Sequence record: PX930851.1
DNA length: 64,000 nucleotides
Reading direction: 5' to 3' (one strand)
DNA from: a phage
Part shown: in pieces, positions 1-64,000 of the stretch
How the letters are laid out: each line of letters begins with the position of its first letter
How positions within the stretch are numbered: the stretch's first letter is position 1
The notes under the pieces: generated by a model
The model's database searches: none
What the model saw: only the letters and a program-made list of their open reading frames with translations
Told to the model about the DNA's origin: nothing
Position numbers and translations under genes: made by a program

Positions 1-2178
1 TTAGGCCGCAAGGGCCTTCATAGTTTTAGCGATTTGGGAAACTTCATCATCACTTAAAGAGTTGCGATATCCGATGAAGTCGGAAACAATACGGAATTTC
101 TTGGTAAACTCAGCAACCATTTTATCACTGTTTTTTGAAGCATTATTTGATAATACATCAAAAAGATTAGTTACTGTCCAGATGTCATGACCGATGGTAT
201 CTTTTCCACCATTAAAATATACACCGCGCAATGAACTAACTATATTAGCAAGTCGTGTATATTCTTCAGAAACTTCATCTGTACTGAAGTACTTCATCAT
301 AAAATCTAGTTCAGGATACTTGATAATTTTATCAATATATCGTTGAGCTGAACTTGAATAACCTACATACTTATCATAATCTACATCATCAAAAGCATCT
401 ACATATAAATCACGCAAAGCTTCAAAAATACATTGGCACTGACCGAGTTCTTTTACCTTTTTCTGTAAAAGCGGACGAATAACATAAAATTCATTAATGC
501 CAATAAGATTAGCCATACGAATTAAAATATTCATAGATGGATGACAAAGCGATGTAGTACCATCCATAGAGAAAATATCAGAACGATGCATATACGCTAC
601 ATAACCAGTAATTTCATCTGCTTCTGATGTAAGTGTAAATAGTTCCTCTTTTTCCCATCGCCCATCTTTAATTTCAAACTTAAATGCTGTAGCAGCTTTA
701 GGACGAGGAGCTTTACTTTTAACTACCTTTGGAATATAGCTTTTAACTAAAGTTTCAATTTCTGACAAATAATGAATGTTAACTTCATCACTTTCAAACA
801 TTGTCATAATATCAGGTAGTAAATCAATCTGCGATTCTACTTCCGGATTAATAAACAGAAGACGCTCATTGTGATGAATATTCAAAGTGTTATTAAATTC
901 ACTATCATCTAACGCGTGTGCTAATCCACGGACAATATTAACACGATTTTTAATATTATCAATAACGATATTAATTTTTGTTGTATTAATACCAAACAGA
1001 CGATAACTTGATGCAACGGCTGAAGTTTCATGGCTTTGCTTAATGCGTTTCAGTCGAGGGTCAAGATTTACTTCATACACAACCCCTGCATTGCATAACT
1101 TACTGTCAGGTTCAAACATGCTCTGCATCTTTTTATATGACAAATTTTTAGTCGTGAATTTGACTGAATTACTAATCATATAATCTCGAGCAGAATACCC
1201 CATCTTCATCAATTCACGATATGTGTGACGAGGAGATGTAGATTCTTTAAATCGTTTTACATCTTCATTAAATGCTTTCTCACTAAGCTCTTTAACTCGT
1301 TCAATAATATTTTTACGAGTACGATCATCCAATGAAAGAGCTTCACGTGATGGAGCAATATCAAGTGAACCCATTGGAAACTTAATGTAATTCACTTCAT
1401 TGCGAATGCTTAGCCAGTTACGGTCTCTAATAACACCATCGATAGGATAAACGATACCGCCGTAGATAGCATATAATCCACCACGATCAGGCCAGTATCT
1501 TTCTGGATTTACACCGTAATAATCATCAAAATCCGGAAAATAATCAATTTCGCGGTCAAGGCCATTAATGATAGCCAAATCTTTGAATGGTCGCATGATA
1601 TAAGAAACTTCATAAGCAAAGTTTCTAAAGTCTTTTTCTTCAACTGGAACTACGATTTCAATACCAGTTTTATCGTCTGGACCCATTTCTTTCACGAATG
1701 TAGGTTTAATTTGCGGACCATCACCATCCATATAAGCAACATATCCACGAATTTCACCTTTATGATACGAAGTAATACTAAATGTATCAGTATAACTAAA
1801 TGGAGATTTAGAACCTAAACCAAATCCGCCAATAAAGTCATTAGATTCAGCTTTAGATGAACTGAAGTATGAATTATACAACCCAGGAGAATTATCATCA
1901 CCTTGAATATCAAAATCACTCATACCCGGACCAAAATCTCGGCAAACAAATCGTGGATCTAAACGTCCAGGAACTTGAATGATAAATTTTTCAGGATTTC
2001 CATTGAGAGCATGGGCATCAATCATGTTGGTAATCAATTCACGAACAACTGCGCGAATCTTATTTGTATACAAATCAGATGATAAGATTTTAAATACTTT
2101 AGGAGATGCTGTGATGCTAAATGCTTTTGATTTAGAACCATTACCAAGAATTGTTTCTTTTTCAGTGGTGATAATCAT
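1..2178 (-). CDS. rIIA: rIIA protein (membrane-associated, GHKL ATPase-like N-terminus)
   Basis: 725 aa ORF; GHKL-like N-box [10 protein letters not shown] and G1 box DFGPGM; position at the start of the rIIA-39 block. Confidence 0.85.
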
Positions 2179-2188
2179 AATTTCCTCA

Positions 2189-2392
2189 TTAATTCATATT
2201 ACGCTTAATAACTTCAGCAACTTCTAGTAGTTCGTCTTTAGTTGCGGTGTCGGATTGAATTTTATCTCTAATATCTTTAAAGCGGTTTTTAAATTCTTCG
2301 GCTTCTCCCATATCGAAAAAGCGTTGAATGATTCTATATTCTCGATGAACTGCTTTATCAAAAAGTTCTAAATTTACTTTATATGATTTCAT
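2189..2392 (-). CDS. hypothetical small protein (rIIA.1 position)
   Basis: 67 aa ORF directly downstream of early promoter 2418..2447; SD-like GAGGA upstream. Confidence 0.5.
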
Positions 2393-2417
2393 TCCAATAT
2401 CCTCATTTGCCCAATTA

Positions 2418-2447
2418 ATTATACCACATCCTTGTGGTAAAGTAAAC
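2418..2447 (-). promoter_or_regulatory. T4-type early promoter (GTTTAC-N18-TATAAT)
   Basis: minus strand reads gtttac, 18 nt spacer, tataat; upstream of rIIA.1/rIIA. Confidence 0.6.
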
Positions 2448-4267
2448 TACTGGCTCATCCATTCTTTACGAAGGTCAGCATTATCTCCCATGAGCATTTC
2501 AAAAAGCTCTTTCCAGTTCTCAGGAAGTTTAACAACATCATATACTGGATTTTGAATCATCTCACGATATTCAGATTTTTCCAAAGAGCCAAGTCCCTTA
2601 ATATAACGGATGCTATGTTTAGGTAGAGCATCTTTAGCACTCTCATATTCAGCGACTGTATAAAACCATTCTTGTTTTTTACCGACCTGAGCGATGATTA
2701 CAGGAGTTTTGACAAAGCGAATTCTTCCTTGTTCAAACAGTTCTGGCCAATTACTAAAAAATCCGAGCAGAGAAGGATAAATGCTTCCTAGACCATCATG
2801 GTCAGCATCAGTCATAATAGCAATATTATGATAATTCAAGTTTTCAGCTTTTTCACCTAGAACTAAACCCGTGATTGCGCAAATATCAAACAGTTCTTTG
2901 TTTTTAAGCATATCAGCATATGACATACCCCAACTGTTGAGAACTTTACCACGTAATGGATAACCACCATGAAGTTCTTTATCACGAACATCAATAAGAT
3001 ATCCGATAGCAGAATCACCCTCAGTCAAGAAAAGAGTAGTGTCAGCATCTTTACCACAAAGATTCGCTTTGATATGTTTATGAACCTTAGCTTTAGAAGC
3101 CTTTTTAGCTGCTTTAGTTTCTGCTGCTTTTTCTGCTGCTAATTTACGTGCTAAAGCAGCTTCAATAATCGGCATTAAAATTGCTTCATTATTTAGAATA
3201 GCGCGTGAAATCTTTTTAGCATCAAGTTGAATATGACTACGAATTTCGCCAAATGGAGAAGTCAAACGCTCTTTAGTTTGAGAATCAAATCGCATGTTTT
3301 TCATATCACGGACAAACATAACGATAGTCAAACATTCTTTGACACGTGCTTTAGTCACATCAATTTTGAACTTACGTTTGATTTGCGGAATAAGGTCTTC
3401 ACAAATATCATCCATAACACAGTCAATGTGATGGCCACCATTCTTAGTGTGAATGTTATTCACATAAGTTAATTGACGAAATCCATCCGGTGAACGACCA
3501 ACCGCAATAGAACAATTTTCTTGTTCTTGAACAATAGCATGTTCATCATACTGTCGTGCATATTTCTTAAAATTGCCCTGAACCTTTTTACCATTAAAGG
3601 TAAATTGAATATCAGGATAAACAACAGCAAGTGTCTGGAGACGATCTAGTGTAATGTCAAGATAAACTTGGGACAGCTCATTAGTTTCAAATGACATAAA
3701 ATCAGGAATGAAAGTAACACGAGTTCCTTTCCATTTTCCTGGAATAGTTTCCCATGATTTATTTTCCATGCCATTTGAACAACGAACTACAATATTATTT
3801 TGACCATCGCCAGTTTCACCGATAAACATCACAGAAAAAATGTTAGTTAAACTAGAACCAACACCATTCATACCACCGGTGACACGTTCTTTATCATCAC
3901 CGAAGTTACCACCTGCTTTTGGAATAGTCCAGGCGGCAACAGGACCAGGAATTTCTTCACCAGTAGGTGTTTTAACCATCGCTTGTGGAATACCGCGACC
4001 GTTATCTTCAACTGTTACTTGATTGTTTTTAATAGTAACATTAATTTTATTCGCGAATTTAAACTTAGTACGAATACCTTCATCTACTGAGTTATCGATA
4101 ATTTCATCAATAAGCTTAACAAGACCAGGTACATACTGAACACTTTCCCATTTACCAAACAGAAAGCGCTCATGCATTTCATTAGCAGAAGAACCAATGT
4201 ACATGCCGCTACGCTTTTTGATATGTTCAATATCGCTCAGAATTTTAATTTCATTCTTAATCATCAC
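2447..4267 (-). CDS. 39: DNA topoisomerase II large subunit, uninterrupted (equivalent to T4 gp39 plus gp60)
   Basis: 606 aa; GHKL ATPase motifs (IDNSVDE, EDNGRGIP) and TOPRIM motifs (LTEGDSAIG, MTDADHDG); no gene 60 split and no mobA. Confidence 0.9.
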   Translation of the reverse strand: MMIKNEIKILSDIEHIKKRSGMYIGSSANEMHERFLFGKWESVQYVPGLVKLIDEIIDNSVDEGIRTKFKFANKINVTIKNNQVTVEDNGRGIPQAMVKTPTGEEIPGPVAAWTIPKAGGNFGDDKERVTGGMNGVGSSLTNIFSVMFIGETGDGQNNIVVRCSNGMENKSWETIPGKWKGTRVTFIPDFMSFETNELSQVYLDITLDRLQTLAVVYPDIQFTFNGKKVQGNFKKYARQYDEHAIVQEQENCSIAVGRSPDGFRQLTYVNNIHTKNGGHHIDCVMDDICEDLIPQIKRKFKIDVTKARVKECLTIVMFVRDMKNMRFDSQTKERLTSPFGEIRSHIQLDAKKISRAILNNEAILMPIIEAALARKLAAEKAAETKAAKKASKAKVHKHIKANLCGKDADTTLFLTEGDSAIGYLIDVRDKELHGGYPLRGKVLNSWGMSYADMLKNKELFDICAITGLVLGEKAENLNYHNIAIMTDADHDGLGSIYPSLLGFFSNWPELFEQGRIRFVKTPVIIAQVGKKQEWFYTVAEYESAKDALPKHSIRYIKGLGSLEKSEYREMIQNPVYDVVKLPENWKELFEMLMGDNADLRKEWMSQ

Positions 4268-4291
4268 TTATCCTCGTTTGGTTTCGGGAAT

Positions 4292-4316
4292 ATTATACTC
4301 CGGCATTCATAAAGCT
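4292..4316 (-). promoter_or_regulatory. possible MotA-dependent middle promoter for gene 39
   Basis: minus strand AGCTTTA (MotA-box-like), 12 nt gap, then TATAAT. Confidence 0.35.
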
Positions 4317-4317
4317 A

Positions 4318-4335
4318 AAGGCCCGAAGGCCTTTT
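4318..4335 (-). terminator. UUCG-tetraloop hairpin (RNA stabiliser/terminator)
   Basis: aaaggcccgaaggccttt; on minus-strand RNA forms GGCC-UUCG-GGCC, follows stop of 4334..4603. Confidence 0.5.
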
Positions 4336-4603
4336 ATTTAAAACGAATAGTTGAATCCTTAAAGAACAGCCCAGAACATACTGTTCCTTCTACTTTCTGC
4401 CCGGTAGGTCCAACAGCACGAAATCCAGTATGTTGGAAATCATTTTCAGAGCAACCGAACCAGTTATATCCAGTGATTTCAATATTCGTAAAACCACTTG
4501 ATGATAAAATTTTAGTTGCATTATCAGCATCAGTACATCCTACTAAAGATACTGCTAATACTAATGCTGCGATAGAACGATTAACATATTTCATAATTTT
4601 CAC
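4334..4603 (-). CDS. small lipoprotein (signal peptide plus lipobox LVGC)
   Basis: 89 aa; N-terminal hydrophobic segment and LVGC cysteine. Confidence 0.5.
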   Translation of the reverse strand: MKIMKYVNRSIAALVLAVSLVGCTDADNATKILSSSGFTNIEITGYNWFGCSENDFQHTGFRAVGPTGQKVEGTVCSGLFFKDSTIRFK

Positions 4604-4974
4604 TTAAATTTAATGGCTTGAAGGAGACTAATAATTCTCAAACGGCTTCTTTCATCTTTAACTGTAAAAGAAAGAGGGTCGCCAGATTTCATGGTAATAG
4701 TGCATTCAAAATCAAAATCTTCAGTGACTTCTTCGAAGAAGTCAAATTCTTCATCATAAATTAGAACACTACTTTGCAGACTGTGAAGAGTTTTTCCAGC
4801 ATTTCTGCTAACTGCTGTACTAATCATTGTAACATTATGACCTTTCATATCTTCAACGATAAATTCACTAGTCAATATTACAGCATTAATAGAACTATTC
4901 CTATTACTAGCAGAAAGTAGAAATTTCTTTTCTTCGCCTTCGCGAATACGATACTTCTTACCAATTTTAAACAT
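4600..4974 (-). CDS. hypothetical protein
   Basis: 124 aa ORF, start overlaps upstream stop. Confidence 0.45.
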   Translation of the reverse strand: MFKIGKKYRIREGEEKKFLLSASNRNSSINAVILTSEFIVEDMKGHNVTMISTAVSRNAGKTLHSLQSSVLIYDEEFDFFEEVTEDFDFECTITMKSGDPLSFTVKDERSRLRIISLLQAIKFK

Positions 4975-4976
4975 AA

Positions 4977-5153
4977 TTACCCTTTAAGTAAATCGTAAAA
5001 TCCACCATTCACATGCTTAGGAGCAGAAGGCCGACGAGTAGACAAACGATGACATTTAGGACAAACATCATTTTCTCGTTCAGAAATCTTTTTAATTTTT
5101 TCATATTCATGCCCGCAATCTTCGGATTGGCATTTATAATCATACATTGGCAT
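4977..5153 (-). CDS. small zinc-ribbon protein (CxxC...CPxC), not in supplied ORF track
   Basis: 58 aa MPMYDYKCQSEDCGHEYEKIKKISERENDVCPKCHRL...; hand-translated; stop abuts next start. Confidence 0.45.
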   Translation of the reverse strand: MPMYDYKCQSEDCGHEYEKIKKISERENDVCPKCHRLSTRRPSAPKHVNGGFYDLLKG

Positions 5154-5155
5154 AA

Positions 5156-5581
5156 TTATTCCTTAAAATGAGCTTTCAGCATCTGATACAAGGACCATGC
5201 CTGTTCATTATTTTCAATAGTAACTTTCATGACCGGGAATTCTGTGAAATCTTCTATCTGTTCTTGCTCTTTCTCTTCCTGCTCTTGCTCTTCGGCTGCC
5301 TGGTATGGATTTTCCACTTCATCAAAGAACACAGCTTCGCTCGTTGAAAGCCAGATAAAATCTTCATCCAAAATATCTTTACCAGAAGATAACGCCAATT
5401 TTCCACTAGATGTCACAAGTTTAGTAGGACGACCAAGATAGTCAATATCTGTAACTCTAAAAGGTTCCATACCAAGACGACGTGCATAAATTCCGTTTTC
5501 AGTATGGTCCTTGATAAAATCTTCTTGAGCTTGTTTATTTTTAAATTGATACCATTTATTAACTTCAAATTTAATAGCCAT
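5156..5581 (-). CDS. hypothetical acidic protein (goF position and length, 141 aa)
   Basis: 141 aa with acidic [10 protein letters not shown] stretch; assignment by position only. Confidence 0.4.
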
Positions 5582-5796
5582 TAATAAGTTTCCTTCCAGT
5601 AAGTTGTGCCATCTTCAGTAATTTCACGAAACACACCATAAATTGGTTGTTTATCACCAACTTTTTCGTACACATAAACCGAAGTCAAGTGAGTAAACTT
5701 ATTAGTATGTTCCTTTTGAACTACTACCAAATCTGGATCAAATAATACATCTTCAAATTCGTTATTAGTGCAATTCTGAACAATTTTACGTTTCAT
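5581..5796 (-). CDS. hypothetical small protein (cef position)
   Basis: 71 aa ORF. Confidence 0.4.
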
Positions 5797-5809
5797 TACA
5801 ATTTCCTCA

Positions 5810-6091
5810 TTAATTGAACAGTGGAGCGATGCGTTTCAGAAGAGTAGCAGCACCTTTAGCGAATTTTACATCATGAAAAACAGTTTCTTCTTCCGTTACA
5901 ACACGAGCTTTAATGTTTTCACAATCCCAATTTTTACGAACAATCTTCAAAAGCTGCAGTAAATCTTTACATTCAGCAATATCGATAACACATCCACGAG
6001 AATCTTCCATTATCGCACGATAACCGTAAGCCATACCATAATCGTTGAAAGATTGCTCGATGATAATTAAGTTTTCCATTTTATTCTCCAA
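5810..6091 (-). CDS. hypothetical protein
   Basis: 93 aa; SD GGAGA upstream. Confidence 0.45.
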   Translation of the reverse strand: MENKMENLIIIEQSFNDYGMAYGYRAIMEDSRGCVIDIAECKDLLQLLKIVRKNWDCENIKARVVTEEETVFHDVKFAKGAATLLKRIAPLFN

Positions 6092-6105
6092 GTTGTTTTC
6101 TGTAT

Positions 6106-6144
6106 CAGTAGTTGATATTGATATAGTACCATAATCAACTACTG
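6106..6144 (-). repeat. perfect 11-bp inverted repeat (cagtagttgat / atcaactactg) around promoter-like core
   Basis: arms 6106..6116 and 6134..6144 with 17 nt between; intergenic. Confidence 0.5.
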
Positions 6145-6176
6145 ATGTATATAGTTTTATGAAAAAATTTTAAACT

Positions 6177-6668
6177 TTATGCATAGCGAGCTTTGCTATA
6201 GTGTTTAATCCAACTTTCAGGAATGACTTTGTATGTTCCTAAAAATACCGCGTTGTACAGCTTAACACCGTCTTCTACCCACTGATCGGTAATGTATGCG
6301 CACATAGCACGAGTACGGTTAACAACACCTTCCTCACCTTCAGTAAATTCAAACTCATAAGGAGCAACGAACTTGATAGCTTGACCGAGTTTCCACTTAA
6401 AGTCTACACCTACATGCGAAGTATCAATCGTTTCAATTCCTTTAGCGGGAACAGCTTTCAAAAACGCAGGCTCAAGAAATTTCCATCGAACATAACCAAA
6501 CTGAGGTTTAGACATTCCATCTTTAGGAATGATACGCACTTTTACTTCAGAATCTTCATCTTTAACACCATGTTTAAGCTGAATGCTTACGACTTCAACC
6601 AATTTTCCTGCTGCTTTAGAACGGGATTTATCAGATACACGAGCAATTTCACCAATATTAATATTCAT
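6177..6668 (-). CDS. hypothetical protein (MotB position); paralog of 6742..7242
   Basis: 163 aa; C-terminal ITDQWVEDGVKLYNAV resembles VTDQWIEDGVELLNVV of neighbour. Confidence 0.5.
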   Translation of the reverse strand: MNINIGEIARVSDKSRSKAAGKLVEVVSIQLKHGVKDEDSEVKVRIIPKDGMSKPQFGYVRWKFLEPAFLKAVPAKGIETIDTSHVGVDFKWKLGQAIKFVAPYEFEFTEGEEGVVNRTRAMCAYITDQWVEDGVKLYNAVFLGTYKVIPESWIKHYSKARYA

Positions 6669-6712
6669 AATTATCTCTCACTTGTTAAAAAGATTTTATA
6701 CTCCGCAGGACC

Positions 6713-6742
6713 ATTATACTCTGGTCCCAAGAGTTTGTAAAC
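6713..6742 (-). promoter_or_regulatory. T4-type early promoter
   Basis: minus strand gtttac-N18-tataat. Confidence 0.55.
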
Positions 6743-7242
6743 TAGCTTACACGAACATTAATCACTGCGCTGCGAGGAACTACAGAGTACTCTCCAGCAT
6801 GAACTACGTTCAGAAGTTCAACACCATCTTCAATCCACTGATCAGTTACCCAACCGCCAATCGGATTCGCGAATGGACGACGAATATAAACTGCCTTACA
6901 CAACAAATCAGTCGGGTCTTCAATTTTTTCAACTGGTGTTACATACATAGAAACTAAATCCATATCAATATGGGATTTTTCTTGTTCTTCTTTTTCAATT
7001 TCTGTCAATAAATTGAAATCTTCTTCATAGATGATGAATGATGATATCCTTCCATAATAGTTTCTAATTTCCATGTACACTGTACCAATGAGAATTCCGC
7101 TATTAACACTAATAACAGTAAAAGGATATCCGCCAGTTGTACCAAGAAGTTCCCAAAACTTGCTATCAGTCGTATTCGACATTGTCTGGAAATCAATTTC
7201 AGATGGTTTTTTCATTTGATACGTAGTATTAATTTTAATCAT
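6742..7242 (-). CDS. hypothetical protein, paralog of 6177..6668
   Basis: 166 aa; shared C-terminal motif; SD AAGGA. Confidence 0.5.
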   Translation of the reverse strand: MIKINTTYQMKKPSEIDFQTMSNTTDSKFWELLGTTGGYPFTVISVNSGILIGTVYMEIRNYYGRISSFIIYEEDFNLLTEIEKEEQEKSHIDMDLVSMYVTPVEKIEDPTDLLCKAVYIRRPFANPIGGWVTDQWIEDGVELLNVVHAGEYSVVPRSAVINVRVS

Positions 7243-7251
7243 AATTTTCCT

Positions 7252-7764
7252 TTAATCTAAGGTAATAAAGCCTTTTAATTCGGCATGCGATTTGCGAAAC
7301 ATTACTTGATGCCCACCAATGATAACTTGATCATCTGGCACTTCATAAATCGCAATGTACATTCCACGATCTTTTAAGTCTTCACGCTCTTCTCGAGTAA
7401 ACCATCTCATTATATCATATTCACTAGCGAAAGCAAAATGATATAATGCAATAAACCACAATGGAATATAATTTTCAATTCGTGAATAATCTTTATTCCA
7501 TTTAGTTTTAATAGCATCATTAGCATTTTCAACTAATAACTTATCATCGTGTGGAATAGGAATACTTTCATGGCTTTCATAATTATCGCTATGATGATGA
7601 AATGACGATGAATTAATACCGCAAAATTTTAGCCAAGTTCGAGTTTTCATAGAATCAAATCCACGATAAGGAGTTGATTGAACGCATAACTCTTGCCTAA
7701 TTTTCACTATACCACTATCATCATTTAATGCGCTAAACGATGATTCAACACGATAAATTTTCAT
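7252..7764 (-). CDS. hypothetical protein
   Basis: 170 aa taking ATG at 7764 (track start 7803 lies inside promoter); SD GAGGA. Confidence 0.5.
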   Translation of the reverse strand: MKIYRVESSFSALNDDSGIVKIRQELCVQSTPYRGFDSMKTRTWLKFCGINSSSFHHHSDNYESHESIPIPHDDKLLVENANDAIKTKWNKDYSRIENYIPLWFIALYHFAFASEYDIMRWFTREEREDLKDRGMYIAIYEVPDDQVIIGGHQVMFRKSHAELKGFITLD

Positions 7765-7791
7765 TTTATTATCCTCAGTAGCTATTGTGTT

Positions 7792-7821
7792 ATAATACCA
7801 CAACTAACCGAGGAAGTAAAC
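7792..7821 (-). promoter_or_regulatory. T4-type early promoter
   Basis: minus strand gtttac-N18-tattat preceded by tgg. Confidence 0.5.
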
Positions 7822-7827
7822 AACTTT

Positions 7828-8511
7828 TTATCGTTTTGTTGGAAGAGACAGAGGATCGCATTCTTCCTCTGACGGAGCATCTTCAAGACCCATAGCATAT
7901 CGCAAAGCATACTTCATCATCAGGATGTCTTTCGCACAGTCATGAATAGAATCATGCGCAACGAATCCATCTAAAGTTCCTTTTGGAAGAGGACACGTGG
8001 TCATATCACGAACAAGGAGAAGTGCTTCAATTCTGGTACGAATATCACGCTGATTCCAAAATTTACAAGGTTCTAACTTAAATGTGTCAAGCTCATTCTC
8101 GGAAACGCCGTTAAGACGTTGAATATCGCGAATGAGATCGACTAAAATTGGAAAATCAAACGACATTCCACGGCACCAGCCTTGAGATTTCCAAGGATCG
8201 ATATTATGCGCATTGATGTAATCGTTGAATTTTGCAATACCATCAATGGTGCTTACATCTTCATCTGATGGTGCAATATTTTTTCTAGCTTCAGGAGATT
8301 GATTCTTCCACCATTCGATAGTGCTTTTAGTAAAAAGACGATGTCCTTTTTGGCTTTTTAAATCAAATTTGATTTTAATGCCACGTGAAACTAATTCATC
8401 AAATGTTTCAACGACTTCTGGATTAGGGTCAAAAGCAATTACAGCCAAATCAATAACAGCTGCTTTTTCACCGCTTCCCATCGTTTCAAAATCTATAATA
8501 AAATCAAACAT
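7828..8511 (-). CDS. dexA: exonuclease A (DEDD 3'-5' exonuclease)
   Basis: 227 aa; Exo I motif FIIDFETMG; position upstream of dda. Confidence 0.8.
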   Translation of the reverse strand: MFDFIIDFETMGSGEKAAVIDLAVIAFDPNPEVVETFDELVSRGIKIKFDLKSQKGHRLFTKSTIEWWKNQSPEARKNIAPSDEDVSTIDGIAKFNDYINAHNIDPWKSQGWCRGMSFDFPILVDLIRDIQRLNGVSENELDTFKLEPCKFWNQRDIRTRIEALLLVRDMTTCPLPKGTLDGFVAHDSIHDCAKDILMMKYALRYAMGLEDAPSEEECDPLSLPTKR

Positions 8512-8753
8512 TAAACTTTCCTCGCTAAATCGCGAATTTGACCTACAGTATAATCTTGGATATAAACTTTATTAATGGGCTCATCAATAAATTTTGCCAT
8601 AGATTCAATATCTTTTTGTATCTCTTCAAGACTGTATACTATCTTTGAAGCTTTTTCACGAATAGTTGCATTTTCAGGTCCTGGATTTTCTTCAATGACA
8701 GCTTTAACATTTGCCATAAGAGATTTAAACTGATACCAACTTAATTCAATCAT
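8511..8753 (-). CDS. hypothetical small protein
   Basis: 80 aa. Confidence 0.45.
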   Translation of the reverse strand: MIELSWYQFKSLMANVKAVIEENPGPENATIREKASKIVYSLEEIQKDIESMAKFIDEPINKVYIQDYTVGQIRDLARKV

Positions 8754-9006
8754 TAATAATCGCCTTATAAAGATGGCTAATTTCGCCTAAAACATAATCA
8801 CTGATTGTAACAGTTTTCACTTCACCACAAAAGAATTCTAACGCAATTAAATCTCGTTCAATTTCTTCTAATTGAAGCATTAACTTGCCTGATTCAGTTT
8901 TCACATTTTTGCGATTTTTGCTATAAGCTATTTCATAAATTTCGCTTACTTTATCTTGAAGAAGATAAAACTGATCTTTAGTTATTTCCACGAATAGCTT
9001 CCTCAA
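8746..9006 (-). CDS. hypothetical small protein
   Basis: 86 aa. Confidence 0.45.
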   Translation of the reverse strand: MRKLFVEITKDQFYLLQDKVSEIYEIAYSKNRKNVKTESGKLMLQLEEIERDLIALEFFCGEVKTVTISDYVLGEISHLYKAIIND

Positions 9007-9238
9007 ATTTAATTAGTAATTTACAGACACTTTCATCTAGTGTAATTACCGTATCTGTATTACTGTGATATGATTGTTTTTCAATTCGTTTAATTGCTAA
9101 TATAGTATCACTTATAAGATAAAGCTTATGAAGGAGCTCAGCTCCTGTTACCATAACATCGAGATTATCTTGCTTATTAGTATGCTTCCTTATACCATCT
9201 ATTAGACGATTTAAATATTTTGAATTGATGTTAATCAT
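8978..9238 (-). CDS. hypothetical small protein
   Basis: 86 aa. Confidence 0.4.
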   Translation of the reverse strand: MININSKYLNRLIDGIRKHTNKQDNLDVMVTGAELLHKLYLISDTILAIKRIEKQSYHSNTDTVITLDESVCKLLIKFEEAIRGNN

Positions 9239-9244
9239 ATATCC

Positions 9245-10564
9245 TCACACATAAAATACGTCATAACGACCACGGGTAACACCAACATAAAGAAGTTGTT
9301 GAGCTAATTCAGCATCTGCATAATGAATACAAGGCGTATAAATGAAAGCACGGTCTACAGACATACCCTGAGCTTTATGGAATGTTGATGCAGGAAGTGC
9401 TTTCACTTTACTAAACTGTGATTTAGCATCCCAAAAATCACTCCACGGAGCTTTTCCGCCTTTATTCCAATTTTTATAAGTTTCTGCCGTTTTACCTAAA
9501 AACAGGTTAAACTTATATAGCTCTTCATCAGATGAAATTATTTTAATCTTTTCACGATAATATTCATCATCGCCGTAAGTTTCTACTGTTAAATCCCAAT
9601 GACGAATTAGATATTCTCCAGGAACACCACGAGCTTTAACAAAGGTTGATGTATACTCTGCTTCTATAATACGAACTAATTGTCCGTTATTAAAAATAAT
9701 TTCTGATACCGGTTTTCCGTCAATTTTATACGTTTTAATTAACGGTTCTTGCATTACAATAATTTCACCGACAATAAAATCTTTATCAGTTTCAAAAATC
9801 TTTTTACGAATAATGCTATTTAACTTGTCAACAGATTTATTCGTAAATGCCATTACGCGATTTTCAAACAAATCATCTAATGATTTGACGATTGAAAAAT
9901 AATTTACCATAAAATCGCGTAAAGCGGTATCACCAGTAAATCCACGTACTCCATGACCGTCAACAACTTTATCATAAATCCACTTACCATTACGAACATC
10001 AGTAGCTACATCAATAATAGGAGCATTACTGCGTTTAACTTCAGTAAGTTCACACTGATAAAAATCTTTGTGTGTAAAGAATGGACTGATATAAGCAGTA
10101 TTTTCTCCTGGATCAACAGGTCTAATTTGCTTATTATCACCTATTCCAATTATAGTACACCAAGGTGGAATAGTTGAAAGCAGAATTTTAAATAGCTTTC
10201 TATCATACATTGACACTTCGTCGCAGATTAATACCCTGCATTTAGCTAAATCTGGTACTTCCTTCTGTTCAAAAAGAACGTTTTCTTCATACGTAACTGG
10301 GTTAATTTTAAGAATACTGTGAATAGTACTCGCTTCTTTCCCCGACAGTTTTGAAAGAATCTTTTTAGCTGCATGTGTAGGAGCTGCTAAAATAATACCA
10401 GTTTCGCCTGTTGATATTAAAGCTTCAATGATGAATTTTGTAAGAGTAGTCTTACCAGTACCAGCAGGTCCATTAATAGTTACATGATGTTTCTTTTCTT
10501 TAATAGCCCTCATAACGATGTTAAAGGCATTTTTCTGACCTTCGGTCAAATCATCAAATGTCAT
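9245..10564 (-). CDS. dda: Dda SF1B DNA helicase
   Basis: 439 aa; Walker A GPAGTGKTT, Walker B LICDEVSM. Confidence 0.9.
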   Translation of the reverse strand: MTFDDLTEGQKNAFNIVMRAIKEKKHHVTINGPAGTGKTTLTKFIIEALISTGETGIILAAPTHAAKKILSKLSGKEASTIHSILKINPVTYEENVLFEQKEVPDLAKCRVLICDEVSMYDRKLFKILLSTIPPWCTIIGIGDNKQIRPVDPGENTAYISPFFTHKDFYQCELTEVKRSNAPIIDVATDVRNGKWIYDKVVDGHGVRGFTGDTALRDFMVNYFSIVKSLDDLFENRVMAFTNKSVDKLNSIIRKKIFETDKDFIVGEIIVMQEPLIKTYKIDGKPVSEIIFNNGQLVRIIEAEYTSTFVKARGVPGEYLIRHWDLTVETYGDDEYYREKIKIISSDEELYKFNLFLGKTAETYKNWNKGGKAPWSDFWDAKSQFSKVKALPASTFHKAQGMSVDRAFIYTPCIHYADAELAQQLLYVGVTRGRYDVFYV

Positions 10565-10872
10565 CGTAAATTCCCTGCAATTGGTATACTAACAATACGC
10601 CCAGTATCTAAAATTCGCCGATATAATCTTTGTGTGTCTACATCAGGCTTAACATGTTTAACTTCTATTTTATTAAACCAAAACTTGCGTGGAGTCTCAA
10701 CTAGTCTTGGAATTCCTATACCTAAAGCTAGTTTATATTGGTCTTTGAGAGTAGTAAAAACTCTATCAGCAATCTCTCTTTCAAAAAACACAGCAGGACG
10801 ATGTTCATCAAGTGGAACTGGCGCCGTAAATCCGTCTTTGTCTCGGTAAACTATCGCATATACATAAACCAT
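10561..10872 (-). CDS. hypothetical protein (dda.1 position)
   Basis: 103 aa, overlaps dda start. Confidence 0.5.
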   Translation of the reverse strand: MVYVYAIVYRDKDGFTAPVPLDEHRPAVFFEREIADRVFTTLKDQYKLALGIGIPRLVETPRKFWFNKIEVKHVKPDVDTQRLYRRILDTGRIVSIPIAGNLR

Positions 10873-10873
10873 A

Positions 10874-11620
10874 TTATCCTCGGATAAGTTTAAAAATTGA
10901 ACAATTTAGCGGGTATCCTCTTTTCAGTTTAAGTTTATCAATAAAAGACAAGTTTTGATACCGCTCTACACCTTGAATAATTTTATCACACATATCATAT
11001 TGCATTTCTGCTTCTGACAACTTTTTCACAATTTTCCAATCCGAGCCTTTAAGAAGAACGTTCAATTTAACAACTTCAGCGCCTTCTGCTATGCGAGAAC
11101 CATCAATACGTGCTTTAAGTGCTATAATCCTTAGCTTAATGTCAGAGGTCTGTTTTGATTTAGAAAGCTGAGAAATGTGCTCAATTCGGTTTTCACGTTT
11201 TTTCTGTATAGCTTTAATTTGATTATAAGTCTTTTTGATTTTAGCCCATTTCTTTTCATCTAAATTTAGTTTATGAACTTTTTTCGCAGATGAACGACCA
11301 ATTCGCAAAGCAAATAAATCCCGTTTTTCAATCAACTCTTCTAAAGTATAATCAGAACGAAATGTATTATACTTTTTCTTTACTGTAATAACATTCCCTT
11401 TAATGTATCCAACGTTATTATCAAAACGTTCTAATGATAATTTCTCTCCTTCAATACGATTATCAAAAGGTTCTCCCGAGTAAGCGCAAACTTTTTGATC
11501 TAAAATGTTCTTAATGTAATTGAAGTCTAAGTTAAAATCTTTAGAACGTCTTTTTGCAGATGCCTGAGTATGCTCTAGACGACGTTTAATTTTACGAATT
11601 TGGTTATTAGACAGCTTCAT
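10874..11620 (-). CDS. basic protein at srd position (possible Srd-like)
   Basis: 248 aa lysine-rich; between dda.1 and modA; assignment by position. Confidence 0.4.
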   Translation of the reverse strand: MKLSNNQIRKIKRRLEHTQASAKRRSKDFNLDFNYIKNILDQKVCAYSGEPFDNRIEGEKLSLERFDNNVGYIKGNVITVKKKYNTFRSDYTLEELIEKRDLFALRIGRSSAKKVHKLNLDEKKWAKIKKTYNQIKAIQKKRENRIEHISQLSKSKQTSDIKLRIIALKARIDGSRIAEGAEVVKLNVLLKGSDWKIVKKLSEAEMQYDMCDKIIQGVERYQNLSFIDKLKLKRGYPLNCSIFKLIRG

Positions 11621-11656
11621 ATTTTTCTCACATCTTACGGACGGTTAACTACTTAT

Positions 11657-11686
11657 ACTATAACATTTTTACCTTAACTTGTAAAC
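11657..11686 (-). promoter_or_regulatory. T4-type early promoter
   Basis: minus strand gtttac-N18-tatagt. Confidence 0.55.
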
Positions 11687-11743
11687 AACTTTATGTAAAA
11701 ATGCTTTAAAACTTTCATGGTATAATGAATCTAAGTCCTTCCA

Positions 11744-12346
11744 TTATAGATTAAATCCTTCAAAATCAAGAGTATAGATAGTATATGTTGAATACTTTTT
11801 GTACTCATATCTATCTGCAATTCTAAATACACTTCCAGCTGGTATCATTACTTCTTGTTCATCTGAAACTAATTCCATATTACGATAACGATGGCTATCC
11901 GGAAACTTAAAGTTTGGATTGTATTCTTTACAGCGCAGAGCTTTTATAGCATACTCCTGGAAATTGAATACCATAGGAGCTTTGAATTCAAAAATAACTT
12001 GTGTGTTATACTCTAAACCGGAAGCAAAATGTAGAGCTATATTTTTATCATATGAAGCTGATACGACTTTATCAAATGTAATAATATCAATTCCTTGATT
12101 TAATACTTGTTTAGTCTCAGCTGGAACACCTCTCCAAAGAGGTTTATCGTTTGGTTCCAAACGAGATTTGATTATTTCATTTAACCAAGTATGGTCATCT
12201 GGTTTATTAGTAATACAATGAATTAAAAGTTCAATTTCAGATAAATTAAACCCTTCAGAAAGTAATTCTTCACGAATAGAAGCACGCACCGATGCATCCA
12301 TTGATTTTATTTTAAAATCTTTTAGTTGCATTACCGAGTATTTCAT
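11744..12346 (-). CDS. modA: ADP-ribosyltransferase ModA
   Basis: 200 aa; R-S-E type motifs (WRGV, SASY, QEVMIP); adjacent paralog. Confidence 0.6.
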   Translation of the reverse strand: MKYSVMQLKDFKIKSMDASVRASIREELLSEGFNLSEIELLIHCITNKPDDHTWLNEIIKSRLEPNDKPLWRGVPAETKQVLNQGIDIITFDKVVSASYDKNIALHFASGLEYNTQVIFEFKAPMVFNFQEYAIKALRCKEYNPNFKFPDSHRYRNMELVSDEQEVMIPAGSVFRIADRYEYKKYSTYTIYTLDFEGFNL

Positions 12347-12966
12347 TCAACTACCTCAATATCATAAACTTTAAATGTTCCAAATGAATCGTGTAATTTT
12401 TCTTTTGAAATAGAAGTTATTCTATACTTTCCAATTGGAATCATCCATTCCTGTTCACGCACAATCATCATTAAGTTATCAGTACGCTCTGAATCTAATC
12501 CATCAGTATCTTCATACGTGTACTTAAACTCAGTATTAGGAGAAGAAAGTATAATATCGCTGATATGGTCAGAATAATTAAAAGCTTTATCAGTTTTTAA
12601 GCGAAGTATTATTTTAGTAAAATATTCAGCGTAAGAAAAAGAACATGCTGTGAGCAAACTAGTAGTAAATGAATCTACTCTATTCGTTGAAAACACTTCT
12701 CCAACTTGTAAATCTTTAATAAGTTCTTCTGTTGATTTTGATATACCACGATATAACTGATATGGTGATTTAGTTAAATGCTTTTTAATGATTTTATTCA
12801 ATTGCCGATGAAGAGCTTCATTCTTTTTGGCTTCCATACATTGCCAAAGAACTGACTGCTCAAAGTCAGTAAATTTTTCACAGACCTTTTTATACATATC
12901 ATATTGAAAATCGACGCTTTCAGCTTTTATAGATAACTGTTCAACATCTGCAAGATTAATAATCAT
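12343..12966 (-). CDS. modB: ADP-ribosyltransferase ModB
   Basis: 207 aa; YRGIS, FTTS, EQEWMIP motifs. Confidence 0.6.
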   Translation of the reverse strand: MIINLADVEQLSIKAESVDFQYDMYKKVCEKFTDFEQSVLWQCMEAKKNEALHRQLNKIIKKHLTKSPYQLYRGISKSTEELIKDLQVGEVFSTNRVDSFTTSLLTACSFSYAEYFTKIILRLKTDKAFNYSDHISDIILSSPNTEFKYTYEDTDGLDSERTDNLMMIVREQEWMIPIGKYRITSISKEKLHDSFGTFKVYDIEVVE

Positions 12967-12992
12967 GATAGCCTCCGTATACTTCAGAAGCT

Positions 12993-13022
12993 ATCATATC
13001 ATCGTTAGAAAGGAAAGTAAAC
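12993..13022 (-). promoter_or_regulatory. T4-type early promoter
   Basis: minus strand gtttac-N18-tatgat. Confidence 0.5.
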
Positions 13023-13033
13023 AACTTTTTGAA

Positions 13034-13216
13034 TTATTTTGCCCAGGGAGCCCAGGGCGGAGGGTCAAGATGGTATGAAGCTAGTTCTTCTAGAAGAGCA
13101 TCTGGGGCTTCAATTCCATAATTCTGTAATACTATACGGTACTCTTTCTTATAATCACTAGAATCATTCTGGATATTCGTAGAATGATTATCTTCTAACA
13201 TCTCAAATAAATCCAT
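13034..13216 (-). CDS. hypothetical small protein
   Basis: 60 aa; GC-rich 3' end encoding PPPWAPWAK. Confidence 0.35.
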   Translation of the reverse strand: MDLFEMLEDNHSTNIQNDSSDYKKEYRIVLQNYGIEAPDALLEELASYHLDPPPWAPWAK

Positions 13217-13224
13217 ATTAATTC

Positions 13225-13707
13225 CTAGCGATAAAAACCAAATTGACGATTAGCTTCAATAATCTTTCTTTCTTCTTCGGACATTCTCCAGCGTAGTCCA
13301 ACATCAAAATGAGCCCAGACCATCTTAACAAATGCATTTATATCTTTAATATCTTCAATAATGAATGTTTTACTTTTAAAAGGCTGACCTGCTAAATTAA
13401 GCGCTAATTTAACTTTATCAACTTCAAACAGGTCAAAAAGACCATATTCATGAGCTCTTTTATAGCCTTTAATAGTTAAAGCTTCAGAAGAAGAAAACGG
13501 TGAATCAGTATTCTGCAAAATATCTTCAGTATGCTTTATAATTAGAATAACATTTTCTGGATATTTTCTTTCTTTTATATCTTTAATTAAAATATCCGGA
13601 TTTTCTGCTAAAGGAATAATTAATGAGCACTCTTTATCAAGTGTATTTACTGATTTACCTTCTTTAGACATAAATTCTATTGAATAGTGTTTTGCTACTT
13701 CAATCAT
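13225..13707 (-). CDS. hypothetical protein
   Basis: 160 aa. Confidence 0.5.
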
Positions 13708-13852
13708 GTGATTTCCTTTTGCCTACTAATGGACCGTCAGGAATTTTGTTTTCCTGAATGTATTTCTCATTTTCTTCCATCATTTTACTGCCAATTTTAA
13801 GAAGCAAATCCATTGCTTCATTTGCTTTAGCTTTAGCCTCTTCTAACGTCAT
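13700..13852 (-). CDS. small ORF, not in track
   Basis: 50 aa [21 protein letters not shown]...; stop overlaps next ATG. Confidence 0.3.
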
Positions 13853-13860
13853 ATCTCTGT

Positions 13861-14064
13861 TCACGATTTATCCCCATAGATGTCTCTCATTAATTTAAGC
13901 GCTGAGCGTTCTAATTTCTTTTCTTTCTCAGCACTAATCATTGATTTCATCCATTCTTCTGATTCGTTCTGCATTTCTTTATTTGCTTGTTCAACCCAAC
14001 CATCATCAATATACATTGAGTTTGGTCTATTGAACCATTCAAGCATCTTCTTCAGAACTTTCAT
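13861..14064 (-). CDS. hypothetical small protein
   Basis: 67 aa. Confidence 0.4.
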
Positions 14065-14536
14065 CTGTTTTACCTAAAACAACAGTAGGAGCATCATCAA
14101 ACTCATGAATTTTTAGCAAATTTGGATGTAAACTATTCCATACAGAAGAAATAAAGTATGATAAAGCATCTTCGTCCACAATTATAAATTTATTTCCTTT
14201 ATCTATTTTCCAACTATATACTGAATCGTACGAATAAAAAGATAAAGGTTCATCATTATATTTTTCTGTGTTAACATTAATGTATTCTGATTTAGTAAAT
14301 GCTTCAATTGCTCTAAATGGAATATTTGGCACAGTTTCAATAATACCAATCTTTTTAAGTTTTATTTCAGCATCTTCTGGAACTGGCATTGAAACGAAAT
14401 TTTCTACGAGATACATTGGGTCACAATAACCCTTATCAATCATTACCGCTACGGTAATTGGAACATCTTTAGCAAACGACAAACTATTACTGCTAATATA
14501 CATTTCAAACAAAATCGCTTCCATAATTTTCCTCAA
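14039..14536 (-). CDS. hypothetical protein
   Basis: 165 aa. Confidence 0.5.
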
Positions 14537-14871
14537 TCACAAGATGTAGATGAACAACTAGAATCACAAGAACTTCCGCATGAATCGCCCGTCCATACAT
14601 GAACAGGAACATTAGTATCATATGAATCAGAACTAGACTGTGTATTCTGCGTATTAGATGATGTAGGTGTTGACCAACGCCAAGGATTTTTATAATATTC
14701 CTGGGCTTCTTCATAAGTCATAGTAACTGCTTCTACTGTTCCATCTCCCATATAAACATATTCAACTACAGTTAAAGGAAGGTAGTCATTTGAAATAGGA
14801 ACTACACCTTCTCCGGGAGTTGTAGAGAAAAAATCCGTAAAGAAACTTTTAAACCAATTAAAGATAAACAT
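14533..14871 (-). CDS. hypothetical protein with Cys/Ser-rich C-terminal tail
   Basis: 112 aa ending [18 protein letters not shown]. Confidence 0.5.
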
Positions 14872-15077
14872 TACAAAAAGCCTCTTTTGAATTCGACTTG
14901 CTTTTCGCCATAATCATATCGAATCTCTGCATTAAATTCGACAGAACCATCTGCGTACATCATAAATGAATGCACAACAACTTCTGTAGACCATGGCTGT
15001 AGTTCATATTTCTTCATTACATGCCGTGAAATGATAATATCTAAATCTTCATTTGGTTTAATCCAGCGATTTAACAT
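14871..15077 (-). CDS. hypothetical small protein
   Basis: 68 aa. Confidence 0.45.
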   Translation of the reverse strand: MLNRWIKPNEDLDIIISRHVMKKYELQPWSTEVVVHSFMMYADGSVEFNAEIRYDYGEKQVEFKRGFL

Positions 15078-15147
15078 AGTGCTCTCCTCTATAAGATAAT
15101 TCTATTATACCATACTCATTTTGATATGTAAACTGCAAAAACGAAAA

Positions 15148-15169
15148 AAGGAACCCCGAAGGATTCCTT
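15148..15169 (-). terminator. UUCG-tetraloop hairpin after soc
   Basis: aaggaaccccgaaggattcctt; minus RNA stem with UUCG loop. Confidence 0.5.
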
Positions 15170-15174
15170 AAATT

Positions 15175-15432
15175 TTAACCACCAATACCTGGAGTTGGCG
15201 TAACAGTCCAAAGACCTTCATTAGCAGTGATCCATTCAGTACGCTGATTTTCTTCATATACTGTAGAATATGCTGCTTTTTCAGAAGGGAATGTCTGATA
15301 ATGAGCACCAGAAATTTTGTGAACATCAGAATAAAGAGGGAAAGCTACAGAAATTTCTTTACCCTGAATTGTACCACCATCAACTGCTTGGTCAAATGTT
15401 TTGATATTAACATAACCGCGAGTACTAGCCAT
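15175..15432 (-). CDS. soc: small outer capsid protein Soc
   Basis: 85 aa MASTRGYVNIKTF...SVAFPLYSDVHKISGAHYQTFPSEKAAYSTVYEENQRTEW; late promoter upstream. Confidence 0.85.
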   Translation of the reverse strand: MASTRGYVNIKTFDQAVDGGTIQGKEISVAFPLYSDVHKISGAHYQTFPSEKAAYSTVYEENQRTEWITANEGLWTVTPTPGIGG

Positions 15433-15448
15433 GTAATTCTCCTTTTAT

Positions 15449-15658
15449 TTAAATTACATGATTATTTATAATAAATTCTCGCGGAACGTTAAAATATCCG
15501 ATTTTAGTTAATATAACAACATCACCGTTAATAATTACCGGAGAATAATCTTCTGGAGCATTAAATTTCCAATGGGCTCTAATATTATATCCATCAGAAC
15601 CAAATGCTCGAGTAGCCGGTCTCCCGGCTTTTTGCCACGCGTAGAAATCAAATTTCAT
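15449..15658 (-). CDS. hypothetical small protein
   Basis: 69 aa. Confidence 0.45.
   Translation of the reverse strand: MKFDFYAWQKAGRPATRAFGSDGYNIRAHWKFNAPEDYSPVIINGDVVILTKIGYFNVPREFIINNHVI
15463..15470 (-). promoter_or_regulatory. T4 late promoter (TATAAATA) for soc
   Basis: exact TATAAATA on minus strand about 30 nt upstream of soc ATG. Confidence 0.65.
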
Positions 15659-15855
15659 TTTGAATGCTCTATAATTAATTTTAAGGCTTCTTCGCTGACA
15701 AAAATTTCGTCAGGACCTTCTTCTATAACCCAATCAACCATACGAAGTTGATTAGTTAAGAGCTCACATACGAGCTCCTTGTTATAATCTTTAAATAGCT
15801 GGTCAATACGTTTCTTATGGGCTTTCTTAAGCTGACGCTTATTTAAACGAGCCAT
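15655..15855 (-). CDS. hypothetical small protein
   Basis: 66 aa. Confidence 0.45.
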   Translation of the reverse strand: MARLNKRQLKKAHKKRIDQLFKDYNKELVCELLTNQLRMVDWVIEEGPDEIFVSEEALKLIIEHSK

Positions 15856-16373
15856 TAATAACCTCGGTCTTGACGAGCGAAGTTTTCAGCATTTTTCAGG
15901 TAATAAAGTTTAAAGATTTCTTCAGCTGACATTCCAAGAGCAATAAATTTATTCATGAAAAAGTGAAATTGGTCAATCAGTTCAAATTTAATTTCAAGCT
16001 GATCTTCGGGAGATAAATCTTGAATTTTCTTGGATTGCATTTCAGAATAACGTTTCTTCCAAGGTTTCCATACAGCAGAAGCTTCTTTTTCACCATTACT
16101 CATACCACCAAGAGAAGTATATAGTTCGCGAGTTTCATCTGCGATATAATCGTCTTGGTTTCGCAACCAAGCAAGAACTTCTCCTGCGGTTTCAAGTGAA
16201 TCAGGATGACGATTTGTTTCTGGTTTATCATTAGCCAAACGAATCTGTAAATGCCGCTGCATATCAAGCATAACCTGCAGTGGGTCAATATTGTGCATAA
16301 TATTCTCAGCATATGCACGATTTGCTTTATCAACACCTTCGATCAAATGAGCACATTCATTAAAGTAAGCCAT
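15855..16373 (-). CDS. 56: dCTPase gp56 (dCTP pyrophosphatase, MazG-like)
   Basis: 172 aa from ATG at 16373 (MAYFNECAHLIEG...); SD GAAAGGA; track ORF extends further upstream. Confidence 0.75.
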   Translation of the reverse strand: MAYFNECAHLIEGVDKANRAYAENIMHNIDPLQVMLDMQRHLQIRLANDKPETNRHPDSLETAGEVLAWLRNQDDYIADETRELYTSLGGMSNGEKEASAVWKPWKKRYSEMQSKKIQDLSPEDQLEIKFELIDQFHFFMNKFIALGMSAEEIFKLYYLKNAENFARQDRGY

Positions 16374-16444
16374 TATTTTTCCTTTCAATTCATGGGTTAG
16401 TAGATTAATTATACAATAAATATATAAAGCAATAAGGAGGACAT

Positions 16445-16645
16445 ATGGTACAAAAATTAATGGCACTTGTTAATGCCATAAAAGGTAATAAAAAACGTAT
16501 AGCTTTTACTATTTCTGCTATGGTAGGAATTTTACTCTGGAACTTTATTCTATCACCTGTTGCAATTGCGCATGGTATTAATATTCCAGTAGTTACTCTT
16601 GATACATTTGTAGATTTAGCATTTGCTTTAGTTGGGTTGATTTAA
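16445..16645 (+). CDS. small hydrophobic protein on the plus strand
   Basis: 66 aa, consensus SD taaggagg 4 nt before ATG; only plus-strand ORF not overlapping a minus-strand gene. Confidence 0.4.
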   Translation: MVQKLMALVNAIKGNKKRIAFTISAMVGILLWNFILSPVAIAHGINIPVVTLDTFVDLAFALVGLI

Positions 16646-17670
16646 ATCTTAGCATATTTAGATAGCCGCATTTTAGCCATCAACCCCTGGGCAATATTAT
16701 TTTTCATATATTCCATAATTTGTTCAGGGGTTGCACCTTCCTTTCTAATCATATCATTGACATCTTTTGATTTCCAGGGAGATTTATCCCAAAACATAAC
16801 CCTTTCTCCTGCATCAACTAATTTAGTCATTCGTTTGATAGTGTCAGGGTGACGAGGTTCATTATCTAAAACCCACACTCGTCTATCTTTAAATGGAACA
16901 ACTTCTAGGTCTAATTGACCACCTGTAATAGCTATACCATTTTCAATAAAAAGTGAATCTATAGGTCCTTCTAGAACATATACATCACCATCTTTAACTC
17001 GTTCAACACCGTAAATTTTTGTTGCCTCAGGATAAGCTTTAATGGTGATATATTTTTGAGGAGCATCTTTCTTTAATGCACGTCCTTGAAAAGACTCAGC
17101 TTTTCCATTAGCATTATAAATTGGAATAACAAGACGAGGCTCAGAAATTTCCTTTTTGTATGTTCCCGGTGCTATGCTATTAACTAATTTAGGCCATTCG
17201 GTTGTAAACCAAAGATATTTCCATTTATCCTTTGGAATACAACGAGCTTTTACATATTTTATAATTGGATGGTCTTCCGCCAGTTTATCTAATCTAACAC
17301 ATGACGGAAGAGATTTAATTATTTTCTTCTCAGGTTGTTTAGGAAGTTCTTTAGGTTTTTCTACTGGACGACTTTTACCTTTTTCTTTTCTTATTTCAAA
17401 GATATACTCACGATATAAATCAGGTTCAAACTCCTTTAAATATATTCCGATTGGTGCGTGATAGTTACAGTTATAACAATGAATATTTCCTTCATTATTA
17501 TCACCATAATACCATCCACGAGCTTTATTATGATCGGTTTTTGAATCTCCACAAACAGGGCATCTAAACCGCAATTTAAAAGTTGAACTATTATTTACTT
17601 GCGTGAATTTAGGTAAATGAGCTAATGCACGATACGCAAACTCATTATCAATCCAAGGTATTGATGACAT
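16642..17670 (-). CDS. 61: DNA primase gp61
   Basis: 342 aa; zinc ribbon CPVCGDS...CYNCNYH; TOPRIM-like VLEGPIDSLF. Confidence 0.9.
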   Translation of the reverse strand: MSSIPWIDNEFAYRALAHLPKFTQVNNSSTFKLRFRCPVCGDSKTDHNKARGWYYGDNNEGNIHCYNCNYHAPIGIYLKEFEPDLYREYIFEIRKEKGKSRPVEKPKELPKQPEKKIIKSLPSCVRLDKLAEDHPIIKYVKARCIPKDKWKYLWFTTEWPKLVNSIAPGTYKKEISEPRLVIPIYNANGKAESFQGRALKKDAPQKYITIKAYPEATKIYGVERVKDGDVYVLEGPIDSLFIENGIAITGGQLDLEVVPFKDRRVWVLDNEPRHPDTIKRMTKLVDAGERVMFWDKSPWKSKDVNDMIRKEGATPEQIMEYMKNNIAQGLMAKMRLSKYAKI

Positions 17671-17672
17671 TT

Positions 17673-17837
17673 TTACTCTTCTTTTTCTTTAGATTCCTCT
17701 TTCTTCTTTTTAGGAATCTGTTCAGGACCTTTATTTACTACAGCGCCTGACGTTGTTCCAGTAGAGATATTTTCAGGATTACCACCTGAATCTCCAGCTA
17801 CCATATCTTCTTTAATAAATTCTTTATATGTTTTCAT
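17673..17837 (-). CDS. small protein with capsid-targeting-sequence-like N-terminus, not in track
   Basis: 54 aa MKTYKEFIKEDMVAGDSGGNPENISTG...KKKKEESKEKEE; hand-translated. Confidence 0.4.
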   Translation of the reverse strand: MKTYKEFIKEDMVAGDSGGNPENISTGTTSGAVVNKGPEQIPKKKKEESKEKEE

Positions 17838-17883
17838 ATTAACCTCTATTCATAAAAGCATTAAAAATTTGGTCATCAATAGA
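17835..17883 (-). repeat. about 49-bp near-identical direct repeat (second copy 18193..18241)
   Basis: both copies encode SIDDQIFNAFMN(R/K)G, stop, and the next gene's ATG. Confidence 0.6.
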
Positions 17884-18195
17884 TGGCACAGTAATATTTT
17901 CTGCATCATTTAGCAAATCATTAATTTCATCAGATAGCATAACACATGTGCCTTTATTTCCTGTAATTGTTACTGCACAATTACGAACGTTTTCTTTATC
18001 AAATTTTAGGTTAATATTTTCGTAGTGAAAATCCTTTAATGCCGAATATATCTTTAAAATGAAATTGTCTTTTACTACAATAAACCCAACCTCACTATTA
18101 AAACGTGGTTCATGGAAACTGTAATAAACCTTTTCATCTATAAAATCGTATGAAATTTTTTCCATTTTTAAATATGAAAATTCAGAACTATACAT
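17839..18195 (-). CDS. hypothetical protein (61.1 position)
   Basis: 118 aa; C-terminus SIDDQIFNAFMNRG shared with next gene. Confidence 0.5.
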   Translation of the reverse strand: MYSSEFSYLKMEKISYDFIDEKVYYSFHEPRFNSEVGFIVVKDNFILKIYSALKDFHYENINLKFDKENVRNCAVTITGNKGTCVMLSDEINDLLNDAENITVPSIDDQIFNAFMNRG

Positions 18196-18196
18196 A

Positions 18197-18838
18197 TTAA
18201 CCTTTATTCATAAAAGCATTAAAAATTTGATCGTCAATAGAAACATTTACTTTAGACTGTTTTTCTGATGGTAATTCATATCCACATATTACAATTTTGT
18301 GATCAATATCAAAATACACAGAAGCAATATGATTAATGATGTTTTCAGTAAAGTCTAAATCAACATCAATATCTTTTTGACCACAGCCCAAAGGATAAAT
18401 AATGCGAGTAATTCGATTATCTTTAACAAATATTCCACCGACATACTCTGTGCTGCGTTTAAAGTTTACACGTTTCCTAAATGAAAAATATTCAGGTTCT
18501 TTATGAGCCCGACTCATAGGACACAATGAGTAGCTAGAATAAGAGATGTCAAATCCTACACCTTCAATATGAGCCAACGCGTCATGATTAAACCAATTAT
18601 AATCATATGCCAAATCCATTATATTGTAATATGTGAAAGGCACCGGATTAACATCATGTGTTGTACCTTTAAAATCTGCCCAGGCAACGATTTCGTTATC
18701 TTTAACAATTACAAAAATTGTGTCAATAAGATATCCACGGTTATTTTCATCAGGCGTTATATTATAACATTGTGCATCAGGAAATTTACCGTATTTAAAC
18801 GGCGGATTTTTGTGCATATAATAAATCATATTATTCAC
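18197..18838 (-). CDS. hypothetical protein (61.2 position)
   Basis: 213 aa; C-terminus SIDDQIFNAFMNKG. Confidence 0.5.
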   Translation of the reverse strand: MNNMIYYMHKNPPFKYGKFPDAQCYNITPDENNRGYLIDTIFVIVKDNEIVAWADFKGTTHDVNPVPFTYYNIMDLAYDYNWFNHDALAHIEGVGFDISYSSYSLCPMSRAHKEPEYFSFRKRVNFKRSTEYVGGIFVKDNRITRIIYPLGCGQKDIDVDLDFTENIINHIASVYFDIDHKIVICGYELPSEKQSKVNVSIDDQIFNAFMNKG

Positions 18839-19124
18839 CTGTGATTTCGGTTACGATATTTTTGTTATTAAAGTTTTTATCGCAATACAGAACATAATTA
18901 TACTGCATTACACCACCAGACTTAAGTTGTTTTTGCACTTCAGCTTTCATTTTAGGACGATCGCGCTCAACAATATTCATAATATCCGCTTCAATTTGAG
19001 TTTCAACTTCAGTCTGATCTGCAGTCATAGACCATTCACACAAGTCTTTATCATATCCTGCCATAGCAGGCTGAGCAGCACAAGAAGCCAAAGTAAAAAT
19101 TGTAGCAAAAATAAATTTTTTCAT
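18831..19124 (-). CDS. periplasmic protein, Spackle-like (61.3 position)
   Basis: 97 aa with signal peptide MKKFIFATIFTLASCAAQPAMA; position and length. Confidence 0.55.
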   Translation of the reverse strand: MKKFIFATIFTLASCAAQPAMAGYDKDLCEWSMTADQTEVETQIEADIMNIVERDRPKMKAEVQKQLKSGGVMQYNYVLYCDKNFNNKNIVTEITGE

Positions 19125-19184
19125 GATAATCTCCTCAGTAGTTTATGTTTATATAGTATCTCAATTTCCAACAAAAGTAAACAG

Positions 19185-19484
19185 CTATTTTAAAACTTCT
19201 GCATAATCACATGTTACAAACTGTTTCTCTAGCTTAACGATCTTACGAAAGTATCTTTTGCATTGACGAATCTGCCGTTTCGTAGGACGTACAGCAAACT
19301 TAATAAATTCCACTCGACCAAATGGAGGGCTTTCTTCTGCCGGAATATCTAACACCAATTCCCACGTATCCGCAATAAGTGCTTTGAATTGAGTATTTTT
19401 CCTGACGTTATACGGAGTAGGTTTAAATAAAACAATATGCATATTATCCTCGGCAATCCACTTCGCACACTTTCTTGTCATCAA
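19185..19484 (-). CDS. hypothetical basic protein (61.4 position)
   Basis: 99 aa. Confidence 0.5.
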   Translation of the reverse strand: MMTRKCAKWIAEDNMHIVLFKPTPYNVRKNTQFKALIADTWELVLDIPAEESPPFGRVEFIKFAVRPTKRQIRQCKRYFRKIVKLEKQFVTCDYAEVLK

Positions 19485-19626
19485 TGAAAGCTTTAACTAA
19501 TGCTTTATTAACTTCAGCATATTGAGTAGTAGCCCATTGAACGTCATCTTTCATCATTGTGATTTCTTTAGTAAACATGCTTTCATTCTTAAACCACCCC
19601 ATAAAAACTACCTTTACCAATTCCAT
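19444..19626 (-). CDS. dmd: Dmd-like antitoxin (61.5 position)
   Basis: 60 aa; position next to gene 41 and early promoter upstream. Confidence 0.55.
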   Translation of the reverse strand: MELVKVVFMGWFKNESMFTKEITMMKDDVQWATTQYAEVNKALVKAFIDDKKVCEVDCRG

Positions 19627-19655
19627 AACAATCTCCTCATTTAACCAACAAGACT

Positions 19656-19685
19656 ACTATACCATAGTCTTGTCAGCTTGTAAAC
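19656..19685 (-). promoter_or_regulatory. T4-type early promoter
   Basis: minus strand gtttac-N18-tatagt preceded by tgg. Confidence 0.55.
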
Positions 19686-21112
19686 TAAAATTTTAATTCA
19701 TTTGCCAAAGCATCTAACTGAGCTCGAGTGGATTCATTTCTTTGATAGCGATTCTGCTCAGCCTGAATCTGTTGTGAACCTGCTACTTCACTCACTTCAG
19801 TTGGAGTAGAATCTTGTTCAATTTCTACCCATTTTTGATTTCCTTTTTGAACACCCATCAAAAACTTATTCCACTTATTCTTATCACCATATCGTGATTT
19901 GATTTGCTTAATAAGTTGTTGTTCAGCAGCTGCTAGCTCCTCGGTTTCAATGACCGCAAGCATAAAATCAGCTGTTGCTGGAAGACCAGCAGATTCTGCA
20001 ATATCGCTCATGTTAACATCGGAAGAGTCCCAAGCTTGTTTACCGACCTGTGCTGCAGTCCAAAGAACAGTTTCGGTTTCAACAGCCAGAGCACGCAATT
20101 CCTCTGCGATAGCTTTAACAGTTGTGTAACTATTTTCTGAATAAACTCTAATGCGGCAAGATTTACAAATACCTAGATAGTCGACAATAATGATTGTTGG
20201 AACAAAATTCTTTTTGAGCTTTAATTCATTTAAAAGCGATCGAAATGTATTAGCGTCTGCCCCACCATTAGGATACTGTTTAACGATTAAACGACCGAGA
20301 GTAGATTTCTCACGCCATTTTTCCATTTTTCCTTTATACTCAGCGTAAGAAATATGCCCATCATCAATATCGTCAAGAGAAACATCGAGCATGTTAGCAT
20401 CAATACGTTTAGCACAGACTTCTTCTGCCATTTCCATGGAGATATAAAGAACGTTATGACCAAGCTGCAAATAATCTGCTGCTAATGAACAAAGTCCTAA
20501 TGACTTACCAACGTTAACGCCAGCCATTAAAACGTTCAGTGTTCCTGTTTCAGCTCCGCCTTTAGTAATTTTGTTTAGAATTCTGAGTTTAAATGGAACT
20601 TTACGAGCTTTATTCATATAAGATAGCCAGCGTGCTTCGTAGTCATCCATCCAATCATGACCAACGTAGCTATCAAATGAAATTGATAATGCTTGACGCA
20701 TGATGTCAGGAATAGCACCAACATCCGGCATTTTCTTATTTCGTTTTTCCGGAGGAAGCTCAGCATTAGTTTGAATTTCGATTATTTTAGACGTAGCATT
20801 AAACATCGCCCTTTGCTGAACATATTTTTCTGTTTCTTTTACTAACCAACTGTGGTCTTCTGGAGAATCGGCTAGTTTTGAAATAAGTGTTTTTACACCA
20901 GAATATTCTGTTTCAGTAAATGAACTATTTTCTAATGCAACATTTAACGCATTAATAGATGGAACGCTATGGTACTCATTAACGTGAGATTTAATTAATT
21001 TGAATGTATTTTTAGCTGGACCACTTTCAAAATATTCTGAATCCATATATGGCCAAACTTTTGAAAAATAAGCTTGATCAAATATGAGATGAGAAAGAAT
21101 AATTTCTACCAC
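19685..21112 (-). CDS. 41: replicative DNA helicase gp41 (DnaB-like)
   Basis: 475 aa; Walker A GVNVGKSLGL. Confidence 0.9.
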   Translation of the reverse strand: MVEIILSHLIFDQAYFSKVWPYMDSEYFESGPAKNTFKLIKSHVNEYHSVPSINALNVALENSSFTETEYSGVKTLISKLADSPEDHSWLVKETEKYVQQRAMFNATSKIIEIQTNAELPPEKRNKKMPDVGAIPDIMRQALSISFDSYVGHDWMDDYEARWLSYMNKARKVPFKLRILNKITKGGAETGTLNVLMAGVNVGKSLGLCSLAADYLQLGHNVLYISMEMAEEVCAKRIDANMLDVSLDDIDDGHISYAEYKGKMEKWREKSTLGRLIVKQYPNGGADANTFRSLLNELKLKKNFVPTIIIVDYLGICKSCRIRVYSENSYTTVKAIAEELRALAVETETVLWTAAQVGKQAWDSSDVNMSDIAESAGLPATADFMLAVIETEELAAAEQQLIKQIKSRYGDKNKWNKFLMGVQKGNQKWVEIEQDSTPTEVSEVAGSQQIQAEQNRYQRNESTRAQLDALANELKF

Positions 21113-21121
21113 ACTTACTCC

Positions 21122-21484
21122 TTAAAAGAATTTAAACTTTTTCTTTGACCTTTTATTAAATGCATCTTGTAGTTGCATTGTAATACATTTTTCTACATGA
21201 GGAGCTAACTCAGCTTTTCTTTCTTGGTCAAGAACAGCAAAGTCCATTACGACTTTTCCATCAACCCAATCTAATTTTGTCACATACACAATGTGTGTAG
21301 AACCATCTTCTAGTTTAATGACAATCTCCTGGATAACATTTTCCATGGCAGATTTAATTATCTTAAGAGATTCATTAAAAAGACGTTCTTTTCTTTCTTC
21401 TTCCCCCTCCGAAGAGGGGGATTCATCGATAATTTCTAGATCTAAATCTAAATCATCTTTATTCATTAAATTCTTCCATATCAC
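21122..21484 (-). CDS. 40: gp40 (head vertex assembly protein), start uncertain
   Basis: 120 aa acidic ORF between uvsX and 41; 5' end overlaps uvsX. Confidence 0.55.
   Translation of the reverse strand: MIWKNLMNKDDLDLDLEIIDESPSSEGEEERKERLFNESLKIIKSAMENVIQEIVIKLEDGSTHIVYVTKLDWVDGKVVMDFAVLDQERKAELAPHVEKCITMQLQDAFNKRSKKKFKFF
21403..21420 (-). other. UUCG-type hairpin inside gene 40 coding sequence
   Basis: ccccctccgaagaggggg, 7-bp GC stem. Confidence 0.4.
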
Positions 21485-22640
21485 TTAACTGCTCGAGGTC
21501 AGTTTCTAAATCAGCAGCTGATTTACTTTTACTTTCTGGAGATTTAAATTTTTCAACCTTTGAGTTAATTAATTCATCAACTTCAGCTTCAACAATTTCA
21601 TTACTATCAATAGCACCTAACTGATAAGCGCGTTTAATAGCATCTCGGAATGGTTGATGCTTAAATAAAGGACCCCAGAATGTAGTGCAGTTGGTATCTT
21701 TTGCACGCCAAGATTTTTCTTCGCGAATCATCTCACCGGTTTCTTCATCAAGAAATTCACGAGCATACCAACCATTCTTAGGTTTTACTACAAATCCTAA
21801 TTCTAGAGCCATATCTAACAATCCAGAATAAGGATCGATACCACCGTCAAATTTAACATCAATAAAGAATTTACTTTTTTCTTTAACGGTACGAGATTTT
21901 TCTACATTTAGAACAAATTGATACCCCTGAAGATCAGAACCATCTTTAATCTGACGCTTACCGATAATGAATACGGTATCAGCCGAATACATTACGCCTG
22001 TACCACCTGTCATCACGGTTTTACTAAACATTTCAATTGTTTCAATTGTATGGTTAACCGCAACGCATGGAATATTTTTAATGCTAAAATAAGGAGTAAC
22101 AATACGAAATAATGACTTCAGTGATTTAGCACGAGTCATATCTGCCACAGATTTTTCATTCAAGGCGTCTTCCGTTTCTTTCTTAGAAGCCATATTACCG
22201 ATTGAGTCGATGAATACAATAACCTTTTCACCACGCTCAATAGCTTCAAGCTGATTCACCATATCAATTTTCAGCTGTTCAACTGACTGAATCGGCGTAT
22301 GAATTACTCGTTCCGGGTCAACTCCCATGGATCGCAAATAAGCTGGAGTAATACCAAATTCGCTATCATAGAATAGACAAACCGCGTCAGGATATTTGTT
22401 CAAATATGCCGCAACCATAGTCAAAGACATATTTGATTTAAAGTGTTTAGAAGGCCCTGCGAAAATAGTTAAACCAGACTGCATGCCGCCATCAATCGCA
22501 CCAGAAATAGCAATATTAAGCATTGGAATTTTTGTACGAATTACATCCTTTTCATTAAAGAATTTAGATGTAGTCAGTTCAGCAGTCATTTTAGAAGTGG
22601 AAGCTTTAATCAAACGGGATTTTAAATCTGCAATAGACAT
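21459..22640 (-). CDS. uvsX: UvsX recombinase (RecA-like)
   Basis: 393 aa; Walker A GPSKHFKSN. Confidence 0.9.
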   Translation of the reverse strand: MSIADLKSRLIKASTSKMTAELTTSKFFNEKDVIRTKIPMLNIAISGAIDGGMQSGLTIFAGPSKHFKSNMSLTMVAAYLNKYPDAVCLFYDSEFGITPAYLRSMGVDPERVIHTPIQSVEQLKIDMVNQLEAIERGEKVIVFIDSIGNMASKKETEDALNEKSVADMTRAKSLKSLFRIVTPYFSIKNIPCVAVNHTIETIEMFSKTVMTGGTGVMYSADTVFIIGKRQIKDGSDLQGYQFVLNVEKSRTVKEKSKFFIDVKFDGGIDPYSGLLDMALELGFVVKPKNGWYAREFLDEETGEMIREEKSWRAKDTNCTTFWGPLFKHQPFRDAIKRAYQLGAIDSNEIVEAEVDELINSKVEKFKSPESKSKSAADLETDLEQLSDMEEFNE

Positions 22641-22693
22641 TCATTTTTTCCATAGGCATCATTATATTTTCCTCACTGGTTAAAGATAGAGTA

Positions 22694-22719
22694 ATTATAA
22701 CACAATAAATTTAGGCATT
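22694..22719 (-). promoter_or_regulatory. possible middle promoter for uvsX
   Basis: minus strand TGCCTAA (MotA-box-like), 11 nt, TGTTATAAT. Confidence 0.3.
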
Positions 22720-23566
22720 AATCAACTGCTATTGGATGAATAGCATTAAACTTATGAAATGCTTCTGATTTTTCTTTACGCGAAACGCACATGCGAAGAA
22801 CCTTTAATGGCTCGTCTTCTTCACCCAACGATTTTCGTTTTTCAATATTCGACGTTTTCCAACGAGCTTGCTCTGGAAACTCTCTATTGATTTGCTCAAG
22901 CGCTCTATTATGTTTAGAATTACTACGAATTGAACTACACCCACCAGGAGCTTGCGCTTTTCCAGATACAACCAGATATTTGAACAAGGCCAAATGCGGA
23001 TAACCTTGATTAATTAAATTGAGAAATGCATACATATCTTCACATAAATCAATTTTTCCATACCCAATTTGTTCTGTCGTAAGTTTTCCGAGGTCATACC
23101 ATGTATTCGTGAATCCATATGAATTTTCACGGTAATTACCCCAAGATGAAGTAATTTTAAAAATTGGTAAACGAGCATGACCATGATAATACCCGCAATC
23201 CATGGCATCTTCAACGTATTGAATCAATTCATAGAACTGTTCACGGGTTAATTGATTGACTTTATCTACACAACGACGGTCATCTCTTTTTCGCATTGAA
23301 CTCATACGAATAGTAGTATCATCGTCAATCATCCAGATTCGTTGACCTGCATACATATCAGTAATTGCTTTACGAGTACCGGCAATTCCGTTTACATCAT
23401 CAGGAATAGTTATAATTTTAGCTCTAGACCCATAGGCATCATAATAAGCTTTTTCTTCATGTTCACGTACTACGATATGAGGTTCATAATCAGTCGGAAA
23501 CATATCAAGGGCAGAAACTGCCCCTACACGTTGATAGCTCGGAATTACGAATTGAATCATTTCCAC
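22718..23566 (-). CDS. glycosyltransferase with DxD motif at the beta-gt locus (possibly T2/T6-type beta-alpha-glucosyltransferase)
   Basis: 282 aa; WMIDDDTTI; between uvsX and 42; shorter than T4 beta-gt. Confidence 0.45.
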   Translation of the reverse strand: MEMIQFVIPSYQRVGAVSALDMFPTDYEPHIVVREHEEKAYYDAYGSRAKIITIPDDVNGIAGTRKAITDMYAGQRIWMIDDDTTIRMSSMRKRDDRRCVDKVNQLTREQFYELIQYVEDAMDCGYYHGHARLPIFKITSSWGNYRENSYGFTNTWYDLGKLTTEQIGYGKIDLCEDMYAFLNLINQGYPHLALFKYLVVSGKAQAPGGCSSIRSNSKHNRALEQINREFPEQARWKTSNIEKRKSLGEEDEPLKVLRMCVSRKEKSEAFHKFNAIHPIAVD

Positions 23567-24297
23567 TCACCGTTATAATCTTTTTTCATAATATGAGTTT
23601 CGCCAGTATTCCACCAATGATCAACCAAGTAAAAATGACGAGAATATACATGAAGACTTCCAACATTCCATATAATAGAACCTGCTTTATACTGACGAGT
23701 TGAATCGCCTGCATTCAAATCAGATACTAATTTATCTAATACGTATTTTTGCCATGCATAATCATTACGGAATCCGAAGACCACGTCATTTGAGCGCATG
23801 CTTACTACTGCATTGACTTTCTTATCACGAATCAGGTACTGTACTGTATTAGTACACATGAAATCTGACATACCGTCTTTATTATAGTCAAACTGCATAG
23901 ATGGACGAGTATAAATCATGATACCACGTCGAGAATCAGGATTTTGACCAAGTTCAGCTAAACACATGTCATACTGGGCATAGTTATCTTCTGACCAGAT
24001 AGCCCAACCATAATTCGAGTTAATTTCACCTTTAGAAGATGCTACTTGTTGCCAAATCTTTGGTGTTTCGCCTGGAATATCTTTAACAAACAAGCTCTTA
24101 GATTTATACCATTCAAGTTCACGCTGAATGTATTCATCATTGAGAGCGCCAAAAATAAACGGTTCATCTGCTACAAATGATGCGCCAATAATTTCAATAG
24201 TTTTAACACCGGTTTTATCAACTACGAAATCTTTTTCTTTTAATGCAAGCCCCAAATGAAGACGGATTTCTTCAACTGTCATAGAGTCACTAATCAT
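23557..24297 (-). CDS. 42: dCMP hydroxymethylase gp42
   Basis: 246 aa; position upstream of imm. Confidence 0.9.
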   Translation of the reverse strand: MISDSMTVEEIRLHLGLALKEKDFVVDKTGVKTIEIIGASFVADEPFIFGALNDEYIQRELEWYKSKSLFVKDIPGETPKIWQQVASSKGEINSNYGWAIWSEDNYAQYDMCLAELGQNPDSRRGIMIYTRPSMQFDYNKDGMSDFMCTNTVQYLIRDKKVNAVVSMRSNDVVFGFRNDYAWQKYVLDKLVSDLNAGDSTRQYKAGSIIWNVGSLHVYSRHFYLVDHWWNTGETHIMKKDYNGEWK

Positions 24298-24304
24298 TTA
24301 AACC

Positions 24305-24454
24305 TCAATTGATACATTCATATTTAACTTGTAACAGTAATAAGCTCCAACCTAAAATAATAGTTGGAATCATAAGAGGAACCGTTACACTATAGTATAT
24401 ACTTATTATAATCATCAAGATTAAAAGCAACACTGCTATAATTTTGCTTTTCAT
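24305..24454 (-). CDS. small hydrophobic ORF, not in track
   Basis: 49 aa MKSKIIAVLLLILMIIISIYY...; ATGA overlap with imm stop. Confidence 0.3.
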   Translation of the reverse strand: MKSKIIAVLLLILMIIISIYYSVTVPLMIPTIILGWSLLLLQVKYECIN

Positions 24455-24702
24455 TCCTTCTCTCTGATGATAATTACCTGATTTGGCTGTGCAGACTTTT
24501 TAGTTTCACCCGCAATTGACCAAATAAATGTAATAAACCAACCAATAATTGACCAGTTAAACAGTAAAGACGTGAAAAAGATTCCTACTGTCGATTTTGA
24601 CCCACGCATCAAGGCGATGAACCATGGAAGCATGTATATAATAATAGCCAACACACCTGAAACTAAAACCATAAAAATTGAACCTGCTACTAAAGTTTCC
24701 AT
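24451..24702 (-). CDS. imm: Imm superinfection immunity membrane protein
   Basis: 83 aa, two hydrophobic segments; position between 42 and 43. Confidence 0.75.
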   Translation of the reverse strand: METLVAGSIFMVLVSGVLAIIIYMLPWFIALMRGSKSTVGIFFTSLLFNWSIIGWFITFIWSIAGETKKSAQPNQVIIIREKE

Positions 24703-24709
24703 GTTTTCC

Positions 24710-25090
24710 TCACTTAGTTAAATTTTTTACGCATGAATTATAAGAATTCACTACATACTCCATCGGAGCATTTTTACCGGTACGCCATTGGTAATTATTA
24801 GCCCAATTTGCCCAAAGCTCGGCGCAGTAATTTTCAATTTTTTCTTCGCGTGTAATTACATCTGAATTACGATATGCTTGAGCAGATTCATCTGGACGAA
24901 TAGCTTCGTCAAAATTCGCCTGCATTTGTTCTACTGTTTGCTTTGGAGCTTCTTTATAACACTTGACATTAGGATTATAAAATTTGCTTGAACAGTTTAC
25001 AATTTTTCCTGCATCAGACTGATTTACTACCGGTCCTTGAGCTACACAACCAGTAAGACCTAATGCAATAACCAAAATAGCGATTTTCAT
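24710..25090 (-). CDS. lipoprotein (imm.1 position)
   Basis: 126 aa; signal peptide with lipobox LTGC. Confidence 0.5.
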   Translation of the reverse strand: MKIAILVIALGLTGCVAQGPVVNQSDAGKIVNCSSKFYNPNVKCYKEAPKQTVEQMQANFDEAIRPDESAQAYRNSDVITREEKIENYCAELWANWANNYQWRTGKNAPMEYVVNSYNSCVKNLTK

Positions 25091-25100
25091 AATAATTTCC

Positions 25101-25349
25101 TCAAATGCAAGTAGTAATTACTCCAGTAGTGCTTATGCAGGTATTACCCATTTGCACACCTAAAGATCCATTTGTATTCACATGAAGATTATCATCAATT
25201 TTAACTGATATTTTACCATTAGTGTGAATAACGGTGCTAGATTCAATCACAGGTTGAGTATCATTTTCAACACTAACAAATGGAACTGCTGCTAATGCAA
25301 CTAAACAAACTGCTAAGCATCCCATAACAATTTTCATTTTATTCTCCAA
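25101..25349 (-). CDS. small secreted protein
   Basis: 82 aa with N-terminal signal-like segment. Confidence 0.45.
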   Translation of the reverse strand: MENKMKIVMGCLAVCLVALAAVPFVSVENDTQPVIESSTVIHTNGKISVKIDDNLHVNTNGSLGVQMGNTCISTTGVITTCI

Positions 25350-25371
25350 ATCCGTATTAGTTGATAGTTGT

Positions 25372-25401
25372 ATAGTACCATGGAAGAACAGTCTTGTAAA
25401 C
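25372..25401 (-). promoter_or_regulatory. T4-type early promoter
   Basis: minus strand gtttac-N18-tactat with A/T-rich upstream tract. Confidence 0.5.
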
Positions 25402-25487
25402 AGTTTTGTGAAAATTTTTTAGGGAATTCTAAAGGTCCAGAACCATCTGTTTTTCATAAGTATAGATTTATATTACTTGTATGAAAA

Positions 25488-25505
25488 AGGGACCCGGAGG
25501 TCCCT
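25488..25505 (-). terminator. intrinsic terminator after gene 43
   Basis: agggacccggaggtccct hairpin followed on minus RNA by UUUUU. Confidence 0.6.
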
Positions 25506-25517
25506 AGATTTATTCTA

Positions 25518-28214
25518 TCAGCCAAACAGGAAGTCTAACGAAGCTTTTTCTTCATAGTCCATACCAGCCGATTCACACATACCCGCAAGCGGTTTAACAA
25601 ACGATTTTTGGAACAAAGTTGAGTAGTCAATCCAAGACAGTACGTCAGAACGAATTTCTTTTGGAAGTTCTGTTCCCGACGGCCAAGCAATGCACTTGTC
25701 ACCAAATGGATTTCCTTCACGCAATGGAAGGACCATTACTTTATTTCCATCCAAAATTGGAGCTACACCCAGACCACTAACAGCTCGACGATAAGTTAGC
25801 ACACCACGAATATGGAACGGACATTTAAATCCTGGCCAACCTTTATCATCATATTTCGCTATATCGTTCGCAGTTTTTACTTCAGCAATAACTTTATAGT
25901 CAAGTTGACGATATTCTTTCTCGAAGTTCTTGTAATATTCTTGGACAGACTCTTCACCTTCCTGAAGAATACGACGAATACTTTCTTCGAGAGCTTCTTG
26001 GACCGCTTTAGGCGTTGAACTCTGCTGAGTTTCCATACCCATGATTTTTAGATGTGGTTCAGCAAATCGCTTATCTTCCATATCATAAACGTTCAGAGCA
26101 TAACGCTTTTTCGCTTTCCAAAATCCACCAACGCCCTTTGAACCAAGTGGAGGGCAAGAAATAGCTTCACGGTCCATATGCATCAGATGCTCGCGGTTAT
26201 TCATATAATCACATAACTCACGATATGCAACATCAATCATAGGTTCCATCTTTTTCTTACCGAACTGATTCATGAATTCAACTAAATCGTTCTGCTCTTT
26301 GAATCGGTCAAGACCAACTTTTTCAATAACTTTATCTACACAAACATATACCGAATCAGTATCACCTGCTGCGATGAAATCTTCACCATTAGTTCCGCAC
26401 ACTTTATTCAGATACTCATTAATTTTACGAGCAATCCACTGAATACCAACTTGACCAAAAATTGTGATAGCAGTAGCATTTCGCAAATCATAGTAACGGA
26501 AATGAATATTACCAAGAGCACCGTAAAGGCTGTTAATAAGAATTTTACGGTTCAGCTGATTTGTATTAGCAAGTGTAGCCGCTTTTTCACATTCCTCAAT
26601 CAGACTATTGAGAACAGATTCAGTATAATTCGATAGTTCATTTAAGAAATCATCACTGAACTTAACATATCGTTCAACTTCAGGTTTAGTTGAACAAGAC
26701 CCTGCGCCTTTCATAATAATCTTTTTAATAGCTTCGGCATTCATTTCTTCAGCGAACATTTTCTTTTTCCAATCTTTACGCTGGAAAAATACTTTAGCGA
26801 TTTCCTTTGGAATGATACCTTCTTGATGCTTATCATACATCCATCCATTCGGAGAACAAGAATATTCATCACTCGGTTTAGGAGCTGTTCCTGCGATATA
26901 TTCATGAATTGGATGAACTTTAAACTGACCACGAATAGTCTCAGGACTAATGTTAACCTGACGAATAATGCTAGGATACAGAGACGTCAAGTCAAAACTC
27001 ATAATATATCGACGAGCAATTGGTTTAGGTTCAAATACAAATGCACCTGGAAAACTTTGTTTAACGTGCGAACCTTGTTGAGGAATAACCTTATGTTCAC
27101 CTTTCAATGAGTTAAAAATAATAGCATCCCAGGTTTTAATAGGACTCATTACACCAGAAAAAGGCATTTTAGCGTAATAAGACATACTTAAAACTAGATC
27201 GATAAACCCGCGAATTTTATCAATTGCTTGAACTGATTCTACGTCAATGATGTTATAACTAATATATCGTTGATGATTAGTCTCACGAAGTTTATTAATA
27301 GGACCGTCGTATGGTAATTTGCCCTTTTTAGTTTCATGCTGAGCAACTGATTCCAAAGAGAATGACGGCAAATTAGTAAATGCGAATTTCTTATACAAAT
27401 CTAAATAATCAAGAATAGATACGCCATCAATAGAATAAATTTCTTTGCTACCGTACATATTTTGAATTAGTTTAGATTTTACTCGACCGATTGGAGAGAA
27501 ACGTTTCATACTGCGTTCACCGAGAACCATTTTAACGCGATTCATGATATACGGAACGTCAAATCCCTCAATATTCCAACCAGTAAAAATAGCAGGTCGT
27601 TTCTGTTCCCAAAGATTGATATATTCCATGAGCATATCGCGCTCATTATCGAATGGCATATAAATTACTCGGTCAAGAATTTCTTGAGGAACTTCATCAC
27701 CACCTTCACAGTCAAGCTTAGCAGCTAACTTTGCATCCCATTTTGATACTGAACCGTACATTGAATTCAAAAGGTCGAAAACATAAAAACGATCATCAAT
27801 TGAATCGTAATGAGTGATAGCATCAATTTCATATTCAGCTTTCATTGGGTCAGGAAATTTATCACCAGTAACCTCAATGTCACAGTTAGCTACACGAACA
27901 AATTTTCGGTCATAAACAATTTCTGAACCATATGTATCACTGATATAAGCGAGTTTAAAATCGTTCATACCGAGAGCTTCGAGACCGATGTCTTCCATTC
28001 GTTTCATCCAATCTCGAGCATCTTTCATTGATGGAAATTTTTGAGGAGCGCAGTTTTTACCATAAATGTCTTTGTACTTTGACTCTTCCTTACAATGTCT
28101 AAACATAGTTGGAAGATATTCTACTTCACGAGTACGTTCCTTTCCGTTTTCATCAATATAACGTTCAACAATGTTATTTCCGACTGTTTCAATAGAGATA
28201 TAAAATTCTTTCAT
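25518..28214 (-). CDS. 43: DNA polymerase gp43 (family B)
   Basis: 898 aa; exo motif ANCDIEV, polymerase motif AAGDTDSVYV. Confidence 0.95.
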   Translation of the reverse strand: MKEFYISIETVGNNIVERYIDENGKERTREVEYLPTMFRHCKEESKYKDIYGKNCAPQKFPSMKDARDWMKRMEDIGLEALGMNDFKLAYISDTYGSEIVYDRKFVRVANCDIEVTGDKFPDPMKAEYEIDAITHYDSIDDRFYVFDLLNSMYGSVSKWDAKLAAKLDCEGGDEVPQEILDRVIYMPFDNERDMLMEYINLWEQKRPAIFTGWNIEGFDVPYIMNRVKMVLGERSMKRFSPIGRVKSKLIQNMYGSKEIYSIDGVSILDYLDLYKKFAFTNLPSFSLESVAQHETKKGKLPYDGPINKLRETNHQRYISYNIIDVESVQAIDKIRGFIDLVLSMSYYAKMPFSGVMSPIKTWDAIIFNSLKGEHKVIPQQGSHVKQSFPGAFVFEPKPIARRYIMSFDLTSLYPSIIRQVNISPETIRGQFKVHPIHEYIAGTAPKPSDEYSCSPNGWMYDKHQEGIIPKEIAKVFFQRKDWKKKMFAEEMNAEAIKKIIMKGAGSCSTKPEVERYVKFSDDFLNELSNYTESVLNSLIEECEKAATLANTNQLNRKILINSLYGALGNIHFRYYDLRNATAITIFGQVGIQWIARKINEYLNKVCGTNGEDFIAAGDTDSVYVCVDKVIEKVGLDRFKEQNDLVEFMNQFGKKKMEPMIDVAYRELCDYMNNREHLMHMDREAISCPPLGSKGVGGFWKAKKRYALNVYDMEDKRFAEPHLKIMGMETQQSSTPKAVQEALEESIRRILQEGEESVQEYYKNFEKEYRQLDYKVIAEVKTANDIAKYDDKGWPGFKCPFHIRGVLTYRRAVSGLGVAPILDGNKVMVLPLREGNPFGDKCIAWPSGTELPKEIRSDVLSWIDYSTLFQKSFVKPLAGMCESAGMDYEEKASLDFLFG

Positions 28215-28232
28215 AGATATTCCTTAGTTTAT

Positions 28233-28250
28233 AGCCCGAGTTATTAGGCT
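28233..28250 (-). promoter_or_regulatory. gene 43 translational operator hairpin
   Basis: minus RNA GAGCCUAAUAACUCGGGCU (5-bp stem, 8-nt loop) just 5' of SD AAGGAA and ATG. Confidence 0.6.
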
Positions 28251-28272
28251 CTTGATATATTATACTCCAAAT

Positions 28273-28290
28273 AAGGGGCCGAAGCCCCTT
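28273..28290 (-). terminator. UUCG-tetraloop hairpin
   Basis: aaggggccgaagcccctt. Confidence 0.5.
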
Positions 28291-28292
28291 GC

Positions 28293-28514
28293 TTAAATTA
28301 GTACTATTTGCCGGGTGAAAATTGTCAATCCATCTGCATTAATTGACTTAACGACTGCAGTAAAATGTTTTTGTTCTGGGTGAACTAATTTTTGAAATTC
28401 TACCTGAAATTTTAATTGGAGGTTTTCTGGTAAATCAAAAAGTGTTTCTGTTGCAGAAAGATTATATTTTTCTTTAAGAGACGCCATGTATTCTTGCGGA
28501 GTTATAGCAGTCAT
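28293..28514 (-). CDS. hypothetical small protein
   Basis: 73 aa from ATG at 28514, just after regA stop. Confidence 0.4.
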   Translation of the reverse strand: MTAITPQEYMASLKEKYNLSATETLFDLPENLQLKFQVEFQKLVHPEQKHFTAVVKSINADGLTIFTRQIVLI

Positions 28515-28515
28515 A

Positions 28516-28884
28516 TTAATTACCAATCGTATATTTAGGAACGAGTTTCCATTCATGTTTTTGTTTAAAAGAAATAACTCGGAAGTTATTAGTTAAATCT
28601 TTCATAAAAGTTCTTTGACCAGGAACGATTTCAATCAGTCCCCAATCTTCTAACAGCCATGCAATCGAATCACGACGAACTTCATCTTCTTCTGTCATTT
28701 CAACTTGACGGCCATCCATACGAAGCATTTCTTTAAAATGAACGATATAGTATAGTCCTTTTTTCTGAAGAATATGACAGGACTGATACAGAACTTTATC
28801 TTTATTATTAGCAATTCCCATACGAGTCAAAGTTTCTTTTACTTTCAGAAAATCTTCAGGTTTTTTAAGAGTAATTTCAATCAT
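28516..28884 (-). CDS. regA: RegA translational repressor
   Basis: 122 aa MIEITLKKPEDFLKVKETLTRMGIANN...; position between 43 and 62. Confidence 0.85.
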   Translation of the reverse strand: MIEITLKKPEDFLKVKETLTRMGIANNKDKVLYQSCHILQKKGLYYIVHFKEMLRMDGRQVEMTEEDEVRRDSIAWLLEDWGLIEIVPGQRTFMKDLTNNFRVISFKQKHEWKLVPKYTIGN

Positions 28885-28885
28885 T

Positions 28886-29449
28886 TTACCATTCCAATGC
28901 TAGTTTTTTGAGTTGTTTCTGTTCTTTTACGTTCTTAGTCACTTCTTTCAAAAAATCATCCGTGACTAATCCTTTAAGTTCTTTTAATACTAAAGGTAGT
29001 TTTCCATTTTTAGTAAGAATTGATTTATAGTTAATTGCATCATTTGTATTAACTTGATAACGCTTAGCAAGTAACTTAATAATCAATACTTCGGTGGAAT
29101 CTTCAACTAGTTTTGCCCATTTACCATATCTTTTACCACGAGGAACTGCAGCCATTAGATAATTAAAATGGGCTTCATCACTTAAGCCTGATCCAATTAA
29201 ATTCATAGCATATACAGCTGGCATGCACTCTGGAAATTGTGATAATGCATTTTCAACCATGAATTTTGAATAATCTTTTTGAGCAATAGAGCATTTAGTT
29301 TTATTATTAATAGCTCCAATTATTTCAAAAAACTCATTTTCAGCTTTTTCTTTAAAAGAATCAGCAGCGGATTGGACAGCTGTCCAATCTTTTGAATACC
29401 AAGCAACTTGATGCTCGTTTAATTGAATATCATCTTCAAATAAGCTCAT
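28886..29449 (-). CDS. 62: clamp loader small subunit gp62
   Basis: 187 aa from ATG at 29449 (overlaps gp44 stop). Confidence 0.8.
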
Positions 29450-29450
29450 A

Positions 29451-30410
29451 TCACTTCCACTGCATTTCACATGCTAACTGAATGAAAAGATAAGCTAAAT
29501 GCAATTCAGTATTAGCTGCAATACCATGATACTGATTATTTTCGCCGACAATTTCGTACATACGAATAATACTCTGTGGAGTTACACGTGAATAGATTTC
29601 TTCGGCAAGTTTACCCACGAACCACGAATAATCGGTTGCATATTTTGGTGCTAAAGCTCTGAGTTGTTTAACATCTTTATTTTTGAGAGACTCAAGAACA
29701 TCATCAATAGCACCACGATCGTTAGTAACCAGTGATAAAATACCAGCATCCAAAACACCCTTAGATGAATAACTATCGAGCTCGCCAATAGTTTTACGAA
29801 AATCAGGAAAATTCTTTTTAACCAAAGCTGCTACAACTTTCATATCAGCTATAGCAATTCCTTCATGCTTGCAGATTTCAGTCAATCGACGAATCATCTG
29901 CTTCATCATTTCAATTTTATCTTCATCAGTTGGTTGACCGAATGTAATAACTCGGCAGCGTGACTGAAGTGGTTTAATAATACCATCAATATTGTTAGCA
30001 GTAATAATAATACTACAGTTTGAACTATAAGCTTCCATAAAGGAACGAAGATGTCGCTGAGACTCTGCTAGCCCTGAACGGTCAAATTCATCAATAACGA
30101 TTACTTTTTGACGACCATCAAATGAAGCTGCGCTGGCAAAATTAGTCAAAGGACCGCGAACGAAATCAATTTTACAATCTGACCCATTCACAAACATCAT
30201 ATCAGCATTTACATCATGACACAATGCTTTTGCTACAGTTGTTTTACCTGTTCCTGGAGAAGGAGAATGAAGAATAATATGTGGAATCTTACCTTTACTT
30301 GTAATAGATTTAAAGGTTTCTTTATCAAAGGCGGGAAGAATACATTCATCGATAGTAGATGGACGATATTTCTGTTCAAGAATGTGTTCTTTTTCATTTA
30401 CGGTAATCAT
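29451..30410 (-). CDS. 44: clamp loader ATPase gp44
   Basis: 319 aa from ATG at 30410 with SD GAGGA; Walker [10 protein letters not shown]. Confidence 0.9.
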
Positions 30411-30444
30411 AATTTCCTCATTCAAGTTTTAGTGTAAATTATAA

Positions 30445-30458
30445 AGGGCCGAAGCCCT
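30445..30458 (-). terminator. UUCG-tetraloop hairpin
   Basis: agggccgaagccct between 45 and 44. Confidence 0.45.
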
Positions 30459-30461
30459 CTA

Positions 30462-31148
30462 TTAAAAATCGTGGGTAGAATCAGCTTCAAGAGCTACTAC
30501 ATAATTCGCGTGTTCACCTTCAAATTTAGCAGCACCTTGTTTACCTTTTGCCCAGAGCAGAAGTTTATAATTTCCTGGTTGCATTTTCATATTTGCCATA
30601 TTGATAATGAAATTAAATGTATTTTCACCATCATAATCACCAAGAGTCAAAGAATATTTAACACGGGTCAGAGCAGAATCTTCTACTTTATTAAAACCGT
30701 TAATTACGATTTTACCTTCTTTTACCGTGATAGCAATTGTATCAATTTGCAGACCACGAGATACACGCAACAGTTGTTGAAGGTCTTCAGCTTTAATTTC
30801 AGTAACAACAGATGCTACCGGAAATGGAATTGGTTTATTAGGAGCAACTACTGTACTCGGATCGGCTGCTGGCCAAAAAATTGTTGAACGAGCATCAGCA
30901 ATTTTAATATTTCCATCTTCTGACTGGGAAATTTCTGCATCATCATTAACTAGCGACAGAATACCGAGAAAACCGTTCAAATCGTAAATTGCTACATCAA
31001 AATCAATAACGTCAGAAATATTTGCTTCCGCGTAAGTTGTACCATTAACTGCGCGAGTCATAATAAATTGACCGGATTTAAGCATAATGCCAGAGTTAAT
31101 AGTAGCGAAATTTTTCAAAATATTCAGTGTATCTTTAGACAGTTTCAT
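30462..31148 (-). CDS. 45: sliding clamp gp45
   Basis: 228 aa; position in 45-44-62 block. Confidence 0.9.
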   Translation of the reverse strand: MKLSKDTLNILKNFATINSGIMLKSGQFIMTRAVNGTTYAEANISDVIDFDVAIYDLNGFLGILSLVNDDAEISQSEDGNIKIADARSTIFWPAADPSTVVAPNKPIPFPVASVVTEIKAEDLQQLLRVSRGLQIDTIAITVKEGKIVINGFNKVEDSALTRVKYSLTLGDYDGENTFNFIINMANMKMQPGNYKLLLWAKGKQGAAKFEGEHANYVVALEADSTHDF

Positions 31149-31179
31149 GTAATTTCCTTCAATTCAAATGAGATTTAAT

Positions 31180-31202
31180 TTTATAACTAATTTAATAAAG
31201 CA
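31180..31202 (-). promoter_or_regulatory. possible MotA-dependent middle promoter for gene 45
   Basis: minus strand TTGCTTTAT MotA box, 10 nt, TATAAA. Confidence 0.35.
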
Positions 31203-31203
31203 A

Positions 31204-31593
31204 TTAACGATTAAAATCAGCCGCAATTGTTTCCGCAACAATTTGAGCAGCAACAATTAGACGTTCATCTGCATTACCACAATAATCATCTTCAAGGCGT
31301 TCACCACATGAAGTCATAATAAATTTAGCACCGGCGTTTAGGGATTCTGTAGTATGTTTGCGCATTAGTTCAATCCATTTATTACTTACTTCACGATCGA
31401 TAGCTTCATAATACGCATGACGAGCAGGTGCAGATTTAATTTTATTCTGAATAACTTCCATTGCGTTATCAGAAAGAGACAAAACCCATGCGCGACGAAT
31501 TTTATTTTGGTTTTGTGGATTTGATTCAGAACGCACGTGTTTTGGCTGAATATCTTTTACATCAACAGTATAATTCACAGTAATTTTAGTCAT
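31204..31593 (-). CDS. rpbA: RNA polymerase-binding protein RpbA
   Basis: 129 aa between 46 and 45. Confidence 0.65.
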
Positions 31594-31602
31594 AATACAC
31601 CT

Positions 31603-31791
31603 TTAGTCATAATAATCAGTAACAGTCCAAGCTTCATTTCTATTGGACATTATTTTTGTATATTCTGCTTTAAATGCATTCCTAAGCATAGATTCAGTAA
31701 CTATATGCTCTTCATTAGAAAAATTATTTCTCAGAATATATCGTTTTATTTCAGGAATAGTTAATAGATGCTGTCCAGTTGAATATTCCAT
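31603..31791 (-). CDS. hypothetical small protein
   Basis: 62 aa. Confidence 0.4.
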   Translation of the reverse strand: MEYSTGQHLLTIPEIKRYILRNNFSNEEHIVTESMLRNAFKAEYTKIMSNRNEAWTVTDYYD

Positions 31792-31846
31792 GTTTTTCCT
31801 CCATAGAGATTATACTCTAATAAATTAAAGCATAATCTCTTATAAA

Positions 31847-33529
31847 TTAAACCATTATAGTAAATCGACCAACTTTCTTCATTTGAAGATGCTGACCATA
31901 TTCTTGCGGGTCATGGTCTTTATGCGAAATTATAAAAACATTAGTGTTTTTCATTGAATTTATAATATTAGCTACACCTTTAATACCTTCGGCATCAAAT
32001 GACCCATCAAACACTTCATCAAGAATTAATGTACTAATACTAACACCAGATACGATAGAAGCAATATCACGCCAAGTAAATAAAAGAGCAATATCAATTC
32101 GTGCCTTTTCACCTTCACTAAATGAAGCATAACTAAAATCTTCACGACCACGGGATTTAATTGTCTCATTAAATTCTTCATCTAATGTAAACACATAATC
32201 CGCTTCCATTATTTTAAGATAATGGTTAATCTGCTTATTAAATAATGGAATGTACTTTTTAATAATAGCACCTTTAATACCAGAATCTTTGAGCATATCA
32301 GTCAAAATTCCTCGGTGGTATTTTTCCATTACTAAATTAGTTTTTGTCTTAACAATTTTATCAAGTTCTTCTTGAAGCAGTGCTATTTCATCAGCATGGT
32401 CAATAAACTCAGAAGATGCTTTTTCTATAGCCGCTTTAACTTTTTTAGCTTTATCTACCGTCGTGATTAGAGATTGCTTTTTATTGCGAATATCATTTGC
32501 CAACGACTGCTGGGTTTTAATATTATCTCGGTATTCATCAACAAGAACTTTTAAATTATCACGGTGTGTTGAAAGCTGTTCAAATGAATGCGTACATTCA
32601 GAAACTTTATCTTTAATTTTAGAAACAACTTTATCACCGGAACTTAATTGTGACAAACAGGTTGGACATAATCCACCTTCATGATACATATTAATGACTT
32701 TATTATACGAGTCAATTTTTGATTTAATTAAAAATGCTTCTTGACCGATTTTATTAAATGCATCAGTCGGGTCTTCATCTAAAACAATATTAACTAATCT
32801 TTCATTAGCTTCTTCTATTTCCGATTTTAGCGTTCTAGCTTCTTTTGCCAAATCATCATACATATTCTGCAGACGAGTAAGGTTGTCACCAGACAATTTT
32901 TTCTGGCGTTCAACGTTATCATTATATATTTTAATTTGTTGGATAATACTATCTTTTTTAACATCAAGCACTTGGTTCTGCGAATTTAATTCACGTATTA
33001 GTGCTTTATTAAGCTTATCCATTTCAGCTAATGTTCCTACCTCAAGCAGGTCTTCCACAAGCTTTCTTCGTGCAGGGGTCGACAAACCCATGAAAGGGGT
33101 ATACCCTGCTGTACCAAGGACAACAATCTGCTTGAAACTGGCATATGACATTCCGATAAGCTGTTCAAATTCTGCTTGGAAATCTTTACTGCTGGCAGAT
33201 TCATTAAGACGTGTACCGTTAACGGTGATTTCGAAAACGTTTGGTTTTTGTCCTCTTTTGATATAGTACTTTTTCTCATCATATTCCATCCACAGTTCAA
33301 CTAAAAGTTCTTTCTTATTTGTGCTGTTTATTAATTGACCTTTCTTTACATCACGAAATGGCTTACCAAAAAGCCCAAATGTGATGGCTTCTAGCATAGT
33401 AGACTTACCACCGCCATTTCGTCCAGTAATAAGAGTTTTTTGAACCTTATCTAATTGAATGTCAATAGGATTTCCACCTACTGACATTATATTTTGATAC
33501 CTAACTCGGTTTAGTTTAAAATTCTTCAC
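31847..33529 (-). CDS. 46: recombination nuclease subunit gp46 (Rad50/SbcC-like)
   Basis: 560 aa; Walker A GRNGGGKST, coiled-coil middle, zinc hook CPTC. Confidence 0.9.
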   Translation of the reverse strand: MKNFKLNRVRYQNIMSVGGNPIDIQLDKVQKTLITGRNGGGKSTMLEAITFGLFGKPFRDVKKGQLINSTNKKELLVELWMEYDEKKYYIKRGQKPNVFEITVNGTRLNESASSKDFQAEFEQLIGMSYASFKQIVVLGTAGYTPFMGLSTPARRKLVEDLLEVGTLAEMDKLNKALIRELNSQNQVLDVKKDSIIQQIKIYNDNVERQKKLSGDNLTRLQNMYDDLAKEARTLKSEIEEANERLVNIVLDEDPTDAFNKIGQEAFLIKSKIDSYNKVINMYHEGGLCPTCLSQLSSGDKVVSKIKDKVSECTHSFEQLSTHRDNLKVLVDEYRDNIKTQQSLANDIRNKKQSLITTVDKAKKVKAAIEKASSEFIDHADEIALLQEELDKIVKTKTNLVMEKYHRGILTDMLKDSGIKGAIIKKYIPLFNKQINHYLKIMEADYVFTLDEEFNETIKSRGREDFSYASFSEGEKARIDIALLFTWRDIASIVSGVSISTLILDEVFDGSFDAEGIKGVANIINSMKNTNVFIISHKDHDPQEYGQHLQMKKVGRFTIMV

Positions 33530-33741
33530 AAAAGATTCCTTTTAATGTATCTTTTAGACCATTCTATCATATCATCATAATCTAAAAAGTATTCATCAAA
33601 TTCAGCCATGCAAACAACACCTTGTGCTGTTTTTGATGTAATATAAATTATTCCAACATATCTAGAATCTTCTTCGGTATAATCAATATTTGCTATGAAT
33701 TCATCATTAATGTCAAATGTCGAAAACTTCACAATATGCAT
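33526..33741 (-). CDS. hypothetical small protein
   Basis: 72 aa from ATG at 33741. Confidence 0.4.
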   Translation of the reverse strand: MHIVKFSTFDINDEFIANIDYTEEDSRYVGIIYITSKTAQGVVCMAEFDEYFLDYDDMIEWSKRYIKRNLL

Positions 33742-33976
33742 CCTTAATACAAGATACAGCCATATCTCGTAATGATTTAGGTGTGTCATTATCTAAAATG
33801 TTGAAGTTAAAAGATACAGCCCAGTCAGTGCAGACCGTAACCTTTTTAATACAATTATCTTCAACCTCTAGCGGTTCAAACCAATATTCAATAATTTCTT
33901 TATGACCAATATCATCTTTTACTTCGCATTCAAAATGCTGACTCATCATAACATTTTTAAATTCATCAAAAGTCAT
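33713..33976 (-). CDS. hypothetical small protein
   Basis: 87 aa. Confidence 0.45.
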   Translation of the reverse strand: MTFDEFKNVMMSQHFECEVKDDIGHKEIIEYWFEPLEVEDNCIKKVTVCTDWAVSFNFNILDNDTPKSLRDMAVSCIKDAYCEVFDI

Positions 33977-34992
33977 TGTGTTGCCTCTACATATAACTGA
34001 TTTGCATATTGAATAAGTGCTTCGCGATCAGAATCAGTGATGTCTGGAATTGCATTAATGTATTCTTCCATCAACGTCTGAAGAGATTGAACTTCAACTT
34101 CTTCACTGTCATCTGACTCGACAGAGTTATCAATCTTTGACACAACTCGTAATGAATGCACAACTTTTTCTAGTTCAGATTCGAACTTCGTTAGATTTTT
34201 GTCTACTTCAGTTACTATAACACGTACTGATAGATTTGTAAAATCTTTATAGTCAATTTTTCCTTTAAATGGATAATGAATTCTACGATGCCAGGTAGTA
34301 TTGTTTGGAATAAATTCCATTCGTTCTGTTTCTGTATCAAACATCCAGAACCCACGAGGGTCATTCTCGTCACCTGCAGTTAGTGTCCATGGTGTCCCAA
34401 TATATCTGACGTTTGCAGCCTCAGAAATAGTATGGAAGTGACCAGACCACACTTCTTTATAAGTCTTAAGGAAATCAGGTTCAAGACCATGAGATTTCAT
34501 TCCTTTATAAAAATAAAATCCATTCAGTTCCCAGTGACCAACACAAAAAGAAGCAGATGAAGTTTTGATGTGTTCAAGAATTTCACCAGTATTTTCTTCA
34601 CACATCCAAGGAATTAAATCAATTAAACATCCGTCAAAATCTACTGTAGTAGGCTTATCATATACTTTAACATTAGGATATTTAGCCAAAAGCTCAGTAG
34701 AGGCATTTGGAGTTAAAGTATTTTTAAAGTGCATATCATGGTTTCCTACAATAGTATGTAGGGTAATACCAGCATCATCAAGCATTTGAACTATTTCACG
34801 AGCAAACTCCATAGTTTTATGCGTGATCGCTTTTCGCACATCAAAAATATCGCCGTATTGAATCCAGGTAGTAATTCCATTTTTCTTAGAATATTCTATT
34901 GCTTGTTTAATTCCATCCAACTGAATGGATTGAACCCACTCATCATCAGCTTTAACGCCTAAATGCCAATCACCTAAATTTAAAATTTTCAT
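33973..34992 (-). CDS. 47: recombination nuclease subunit gp47 (Mre11/SbcD-like)
   Basis: 339 aa; phosphoesterase motifs GDWHLG and GNHDMH. Confidence 0.9.
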   Translation of the reverse strand: MKILNLGDWHLGVKADDEWVQSIQLDGIKQAIEYSKKNGITTWIQYGDIFDVRKAITHKTMEFAREIVQMLDDAGITLHTIVGNHDMHFKNTLTPNASTELLAKYPNVKVYDKPTTVDFDGCLIDLIPWMCEENTGEILEHIKTSSASFCVGHWELNGFYFYKGMKSHGLEPDFLKTYKEVWSGHFHTISEAANVRYIGTPWTLTAGDENDPRGFWMFDTETERMEFIPNNTTWHRRIHYPFKGKIDYKDFTNLSVRVIVTEVDKNLTKFESELEKVVHSLRVVSKIDNSVESDDSEEVEVQSLQTLMEEYINAIPDITDSDREALIQYANQLYVEATQ

Positions 34993-35129
34993 ATATCAAG
35001 AACCGTCATTGAAATGCAAAATAAAATTATTGAAATAAATCCATCTGGAGTGCTAAAGAACCCAATCCAACATGCTCTAGTGAATAGATAAAATGCAAGA
35101 AAAAGTATCACATATCCAAGAAATATCAT
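34989..35129 (-). CDS. small hydrophobic ORF, not in track
   Basis: 46 aa MIFLGYVILFLAFYLFTRACWIGFF...; stop overlaps gp47 ATG. Confidence 0.35.
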   Translation of the reverse strand: MIFLGYVILFLAFYLFTRACWIGFFSTPDGFISIILFCISMTVLDI

Positions 35130-35152
35130 TATATCAAACTCCGTATAAAGCT

Positions 35153-35170
35153 AAAGGGCCGAAGCCCTTT
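35153..35170 (-). terminator. UUCG-tetraloop hairpin
   Basis: aaagggccgaagcccttt at alpha-gt stop. Confidence 0.45.
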
Positions 35171-36371
35171 ATTTTGTAATAATGTCAAACTGTTCTTTAA
35201 AGCAGAAGCTTGAATCTTGATGCTGATACAAAAATTCATAAGCTTTTTCACGTTCACGGTCATAAAGAGCTCGGTCAGATGACAGTTCTTTAATACGTTC
35301 AAATGTTGATTCCATGTCATTTTCATCAAACCAAACGATACCGCTATCATGAGAAATTAATGGAGTATTATCAACACGGAATTTTAAATTTTCGCCCGTA
35401 GATTTCCAAAATACCGGAATTGTTCCACATGCACCAAGCTCGAGATGAGTGTATTCTAAAGAACGTTGTAGATATTTTTTATCCAACTTACTCAACTGAT
35501 AACCAAAACCGGATTTACTCATACGTTCAAGCATTTCGCTATTTACATAACGGTCAAGAATTTGCGTTGGCAAATTAGGAGCAATTTTAATTTGGTCTAC
35601 TTGATGAAGACGATAATACTCATATGGAATTCCTTTTTCTTTAATAGGAATGAACGCAGGAGAACGTTCCAGACCTTCCATAATAGTACTTAGCCCAGCA
35701 GGTTTAAGATGTTTTTCGTGAAAATCAAACATCTGATAAAAACCTTTCCATGTAGTCGTACGACCAATCCAACGGTTGATATTCATGTTAATTTCAGAAA
35801 CATCTTTCCAGTAGGTTGATCGAACCTTCGCAATATCCATCGGAGGCTGAAAGTTATATACTGTCGGTGCTTCTTCAATATCATCAAACAGAGAAACAGT
35901 TTCTGGATACCACTCTTTCATCAGAACTTTATTAAAATCACCATTATCGGAATGGCTAAAAATAACATCAGCTCGACGAACAGTTTCTTCTAATCCCAAA
36001 TTTCGACGCAAAGAAAGAGAAGAATGGTCATGCTGATAAACTACAACACGAACCGAAGGTTTAATGTTATCAATAATTTTTTTATAGTTATTAATAGTGT
36101 CTTCTTCAACTGAAGTAGCAGGAACTGAATTGATAATTAGAATATCACAATCATTTACCAGCTTAAGTGTTTTATCATATTCTTTTGCCAATAAAACCGG
36201 AATTGAAAATGATTTATAATCATGCGCGCAATTACGAGTAAATGATTTATCTTTAGCATAAACCAAAGTTACTTCATGACCATTTTTAATAAACCAATCA
36301 CGTTGCTCAAGAGAAAATTTAGTTACACCGCAACCTTCAAGACCTCGAGCCATAAAAATACATACTTTCAT
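35169..36371 (-). CDS. a-gt: alpha-glucosyltransferase (hmC DNA)
   Basis: 400 aa; position between 55 region and 47. Confidence 0.85.
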   Translation of the reverse strand: MKVCIFMARGLEGCGVTKFSLEQRDWFIKNGHEVTLVYAKDKSFTRNCAHDYKSFSIPVLLAKEYDKTLKLVNDCDILIINSVPATSVEEDTINNYKKIIDNIKPSVRVVVYQHDHSSLSLRRNLGLEETVRRADVIFSHSDNGDFNKVLMKEWYPETVSLFDDIEEAPTVYNFQPPMDIAKVRSTYWKDVSEINMNINRWIGRTTTWKGFYQMFDFHEKHLKPAGLSTIMEGLERSPAFIPIKEKGIPYEYYRLHQVDQIKIAPNLPTQILDRYVNSEMLERMSKSGFGYQLSKLDKKYLQRSLEYTHLELGACGTIPVFWKSTGENLKFRVDNTPLISHDSGIVWFDENDMESTFERIKELSSDRALYDREREKAYEFLYQHQDSSFCFKEQFDIITK

Positions 36372-36421
36372 TTAATATCCTCTTTGTTTTGGTTTATTTT
36401 ACCAAAAATTTATAAAGCAAT

Positions 36422-36441
36422 ATAGGAGCCGAAGCTCCTAT
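36422..36441 (-). terminator. UUCG-tetraloop hairpin
   Basis: ataggagccgaagctcctat. Confidence 0.45.
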
Positions 36442-36458
36442 CCGCATAATACACCGTA

Positions 36459-36480
36459 TAGAGGCTCATTAGAGCCTCTA
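36459..36480 (-). other. 9-bp stem hairpin
   Basis: tagaggctc atta gagcctcta. Confidence 0.45.
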
Positions 36481-36611
36481 AATTTTATACGCTTATATGT
36501 TATAGTTCCTTCTGCTTTAGCTTTATCATGAGACTCTTTAAAGCGTCTCATCATTTCCTCTTTAGAGGAACGAATTTTATTATCTATTTCAGAAGTCTGG
36601 GTGTTCATCTT

Positions 36612-36818
36612 TCATAACTGCCACCATTTTTTGACTTGATAAGAATCAACCCACACTTTCATATTAGGGTCTGCTCTTACAATAGGAGGATTAACTTCTT
36701 TAATTGAACTATCATGGTATTCTTTTTCAGAAATTTTCACACAAAGATGACCATTCAAAGATTCAGTAAATCCTGCATTAATTTTAAGACGCTTGAATTT
36801 TACGTGTGTAAGCATCAA
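36612..36818 (-). CDS. hypothetical small protein
   Basis: 68 aa. Confidence 0.4.
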   Translation of the reverse strand: MMLTHVKFKRLKINAGFTESLNGHLCVKISEKEYHDSSIKEVNPPIVRADPNMKVWVDSYQVKKWWQL

Positions 36819-37101
36819 TCATATCCTCAATCTGTGATCTAGTAGTCTTCCAAAGAATACTGATGAGTTCATCGTTATATGGCTGTTTTAGAATATCCCG
36901 ACTTTTCTTGATAGCATATTCGTATTGAGCAAAATTATTATTTTCAGCTGCGATCTGAGCGTGCTTATAAAGACGATTCAGTTCGCGTTTGTTTTTAGAC
37001 AATAACTTATTTGCTTTTCTTTCTGCTTCAAGACGGTTCTTTTCTTCAATAGAAGAAATAAGCTTTTCAACTTCATCATTAATTTCGGGTTTATCAGTCA
37101 T
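36784..37101 (-). CDS. hypothetical coiled-coil protein
   Basis: 105 aa. Confidence 0.45.
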   Translation of the reverse strand: MTDKPEINDEVEKLISSIEEKNRLEAERKANKLLSKNKRELNRLYKHAQIAAENNNFAQYEYAIKKSRDILKQPYNDELISILWKTTRSQIEDMIDAYTRKIQAS

Positions 37102-37102
37102 A

Positions 37103-37321
37103 TTATTTCTCTAATATAAAATAAAAATCATCATCTGTTAAATGATACCTGTAATTTAATTCTACACCATTAGATTTAAAAGCGGTATCATACGGATTTT
37201 CTGGATCAATATCAATGTCAAGAGCTAAAACTTCCCTGAGATACATTTTAAGTAAATAGGGAATAGCTTCAACTTCAGGTATTTCTTCCAAGAATCCGGA
37301 GAGGTTAATCGTTAGCCTCAT
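37103..37321 (-). CDS. hypothetical small protein
   Basis: 72 aa. Confidence 0.45.
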
Positions 37322-37862
37322 ATAAAAAATCCAAACTAGGAGAATCGTCTACAACACTTTTCTTTTCAGCCCCCGGTGTTCTATAGGTTGATTCTTCGTA
37401 ATGCGTCATTTTATCATAGATGTCTTGAATAAAAGTTTCATCTACTAACGCAACCATATCGTCGTCACGACTGTCATAGACATTGTGAACGAAGTAACTA
37501 TATTTCTTTGCAACTTCCTTACGTTCTTTTTTAATACGCTGGACGAATGCATTAAAACAAGCTTGAGTTATATATGCATGTGGGTTTTTATATTTCGTTT
37601 CATCAAAATTGTGAAGCCCCTTAATAGAAGCTTCTATACCATCTGCAATCATTTCTTGTTTCCAAGACTGGGTGTATCCTGAAAAGTTGAAACGCTTAGA
37701 TAAGCCTTCTGCAATAAGCATAATGGCTAATCCGATAGTATCATTCTGACGAACTACTTTATTTGGGTCTTTATTATTTGCTAATTCTGTTTTCCAATCA
37801 ATAATAGCTTGTAAAAGCTCTTTATTGTTTACGTAATTATATTTAGGCTTAGTTTCTGACAT
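37305..37862 (-). CDS. 55: late-transcription sigma factor gp55
   Basis: 185 aa from ATG at 37862 ([23 protein letters not shown]...). Confidence 0.9.
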
Positions 37863-37940
37863 TTTCACCTCTTAGCTCAATTCATAGATCTATTATATCA
37901 TAATATTTGAAGATCCATCTTAAAGCATAGAGGATATCAG

Positions 37941-38210
37941 TTATCTAAGTAAACAGTATGCTTGGAATACTTTCTCCATCATCTTTTTAAATTCATGAAT
38001 ATCTATATAATGACTAGTTAGATCAGCATGATATAAAAAGTCTAAAAACTTTTCATGTGTACTAACATATTCGCTTTCATTTAATTCAGAAACATGGCTT
38101 TCCCAATATCCAACACCAGTCTTATTTGGGAAAAATGAAATTTTCATGTATTGGTCAACATAGAAAATGCCATAATTTTCAATAGTAATAGAAATATTAA
38201 TAAATTTCAT
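37941..38210 (-). CDS. hypothetical small protein
   Basis: 89 aa. Confidence 0.45.
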   Translation of the reverse strand: MKFINISITIENYGIFYVDQYMKISFFPNKTGVGYWESHVSELNESEYVSTHEKFLDFLYHADLTSHYIDIHEFKKMMEKVFQAYCLLR

Positions 38211-38422
38211 ACATTCATCAACTTAGCCGCTCCAAGAGCTGCATCTAGTGAATCAAATTGGTCAACGTATTCAATCAATTCGCCGTAATTGGCATATAAC
38301 CACCATTGGCTAAATTCATACTCAAGGATGAATCCGTTTCCTTCAATTTGAGTTAAACCATTGCCGTTTGTATTTACTTCATATCCGGCAAGACGCAAAT
38401 CGTTAATAAGAGCTTCGTTCAT
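38207..38422 (-). CDS. hypothetical small protein
   Basis: 71 aa. Confidence 0.45.
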   Translation of the reverse strand: MNEALINDLRLAGYEVNTNGNGLTQIEGNGFILEYEFSQWWLYANYGELIEYVDQFDSLDAALGAAKLMNV

Positions 38423-38424
38423 AA

Positions 38425-38751
38425 TTATACCTTAGTAATTTTCAGGTCTGCAAATTTTTTCTTGCGTTGATTTTTCATGCGACGAATAGTTTTATCGGAA
38501 ATTTCATGCTTTTGATAAGCTTTAGATTCTACACCAAAAGCTTTAACATCAAATTCTGACAAGATATATTGAACCAACAATTCACGGACAGTATTGCGTC
38601 CAATCTTCTGATCATTCTGTTTCATCGTTTGATGAAGCTCTTTTTCCCATTTATCCAAACTTTGAGGAGTTACAATATCGCCTTTTTCTAGCAAAGAAAC
38701 TACTTTATCATATGCGTAAGAATTGATGGCGTTTTTAATTTGAATAGTCAT
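38425..38751 (-). CDS. hypothetical protein
   Basis: 108 aa. Confidence 0.45.
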   Translation of the reverse strand: MTIQIKNAINSYAYDKVVSLLEKGDIVTPQSLDKWEKELHQTMKQNDQKIGRNTVRELLVQYILSEFDVKAFGVESKAYQKHEISDKTIRRMKNQRKKKFADLKITKV

Positions 38752-38789
38752 ACATTATCCTCAATTGCGTTAAAATTTTATTATCCAAA

Positions 38790-38805
38790 AAGGGCCGAAG
38801 CCCTT
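38790..38805 (-). terminator. UUCG-tetraloop hairpin
   Basis: aagggccgaagccctt. Confidence 0.45.
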
Positions 38806-39004
38806 AGCTAAACTTTTTGGCACCCTTCCAGCCTTCGTACATCATTGCGGCTGATATTAATATTGCTCCTGAGCAACTTGAATATTTGTGATTCCAAAAC
38901 CAGTTTAGAAAAACTTCGTCATCAATACCTTGGGCTATCATATTTTCAAAGAACTGACGACGAGCTTCGGCAATTCGCTGCGATAATTTAGATTCAGGAT
39001 TCAT
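38804..39004 (-). CDS. hypothetical small protein
   Basis: 66 aa. Confidence 0.4.
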   Translation of the reverse strand: MNPESKLSQRIAEARRQFFENMIAQGIDDEVFLNWFWNHKYSSCSGAILISAAMMYEGWKGAKKFS

Positions 39005-39143
39005 TTAAATTTTCCAGTTACCGTTTTCATCAATAAATTCAATCCAGTCATTTACTGACCACTTAGTTGTATCACCTTTTGGAGTAACATTTAAAGTGTA
39101 TAACCCCTGCTTAAAAAGCATTCGTTTGATATTCATATTTTCC

Positions 39144-39437
39144 TCAGCTGTAACGATAACACTCGTTTGATTTACGTTTAGCAACTCGTTGAGATGTATT
39201 ATAATCTAATTCATCGTCGATGTAAACATCTTTTTTCAACTTTCTCACTTCATTACGTAATTGACGATTTAATTCATTCTTAACCTCTGAATCAACACCT
39301 CGCATACGTCGCCATTTATCTGAACGAAAAATGTTTTCAACCATATCTTTATGACTTACACCATCAGGAGCTTTACGCTTTCCGAAATAGTCATAATCAC
39401 GTACTTTTAAATCTTTACGACGATACGTTTTACCCAT
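39144..39437 (-). CDS. hypothetical basic protein
   Basis: 98 aa from ATG at 39437 (MGKTYRRKDLK...). Confidence 0.4.
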   Translation of the reverse strand: MGKTYRRKDLKVRDYDYFGKRKAPDGVSHKDMVENIFRSDKWRRMRGVDSEVKNELNRQLRNEVRKLKKDVYIDDELDYNTSQRVAKRKSNECYRYS

Positions 39438-39606
39438 GGAGTTTAATTTCCTTAGCAACTGAACTAAATACAGCACGATCGCAAATCATCTGTTTATTCC
39501 ATTTAAGTACAGTATAATGAACATCTAGATCATCTACTGCTGTAACAATAACAATATGTCCGTTAACACGATAATACTGATCTCTTTTAATCTCTTTATC
39601 AACCAT
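39430..39606 (-). CDS. small ORF, not in track
   Basis: 58 aa MVDKEIKRDQYYRVNGHIVIVTAVDD...; follows early promoter 39637..39666. Confidence 0.3.
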   Translation of the reverse strand: MVDKEIKRDQYYRVNGHIVIVTAVDDLDVHYTVLKWNKQMICDRAVFSSVAKEIKLHG

Positions 39607-39636
39607 ATCAAATCCTCAAAGGCAATTCATATGTTA

Positions 39637-39666
39637 ATAATACCACAGTTTGAACTTCTTGTAAAC
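39637..39666 (-). promoter_or_regulatory. T4-type early promoter
   Basis: minus strand gtttac-N18-tattat preceded by tgg. Confidence 0.5.
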
Positions 39667-39747
39667 AACTTTGTGAAAATTATTTTAGGGAATGATAAGA
39701 AGGGAACGATAGCTTAGAATGGTAATATACAGAATGTGAGAAAGAAA

Positions 39748-39760
39748 GGCCCAGAGGGCC
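39748..39760 (-). other. short GC hairpin after nrdH
   Basis: ggccc aga gggcc. Confidence 0.3.
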
Positions 39761-39764
39761 CGTC

Positions 39765-40088
39765 TTAATCTTCTATGATATCTCTATCATATCCAAGTGA
39801 AATGAGAGTTTCTTTGAAGTGTTTAATGTTCTTTTGTCTAGAATCATTAATGAAAATGACTGGATAACGAATGTTAAGAGATGTGAATCCGGCACGTTTG
39901 GCAAGAGATACAATCAGTGGACGATCATACTCAATCTTACCATTATTTGTAAGAACTTTATAGAAAGTAAAAGGAGCATTGAGCTCCTTTAGAAGTTTTG
40001 TAACTGATTGACATCCAGGACAACGACCTACTTCATCTGGAATTCCATAGACTTCAATCTTATTCTTTAAGTTCGAGTTTTGTTCCAC
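39765..40088 (-). CDS. nrdH: thioredoxin-fold redoxin at nrdH position (start uncertain, possibly GTG)
   Basis: KIEVYGIPDEVGRCPGCQ redox motif; track ORF begins upstream at a likely non-native start. Confidence 0.55.
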   Translation of the reverse strand: MEQNSNLKNKIEVYGIPDEVGRCPGCQSVTKLLKELNAPFTFYKVLTNNGKIEYDRPLIVSLAKRAGFTSLNIRYPVIFINDSRQKNIKHFKETLISLGYDRDIIED

Positions 40089-40371
40089 GAGAAATAATTC
40101 CTTGGTAAGCCCAATAAGGAGGATTAACAGAATCCTCACCAGAGTTTTCTTCAGGAAAATAAACCTGGATAACGAAGCCGGATTCATCAAAGGTGAAATA
40201 AGTAGTAGGCAGTTCACCTAACAAATCGGCACGAGCGTTGATTTCTTCGAGGTCTTGTTCACGTCCAGCCCAGAAGCTTGGGTTCAGACTACATTCATAG
40301 AAATAATAGTCATTACCGAACATATCAAAACCATTCCAACTCTCTACTACATACCGCTCAAAACTAATCAT
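40060..40371 (-). CDS. hypothetical protein
   Basis: 103 aa. Confidence 0.4.
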   Translation of the reverse strand: MISFERYVVESWNGFDMFGNDYYFYECSLNPSFWAGREQDLEEINARADLLGELPTTYFTFDESGFVIQVYFPEENSGEDSVNPPYWAYQGIISRGTKLELKE

Positions 40372-40373
40372 AA

Positions 40374-40589
40374 TTAAGCCTTTTTATCAAGAACAGCATT
40401 CAGCTTGTTAGTAATTTTATCCAGACGCTCATTGAACTCACTAGAAGATAAGCCCTTTTCTGGAGAAATTAAACTAATAACGAAAAATACAACAATAAAA
40501 GGAATAAGAAAAATAGCTCCAACTGCCATAAACAGAAAGAATGTTACAGTTGTAAGAAAATCAGCTAAACCTTTACGAAATTTATACAT
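40374..40589 (-). CDS. small membrane protein
   Basis: 71 aa with one long hydrophobic segment. Confidence 0.45.
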   Translation of the reverse strand: MYKFRKGLADFLTTVTFFLFMAVGAIFLIPFIVVFFVISLISPEKGLSSSEFNERLDKITNKLNAVLDKKA

Positions 40590-40704
40590 ATTTTACCCTT
40601 AATTGATTAACCAAGCATTGATAAGCACTAAACTATATTGCGAATAAAATTCTGGACCAAAATGAAAAATCATATCATTTATAGTATCCATAATGTAATT
40701 CAAT

Positions 40705-41175
40705 TTAATCATGTTTCCACACCCCATCGGTATTTGACCAAAGTCGCTGATTATCTGATCCTCGCCACAGCTTTTTAGTCGGAAGATTTTTCTCATACTT
40801 CCCATCAATAATAACATCAACATATTTAAGCATTTCTAGTTGTTTAATATCTTCAAACTTATATCCTGTCCACAACCAAATGCTTTTATTGGGATAAAGA
40901 TTTTTTACTGTTTGAACAATGCAATGAATAACATCTCGGTTATCAGGATAGAGAGGGTCTCCTCCAGTTATAGTTAATCCTTCTATATAATCATTATTCA
41001 AACATTCAATTAATTGTTCCAGCGTTTCACCAGTGAATGGAACACCGTTTCTAGCATTCCATGTTGATTTATTATAACACCCTTCGCATTTATGCAAACA
41101 ACCTGTAACGAAAAGAACGACCCTGCATCCAGGGCCATTCACAAAATCACAAGGATAAAATCTATCATAATTCAT
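40705..41175 (-). CDS. nrdG: anaerobic ribonucleotide reductase activating protein (radical SAM)
   Basis: 156 aa; CLHKCEGC (CxxxCxxC) cluster motif. Confidence 0.85.
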   Translation of the reverse strand: MNYDRFYPCDFVNGPGCRVVLFVTGCLHKCEGCYNKSTWNARNGVPFTGETLEQLIECLNNDYIEGLTITGGDPLYPDNRDVIHCIVQTVKNLYPNKSIWLWTGYKFEDIKQLEMLKYVDVIIDGKYEKNLPTKKLWRGSDNQRLWSNTDGVWKHD

Positions 41176-42989
41176 TGGTGTTTAACCCTATGCATGATTT
41201 CTTTATTTTTTCCAAGATTAAATCCGCGTTCATTCGGATTTCCCAAATAGCCACAAGTTCTTCTTATTGTGTTCATCTTTTTAGGATCAGTTTCTCCACA
41301 AATAGAACAAACAAACCCGTTTTCAGTAGGAGTCATTTCATGGGTACTTCCACACGTAAAACATTTATCTACTGGCATGTTAACACCAAAATAATCTAAA
41401 TGTTGTGCAGCATAATCCCATACAGCCTCAAGACCTTTTAAGTTATTTTTCATATCAGGAAGTTCAACATAAGAAATGTGACCACCTGTTGCAATGAAAT
41501 GATATGGGGCTTCGCGAGAAATCTTTTCAAACGGGGTGATATTTTCTTCTACTGAAACGTGGAAACTGTTAGTGTACCAGCCTTTATCAGTAACATCCTT
41601 TACACTTCCATATTTTTCGGTATCAAGTTTACAGAAGCGATAACAAAGGTTTTCAGCAGGAGTAGAATACAAGCTAAAAGCAAAACCGGTTCTTTCAGTC
41701 CACTGCTTAAGACGAGCATTCATTTTAGTTAAAATTTCTTGTCCAATATCACGACCGGCAAGAATATTCAATTCGTGAATACCAATGTATCCTAAGGACA
41801 CTGAACTTCTACCGTTTTTAAATAACTCAATTATGTCGTCATCAGGTTTAAGACGAACCCCAAATGCACCTTCTTGGTAAAGAATAGGAGCAACAGTCGC
41901 TTTAACTCCTTTTAAGGAACTAATTCTGCACATCAAAGCTTCAAAACATAAATCCATTCGTTCATTGAACAATTCGATAAATTTCTGTTCATTGAACTGT
42001 GTTCCAATATAAGAATCTAACGCGATGCGAGGAAGATTCAGTGTTACAACACCAAGATTATTACGTCCATCAAGAATTTCATTACCGGTTGAATCTTTCC
42101 ACACACTCAAGAAACTGCTGCAACCCATTGTAGAAACAGGAATAGATGAGCCGGTGATAGCTTTATTGTTCTTAGCTGAAATAATATCAGGATACATTCT
42201 TTTGCTTGCGCACTCTAGAGCAAGCTGTTTAATATCATAGTTCGGATCGTCTTTATAAAGATTAACACCTTCTTCAACAAACATAACAAGCTTAGGGAAA
42301 ATAGGAGTTATCCCATCACGACCAAGACCTTTAATACGATTTTTCAGAATTGCTTTCTGAATCATTCGTTCAGTCCAGTCAGTTCCTGTACCAAATGTAA
42401 TTGTTACAAAAGGTGTTTGTCCGTTTGAACTAAAGAGAGTATTTACTTCATATTCATAAGCTTGGAATGCATCGTATACATCTTTTTCTGTTTTAGATTG
42501 AGCATAATTCAACGCATCAGCGATTTGCCATTTTTCTGCATCCTCAATATGTTTTGCATAGGTGCGTTTAACATAAGGAGAAAGTACTTTATCTACATTA
42601 GCAAAAGTCGTTCCGCCATATTGGTGAGAAGCAACCTGTGCAGTAATTTGTGCCATAATTGCAGTAGCAACACCGATTGATTTAGGAGTTTCAATCTGTG
42701 CATTACCAAGCTTAAATCCGTTCTCAAGCATTCCTTTTAAATCTACTAAACAACAATTAGTAAATGGAAGAGCAGGGGAATAATCAATATCATGGAAATG
42801 GATAATTCCGCTTTCATGCGCTTTCATAATAAAAGACGGGACCATATTTTTGGCAATGTGTTTAGACACAATACCAGCCATAAGGTCCCGTTGAGTTGGA
42901 AAAACACGAGAATCTTTATTAGCATTCTCGTTTAAAAGGTCTTTATTAGTTTTATGAATCAATCCTTCAATTTCTTTTTCAATTGTCAT
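41172..42989 (-). CDS. nrdD: anaerobic ribonucleoside-triphosphate reductase, uninterrupted
   Basis: 605 aa; C-terminal glycyl radical motif RRTCGYLG and zinc ribbon CFTCGS...CSICG; no intron. Confidence 0.9.
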   Translation of the reverse strand: MTIEKEIEGLIHKTNKDLLNENANKDSRVFPTQRDLMAGIVSKHIAKNMVPSFIMKAHESGIIHFHDIDYSPALPFTNCCLVDLKGMLENGFKLGNAQIETPKSIGVATAIMAQITAQVASHQYGGTTFANVDKVLSPYVKRTYAKHIEDAEKWQIADALNYAQSKTEKDVYDAFQAYEYEVNTLFSSNGQTPFVTITFGTGTDWTERMIQKAILKNRIKGLGRDGITPIFPKLVMFVEEGVNLYKDDPNYDIKQLALECASKRMYPDIISAKNNKAITGSSIPVSTMGCSSFLSVWKDSTGNEILDGRNNLGVVTLNLPRIALDSYIGTQFNEQKFIELFNERMDLCFEALMCRISSLKGVKATVAPILYQEGAFGVRLKPDDDIIELFKNGRSSVSLGYIGIHELNILAGRDIGQEILTKMNARLKQWTERTGFAFSLYSTPAENLCYRFCKLDTEKYGSVKDVTDKGWYTNSFHVSVEENITPFEKISREAPYHFIATGGHISYVELPDMKNNLKGLEAVWDYAAQHLDYFGVNMPVDKCFTCGSTHEMTPTENGFVCSICGETDPKKMNTIRRTCGYLGNPNERGFNLGKNKEIMHRVKHQ

Positions 42990-43459
42990 TTTAAACTCTT
43001 TCTAAGCTGCTTCTTGAATGAAGCTATTAATTGTGTTTTGGTGTCAGATTCATTATATTCAAATCCTCTTTGAAGCATCTCGGCCATCATTTCCTCTTTT
43101 CCTAAACGAGAAAATTCCTTTGATTTATCTCCAACGAAGTTAGGGTGAATATTATTTTGGGTGTAATCGGATTTTAAATAAGTAAGTAAATTTTCTAACC
43201 ATTCAAGATAATCAACACCTTGTCCCTTTAAGCCAGAACGATTAAATTTATGCTTCATTTGACCTTCTGCGGCATTGCAGAGATTACAGAGCAATCCACG
43301 TACCTTTCCTGCTTTTGGTCCATTTAATTCATGGTCATGGTCGAGGTGATTAGCTTGAACGTCAGGATTTAGTTCTCGTTGGCAAATTAAGCATTTACCA
43401 TTTTGTGCATCATAAAATTTCTGTTTTTCTTCTTTATATAATTTGCCAGTCAATAACAT
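42986..43459 (-). CDS. 49: endonuclease VII gp49 (Holliday junction resolvase)
   Basis: 157 aa; NHLDHDHELNG and CNLCN motifs. Confidence 0.85.
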   Translation of the reverse strand: MLLTGKLYKEEKQKFYDAQNGKCLICQRELNPDVQANHLDHDHELNGPKAGKVRGLLCNLCNAAEGQMKHKFNRSGLKGQGVDYLEWLENLLTYLKSDYTQNNIHPNFVGDKSKEFSRLGKEEMMAEMLQRGFEYNESDTKTQLIASFKKQLRKSLK

Positions 43460-43501
43460 AATAAAACCCTTACCTTAAATAGATAAGGGTATTTATTATT
43501 T

Positions 43502-43987
43502 TCAAGTATTGTAAAACATTTGATTCAATCGCTTATATTGCCGAATCTTTTGGTCAGAAAAAGAAATTTGGGTTTCAAGCCATTCAATATATTCTGCCGC
43601 AGCTTGCATCAAATTTCCTTCATAGCCATCGTTATTTTCTTGTGCAGCTAATTTAGCTAATGCGTACGGAATACGTTCACCTTGAAAATCGGCTTTAGGC
43701 TTCTGAACAACTTGATTAGTTCTCTCTACAACTTCCTCGATTTCACCATTTTCTACTGATTCAGTATTCCACAAGCACCAATACGCAGTTGGCTTATCGT
43801 AGATGTTAATAATCTTTCCATCAGAAAGTTCAATTTCAATAATTCCAGTATCAGGTTCTATATCATCTTCACATTCTTTTACAAGTTCACGAACTTTAAA
43901 GACAGTACCTGCACTAAGTTCCGGCCAGTAATTACATAGCTCTTTATCAGCACGATTAATTCTAAACCACTTATCTACTGTAATCAT
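43502..43987 (-). CDS. hypothetical protein at pin position (161 aa from ATG)
   Basis: track ORF starts at upstream TTG; ATG at 43987 gives 161 aa. Confidence 0.4.
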   Translation of the reverse strand: MITVDKWFRINRADKELCNYWPELSAGTVFKVRELVKECEDDIEPDTGIIEIELSDGKIINIYDKPTAYWCLWNTESVENGEIEEVVERTNQVVQKPKADFQGERIPYALAKLAAQENNDGYEGNLMQAAAEYIEWLETQISFSDQKIRQYKRLNQMFYNT

Positions 43988-44282
43988 GTCCCATCTCCAT
44001 ATCAATTAAGTCATTTATCGTTGGTTCATTATACATCGTTTCTTCATCAGTGTAAACCGGTTCTTCCGGCTCTGGCTCTACAGTTTCCCATCTAGCCGCC
44101 CACCAAGGTTTAACCCCGAAGCTTATTAAGTTCTTCATCATCAATCCAGGATTCTAGTCCTGTTGGCAGGTCACATTCAATTTCCCAAAGAAGTTCTTCA
44201 ATTTTCTGAAGACGATCTAGTTCTTCGGCTGGAATAGTAACCATTGACGGAGTTCGTGATACATTAATATCGTAAATCATAT

Positions 44283-44498
44283 TTACCCCAATTTAGCCAT
44301 ACAATCGCCGTATTTCCACTTAGAAATAGACTTTTCACCATTAGAATAATAAACTTCGAGTTTAGCACGATTATTTTTAATTTGAATAACCTTGGCTGTC
44401 ATCAAAGTTCCATACCCATAATAAACTGCAACTTCATCACCTACATATACCACGCTTCCGCGGTAATCGTGAATATAGTCAGTTCCTTCGAGCATCAT
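44283..44498 (-). CDS. hypothetical small protein
   Basis: 71 aa. Confidence 0.45.
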   Translation of the reverse strand: MMLEGTDYIHDYRGSVVYVGDEVAVYYGYGTLMTAKVIQIKNNRAKLEVYYSNGEKSISKWKYGDCMAKLG

Positions 44499-44758
44499 TT
44501 AAAATATTCTCGCAGTTGGTCAAATCCACCAATATGACTTCCATCAGGAGCAAATACCTGGGGCATTGTCAAGCCGATTTGAGTATCACGACCTAGTTTA
44601 GTCAGAAGCTCAGCGATTTTCTCATCATCAAAAACACCTTTTTCCGGCATAATGTTGATAAATTCAAACGGCTGTTTCTTCACGGTCAAAAGACGTTTTG
44701 CATTATCACAATACACACATTTATGAATGTTGCTATCATAACCATATACTTTAAACAT
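44495..44758 (-). CDS. nrdC: glutaredoxin-like thioredoxin NrdC
   Basis: 87 aa; active site CVYC. Confidence 0.8.
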   Translation of the reverse strand: MFKVYGYDSNIHKCVYCDNAKRLLTVKKQPFEFINIMPEKGVFDDEKIAELLTKLGRDTQIGLTMPQVFAPDGSHIGGFDQLREYFK

Positions 44759-44759
44759 A

Positions 44760-45002
44760 TTATTCCTTAATTCCTAGTACTTGTTTAAAAGTCTCGTCGT
44801 AATCAAGACTTTGGCACGTTTGTTCTTTATGTTTGTATATAATATCACTTACTTCTGATAGCATATTTTTATATGAACGAGTTAAAGCAGATTTAAGCAC
44901 GCTGTATCTATCAGGAAATTTACCGTGTTCATTATAATAAGCTATTGCTAATTCACGGACTGCCTTTTCAGCAGTCTCCATATATTCTTTACGCTTGGTC
45001 AT
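44760..45002 (-). CDS. hypothetical small protein
   Basis: 80 aa. Confidence 0.45.
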
Positions 45003-45004
45003 TT

Positions 45005-45394
45005 TTAATCCAAAATATTATTAGGCATTGGTTGAACACTCACAAGTTCTTTAAAGAACTCAGTAGAGTCAGGCAATTTAACCATTTCCGGAGCATGCTT
45101 ACTGAATTTATGTTTACATTGACGGCATTTATATTCAAGCTCTGGTTTACGCCAGTTAATCAACTGAACTTGTTCAGTACCGCATTCAGGGCAATTAGGA
45201 ACGTTTTTAGAAGCTCTTTCACGTCGTTCAACCATAGCCATAATAGCATCCCATGCTGGAGGTTTAAAATCTAAATCGTCGCAGCCGTGAATCTTTCCAC
45301 GCATTTCCATATCATCTTCCTCACCAGCCATAATAATTTTAATTAAACTGGAATTACTTGAAGCTGCAATGTCTTCTAATAAACGCTTTTTCAT
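45005..45394 (-). CDS. zinc-ribbon protein
   Basis: 129 aa; CPECG...CRQC. Confidence 0.5.
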
Positions 45395-46317
45395 TTCAAT
45401 ACCTCAATAGCATTACGTAAACCATGTGCTTTGGCGGTTAAAGCCTTAAGAACTTTAGTATGCTCTTCAATTTGTTTTTCAACTTCAATCAAACGAGCAT
45501 TGAGATATTCGTGTTCTTCTTTCATAGTATCATTTCCATGATTGGATTTTGGTGTAGGTTTAAATTCACTAGGGTCTTTTAATTTAATAACAAATTTAGT
45601 TTCAAACAGTGAAAGACCATAATTCGTATTATCATCAAAGGATTTGACTACATCCATATCAGATAATAACACGCGCAAATTATAAGCCAAAGAACTAATA
45701 GTTTCATTGTGTTTATTAGCTTCGCGTGGTTTCATATACGGAAGATTTTTATATATCTCATGCGGAGCGCAAACGATAATTGACAATTCAAATTGTCCAT
45801 TCTGGGACGATGGAATGAATTTAGCCGTAACCCAGTCTTTTACATTCACATTAATAGTACGGTTATCACCATGACAAAACAGTCTACGAGAATGCTTAAA
45901 AAGCATATTCACGTTATTATTGAATTCGTGTGAAAATTCACTAGCAAATTTTTCTTTACTATCTTTAGAAAACCATTCTTCTAAATAAGTTCTTTTCACG
46001 TCATTAATAATATTAAATGTAACAACACTAGCATTTGATACATTAGTCTTAATGTAGCTTGGATACATAAATTTTTTAACATTATTAACAGCTATCACAG
46101 AAGATAGTAATCGGGAACGTTTGAACCACTCGAGCAAAGAACCAAGAGAATGTGAATACGCATTTTGTGTATCTTTACAAATATGGTTTTCCCATCCAAT
46201 ATAGTCTAAAAAATCACGAAGAATATTATTGATTACTGCTCTGTGTCCAATCTGATAATTACGATGTTTAGTAATAAGACTGTCAAAATAATCAATATAA
46301 TGTTTACGAGTTTTCAT
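45391..46317 (-). CDS. paralog family member 1 (C-terminal coiled coil)
   Basis: 308 aa; N-terminus MKTRKHYIDYFDSLI; coiled-coil tail. Confidence 0.55.
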   Translation of the reverse strand: MKTRKHYIDYFDSLITKHRNYQIGHRAVINNILRDFLDYIGWENHICKDTQNAYSHSLGSLLEWFKRSRLLSSVIAVNNVKKFMYPSYIKTNVSNASVVTFNIINDVKRTYLEEWFSKDSKEKFASEFSHEFNNNVNMLFKHSRRLFCHGDNRTINVNVKDWVTAKFIPSSQNGQFELSIIVCAPHEIYKNLPYMKPREANKHNETISSLAYNLRVLLSDMDVVKSFDDNTNYGLSLFETKFVIKLKDPSEFKPTPKSNHGNDTMKEEHEYLNARLIEVEKQIEEHTKVLKALTAKAHGLRNAIEVLK

Positions 46318-46369
46318 GTTCTTCTCACTTGGTTAATGATTTATACTCCGAGCCATCCTTGGCTTTAAA

Positions 46370-47371
46370 TTACTTAATTAACTGTAAAGCTTGTTCCAGA
46401 CGATCAAGACGATTAACAGATTCTTCCCAAATCCTTTTAGCCTGCTTATATTCTTTCTGCGCTTTATTAGAAATTTCTAGAACTTCTTTATAAGCTTTTT
46501 CTAGTGCAATAACTTCTGGACGAATTTCTACCGGTTCAGGTGAATCATCAAGATTATCCATTAGTTCCTCAAGGGTAGTTTCTTCTTTAGGAGTATTCAC
46601 AATTTCATCACATTTTTGTTGATAAATTTCTTTATCAGTAGGTGAGTACGCGCACTTTACTTCACGAAGACTAATTACAATTTTATATCCTTCCCAACCA
46701 CCCATATTTTTGAAAGGATATGTATGAATACTTTTTACAGTTTCCATACAATCCAAAGCCGTCTCTAATTGATGAGTTATAGTGCTAGCAATTGAGAAAA
46801 ATTTATTAATATTCTTTTGGTTAGCTTCTGGTGTAAAAAATTCATAATTCACAAAAATAGCTGCTTTATTTTTATCGAGTTCATATTCTTTTATGATAAT
46901 CATATCAGAAGCCAAAGGATGAATTTGACGATAATCGCCATAACATAATTTAGAAGCTGATTTTAGAATTTGCTTTTTGAAAAGTCTGAAATTACTAATC
47001 CAACGACGAGTAAAAATATTCTTAGGGTCTTCTTTGATATTAAGATGATAAGAATTAACATCACCGAACCAATTGTATCCTATTACACCTTTAGTTCGTT
47101 TAATTTCTTTCCCAAAATTACCAAGAATATCCCGATTAACCAAATATGAAAGAAGACGAGACCCTTTAAAGATTATCTTAATATCATCTTTATCTACACG
47201 GCTAGAAATTTCACGAACTTCATGAATAAATTTACTGGAAGAAACAATACTTGCATCAATACTGCTGAGCCATTGATTGATAATAGAAAGAACAGCGTTC
47301 TGACTAGACATGGGTTTAACTTTATCATCAATAACGCTATTGAATGATTTGATATATTCGTTACGAGTCAT
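46370..47371 (-). CDS. paralog family member 2
   Basis: 333 aa from ATG at 47371 (MTRNEYIKSFNSVI); SD GAGGA; track start lies inside promoter. Confidence 0.55.
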   Translation of the reverse strand: MTRNEYIKSFNSVIDDKVKPMSSQNAVLSIINQWLSSIDASIVSSSKFIHEVREISSRVDKDDIKIIFKGSRLLSYLVNRDILGNFGKEIKRTKGVIGYNWFGDVNSYHLNIKEDPKNIFTRRWISNFRLFKKQILKSASKLCYGDYRQIHPLASDMIIIKEYELDKNKAAIFVNYEFFTPEANQKNINKFFSIASTITHQLETALDCMETVKSIHTYPFKNMGGWEGYKIVISLREVKCAYSPTDKEIYQQKCDEIVNTPKEETTLEELMDNLDDSPEPVEIRPEVIALEKAYKEVLEISNKAQKEYKQAKRIWEESVNRLDRLEQALQLIK

Positions 47372-47399
47372 ATTAATCTCCTCAGTAGAAAGTAAGAAC

Positions 47400-47429
47400 A
47401 TTATACCACATCCTTGTGGTAAAGTAAAC
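47400..47429 (-). promoter_or_regulatory. T4-type early promoter, 32-bp identical to the one at 2418
   Basis: minus strand gtttac-N18-tataat; 47400..47431 equals 2418..2449. Confidence 0.6.
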
Positions 47430-48448
47430 TAGTTTAGTGCGTTTAGTGCGTTGTTCAGTTTAGAACGTTGCTTCGTGAGATTTTTGACTTTTTCTTGTGC
47501 TTTTTCTAGCATCTTTTCAGCTTCTAACACTTCATTGGTCGCTTTAACGAGTTCATCATCTACTGCCTTAAGGGACTTCTCAATCGCATCCGCGTGCCAT
47601 TTTTCAACAGGTTTAAGACTCGGATTTTCAATAGGAAGAAAATTCACTTTATTGAATTTCCATGCATCCTTATTACCTGAGCTATACATCCAAAATTTAG
47701 GATCGTTTGATGAGCAATTAGATAAATTTAAGTTATCTTGCACTTCCTGCTTTTTCTCTTGCGTGACTTCGTCCTTTCTCAAAAAATCGTATTTAAATGA
47801 AACGATCATATCAAGTTCATACGTTGTTGTGTCTAATTTAAATCGTTCAAAACGAGGTAAAATCTTAGACTGAACAGCGGCAACAACATCCATATACTTA
47901 AATGCTTCTGTCAACTGTGATTTAAGGCATTCACAAATTGAAAGAGAATTTTTTGTATTAGGTTTAAAGCTAATTCGTGCAGTTCTATTATTTTCTTTTA
48001 ATGGTCTTACTTCCATCTGAAGAGTATAACCATCAAATTTCAGATTCTTTAAGTTAATATCAGAACCTTTTAATCGACTAGCAGTAGACAAAATTTGCTT
48101 TAATTGTTTACGGAATAGAGCAATAAATCTCCATTCAAGACGATAATGATTTGGATTAAAAAATCCTGTTGATAAATCGACCTTACTCTGACCAACGCCT
48201 TGAACAAATAGAGGATTTTTATAATCAATAGTTTTACAGAAATCGGTGAGCTGTTCGCGAGCAGTCATTTGCGTAATATATCCAGCTTTATCAAAATGTC
48301 GCAGCCATTCACTGCTATTCATATACTTAAAGTGAATATCACGATTAACTTTATCAGGGTCTAAATTATTTTGGCACAAAAATGTCATAACATTACGGGT
48401 ATAGCTGGCATTACGAACCATATCTTCAATTTGAGAACGAGTTTTCAT
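47429..48448 (-). CDS. paralog family member 3
   Basis: 339 aa; N-terminus MKTRSQIEDMVRNAS; coiled-coil tail. Confidence 0.55.
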   Translation of the reverse strand: MKTRSQIEDMVRNASYTRNVMTFLCQNNLDPDKVNRDIHFKYMNSSEWLRHFDKAGYITQMTAREQLTDFCKTIDYKNPLFVQGVGQSKVDLSTGFFNPNHYRLEWRFIALFRKQLKQILSTASRLKGSDINLKNLKFDGYTLQMEVRPLKENNRTARISFKPNTKNSLSICECLKSQLTEAFKYMDVVAAVQSKILPRFERFKLDTTTYELDMIVSFKYDFLRKDEVTQEKKQEVQDNLNLSNCSSNDPKFWMYSSGNKDAWKFNKVNFLPIENPSLKPVEKWHADAIEKSLKAVDDELVKATNEVLEAEKMLEKAQEKVKNLTKQRSKLNNALNALN

Positions 48449-48456
48449 AGTGTTCC

Positions 48457-49365
48457 TTAAGATTTAAGTAAATCAACAATTTTAATTAATTTTTCACGTT
48501 CAGATTTAGCTTTACTACTCAGTCCAGATAGTCTGAAAATTTCATCGTCATATTGTTGAATAGAAATATTCAGCTCTTCAATTTGCTTATTAAAATAATC
48601 AATTTGTTCAGAATGTTTTTCGTTACTACGAACTGGTACAGGTTTTGTAGGCAATTTAGTTAAACTGGATTCATCCGGGCGATAAATTAAAATACAATTT
48701 GAACCAATCGGGCATTTTGCACCAGACGAATATTCTAATGTTCCGGCTTCTTTTAAAACTTCAAAAGCTAAACAGAGATGATGCCCCATATTAACATAAT
48801 CTGTAGAGCGAGCTCTGACGTAATAATCATCGCCGCGAATACTAAATTTAAAGCATTTAAGGTCTTCTGTATTATTGGTCTTAAAAATCATTTGTTTATC
48901 TAGACCTTTAGCTAATCGAGCGCCTAATGCTAATAATCGTCGTTGATTTTCCCACAAATCCTCAATCATTTGATCGAATGATAATTTTGGCATTAGTCGA
49001 CCATAAAGGTCATATCCTTTATTATAATTACGAAGGATTTCACTCGCGTTAATACGAGACAATGCTCCAATTTTATTAAGAGCTTTCATAATGCGATTAG
49101 ATAAACCCATTCCAGACCCGTTTGTTCGCTGTAAATGTTTTTCTAATCCAAATCCAATATCAACTTTAAATTTATCTAAAATTTCAGCATGAACATCTTT
49201 GTCAATAACATTCAAATCCAAAGTTGGGTTAAATCTATGAAAAAATTTATCTGGCTCTCCACGACGAAGTACAGTCCATTCATTCAATTTTTTATTAACT
49301 AAAGATTTAATTACTGCATTGACATTATTAATTACTACTGACATATTTTCCTCACTCAATTTCAA
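48457..49365 (-). CDS. coiled-coil-tailed protein, possible fourth family member
   Basis: 302 aa; C-terminal coiled coil. Confidence 0.5.
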   Translation of the reverse strand: MKLSEENMSVVINNVNAVIKSLVNKKLNEWTVLRRGEPDKFFHRFNPTLDLNVIDKDVHAEILDKFKVDIGFGLEKHLQRTNGSGMGLSNRIMKALNKIGALSRINASEILRNYNKGYDLYGRLMPKLSFDQMIEDLWENQRRLLALGARLAKGLDKQMIFKTNNTEDLKCFKFSIRGDDYYVRARSTDYVNMGHHLCLAFEVLKEAGTLEYSSGAKCPIGSNCILIYRPDESSLTKLPTKPVPVRSNEKHSEQIDYFNKQIEELNISIQQYDDEIFRLSGLSSKAKSEREKLIKIVDLLKS

Positions 49366-49759
49366 TTTTACTAAATATACAGAATAAGATGGAACAGACT
49401 ATATAAGCACCACACACAGATTGAACTAATACCATTCCAAAGAACCAAACAATATTATCAAACAATGTCTGTTTTACGTCGAAAGGACGTAAACTTACAG
49501 TAATATTATCACCTTTTTCTATTGAAGAATACATCTCTGGTGAAATATATTCGCTAAATCTATAACCGTCATTTAGTTCATATACAGCAATAAACGATAA
49601 ACTAGACCCCTTTCCTTGAGTTCCTGTAAAGGTATTAACTACAGTAACATCATAATCTTTATAATGCATATAATCATTAATTGCGTAATAACCATATGCA
49701 ATTACTATACATAAACAACATATCAATAAATTCAATCTTTTAATTATCAACTGTTTCAT
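49352..49759 (-). CDS. membrane protein
   Basis: 135 aa with N- and C-terminal hydrophobic segments. Confidence 0.5.
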   Translation of the reverse strand: MKQLIIKRLNLLICCLCIVIAYGYYAINDYMHYKDYDVTVVNTFTGTQGKGSSLSFIAVYELNDGYRFSEYISPEMYSSIEKGDNITVSLRPFDVKQTLFDNIVWFFGMVLVQSVCGAYIVCSILFCIFSKIEIE

Positions 49760-49814
49760 AATAATCTCAATTAAAAGGGCTTAGAACCATTATACCATCC
49801 TTGGTATAAAGCGG

Positions 49815-50342
49815 TTATGCGAGTACCGTCTTTAACCGTTCTTCAAACTTCCGAAGAGTATTTTGGCGTTCAGCTCTTTGCTTTTTGTAAGTTTCAATAC
49901 GCTCTGAAATGAGAGTGTATCGTTCATTTACTGATTCTTTCATAAAATCAGGAATTTCACGAGAAGCTTTAATCTCATCAAATTTATCAATAACAGCTTG
50001 CTCTTCAGCAATTAAGTTATCATACATCAAAATATCTTTCTTGATGAACTCAATATCTTCTTGAGTTACACGAGATAATTTAGATGCTTTATCCTTTTTG
50101 TACTGTTCGTTAGTATCACGAGACCAGTGTAATGTACGATTTTTATTCGTGTTCTTGTAAATTTCTACAATACCAATCTCATCGATAATAACGATCCAAT
50201 TCCAACGAGATTTATAAATTTGTCCTCCATCAACTGTGATTTCACCTCCGATTGAGATGTCATTAAAGAACTTGCTTTGTGCTTCAGATTTAAATTTACC
50301 ATCATTGTAGTTTACCAAGTTGAAAATATCTTTAGCATTCAT
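49815..50342 (-). CDS. hypothetical protein
   Basis: 175 aa from ATG at 50342 (MNAKDIFNLV...); track start lies inside promoter. Confidence 0.5.
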   Translation of the reverse strand: MNAKDIFNLVNYNDGKFKSEAQSKFFNDISIGGEITVDGGQIYKSRWNWIVIIDEIGIVEIYKNTNKNRTLHWSRDTNEQYKKDKASKLSRVTQEDIEFIKKDILMYDNLIAEEQAVIDKFDEIKASREIPDFMKESVNERYTLISERIETYKKQRAERQNTLRKFEERLKTVLA

Positions 50343-50369
50343 TTTTGTTCCTCCGTAGTTGATAGTTGT

Positions 50370-50399
50370 ATAGTACCACAGAGGAACAGTCTTGTAAAC
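50370..50399 (-). promoter_or_regulatory. T4-type early promoter
   Basis: minus strand gtttac-N18-tactat. Confidence 0.5.
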
Positions 50400-50401
50400 C
50401 A

Positions 50402-50716
50402 CTAAAAGAAACTTCTTTCACAATTTTTTCCACTGAACCAAGCGCTCACTGCTTTCTTAGTCTCAGGAGCAGTGTTATCCATAAACCATTCAAAGGCAGC
50501 CTTTTTATGATTCTGGAGGGCTTCTCGGGCTTTAATCTGCTCACGGTCTATTAACACTAACATATGAGCCTTTCTTGTCACCAGGGGCTTCTTATGATTT
50601 TTTGAATGCTCCCAATCATTTGTCCATCGCATCGTTGTTGCGAACTGAAATACTGCTTCTTTAATTTTAGTTTCGTAAATTTCACGAGCCTTTGAGTATA
50701 ACATCACTACCTCCAT
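50402..50716 (-). CDS. hypothetical protein
   Basis: 104 aa. Confidence 0.45.
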   Translation of the reverse strand: MEVVMLYSKAREIYETKIKEAVFQFATTMRWTNDWEHSKNHKKPLVTRKAHMLVLIDREQIKAREALQNHKKAAFEWFMDNTAPETKKAVSAWFSGKNCERSFF

Positions 50717-50805
50717 TTACCAGTTTAATTCTAGTCATCTTTTTGATGGCAGTCCATATAATCTATTTCTGAACTGCCTTTTTATCTTAGAAGGCCTCTT
50801 ATGAA

Positions 50806-51786
50806 TTATTTCAGAAGAGTAACCTCAGCGATTTCTTCCCAACCGTTTTTGTCGGTCATAATAAAGTCAGCAAGATAAAGTGCAGTACGCAGTGAAACAT
50901 TGCGTAAACGGTTAACATTGACTTTCATCCATGATAATGCTTTATAAGTTTCTTCATCAGAAAGACCGCGTTTTTGCATCATGTCAGTTGAAAGAATAAC
51001 ATCTTCAACCCTGACCATAATTTCTTCATTAGTGTGAACACCCAAATCTAAATAAACTGAGCGGGAAACTAATGCTTGTAAATGTGGAGCAAGTTTAGTA
51101 CCACGGTCTAATTCGCGGTCAATGTCAACGTTTGTGATAAAAACAATCGTTCCTTTAAATTCAAACTCACGCTCAATGCCTTTTTCTTCTAAGTAAGAAG
51201 ATGCGGTGCTCCAGCAGACTTTACGGGTCTCTCCGGTGTCCAGAGCAGCTTTCAGAAGATTAAGAATGTCCATATCAGAGAAAACATCCACATCATCAAT
51301 CAAAAGGACAGAATTCTCTTCACGATTATTCCAAAGCTGTTCATAAAGACCGATACCAGAGATTTTACCATTAATGCTTTTATATTCGATGTATCCAATA
51401 TCATTTGCTTTATTTAAAGCTTTATCTAAAGAATACGTTTTACCAATACCTGCTGCTCCAGAGATAATTAATGAACGAATGTTTCCGTTAATAATACCAT
51501 TCGTCATCATTCCCATAACATTAAATCTTTTATTAATGCGGGTTTTCATATCTTCATACGATTCTTTAACTTCTTCAACTTTTACACCATCATATGAAAT
51601 GTCTGATTTGTAAACCCAAACACCGCGACGCTTACCGTCAATTTCAACAAAAACTTTACCATCTCCTTGTGCATCTACCGGAGCATTATCTGGGAACCAT
51701 TCACCTAAGAGCTCAAAAGTTCCAGAGATTTCTTTACCGAAGTAGATACCCTTATTGATAGTTACAGTTTTCATTTTATTCTCCAA
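50806..51786 (-). CDS. P-loop ATPase (AAA-like)
   Basis: 326 aa; Walker A GAAGIGKT, Walker B VLLIDDVD. Confidence 0.6.
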   Translation of the reverse strand: MENKMKTVTINKGIYFGKEISGTFELLGEWFPDNAPVDAQGDGKVFVEIDGKRRGVWVYKSDISYDGVKVEEVKESYEDMKTRINKRFNVMGMMTNGIINGNIRSLIISGAAGIGKTYSLDKALNKANDIGYIEYKSINGKISGIGLYEQLWNNREENSVLLIDDVDVFSDMDILNLLKAALDTGETRKVCWSTASSYLEEKGIEREFEFKGTIVFITNVDIDRELDRGTKLAPHLQALVSRSVYLDLGVHTNEEIMVRVEDVILSTDMMQKRGLSDEETYKALSWMKVNVNRLRNVSLRTALYLADFIMTDKNGWEEIAEVTLLK

Positions 51787-51843
51787 TTTTACATTTGTTT
51801 TGATAGGGTAATAATATCACACTACTACCCTGCTGTAAACAAT

Positions 51844-52107
51844 TTATTTTAATGTTTGCCAAATTTTTACTGCTTCACGACGAGATACTTCTACAGCTCC
51901 AAGTTCTACAGCTTTTTGGCGTCGCCGAGCGTGTAAGTCATAATGTTTAATGCGTTTATCTTGAAACCAAGAACGTTTCATTCCTATTGCTTCTGCCATT
52001 TCGTGAAGCTCTTCAATATCTCCATCAGTGAACATATGACAATTTTTAGTTGGATGACCGCGAAGTTTCCATCCATGATTCATTAAAACATCTACGTAAA
52101 CTGTCAT
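51844..52107 (-). CDS. hypothetical protein, DUF4031-like by recollection
   Basis: 87 aa MTVYVDVLMNHGWKLRGHPTKNCHMFTD... Confidence 0.45.
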   Translation of the reverse strand: MTVYVDVLMNHGWKLRGHPTKNCHMFTDGDIEELHEMAEAIGMKRSWFQDKRIKHYDLHARRRQKAVELGAVEVSRREAVKIWQTLK

Positions 52108-52253
52108 TGATTCTTCTCCAAATAAGTTTCGATAATTTTCTGGGCGAGATAAACCGCGTTATCTTCAGTTGCGTCTTCCAAGAAACTTTCAAAACACTCT
52201 GAAATTTCTTCTGTATCAATCAACTTTTTTACTTCAATTGGTGTAATTTTCAT
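52104..52253 (-). CDS. small acidic ORF, not in track
   Basis: 49 aa MKITPIEVKKLIDTEEISECFESFLED...; ATGA overlap with next gene. Confidence 0.3.
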   Translation of the reverse strand: MKITPIEVKKLIDTEEISECFESFLEDATEDNAVYLAQKIIETYLEKNQ

Positions 52254-52289
52254 TTTGTTTTCCGTTTAAGTGTTTGTTTTGATAGTTGT

Positions 52290-52319
52290 ATAGTACCATA
52301 AAGCTTTATGCTTGTAAAC
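52290..52319 (-). promoter_or_regulatory. T4-type early promoter
   Basis: minus strand gtttac-N18-tactat. Confidence 0.5.
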
Positions 52320-52348
52320 CGTTTTGTGAAAAATTTTTGAAATAAAAA

Positions 52349-52368
52349 AGGGAGCCCGAAGGCTCCCT
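52349..52368 (-). terminator. intrinsic terminator (UUCG hairpin plus U6)
   Basis: agggagcccgaaggctccct followed on minus RNA by UUUUUU; directly after nucleotidyltransferase stop. Confidence 0.65.
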
Positions 52369-52369
52369 A

Positions 52370-53383
52370 TCATTTATAATAACTTCGATGGTTTTCAAGA
52401 TAAACCTGTTCGAGGAAATTATTCCAAAAGCTCATATCTACTGTTTTAGGCATACCGTTCTTAGAAGCTTCAGTAGATGCTGCTTCTACTTGATCAACCA
52501 CATCTTCCAAAAACTCTTGAACTGTTTTAAATGGATGTTTACCCAGCTTCACGTCGAGAATAAATGGAGCATCTTGGAGTGGATAAACCAAGTCGCCAGT
52601 TTTGTAAATTTCCAATAGTTGAAGTCCACCACGACAAGCATGACTTAGTGCTTTCCAGTCAATGCCTTCATTAGCTTCGGCTTTACGAGCACGTTCACCA
52701 TATTCAGCATCTAATTTATTCAGTGACTGCTTAAGCTCGATAAGAGAAAGTGTTGTCTGATATTTACGACCCAACACAGTGTAGAACGTTTGCGGGCCTG
52801 TTTTCTCGTGATTATGGAACACCCATTCACAGAACTCATTTTCAGGGAGTCTGTGTTTGATATCTTCTATCTTAGTACGACGAAGTCTATCAGGGATTCC
52901 TTCTTGATAGTCGACCCACTGGTCAGGGATTTGATTAACTACTTTTAATACATCACGTAATGCGGCCAAACGAGAACCCTTGACACCGTATTTAGAAGCT
53001 TGCTTGCGGACATATCCTAAATAGGATTTCATGTTAGTTGTATAAAACCGTGAACGATTGTCTTGGATAAATTTCCATACATCAGGCAAATCAGATTTAA
53101 CCACTAGTTCAGGCGGAGTGTGAAGCATATCCAATGCTACAGTTTCACCATCTGCTGCTAATTTAAAGAAATACTTAAGACTGTATAGTTCATGGTCAAT
53201 ATCATCTTTAGTGTTTTTAGATGATGTGTTGTTAGTGTTTTTACTCATATGCTCTTTAACATTTCCGATAAGAATATCGCGAGCACGAGGAACAAAGATT
53301 TCTTTAAAATCTACATCAGATTCTGGAGTAGAAGTTCCATAAAGATGACTACCAAAATAGCTTTTCATTACTGTTTTCATCAT
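52370..53383 (-). CDS. Pol-beta-superfamily nucleotidyltransferase, unknown substrate
   Basis: 337 aa; YFGSHLYGTSTPESDVDF (GS-x10-DxD) and downstream VALDMLH. Confidence 0.6.
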   Translation of the reverse strand: MMKTVMKSYFGSHLYGTSTPESDVDFKEIFVPRARDILIGNVKEHMSKNTNNTSSKNTKDDIDHELYSLKYFFKLAADGETVALDMLHTPPELVVKSDLPDVWKFIQDNRSRFYTTNMKSYLGYVRKQASKYGVKGSRLAALRDVLKVVNQIPDQWVDYQEGIPDRLRRTKIEDIKHRLPENEFCEWVFHNHEKTGPQTFYTVLGRKYQTTLSLIELKQSLNKLDAEYGERARKAEANEGIDWKALSHACRGGLQLLEIYKTGDLVYPLQDAPFILDVKLGKHPFKTVQEFLEDVVDQVEAASTEASKNGMPKTVDMSFWNNFLEQVYLENHRSYYK

Positions 53384-53841
53384 TCAGCCTTATATTCAAT
53401 AACAGGACATACTTTAGCTTTACGAGCTTTTAAAAATTCGACGATAATAGATTTCTTGGGTTGAATAGGAGGTAAACCTTTATACGCCCTATCAATATTT
53501 TCTACATGTAAAGCATAATCCTTTTTCCATTTATAATCTTTATATTTTTCACGCAAATGTGCAGGAATAACAAATGAACCGATAATAAGTAAAACAACCA
53601 AAAGCGCAAGTATAAATGCTGATGGAAGCAAAGTCCATAAACTACCAAAAATAAGCCAGCGCTGTAAACTTTCTGCACAAATAATTGTCAGCCCTACGAG
53701 TATAGCACACCCAAAAATAGAAACGAAAAATGTAGGGATAACAATAGACCAAAAGTATGCACATAGCGTCTTAGGTCGTTGCCATTCGTCGTTAAACAAT
53801 TTGAATAATTTATAATGCCAAGAGTTTTCATTAATAATCAT
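53380..53841 (-). CDS. multi-pass membrane protein
   Basis: 153 aa with about three hydrophobic helices; ATG overlaps next gene. Confidence 0.5.
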   Translation of the reverse strand: MIINENSWHYKLFKLFNDEWQRPKTLCAYFWSIVIPTFFVSIFGCAILVGLTIICAESLQRWLIFGSLWTLLPSAFILALLVVLLIIGSFVIPAHLREKYKDYKWKKDYALHVENIDRAYKGLPPIQPKKSIIVEFLKARKAKVCPVIEYKAE

Positions 53842-53843
53842 AA

Positions 53844-54365
53844 TTATCCTTTCATTGGAGGCGTAACGGTTGTTAAATACTTAATCATAGCTTCAGCTTC
53901 TGATTTTGATAATGAAATTTCTTCATTGTTTTGACGAATAGAAATAAAATCCGGATGACGGTCACCACCAGCTTTTAAAACACACATATAAGTATCAACT
54001 TCGCCTTCAATATTTGAAATGATTGAAGCAGTTCCACATGAATGCGGTTTTTGATAAATCAATACAGCTTTTCTTCCACCGTTTGACTGTTCATAGGCTT
54101 TTAATACATCAAGCAAATCAGTTCTTTTATCAATAGCTAAAATATTATTTTCATCTTCAATGTTAAATCCTTCGGATACTTCATAAAGCGTTACCCATAA
54201 ATCACCGATGTCAATAACAGCATTTACTTTTCCACGGCTTTCAAGAGTATGACAAATTTTCTTGATTTCGTCATAACTCATTTTAATAATATCATCTCCT
54301 TGACTAAGAAAGATGTCATTTTTAAATTCAACACGAATTAAACCACTTCCACTTGAAATAAACAT
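53844..54365 (-). CDS. hypothetical protein, paralog of 54372..54929
   Basis: 173 aa; C-terminus SKSEAEAMIKYLTTVTPPM resembles TKDEAIALKTYLDSVIPTM. Confidence 0.5.
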   Translation of the reverse strand: MFISSGSGLIRVEFKNDIFLSQGDDIIKMSYDEIKKICHTLESRGKVNAVIDIGDLWVTLYEVSEGFNIEDENNILAIDKRTDLLDVLKAYEQSNGGRKAVLIYQKPHSCGTASIISNIEGEVDTYMCVLKAGGDRHPDFISIRQNNEEISLSKSEAEAMIKYLTTVTPPMKG

Positions 54366-54371
54366 ATTTCC

Positions 54372-54929
54372 TCACTTTGAAATCATAGTTGGAATGACAG
54401 AATCAAGATAAGTCTTTAGTGCAATAGCTTCGTCTTTGGTAAATGTGACAATATGTGCTCGAGAATCATCAATTTGGCGAATAGTTAAGACATCTCCCTC
54501 TTCATAACATTTTGATACATTTAAAAGAGTTTCATCATTCTGATTGCAATCGTTAGTAATAATAGCATTGCAATTTTTGAGCCATTTTAAACTATGTTTT
54601 CTTTCATTAGAATAATAAAAATATTTAATCTTAGCTATAAAACTATCCCAATGAATAACTGATAAACACATTGACTCACTTTTAATATTAAATCCTGGGC
54701 ATGAAGAATAAAAATGAATTTTGTGCTCATCATTGATGCTTACTATTTTATCAGTATAAGGATATTCAATTTGGGTTAAATGAATGATTTCACTAGGCGT
54801 AAAATACAGCATATCGTCTTCTTGCGTCAAACGATACATGTTATTTACTTTTTCTATAGCCAATTCACCAAAAAGCGGACTAACTTCTAATACTAATCGT
54901 TTCATATTGATTCTCTTCGACTCGCTCAC
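54372..54929 (-). CDS. hypothetical protein, paralog of 53844..54365 (GTG start likely)
   Basis: 185 aa; AGGAG 9 nt before GTG at 54929. Confidence 0.5.
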   Translation of the reverse strand: MSESKRINMKRLVLEVSPLFGELAIEKVNNMYRLTQEDDMLYFTPSEIIHLTQIEYPYTDKIVSINDEHKIHFYSSCPGFNIKSESMCLSVIHWDSFIAKIKYFYYSNERKHSLKWLKNCNAIITNDCNQNDETLLNVSKCYEEGDVLTIRQIDDSRAHIVTFTKDEAIALKTYLDSVIPTMISK

Positions 54930-55064
54930 AATTACATACTCCTTTGAATAATATCAATAATGTTGTTCACCAGATTATAAGTAAACATTGGGTAATTATA
55001 TTGAATCATCACATACACAACAAACAAAACTTTCATTCTCTTCTCCTTGGCAGTTGACAAGATT

Positions 55065-55094
55065 ACTATACCACAACCTTGCCAACTTGTAAAC
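55065..55094 (-). promoter_or_regulatory. T4-type early promoter
   Basis: minus strand gtttac-N18-tatagt preceded by tgg. Confidence 0.55.
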
Positions 55095-55259
55095 CATTAA
55101 ATGACGTTTTCAATAAAATTTTGAAGCTTTGTGTGAGCATCAACCATGATTTTCATTTCTTCTTTGGCGAAAGCTGTACCTCTTTCCCGAGAAGAACACT
55201 CATAGTCAGAAACTGCATTAGCATATTCTTCAATTAGTTTCATTAAAAACATCTGCTTT

Positions 55260-55454
55260 TCAGTTTTCATTATTCCACCTAATTATTTCAAGATATTGAA
55301 CTAACTTAGCTTTAGATTTATCCAAATCCTTTTTAGCTGCTTCTATACCGTCGTATGAATATCCTTCACAATGCTCAACTGCTAATTGATATGAATCTAT
55401 TTCAACATCACGTGCTAATTTAATGATTTTTTCAAACTGTTCATGTGTTAGCAT
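55260..55454 (-). CDS. hypothetical small acidic protein
   Basis: 64 aa. Confidence 0.4.
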   Translation of the reverse strand: MLTHEQFEKIIKLARDVEIDSYQLAVEHCEGYSYDGIEAAKKDLDKSKAKLVQYLEIIRWNNEN

Positions 55455-55456
55455 AC

Positions 55457-55660
55457 TTAAACTCTCGTATTATGATCGATAATTTCATCAAGAAACATAT
55501 CTAACGCTTCTAAAGCATTATCAACTTTAGCTTCAAAGTCTTTAATGCCTTTATTCGAAATACCCGATGAATACCAAGCAAAGTCAATCAGCTCTTCATC
55601 TGCTTTACGAATTGAAGCCACTAATTCCTTGATTTTATCTGCTTGCTCTATACTAATCAT
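55457..55660 (-). CDS. hypothetical small acidic protein
   Basis: 67 aa from ATG at 55660. Confidence 0.4.
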   Translation of the reverse strand: MISIEQADKIKELVASIRKADEELIDFAWYSSGISNKGIKDFEAKVDNALEALDMFLDEIIDHNTRV

Positions 55661-55848
55661 TATTCCACCACATATGACAGAGAGAATATTGCACACGCCA
55701 TGTGAGTTGCAACTTCATCACACATATTATAACGTTTCTTAAGAAGTTCTACAAGTTCTTCACTAGTAACTTCATCCATGTCGACGAAAAAATCACCATT
55801 AATGATGACGTAGATATTTCCTTCTTGATTAAGTGCTTCAATTTTCAT
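55660..55848 (-). CDS. hypothetical small acidic protein
   Basis: 62 aa from ATG at 55848 with SD GAGGAG. Confidence 0.4.
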
Positions 55849-55876
55849 GATGTTCTCCTCTTTATCCGATGGTTGT

Positions 55877-55906
55877 ATAGTACCACAGCTCAAACGGAAA
55901 GTAAAC
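55877..55906 (-). promoter_or_regulatory. T4-type early promoter
   Basis: minus strand gtttac-N18-tactat. Confidence 0.5.
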
Positions 55907-55921
55907 CGGTAAAATGAAAAA

Positions 55922-55939
55922 AGTCTCCCGAAGGAGACT
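55922..55939 (-). terminator. intrinsic terminator (UUCG hairpin plus U6)
   Basis: agtctcccgaaggagact followed on minus RNA by UUUUUU. Confidence 0.65.
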
Positions 55940-55943
55940 AATG

Positions 55944-56330
55944 TTATTCGAGGGAAAGAAGATACTTACTCTGGTAAAACATCCCAGTAATATCATCTAT
56001 CGTGCTTTGAATGGCTGGAGGCATTTCTTTATAAATGCTGTTAGATTGGTCTAGTATGCGATCAATCATTTTAATTGTGTCGGTAGGAAGTTTACTGGCA
56101 TCTGGAATTGAAGGTGTGTATTTTCTACCAGAATACCCCAAATATTGCTCACCAAATTTATCAATCAAATCTGGCAATTCGGAGAAAATAAAATCGTATG
56201 CTTTGTGTCTAGCATAACTTTTAGTTTCAAAATGTGCAGAATGAAAATAAGCTTGTGCAGCCATTAATAAACCTAAGTATTCATCTGCCTTTGAAGGTTT
56301 TCCACTTTGTGAAAAGTCGCTGAATTTCAT
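55944..56330 (-). CDS. hypothetical protein (rI.-1 position)
   Basis: 128 aa immediately downstream of rI. Confidence 0.5.
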
Positions 56331-56620
56331 TCAGTCTCCAATTTAATGTTCATAATTCTAGCGTATGATTGTGCCATCTCCGCGCCTCGTTCTATACATT
56401 CAAAATCAGAAGAGCACGGGTCATTTTTATAGGTCGTTCTCATAAAACTATAGAACTGTTCAGATGATTCTACGCTTTTATTTTCAAAAAGCATATAAAC
56501 ATGTCTAATACCAGATTCCATAAATTTATCAAAATGAGGATCGACATTCGCTTCAATCGATGGAGATAAAGCAAATGACAATCCTAGCATGGCAAATAGT
56601 GCCGTTGCTTTTAAGGCCAT
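56327..56620 (-). CDS. rI: lysis inhibition regulator rI (periplasmic antiholin)
   Basis: 97 aa with N-terminal signal-anchor MALKATALFAMLGLSFALSPSIEA. Confidence 0.8.
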   Translation of the reverse strand: MALKATALFAMLGLSFALSPSIEANVDPHFDKFMESGIRHVYMLFENKSVESSEQFYSFMRTTYKNDPCSSDFECIERGAEMAQSYARIMNIKLETE

Positions 56621-56632
56621 AAAGGCCTCCTA

Positions 56633-56845
56633 TCATTTTTGTCCTGTATTTACTTTATGCCGATGCACGGCCTTAACTTTATCAAGGTATTTTTCAAAAT
56701 TTCGCAATCTAGTATAGTCTGCCGGAGATTGGTTGAGTGATACTTCTCGACGCAAAGCTGAAATGATATTTCCAACTTCCCTACGAATTTCATCTAATTG
56801 AAGCACAGTAAGATTGCGAAGTTGCTTTTCAGTTAATTGTAGCAT
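56633..56845 (-). CDS. hypothetical small protein
   Basis: 70 aa. Confidence 0.45.
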
Positions 56846-56887
56846 ATATACCCCTTTAGTTAGATAAACCTATTTATAACTTTTGCA

Positions 56888-57469
56888 CTAACCGAGCTTT
56901 TTAGTTAATTCGTTCCAGTGTTTTCTACACAAAGAAACATAAATTTCATCACCAATACAGATTTGATTACCTTCTTTAACTGGTGTTCCATCTTCCATCA
57001 ATCGAGCTGTCATAATCGCTTTTTTGCCGCAATGACAAACTGCCTTTAGTTCAATAAGTTTATCTGCAATCGCTAAAAGTTCTTTAGAACCTTCAAACAA
57101 TTTTCCAGCGAAATCAGTCCTTAATCCATAAGCCATAACAGGAACATTATATGTATCAACAATTCGGCTTAATTGGTGCACCTGTTCAGTTTTTAAAAAC
57201 TGAGCTTCATCTACAAATACGCAATGAATATCTTTTTGTGCTTCAGCCCATTTATAGAACTCGAAAATATCCATATCATCTGTAATAATATTCGCTTCCT
57301 GTTTAATTCCAATGCGAGAAACAACTTCACAGACAGAATCGCGAGTATCAATAGCAGGCTTAAGAACTAATACACCCATTCCACGTTCTTTATAATTATG
57401 TGCAGCAGTCAAAAGAGAAGCAGATTTTCCAGCATTCATTGCTGCATAAGTAAAAATTAAACTCGCCAT
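56888..57469 (-). CDS. tk: thymidine kinase
   Basis: 193 aa; P-loop AAMNAGKSASLL; C-terminal zinc motif CHCGK...CRKH. Confidence 0.9.
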   Translation of the reverse strand: MASLIFTYAAMNAGKSASLLTAAHNYKERGMGVLVLKPAIDTRDSVCEVVSRIGIKQEANIITDDMDIFEFYKWAEAQKDIHCVFVDEAQFLKTEQVHQLSRIVDTYNVPVMAYGLRTDFAGKLFEGSKELLAIADKLIELKAVCHCGKKAIMTARLMEDGTPVKEGNQICIGDEIYVSLCRKHWNELTKKLG

Positions 57470-57470
57470 C

Positions 57471-57659
57471 TTAGTCCTTAGTTAAATTTTCTAAATATGT
57501 TTCTAAATCATTTTCAGCTTTATCGATAGATTTTACTAATTCGTAATATGTTTCGGCATCTCCATATTCAGAAGATATTTCAAAAGACAAATCCTTTTCT
57601 AAACTAACAATTTCACTAACTAAAAATAATATTTCGTTCTTTTGTTCGCGAGTAATCAT
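57471..57659 (-). CDS. hypothetical small acidic protein
   Basis: 62 aa. Confidence 0.45.
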   Translation of the reverse strand: MITREQKNEILFLVSEIVSLEKDLSFEISSEYGDAETYYELVKSIDKAENDLETYLENLTKD

Positions 57660-57841
57660 AATGAATTTATATAATCAATGAGTTCTTGTTCTTTATTATC
57701 GAATTCTTTAGAAAGTTCTTCGTACTCGTTTGCACTAAAAGGACCGCATTCATTACAAACTTTTTCCAATTCGCTATTTTTATCCATAACTTCGTGGATA
57801 AGAGAAAAGAGTTTGTCTTTTTGTTCTTTACTCAGACTCAT
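57656..57841 (-). CDS. hypothetical small acidic protein
   Basis: 61 aa. Confidence 0.45.
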   Translation of the reverse strand: MSLSKEQKDKLFSLIHEVMDKNSELEKVCNECGPFSANEYEELSKEFDNKEQELIDYINSL

Positions 57842-58007
57842 ATATTAAATCCTAGAAGTTTTAAGATAATTCGCTTTTGCTTAAATATTTCTATCGTTAA
57901 ATGATCAGTATCTTTTTGACCAATTCCAATAGCAAAACCCTTATTTACGGCAAGTTCAATTAAATTATCAATATTGCGTAAAACTTCATAGCGTAACTCA
58001 AAACTAT

Positions 58008-58235
58008 TCATTTTGGTTTACCTTCTTTAACGAAATCAGGATAAGGATAAAATCCTGAATAAAATCCTTCACCTTTATGATTGATGCATCCTTTATTAGA
58101 ACAATAGCACCAATAATCGAAATCACAAGCCATTTCATCGTTGCATAAAGCAAAAACAACCGGCCACTTACACTTTTCACAGTGGGCATTTTTAAGAATA
58201 CTAGTTTGGCTCATAACCATGTAACCTTTAAGCAA
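58008..58235 (-). CDS. Cys-rich small protein
   Basis: 75 aa with CEKCKW...CNDEMACD...CYCSNKGC. Confidence 0.4.
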   Translation of the reverse strand: MLKGYMVMSQTSILKNAHCEKCKWPVVFALCNDEMACDFDYWCYCSNKGCINHKGEGFYSGFYPYPDFVKEGKPK

Positions 58236-58423
58236 TATTCTTCTACATGTTGTTTACGACCTTTCTTATCAATAAAGGTATATTCAACGAATGTTCCAAT
58301 GTAGTCTTTATCTACATCATGTGGACTATTAATTGGACATTTAGTGCGGCAAATGCGTTCCCATTGACGAATAATTACTGCTTTGTTTTTAGGATCAAAC
58401 GGATGTGGGTAATGTACTTTCAT
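58211..58423 (-). CDS. hypothetical small protein
   Basis: 70 aa. Confidence 0.4.
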   Translation of the reverse strand: MKVHYPHPFDPKNKAVIIRQWERICRTKCPINSPHDVDKDYIGTFVEYTFIDKKGRKQHVEEYCLKVTWL

Positions 58424-58874
58424 AATCCACCACTATTAAATCAATATCAGGAGTAAACATGTCGATTAATTTAGAAACTTTATCCCAATCGCCGCCAGCA
58501 ATACCACAACCTATACGTGGAATGTAAATTACCGGTTTAAACAAAAGGGTTTCTGCCTGTAGATTTAATTCTATCATGCAGTTTACTAAAGCACCATAAT
58601 CAAGATTAGGACCTGGTTCGTATTGCGTATACAAGTTATAACATATGCCAAACCCATTAGGTTTATGTTTAAAAACAATAGACACATCACCGAGTTTTTC
58701 ACGCGAACCATATTCAGTTGTGGTCTTATCTATTTCTAAAATTTTGGGATAGGCTCTTGCTAATTGACCAGCTACACCACTGCCCATTGTATGAAAACAG
58801 TTACACCCGTGCGCAATAATATTACCTTCAAGAAAGAGGGCGACAATATCGCCCTTGATATATTTTACAATCAT
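58395..58874 (-). CDS. macro-domain-like protein (possible ADP-ribose binding/hydrolase)
   Basis: 159 aa; HGCNCFHTMGSGVAGQL and IPRIGCGIAGG glycine-rich motifs. Confidence 0.45.
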   Translation of the reverse strand: MIVKYIKGDIVALFLEGNIIAHGCNCFHTMGSGVAGQLARAYPKILEIDKTTTEYGSREKLGDVSIVFKHKPNGFGICYNLYTQYEPGPNLDYGALVNCMIELNLQAETLLFKPVIYIPRIGCGIAGGDWDKVSKLIDMFTPDIDLIVVDYESTLPTSV

Positions 58875-59218
58875 CTAGTACTCAATCCTCGATTATAAGA
58901 ATCTACTAAACGGTCAACCATTGAATGACAAGCGGCTTTATCTTTTTCCTCCGCAACTGAACATTCTAGGGTATTCCACTTTTTAGCATATCGTTTTAAT
59001 AATGTATCGTTTTTGTATCTGCTTGATTTATCTCTTTCTCCGTCTTTATATGCATATATTAATTTCTGCGCAAATTCAGCTTGGCATGCTTTATTTTTCC
59101 CACAATAATCTGCCGCAGTGCGGTTCACATACTCCCTAATTTCAGTATATGATGTATCTGCTGACGCATAAGCAGAAAATGAAATTAATCCTATACATAA
59201 AACCAAAATTTTAGTCAT
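58871..59218 (-). CDS. secreted protein
   Basis: 115 aa with signal peptide MTKILVLCIGLISFSAYASA. Confidence 0.5.
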   Translation of the reverse strand: MTKILVLCIGLISFSAYASADTSYTEIREYVNRTAADYCGKNKACQAEFAQKLIYAYKDGERDKSSRYKNDTLLKRYAKKWNTLECSVAEEKDKAACHSMVDRLVDSYNRGLSTR

Positions 59219-59756
59219 TTACTATTTCCAAAAGTTTATTATTTTTAAGGTAATTAGCCTTTTCTAGGACTTCAGAAGCATATTTAGAACCTGCTTTAAC
59301 ATTCCATCCCGAATTATAAGAGGATATTGCTTTTCTTATATCGCCCTTATGTATATTTAACCAATAAGAAAGTTCAATGTACGCCCAGGAAGCTGAATTG
59401 GATCGTTTATTCAACATTCTTTTTATTTCAGCATCGGTCATATTATAACCAAGTTCCTTAACTCTCGCTCGCATAGTAGGCAAATAATTTTGGAACATTC
59501 CGTAAGCATGATGTTTTGGTTTAGATTTTAAATTAACTCCGCCAGAGCTTTCTTGCCATAAAATGGCTGCCATTATATGACCTAATCCACTCTTATGAAC
59601 ATTTTGATGTGTTTTATATTTTCCATCCTTAGAAAACTGTTCCCCGAATTGATACGCGTAACGCATGTTATCGAGTTGGACATTACTGAAAGTATGCTCG
59701 GAGCTATGTGCCATCATAGAAATGGCCAATAGACCAGCGAGTAGTGCTTTTCTCAT
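59211..59756 (-). CDS. secreted protein, function unknown
   Basis: 181 aa with signal peptide MRKALLAGLLAISMMAHS. Confidence 0.5.
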   Translation of the reverse strand: MRKALLAGLLAISMMAHSSEHTFSNVQLDNMRYAYQFGEQFSKDGKYKTHQNVHKSGLGHIMAAILWQESSGGVNLKSKPKHHAYGMFQNYLPTMRARVKELGYNMTDAEIKRMLNKRSNSASWAYIELSYWLNIHKGDIRKAISSYNSGWNVKAGSKYASEVLEKANYLKNNKLLEIVND

Positions 59757-59763
59757 GTTTACC

Positions 59764-60225
59764 TCATTGAGTTTTAATTACTGCTTTAGAAGCCTTTCCT
59801 GGTAAACGACGACTGTTGATAATTGCCATCCTACATTGAAGTGACGGGTCTTTGAACTTCTCATTAGGCTTACAAACCGTAAATCCAAGCCAAAGATTTC
59901 CATCTGTAATTTCTAAACGTCCAGGGCGATATTCAACTCCATCAATAAAATCCTCATCAATGTCAGGACGCGGAGGCATACTCAGGAATTCATTAACTTC
60001 TAAAACATGGTCTTTTATTTTATGGAATAATTCAAAAACATATGTCTCATCAATCTCCCGTTGAATTGCACGATCAAGAAGATGTTGAGAATATTTTAGA
60101 TGAAACGATGAGACTCCTGCTGCTTTTGATGCCTCACGAATCTCATTGTTAATTTGACGAAACTCCGACTCAAAATGACGACGAAGCTTATTTCGACGGA
60201 TAAAAACTTCTGTATTGATAGTCAT
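59764..60225 (-). CDS. regB: RegB endoribonuclease
   Basis: 153 aa MTINTEVFIRRNKLRRHFESEFRQINNEIREASKAAG...; early promoter upstream. Confidence 0.8.
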   Translation of the reverse strand: MTINTEVFIRRNKLRRHFESEFRQINNEIREASKAAGVSSFHLKYSQHLLDRAIQREIDETYVFELFHKIKDHVLEVNEFLSMPPRPDIDEDFIDGVEYRPGRLEITDGNLWLGFTVCKPNEKFKDPSLQCRMAIINSRRLPGKASKAVIKTQ

Positions 60226-60252
60226 GTTGTTCTCCTCTTAACTGATAGAAAA

Positions 60253-60282
60253 ATTATACCACAGTCAAGAGGAAAAGTAAAC
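60253..60282 (-). promoter_or_regulatory. T4-type early promoter for regB
   Basis: minus strand gtttac-N18-tataat preceded by tgg. Confidence 0.6.
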
Positions 60283-60284
60283 AG

Positions 60285-60605
60285 TTATTCTTTAAATCTA
60301 ATCAATTTATTCATAGACTTTGAAACTTCTGCACGAACCTCATGTAAGTTTTTAAGCTGTTCAAGACGCTGCTCATAGTAAGCAATTTCATCTTCTTCGA
60401 GACAGTCCTGTGAATCTTCTTTAAGATAACGTGCATAGTCCTGAAAAGCTTTACGGACTACTTCCTGGAAGTCATCAAGACTTTGAATTTTCTTAGGAGC
60501 GGCAGATACACGACGAGGTGCAGTATAATACTCATAACCAAACCCTGCACTTAATTGAGCCATTAGTATTTTTCCTCTGGTTGGAACACTGCACGACAAG
60601 CCCAC
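60285..60605 (-). CDS. hypothetical protein
   Basis: 106 aa. Confidence 0.45.
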
Positions 60606-60865
60606 ATACTGGCTTCTTTGAGTTTCGTTTTAGCAATAGTTAACTGATCGAGGCTTTCAGCATAATTCTTCGCGAATTCACAGTCTTCACAATTATCTAG
60701 TGCTTCCCAGAATTCATCGTATAAAGCGTCAAAGATAAGTCCCAAACGAACTTCAGCGTCTTTGATAGCATTCACTTTACCGATTTTCTCTTCAGTATGC
60801 GGCTTATAACCCTTAATATCTTCAATCATATTTAACTTCCTCACCAGTACATAAATCGTATTCAA
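60563..60865 (-). CDS. hypothetical protein
   Basis: 100 aa. Confidence 0.45.
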
Positions 60866-61043
60866 CTAAACGAATAGGTTCATGAATGCCATATCCCTGA
60901 ACAGAAATTTCTGTCGTAGGATAAATTCCATCAATATCACCCATATTCCAGGCTTCATTAAATTGCTGTTCGCCTGAATTACTAAACCACTCGGCGAAAG
61001 CATTTAGTACATCTTTAGAACCTTCAATAATTATCTTTGCCAT
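60822..61043 (-). CDS. hypothetical small protein
   Basis: 73 aa. Confidence 0.4.
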   Translation of the reverse strand: MAKIIIEGSKDVLNAFAEWFSNSGEQQFNEAWNMGDIDGIYPTTEISVQGYGIHEPIRLVEYDLCTGEEVKYD

Positions 61044-61405
61044 TATAAGCTCTCAGTAAAGGTACGAGCGATAACGTCGCGCTGCTGTTCCGGAGTCAGA
61101 GAGTTAAAGCGAACTGCATAACCGGATACACGGATGGTCAGCTGCGGATATTTTTCCGGATGCTTAACTGCATCTTCCAGAGTTTCACGACGCAGAACGT
61201 TAACGTTCAGGTGTTGACCACCTTCAATTTTAACTGTAGGTTGTGTTTCAATTTCAATTTCACGGGCATGCAAACCGTAGAAAATTTCCGGGTCTACAAA
61301 AGAGTCCTCTTTAAAGGTTTTAGAGACAATAATTCGTGCTTGAATACCATCTTCAAAATAAATAGTACCTTTATGTGTGCCTTCAAGAATTTGATATGCT
61401 TTCAT
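61043..61405 (-). CDS. autonomous glycyl-radical cofactor (GrcA/YfiD-like)
   Basis: 120 aa; C-terminal half [59 protein letters not shown] with RVSGY glycine-radical motif; 3' half GC-richer. Confidence 0.8.
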
Positions 61406-61412
61406 ATAAACC

Positions 61413-61742
61413 TCAATTAGAAAATAAATTTATCCAAGATTGTTCTTTAATTAAAAATGGCTCAGAATCATATGCCATTAAACTTTGGGTGATTAGTCCT
61501 TTAAAAGGTCCATCAATAAATTCCATGGTAAAATATGGAATTTTATTCATTAGCCGTGCATTAGGAGCAGTACATAAAACTCTGCATCCTTTGAATACAC
61601 CCTTTTGTAATTTGTATTGCTTGGGATAAAATTCGCTCAAAATGTTATTATTTGCTAAAATTTCAAAATGATTCACCAATTTATTTTTAATAGTTTTTGG
61701 CGAAAAATAGAGATATTCGAAAAGCTGTGTGTCTGTCATCAT
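61413..61742 (-). CDS. hypothetical protein
   Basis: 109 aa. Confidence 0.45.
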
Positions 61743-62281
61743 TGCATTCCAATAACAAAAAATTGAGGACGAACTGTTTCACCTGTTTCAGCATTATAGC
61801 TTCGACAACAGTGTTGTACCGTTTTAATATGGATATTGTAAATCTTATCCATATCAGGAGCTTTAATAGGTTCGTCAATTATGTACAAGATACGAGAAAG
61901 CGATAACCCACGGAATTTATGACCTTCATTACCGATAAAACTACGGACAGAATCAGTAAATAAACGAAAACGTATATCATCATTAGAATAACGCGAAAAT
62001 TCCTTTTTAATGTTATTTGCAGAAATTTTAGCGTAAGCTGAAGTATTAGAAAGAACAATAACTGTTCCGCCATCATACAGCCAATTAGCAGCAAAGTTAG
62101 TCACAGCAATTGATTTACCGGATTGACGTCCACCATCTATACGAAGTGTGCAGTACTGTTTGAGCACATCTTCCATTGGTGGAAGATAATCATTCTTACA
62201 AAGTTCTTCTACTCTAGCATCAGAATGGTGTGTAAAAGCATTCATCAGGGATAGATAAGGACCAGTTAAAAATGTTCTCAT
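61739..62281 (-). CDS. small P-loop NTPase-like protein (start uncertain; alternative ATG at 62329)
   Basis: Walker A GGRQSGKS, Walker B ILYIIDEP; 180 aa from ATG at 62281. Confidence 0.45.
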   Translation of the reverse strand: MRTFLTGPYLSLMNAFTHHSDARVEELCKNDYLPPMEDVLKQYCTLRIDGGRQSGKSIAVTNFAANWLYDGGTVIVLSNTSAYAKISANNIKKEFSRYSNDDIRFRLFTDSVRSFIGNEGHKFRGLSLSRILYIIDEPIKAPDMDKIYNIHIKTVQHCCRSYNAETGETVRPQFFVIGMQ

Positions 62282-62422
62282 TTTATTCTCTCTAAGTTTG
62301 GGCCATTCCGTGGCGCATGAATTGTCCATTTCTGTATTTACCCATTACCGCACTTGGGCTCGACCTTATCACAGGTTGGCGGGAATCCCTCATAGAATCA
62401 TGAGGTCCAGGTTGTTCCCATA

Positions 62423-62896
62423 TTATTTGAACGATTTAACGTACTGAATAGAACCTTTACTATTCACAAAGGCAATTTTACCATTTTTATTATACATGGT
62501 AGCAGTACGCTGATAACCATAGGTTTGTTTACCAGATTGATAACCAACTAATGCAAAATTATCTTCACCCATTTTATTCTGTTTAGCGCGAATGCGTTCA
62601 TGACCATGTGCCATAAGAACCTTAGCATCACCAGTTGCAATGGATCGACGAGTTTTTTCATCTTCAACTGCATTAACAAAGTCGTCAAATGAATCAAATT
62701 TAGCATGAGATTTATTATACAATTTTCCATCTACTGCATAATTATATCCCTGTACATCCATCTCAACTTCTGTACCATCATCCAATACAGCAGTAATTTT
62801 TTGACCTTTTTTAAATTTCAAAAGATCAGTAAAAGATTCAGCAATAATTTGAGAATTAATAGCTGCTTCAGTGATAAATTCTTGATATGTTTTCAT
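62423..62896 (-). CDS. internal protein with capsid-targeting sequence
   Basis: 157 aa; N-terminus MKTYQEFITEA matches the T4 IP targeting sequence with I-x-E cleavage context; adjacent to denV/e. Confidence 0.6.
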   Translation of the reverse strand: MKTYQEFITEAAINSQIIAESFTDLLKFKKGQKITAVLDDGTEVEMDVQGYNYAVDGKLYNKSHAKFDSFDDFVNAVEDEKTRRSIATGDAKVLMAHGHERIRAKQNKMGEDNFALVGYQSGKQTYGYQRTATMYNKNGKIAFVNSKGSIQYVKSFK

Positions 62897-62905
62897 GGGT
62901 TTCCT

Positions 62906-63322
62906 TTAAATGTAAATATTTTTACCGTAATACTTATACCAATGTGGTTTCATTAAAATTTTTTCATCAAGTCGTTGTTGACTCAATTTAATAGCTGATT
63001 TGCATGGATTATAATCATTTTTCCATTCTATTGGAATATCGCTGATGTCAGGAACTTCAGTATCTTTTATACTGAACCCGCGTTTTAAGCATTCCGTTAT
63101 AATGTCTAATTGACGCTTTCGCAAAAATTCTAACTTATCGTAAAAGAACGTAACATGACCAGAACCTAAAATAAACTCGGAAGATATTTTAAAATCTTTA
63201 ACGCGCTTACCGTTTGCCACATGCTTACGAACTATACCAAAAACACGCGGCAATTCACGGTATTCTGCGATTAAATGTTGATCAGCAAGTTCAGATACTA
63301 AAGTCAAATTAATACGAGTCAT
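62906..63322 (-). CDS. denV: endonuclease V (pyrimidine dimer DNA glycosylase)
   Basis: 138 aa [29 protein letters not shown]...; early promoter upstream. Confidence 0.9.
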
Positions 63323-63347
63323 TTTATCCCTCCAAGTAACTGTGAAT

Positions 63348-63377
63348 ATACTATCACAATTCTAGGAGAAAGTAAAC
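63348..63377 (-). promoter_or_regulatory. T4-type early promoter for denV
   Basis: minus strand gtttac-N18-tagtat. Confidence 0.5.
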
Positions 63378-63381
63378 AACT

Positions 63382-63927
<546 letters not shown>

Positions 63928-64000
63928 TCATTATTCGGTAAAGTGAAGGACCCATCACATATTGCCACTGAGTACGAGGAATAAGAGCAAAAGCATCCAT

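Follow-up and report, generated by a model that had tools for sequence, protein, structure and literature searches.

The 157-aa open reading frame (ORF) beside denV and e in the window, which is the whole 64-kb stretch of phage DNA that was analysed, is by its sequence the ip4 gene of a T2/RB51-type Tequatrovirus and encodes the named internal head protein Ip4/IpIV. The window itself is the opening ~64 kb of such a phage. Ip4 was strongly conserved and is probably packaged in the capsid and injected, and an inhibitor of a host nuclease is the function that we tentatively favour for it. The features of the locus are collected in Table 1.

Table 1. Features of the ip4 locus (positions in the 64-kb window unless a metagenomic sequence is named)
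Feature	Coordinates	Strand	Remarks
T4 late-promoter motif TATAAATA upstream of e	63903..63910	minus	exact match
e (T4-type lysozyme)	63382..63876	minus	Pfam Phage_lysozyme; 96.4% aa identity to T4 e
denV (endonuclease V)	62906..63322	minus	Pfam Pyr_excise, phrog_1183; between e and ip4, same orientation
ip leader cassette (28 nt upstream and CTS codons)	62865..62924	minus	conserved relative to T4 ipII/ipIII
ip4 coding sequence	62423..62896	minus	from the ORF list; 157 aa including Met, ATG start, stop codon within coordinates
Codons 1–10, MKTYQEFITE, capsid-targeting sequence (CTS) and first predicted gp21 site	62867..62896	minus	I-T-E, cut after E10
Codons 11–20, AAINSQIIAE, second propeptide segment and second predicted gp21 site	62837..62866	minus	I-A-E, cut after E20
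Predicted mature Ip4*, residues 21–157	62426..62836	minus	137 aa, 15.5 kDa, pI 9.3
Distant DUF7412 homologue	L003 181..654		34–36% identity, MNF-type leader

The protein, which begins MKTYQEFITEAAINSQIIAES, was identical to the 'Ip4' of RB51 (YP_002854082), whose record carries the comment 'similar to T2, RB70 Ip4'. It shared 99.4% of its amino acids with the T2 ipIV protein (YP_010073775) and 98% with UniProt Q38388, 'Ip4 [Enterobacteria phage K3]'. In tblastn searches the homologues in ES12 and RB68 were 100% identical, and the matching protein in PP01 was annotated 'IpIV internal head protein'. Across K3, T2, RB51, RB68 and wV7, Ip4/IpIV showed 98–100% amino acid identity over the full length, with the same leader and the same locus downstream of e. 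The 2.3-kb region was 99.7% identical to phage ECML-363 and 99% identical to wV7 and RB51, both annotated 'Ip4'. Pfam PF24183 (DUF7412) matched with 318.7 bits against a cut-off of 27 (E 9.4e-96), aligning residues 1–157 with profile positions 1–158, and phrog_3155 'internal virion protein' matched the full length of the product with an E of 1.2e-101. The full-length Pfam match, a dN/dS of 0.024 against T2 and a Shine–Dalgarno sequence ahead of the ATG (AAGGAAA at about 62901..62907, spaced by 5–6 nt) confirmed that the gene is real.

An earlier note on this DNA had implied that the protein was new, which these matches overturned. Ip4 is already known, the gene, its leader and the question of its target are all in the literature, and it is no new kind of object. 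The comparison with known internal proteins that had been called for thus returned identity to the named Ip4, but none to an internal protein of known function. The name goes back to the polymorphic Ip series (Repoila et al. 1994, as cited in PMC12373910), and in the searchable literature nothing relevant beyond PMC12373910 was found on the function or virion proteomics of Ip4/IpIV/DUF7412. Our additions, namely a conserved second cleavage site, a body with no known fold or catalytic motif, purifying selection, linkage to e across genera and the position of the denV cassette, refine this picture.

The near-exact match to the T4 leader that had been noted before held up, with the addition that it is encoded on the minus strand. 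The leaders of T4 IPII and IPIII, translated from NC_000866, both read MKTYQEFIAEA, and the Ip4 leader MKTYQEFITEA agreed with them at 10 of 11 positions. A six-frame scan of the 64 kb for KTYQEF, TYQEF and YQEFI matched the ip4 ORF alone, so the statement that a single internal protein gene sits next to denV and e is true within the window. RB51-type phages have a further internal protein, Ip5, which is encoded at the ipI locus beside 57B, outside the 64 kb. In IPIII, residues 4 and 7 are the main determinants of capsid targeting, and residues 8 and 10 those of processing (PMC9026906). Ip4 keeps these determinants, Y4 and F7 for targeting and I8 and E10 for processing, and its sole difference from the T4 leader, A9T, is at a position that is unreported as decisive for IPIII. 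The I-T-E and I-A-E contexts described earlier are present, at residues 8–10 and 18–20, and no other [LI]xE site occurs in the protein. In an alignment of 14 family members, which were cluster representatives with 60–99% identity, the leader, E10 and E20 were invariant, and the third residue before each cut was always hydrophobic (I, L, M or V at position 18). The intervening residues 11–17 were variable and contained indels, and AlphaFold2 gave residues 11–16 a pLDDT below 50, as for a disordered propeptide linker. The propeptides of internal proteins are 10–19 residues long (PMC9026906). Because the targeting and processing determinants as well as E10 and E20 are conserved, Ip4 is predicted to be packaged through its leader and to be cut twice by gp21. 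The T4 protein IPI* (Ip1) is similar in its CTS leader, its two-step propeptide of about 19–20 residues (predicted in Ip4), its small size, its markedly asymmetric charge and its hyperplastic ip locus, and the protein is dispensable in laboratory hosts. In contrast, the mature parts share neither sequence nor fold, IPI* has 76 aa whereas Ip4* is predicted to have 137, and IPI* is encoded at the ipI locus near 57B and Ip4 at the e locus.

The gene had also been placed earlier, as a CTS-bearing internal protein gene, at the polymorphic ip locus beside e, and this assignment was correct. Of the two ip loci (e and 57B), ip4 occupies the one next to e, as do the T4 genes for IPII and IPIII, which likewise lie between e and vs.8, have a near-identical leader and upstream sequence and encode basic proteins. 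The gene order is e–denV–ip4–vs.8 here, e–ipIII–ipII–denV–vs.8 in T4 and e–ipIV–vs.8 remnant in T2. Thus, e is directly followed by ipIV in T2, whereas here and in RB51 the denV cassette stands between e and ip4. In blastn comparisons the flanks of the locus were 90–96% identical to both T2 and T4, and the sequence right after the ip4 stop codon corresponded to that after the T4 denV stop codon. T2 lacks a 421-nt cassette (63332..62912) that contains denV and has 23 nt instead (L001 5963..5985). The denV stop codon is 9 nt upstream of ip4, and the last codons of denV (GKNIYI and the stop) are overlapped, and encoded, by the conserved ip upstream sequence. The leader cassette was 91.7% identical over 60 nt to the start of T4 ipII with its upstream sequence and 89% identical over 47 nt to that of ipIII, with unrelated gene bodies.

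Several further observations were made in the neighbourhood of ip4. denV behaves as a discrete 421-nt cassette, found in the e/ip4 interval here and in RB51 and beyond the ip genes in T4 (L002 2440..2856); the window copy had only 71.5% nucleotide and 77.7% amino acid identity to T4 denV (dS about 1.5) despite flanks of 90–96% identity. Just after e lies a hairpin (63327..63371, minus strand; dG -18.3 kcal/mol, z -3.2) whose 3' arm, GGAGGGA, is the denV Shine–Dalgarno sequence, so denV may be poorly translated from messages that read through from e. T4 has homologous palindromes, CCTAGAATTGTGA...TCACAATTCTAGG (dG -20.4, z -6.5), after e and between ipIII and ipII (L002 about 3255..3292 and 3960..4000), and these elements of the e locus could mark the borders of cassettes or sites of RNA processing. 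In the stretch that follows ip4, the GC content rises to 48% against 34% for the window. An RNA gene was considered for the GC-rich 93 nt after ip4 and rejected, as there was no tRNA, no Rfam match and a folding z-score of -0.2; the stretch is the 5' part of a T4-type vs.8. This vs.8 region (61739..62393, minus strand) is split relative to T4: a 33-aa ORF (62292..62393) matches T4 Vs.8 residues 1–35 with 33 of 35 aligned positions identical, and a 196-aa ORF in a different frame (61739..62329) matches the remaining Vs.8 at 81% and gave weak P-loop, AAA and terminase-N matches. In T2, the vs.8 annotation covers no more than a 110-aa fragment, which follows a 344-nt gap.

The arrangement of promoters at the locus suggested how ip4 is expressed. 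The motif ahead of e (63910..63903) was the sole correctly oriented exact late-promoter motif upstream of ip4, 1 kb away, and no terminator-like site was predicted on the minus strand from there to ip4. On these grounds, ip4 is probably expressed from a late e–denV–ip4 transcript with e as its first gene. T4 likewise has a late-promoter motif at this locus only upstream of e. A late promoter specific to ip4 was rejected, as no exact TATAAATA occurs between ip4 and the site ahead of e; TATAAGTA, with one mismatch to the motif, lies inside the 3' end of denV. Over both strands of the 64 kb there were three exact occurrences of TATAAATA, at 15470, 56878 and 63910 and each on the minus strand, whereas shuffled sequences gave an expectation of 11 +/- 3.4. 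This scarcity would fit an avoidance of the motif in a region of mostly early and middle genes.

Ip4 is under strong purifying selection. Compared with T2 ipIV, the gene had 97.7% nucleotide and 99.4% amino acid identity (dS 0.11, dN 0.003, dN/dS 0.024), and with a dN/dS of 0.02–0.27 for lysozyme e, depending on the pair, the constraint on ip4 was at least as tight. These values bear on the idea that the leader is a relic, in which case Ip4 would be unpackaged or non-functional cargo and the ORF would be hitch-hiking in a recombination cassette. The leader and the 28 nt upstream of it are common to unrelated ip genes and have the look of a recombination border. However, 99.4% amino acid identity at a dS of 0.11, conservation over the full length down to 34–36% identity, metagenomic homologues that keep a leader and LxE sites, and CTS determinants that are all intact make it highly improbable.

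The conservation extended across genera. Between Tequatrovirus and Jiaodavirus/Gelderlandvirus, Ip4 was 68–71% and lysozyme e 65–66% identical, and in both of the latter genera ip4 directly follows e, with an ipIII homologue next in some Jiaodavirus genomes. In tblastn searches, Ip4 was found in 471 phage records; the counts were 261 for IPIII, 198 for IPII and 1152 for a T4-type e. The ip4 gene was thus present in about 41% of the records with a T4-type e, and T4 itself lacks it. These counts and identities indicate that polymorphism at the e locus is a presence or absence of well-conserved cassettes, not rapid change within a cassette. In Klebsiella phage KEN37 (Jiaodavirus, L006 2006..3631), e is followed in tandem by an ip4 homologue (68%) and a close ipIII homologue with the leader MKTYKEFITEA, so Ip4 and IPIII are not mutually exclusive at the e locus. 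Variant or broken copies were also seen (proteins P0014, P0018 and P0020). Klebsiella phage vB_Kpn_AM_K5 has a 184-aa form whose C-terminus is inserted and diverged. In a 100-aa protein, unrelated sequence is joined to the C-terminus of Ip4, which makes up the final 35 residues, and a truncated protein of 39 aa matches the first ~30 residues of the window Ip4 exactly.

To a mainly structural role, with Ip4 as a basic head protein for core assembly or for DNA condensation and ejection and no host target, the composition and the distribution of the protein are both relevant. IPII and IPIII were long proposed to be structural or physical components of the head. Mature Ip4 is basic (pI 9.3, 17 Lys) and has a basic C-terminal half, and its strong purifying selection and its vertical-looking conservation beside e in several genera would suit such a role. 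IPIII mutants gave a smaller burst and more polyheads, and there are about 300 copies of each internal protein with the DNA (PMC9026906). However, ip4 is polymorphic in its presence and absence, missing from T4 and found in about 41% of e-bearing records, and must therefore be dispensable for head assembly. Mature Ip4 is dipolar, with a computed net charge of -8 for residues 37–82 and +10 for residues 83–157, and the acidic segment is ill-suited to a simple DNA-coating protein. Furthermore, the supposedly structural IPII and IPIII proved to be specific nuclease inhibitors (PMC12373910). We consider a mainly structural Ip4 unlikely.

To ask what kind of protein the body is, remote relatives and the fold were considered together. 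AlphaFold2 produced a moderately confident model (pLDDT 77, pTM 0.73) with a mixed alpha/beta body. A fold search of PDB and BFVD returned no significant match except Ip4 itself, the K3 protein Q38388 being the sole significant structural neighbour among viral models, and a PDB sequence profile search and NCBIfam gave noise alone. When 1.84 billion representative proteins were searched exhaustively with a profile, all eight matches were phage-like members of DUF7412 or fragments of such proteins, and none was a bacterial or annotated relative. Three more distant full-length relatives from metagenomes were found (E 1e-17 to 1e-22; 34–36% identity), with leaders of the MNFxxFLNE-S type, that is, MNF(K/E)(D/Q)FLNES. 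One of these, within L004 139..1215 (JGI metagenome 3300044579; 34% identity), has ELNES as its second site and lies directly 3' of a denV-like (Pyr_excise) gene, which suggests that the denV–ip4 neighbourhood and the two-site propeptide are old. The residues that stayed invariant out to the distant homologues were G, V, K, N, S, A, L, Q, Y and T only, in motifs that included NKSxA, NKxG, QxG and GYxxT. No D, E, H or C was invariant across Ip4 and these homologues. An enzymatic Ip4 had been a candidate owing to histidines of metal-binding or catalytic look in 'LMAHGHERI' and 'HAKF', and was rejected, as these are replaced in the distant homologues (P0015–P0017). Since the histidines of the close family are not kept in the distant homologues, the comparison favours a binding protein over an enzyme.

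An anti-defence role for Ip4 is only an analogy, drawn from the T4 internal proteins. Inhibition by Ip1, Ip2 and Ip3 is strictly specific, each of them acting on a single GmrSD variant (PMC12373910). IPI* inhibits GmrS/GmrD of strain CT596 (PMC3012670), and IPII (Ip2) and IPIII (Ip3) are inhibitors of GmrSD-ECOR21 and GmrSD-ECOR17, respectively; IPIII is required on ECOR17 and, when it lacks its CTS, is active from within the cytoplasm (PMC9391042). Because all three T4 internal proteins of known function inhibit GmrSD variants, a GmrSD-like target suggests itself for Ip4 as well, and the reading that we tentatively prefer is an injected, stoichiometric inhibitor of a modification-dependent nuclease that has not yet been tried. 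In this mechanism, late transcription from TATAAATA ahead of e would yield an e–denV–ip4 message, and the Ip4 precursor would enter the prohead scaffolding core by means of its 10-residue capsid-targeting sequence. The prohead protease gp21 would then cut after E10 and subsequently after E20, and the 137-aa basic mature protein would be kept in the head with the DNA and co-injected. A non-enzymatic inhibitor would in this way be in place when the DNA arrives in the cell. The probable target would be a host nuclease of Type IV that acts on glucosyl-hydroxymethylcytosine DNA, in the GmrSD family or similar, of another subtype.

The Ip4 body shared no sequence or fold with Ip1–3 (BLASTP for IPII and IPIII, and fold searches). 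In BLASTP, IPIII aligned with Ip4 residues 1–13 only, and IPII gave a weak 31% stretch. This bears out the earlier remark that the body is unlike IPII and IPIII, the similarity being essentially the leader, and Ip4 is also unrelated to Ip5. T2 is restricted by GmrSD-ECOR17 and GmrSD-ECOR21 (PMC12373910) and carries ipIV, so Ip4 is no substitute for IPII and IPIII. Expression of ip4–10 in cells gave no reproducible inhibition of the five further GmrSD systems that act on T-even phages (PMC12373910, Supplementary Fig. 9). A further point against the nuclease-inhibitor reading is that Ip4 bears no arms-race signature, given its dN/dS of 0.024 and a cross-genus conservation like that of e. Such conservation would be explained by a conserved target or by a structural role no less well than by a fast-evolving nuclease.

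These results raise the alternative that Ip4 is an injected effector with a target other than GmrSD, either a different defence that acts early or a conserved host factor that E. coli, Klebsiella, Proteus and Serratia share. Such a target could be another DNA-sensing system, a DNA glycosylase for modified cytosine, or a periplasmic or membrane block to DNA entry. The negative published GmrSD tests, the strong conservation in at least four genera whose hosts differ, at a lysozyme-like rate (dN/dS 0.02), the rank of Ip4 as the commonest internal protein at the e locus (471 records compared with 261 and 198) and the steady description of new defences against T-even modified DNA all favour such a target. 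Nevertheless, every internal protein of known target so far acts on GmrSD, and sequence and fold searches pointed to no particular alternative, which leaves this a possibility of modest weight. In a more specific version, Ip4 would be the ancestral occupant of the ip locus beside e as well as the most widespread one, and would neutralise a conserved, unrecognised, early-acting non-GmrSD defence or host factor of Enterobacteriaceae. As part of it, Ip4 could be near-constant in Tequatrovirus, Jiaodavirus, Gelderlandvirus and the Serratia and Salmonella T4-likes and have a fold without a solved relative; as a whole we regard it as rather doubtful.

Internal proteins act before phage gene expression and are thus the phage's first counter-defence. 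The question of the Ip4 target has already been recognised, and tests by others have begun (PMC12373910). Phages that bear Ip4 include many therapeutic candidates against O157, Shigella and Klebsiella. Knowledge of the target would account for part of the host range of T2/RB51-type phages, and it might bring to light a defence or an inhibitor fold that is new.
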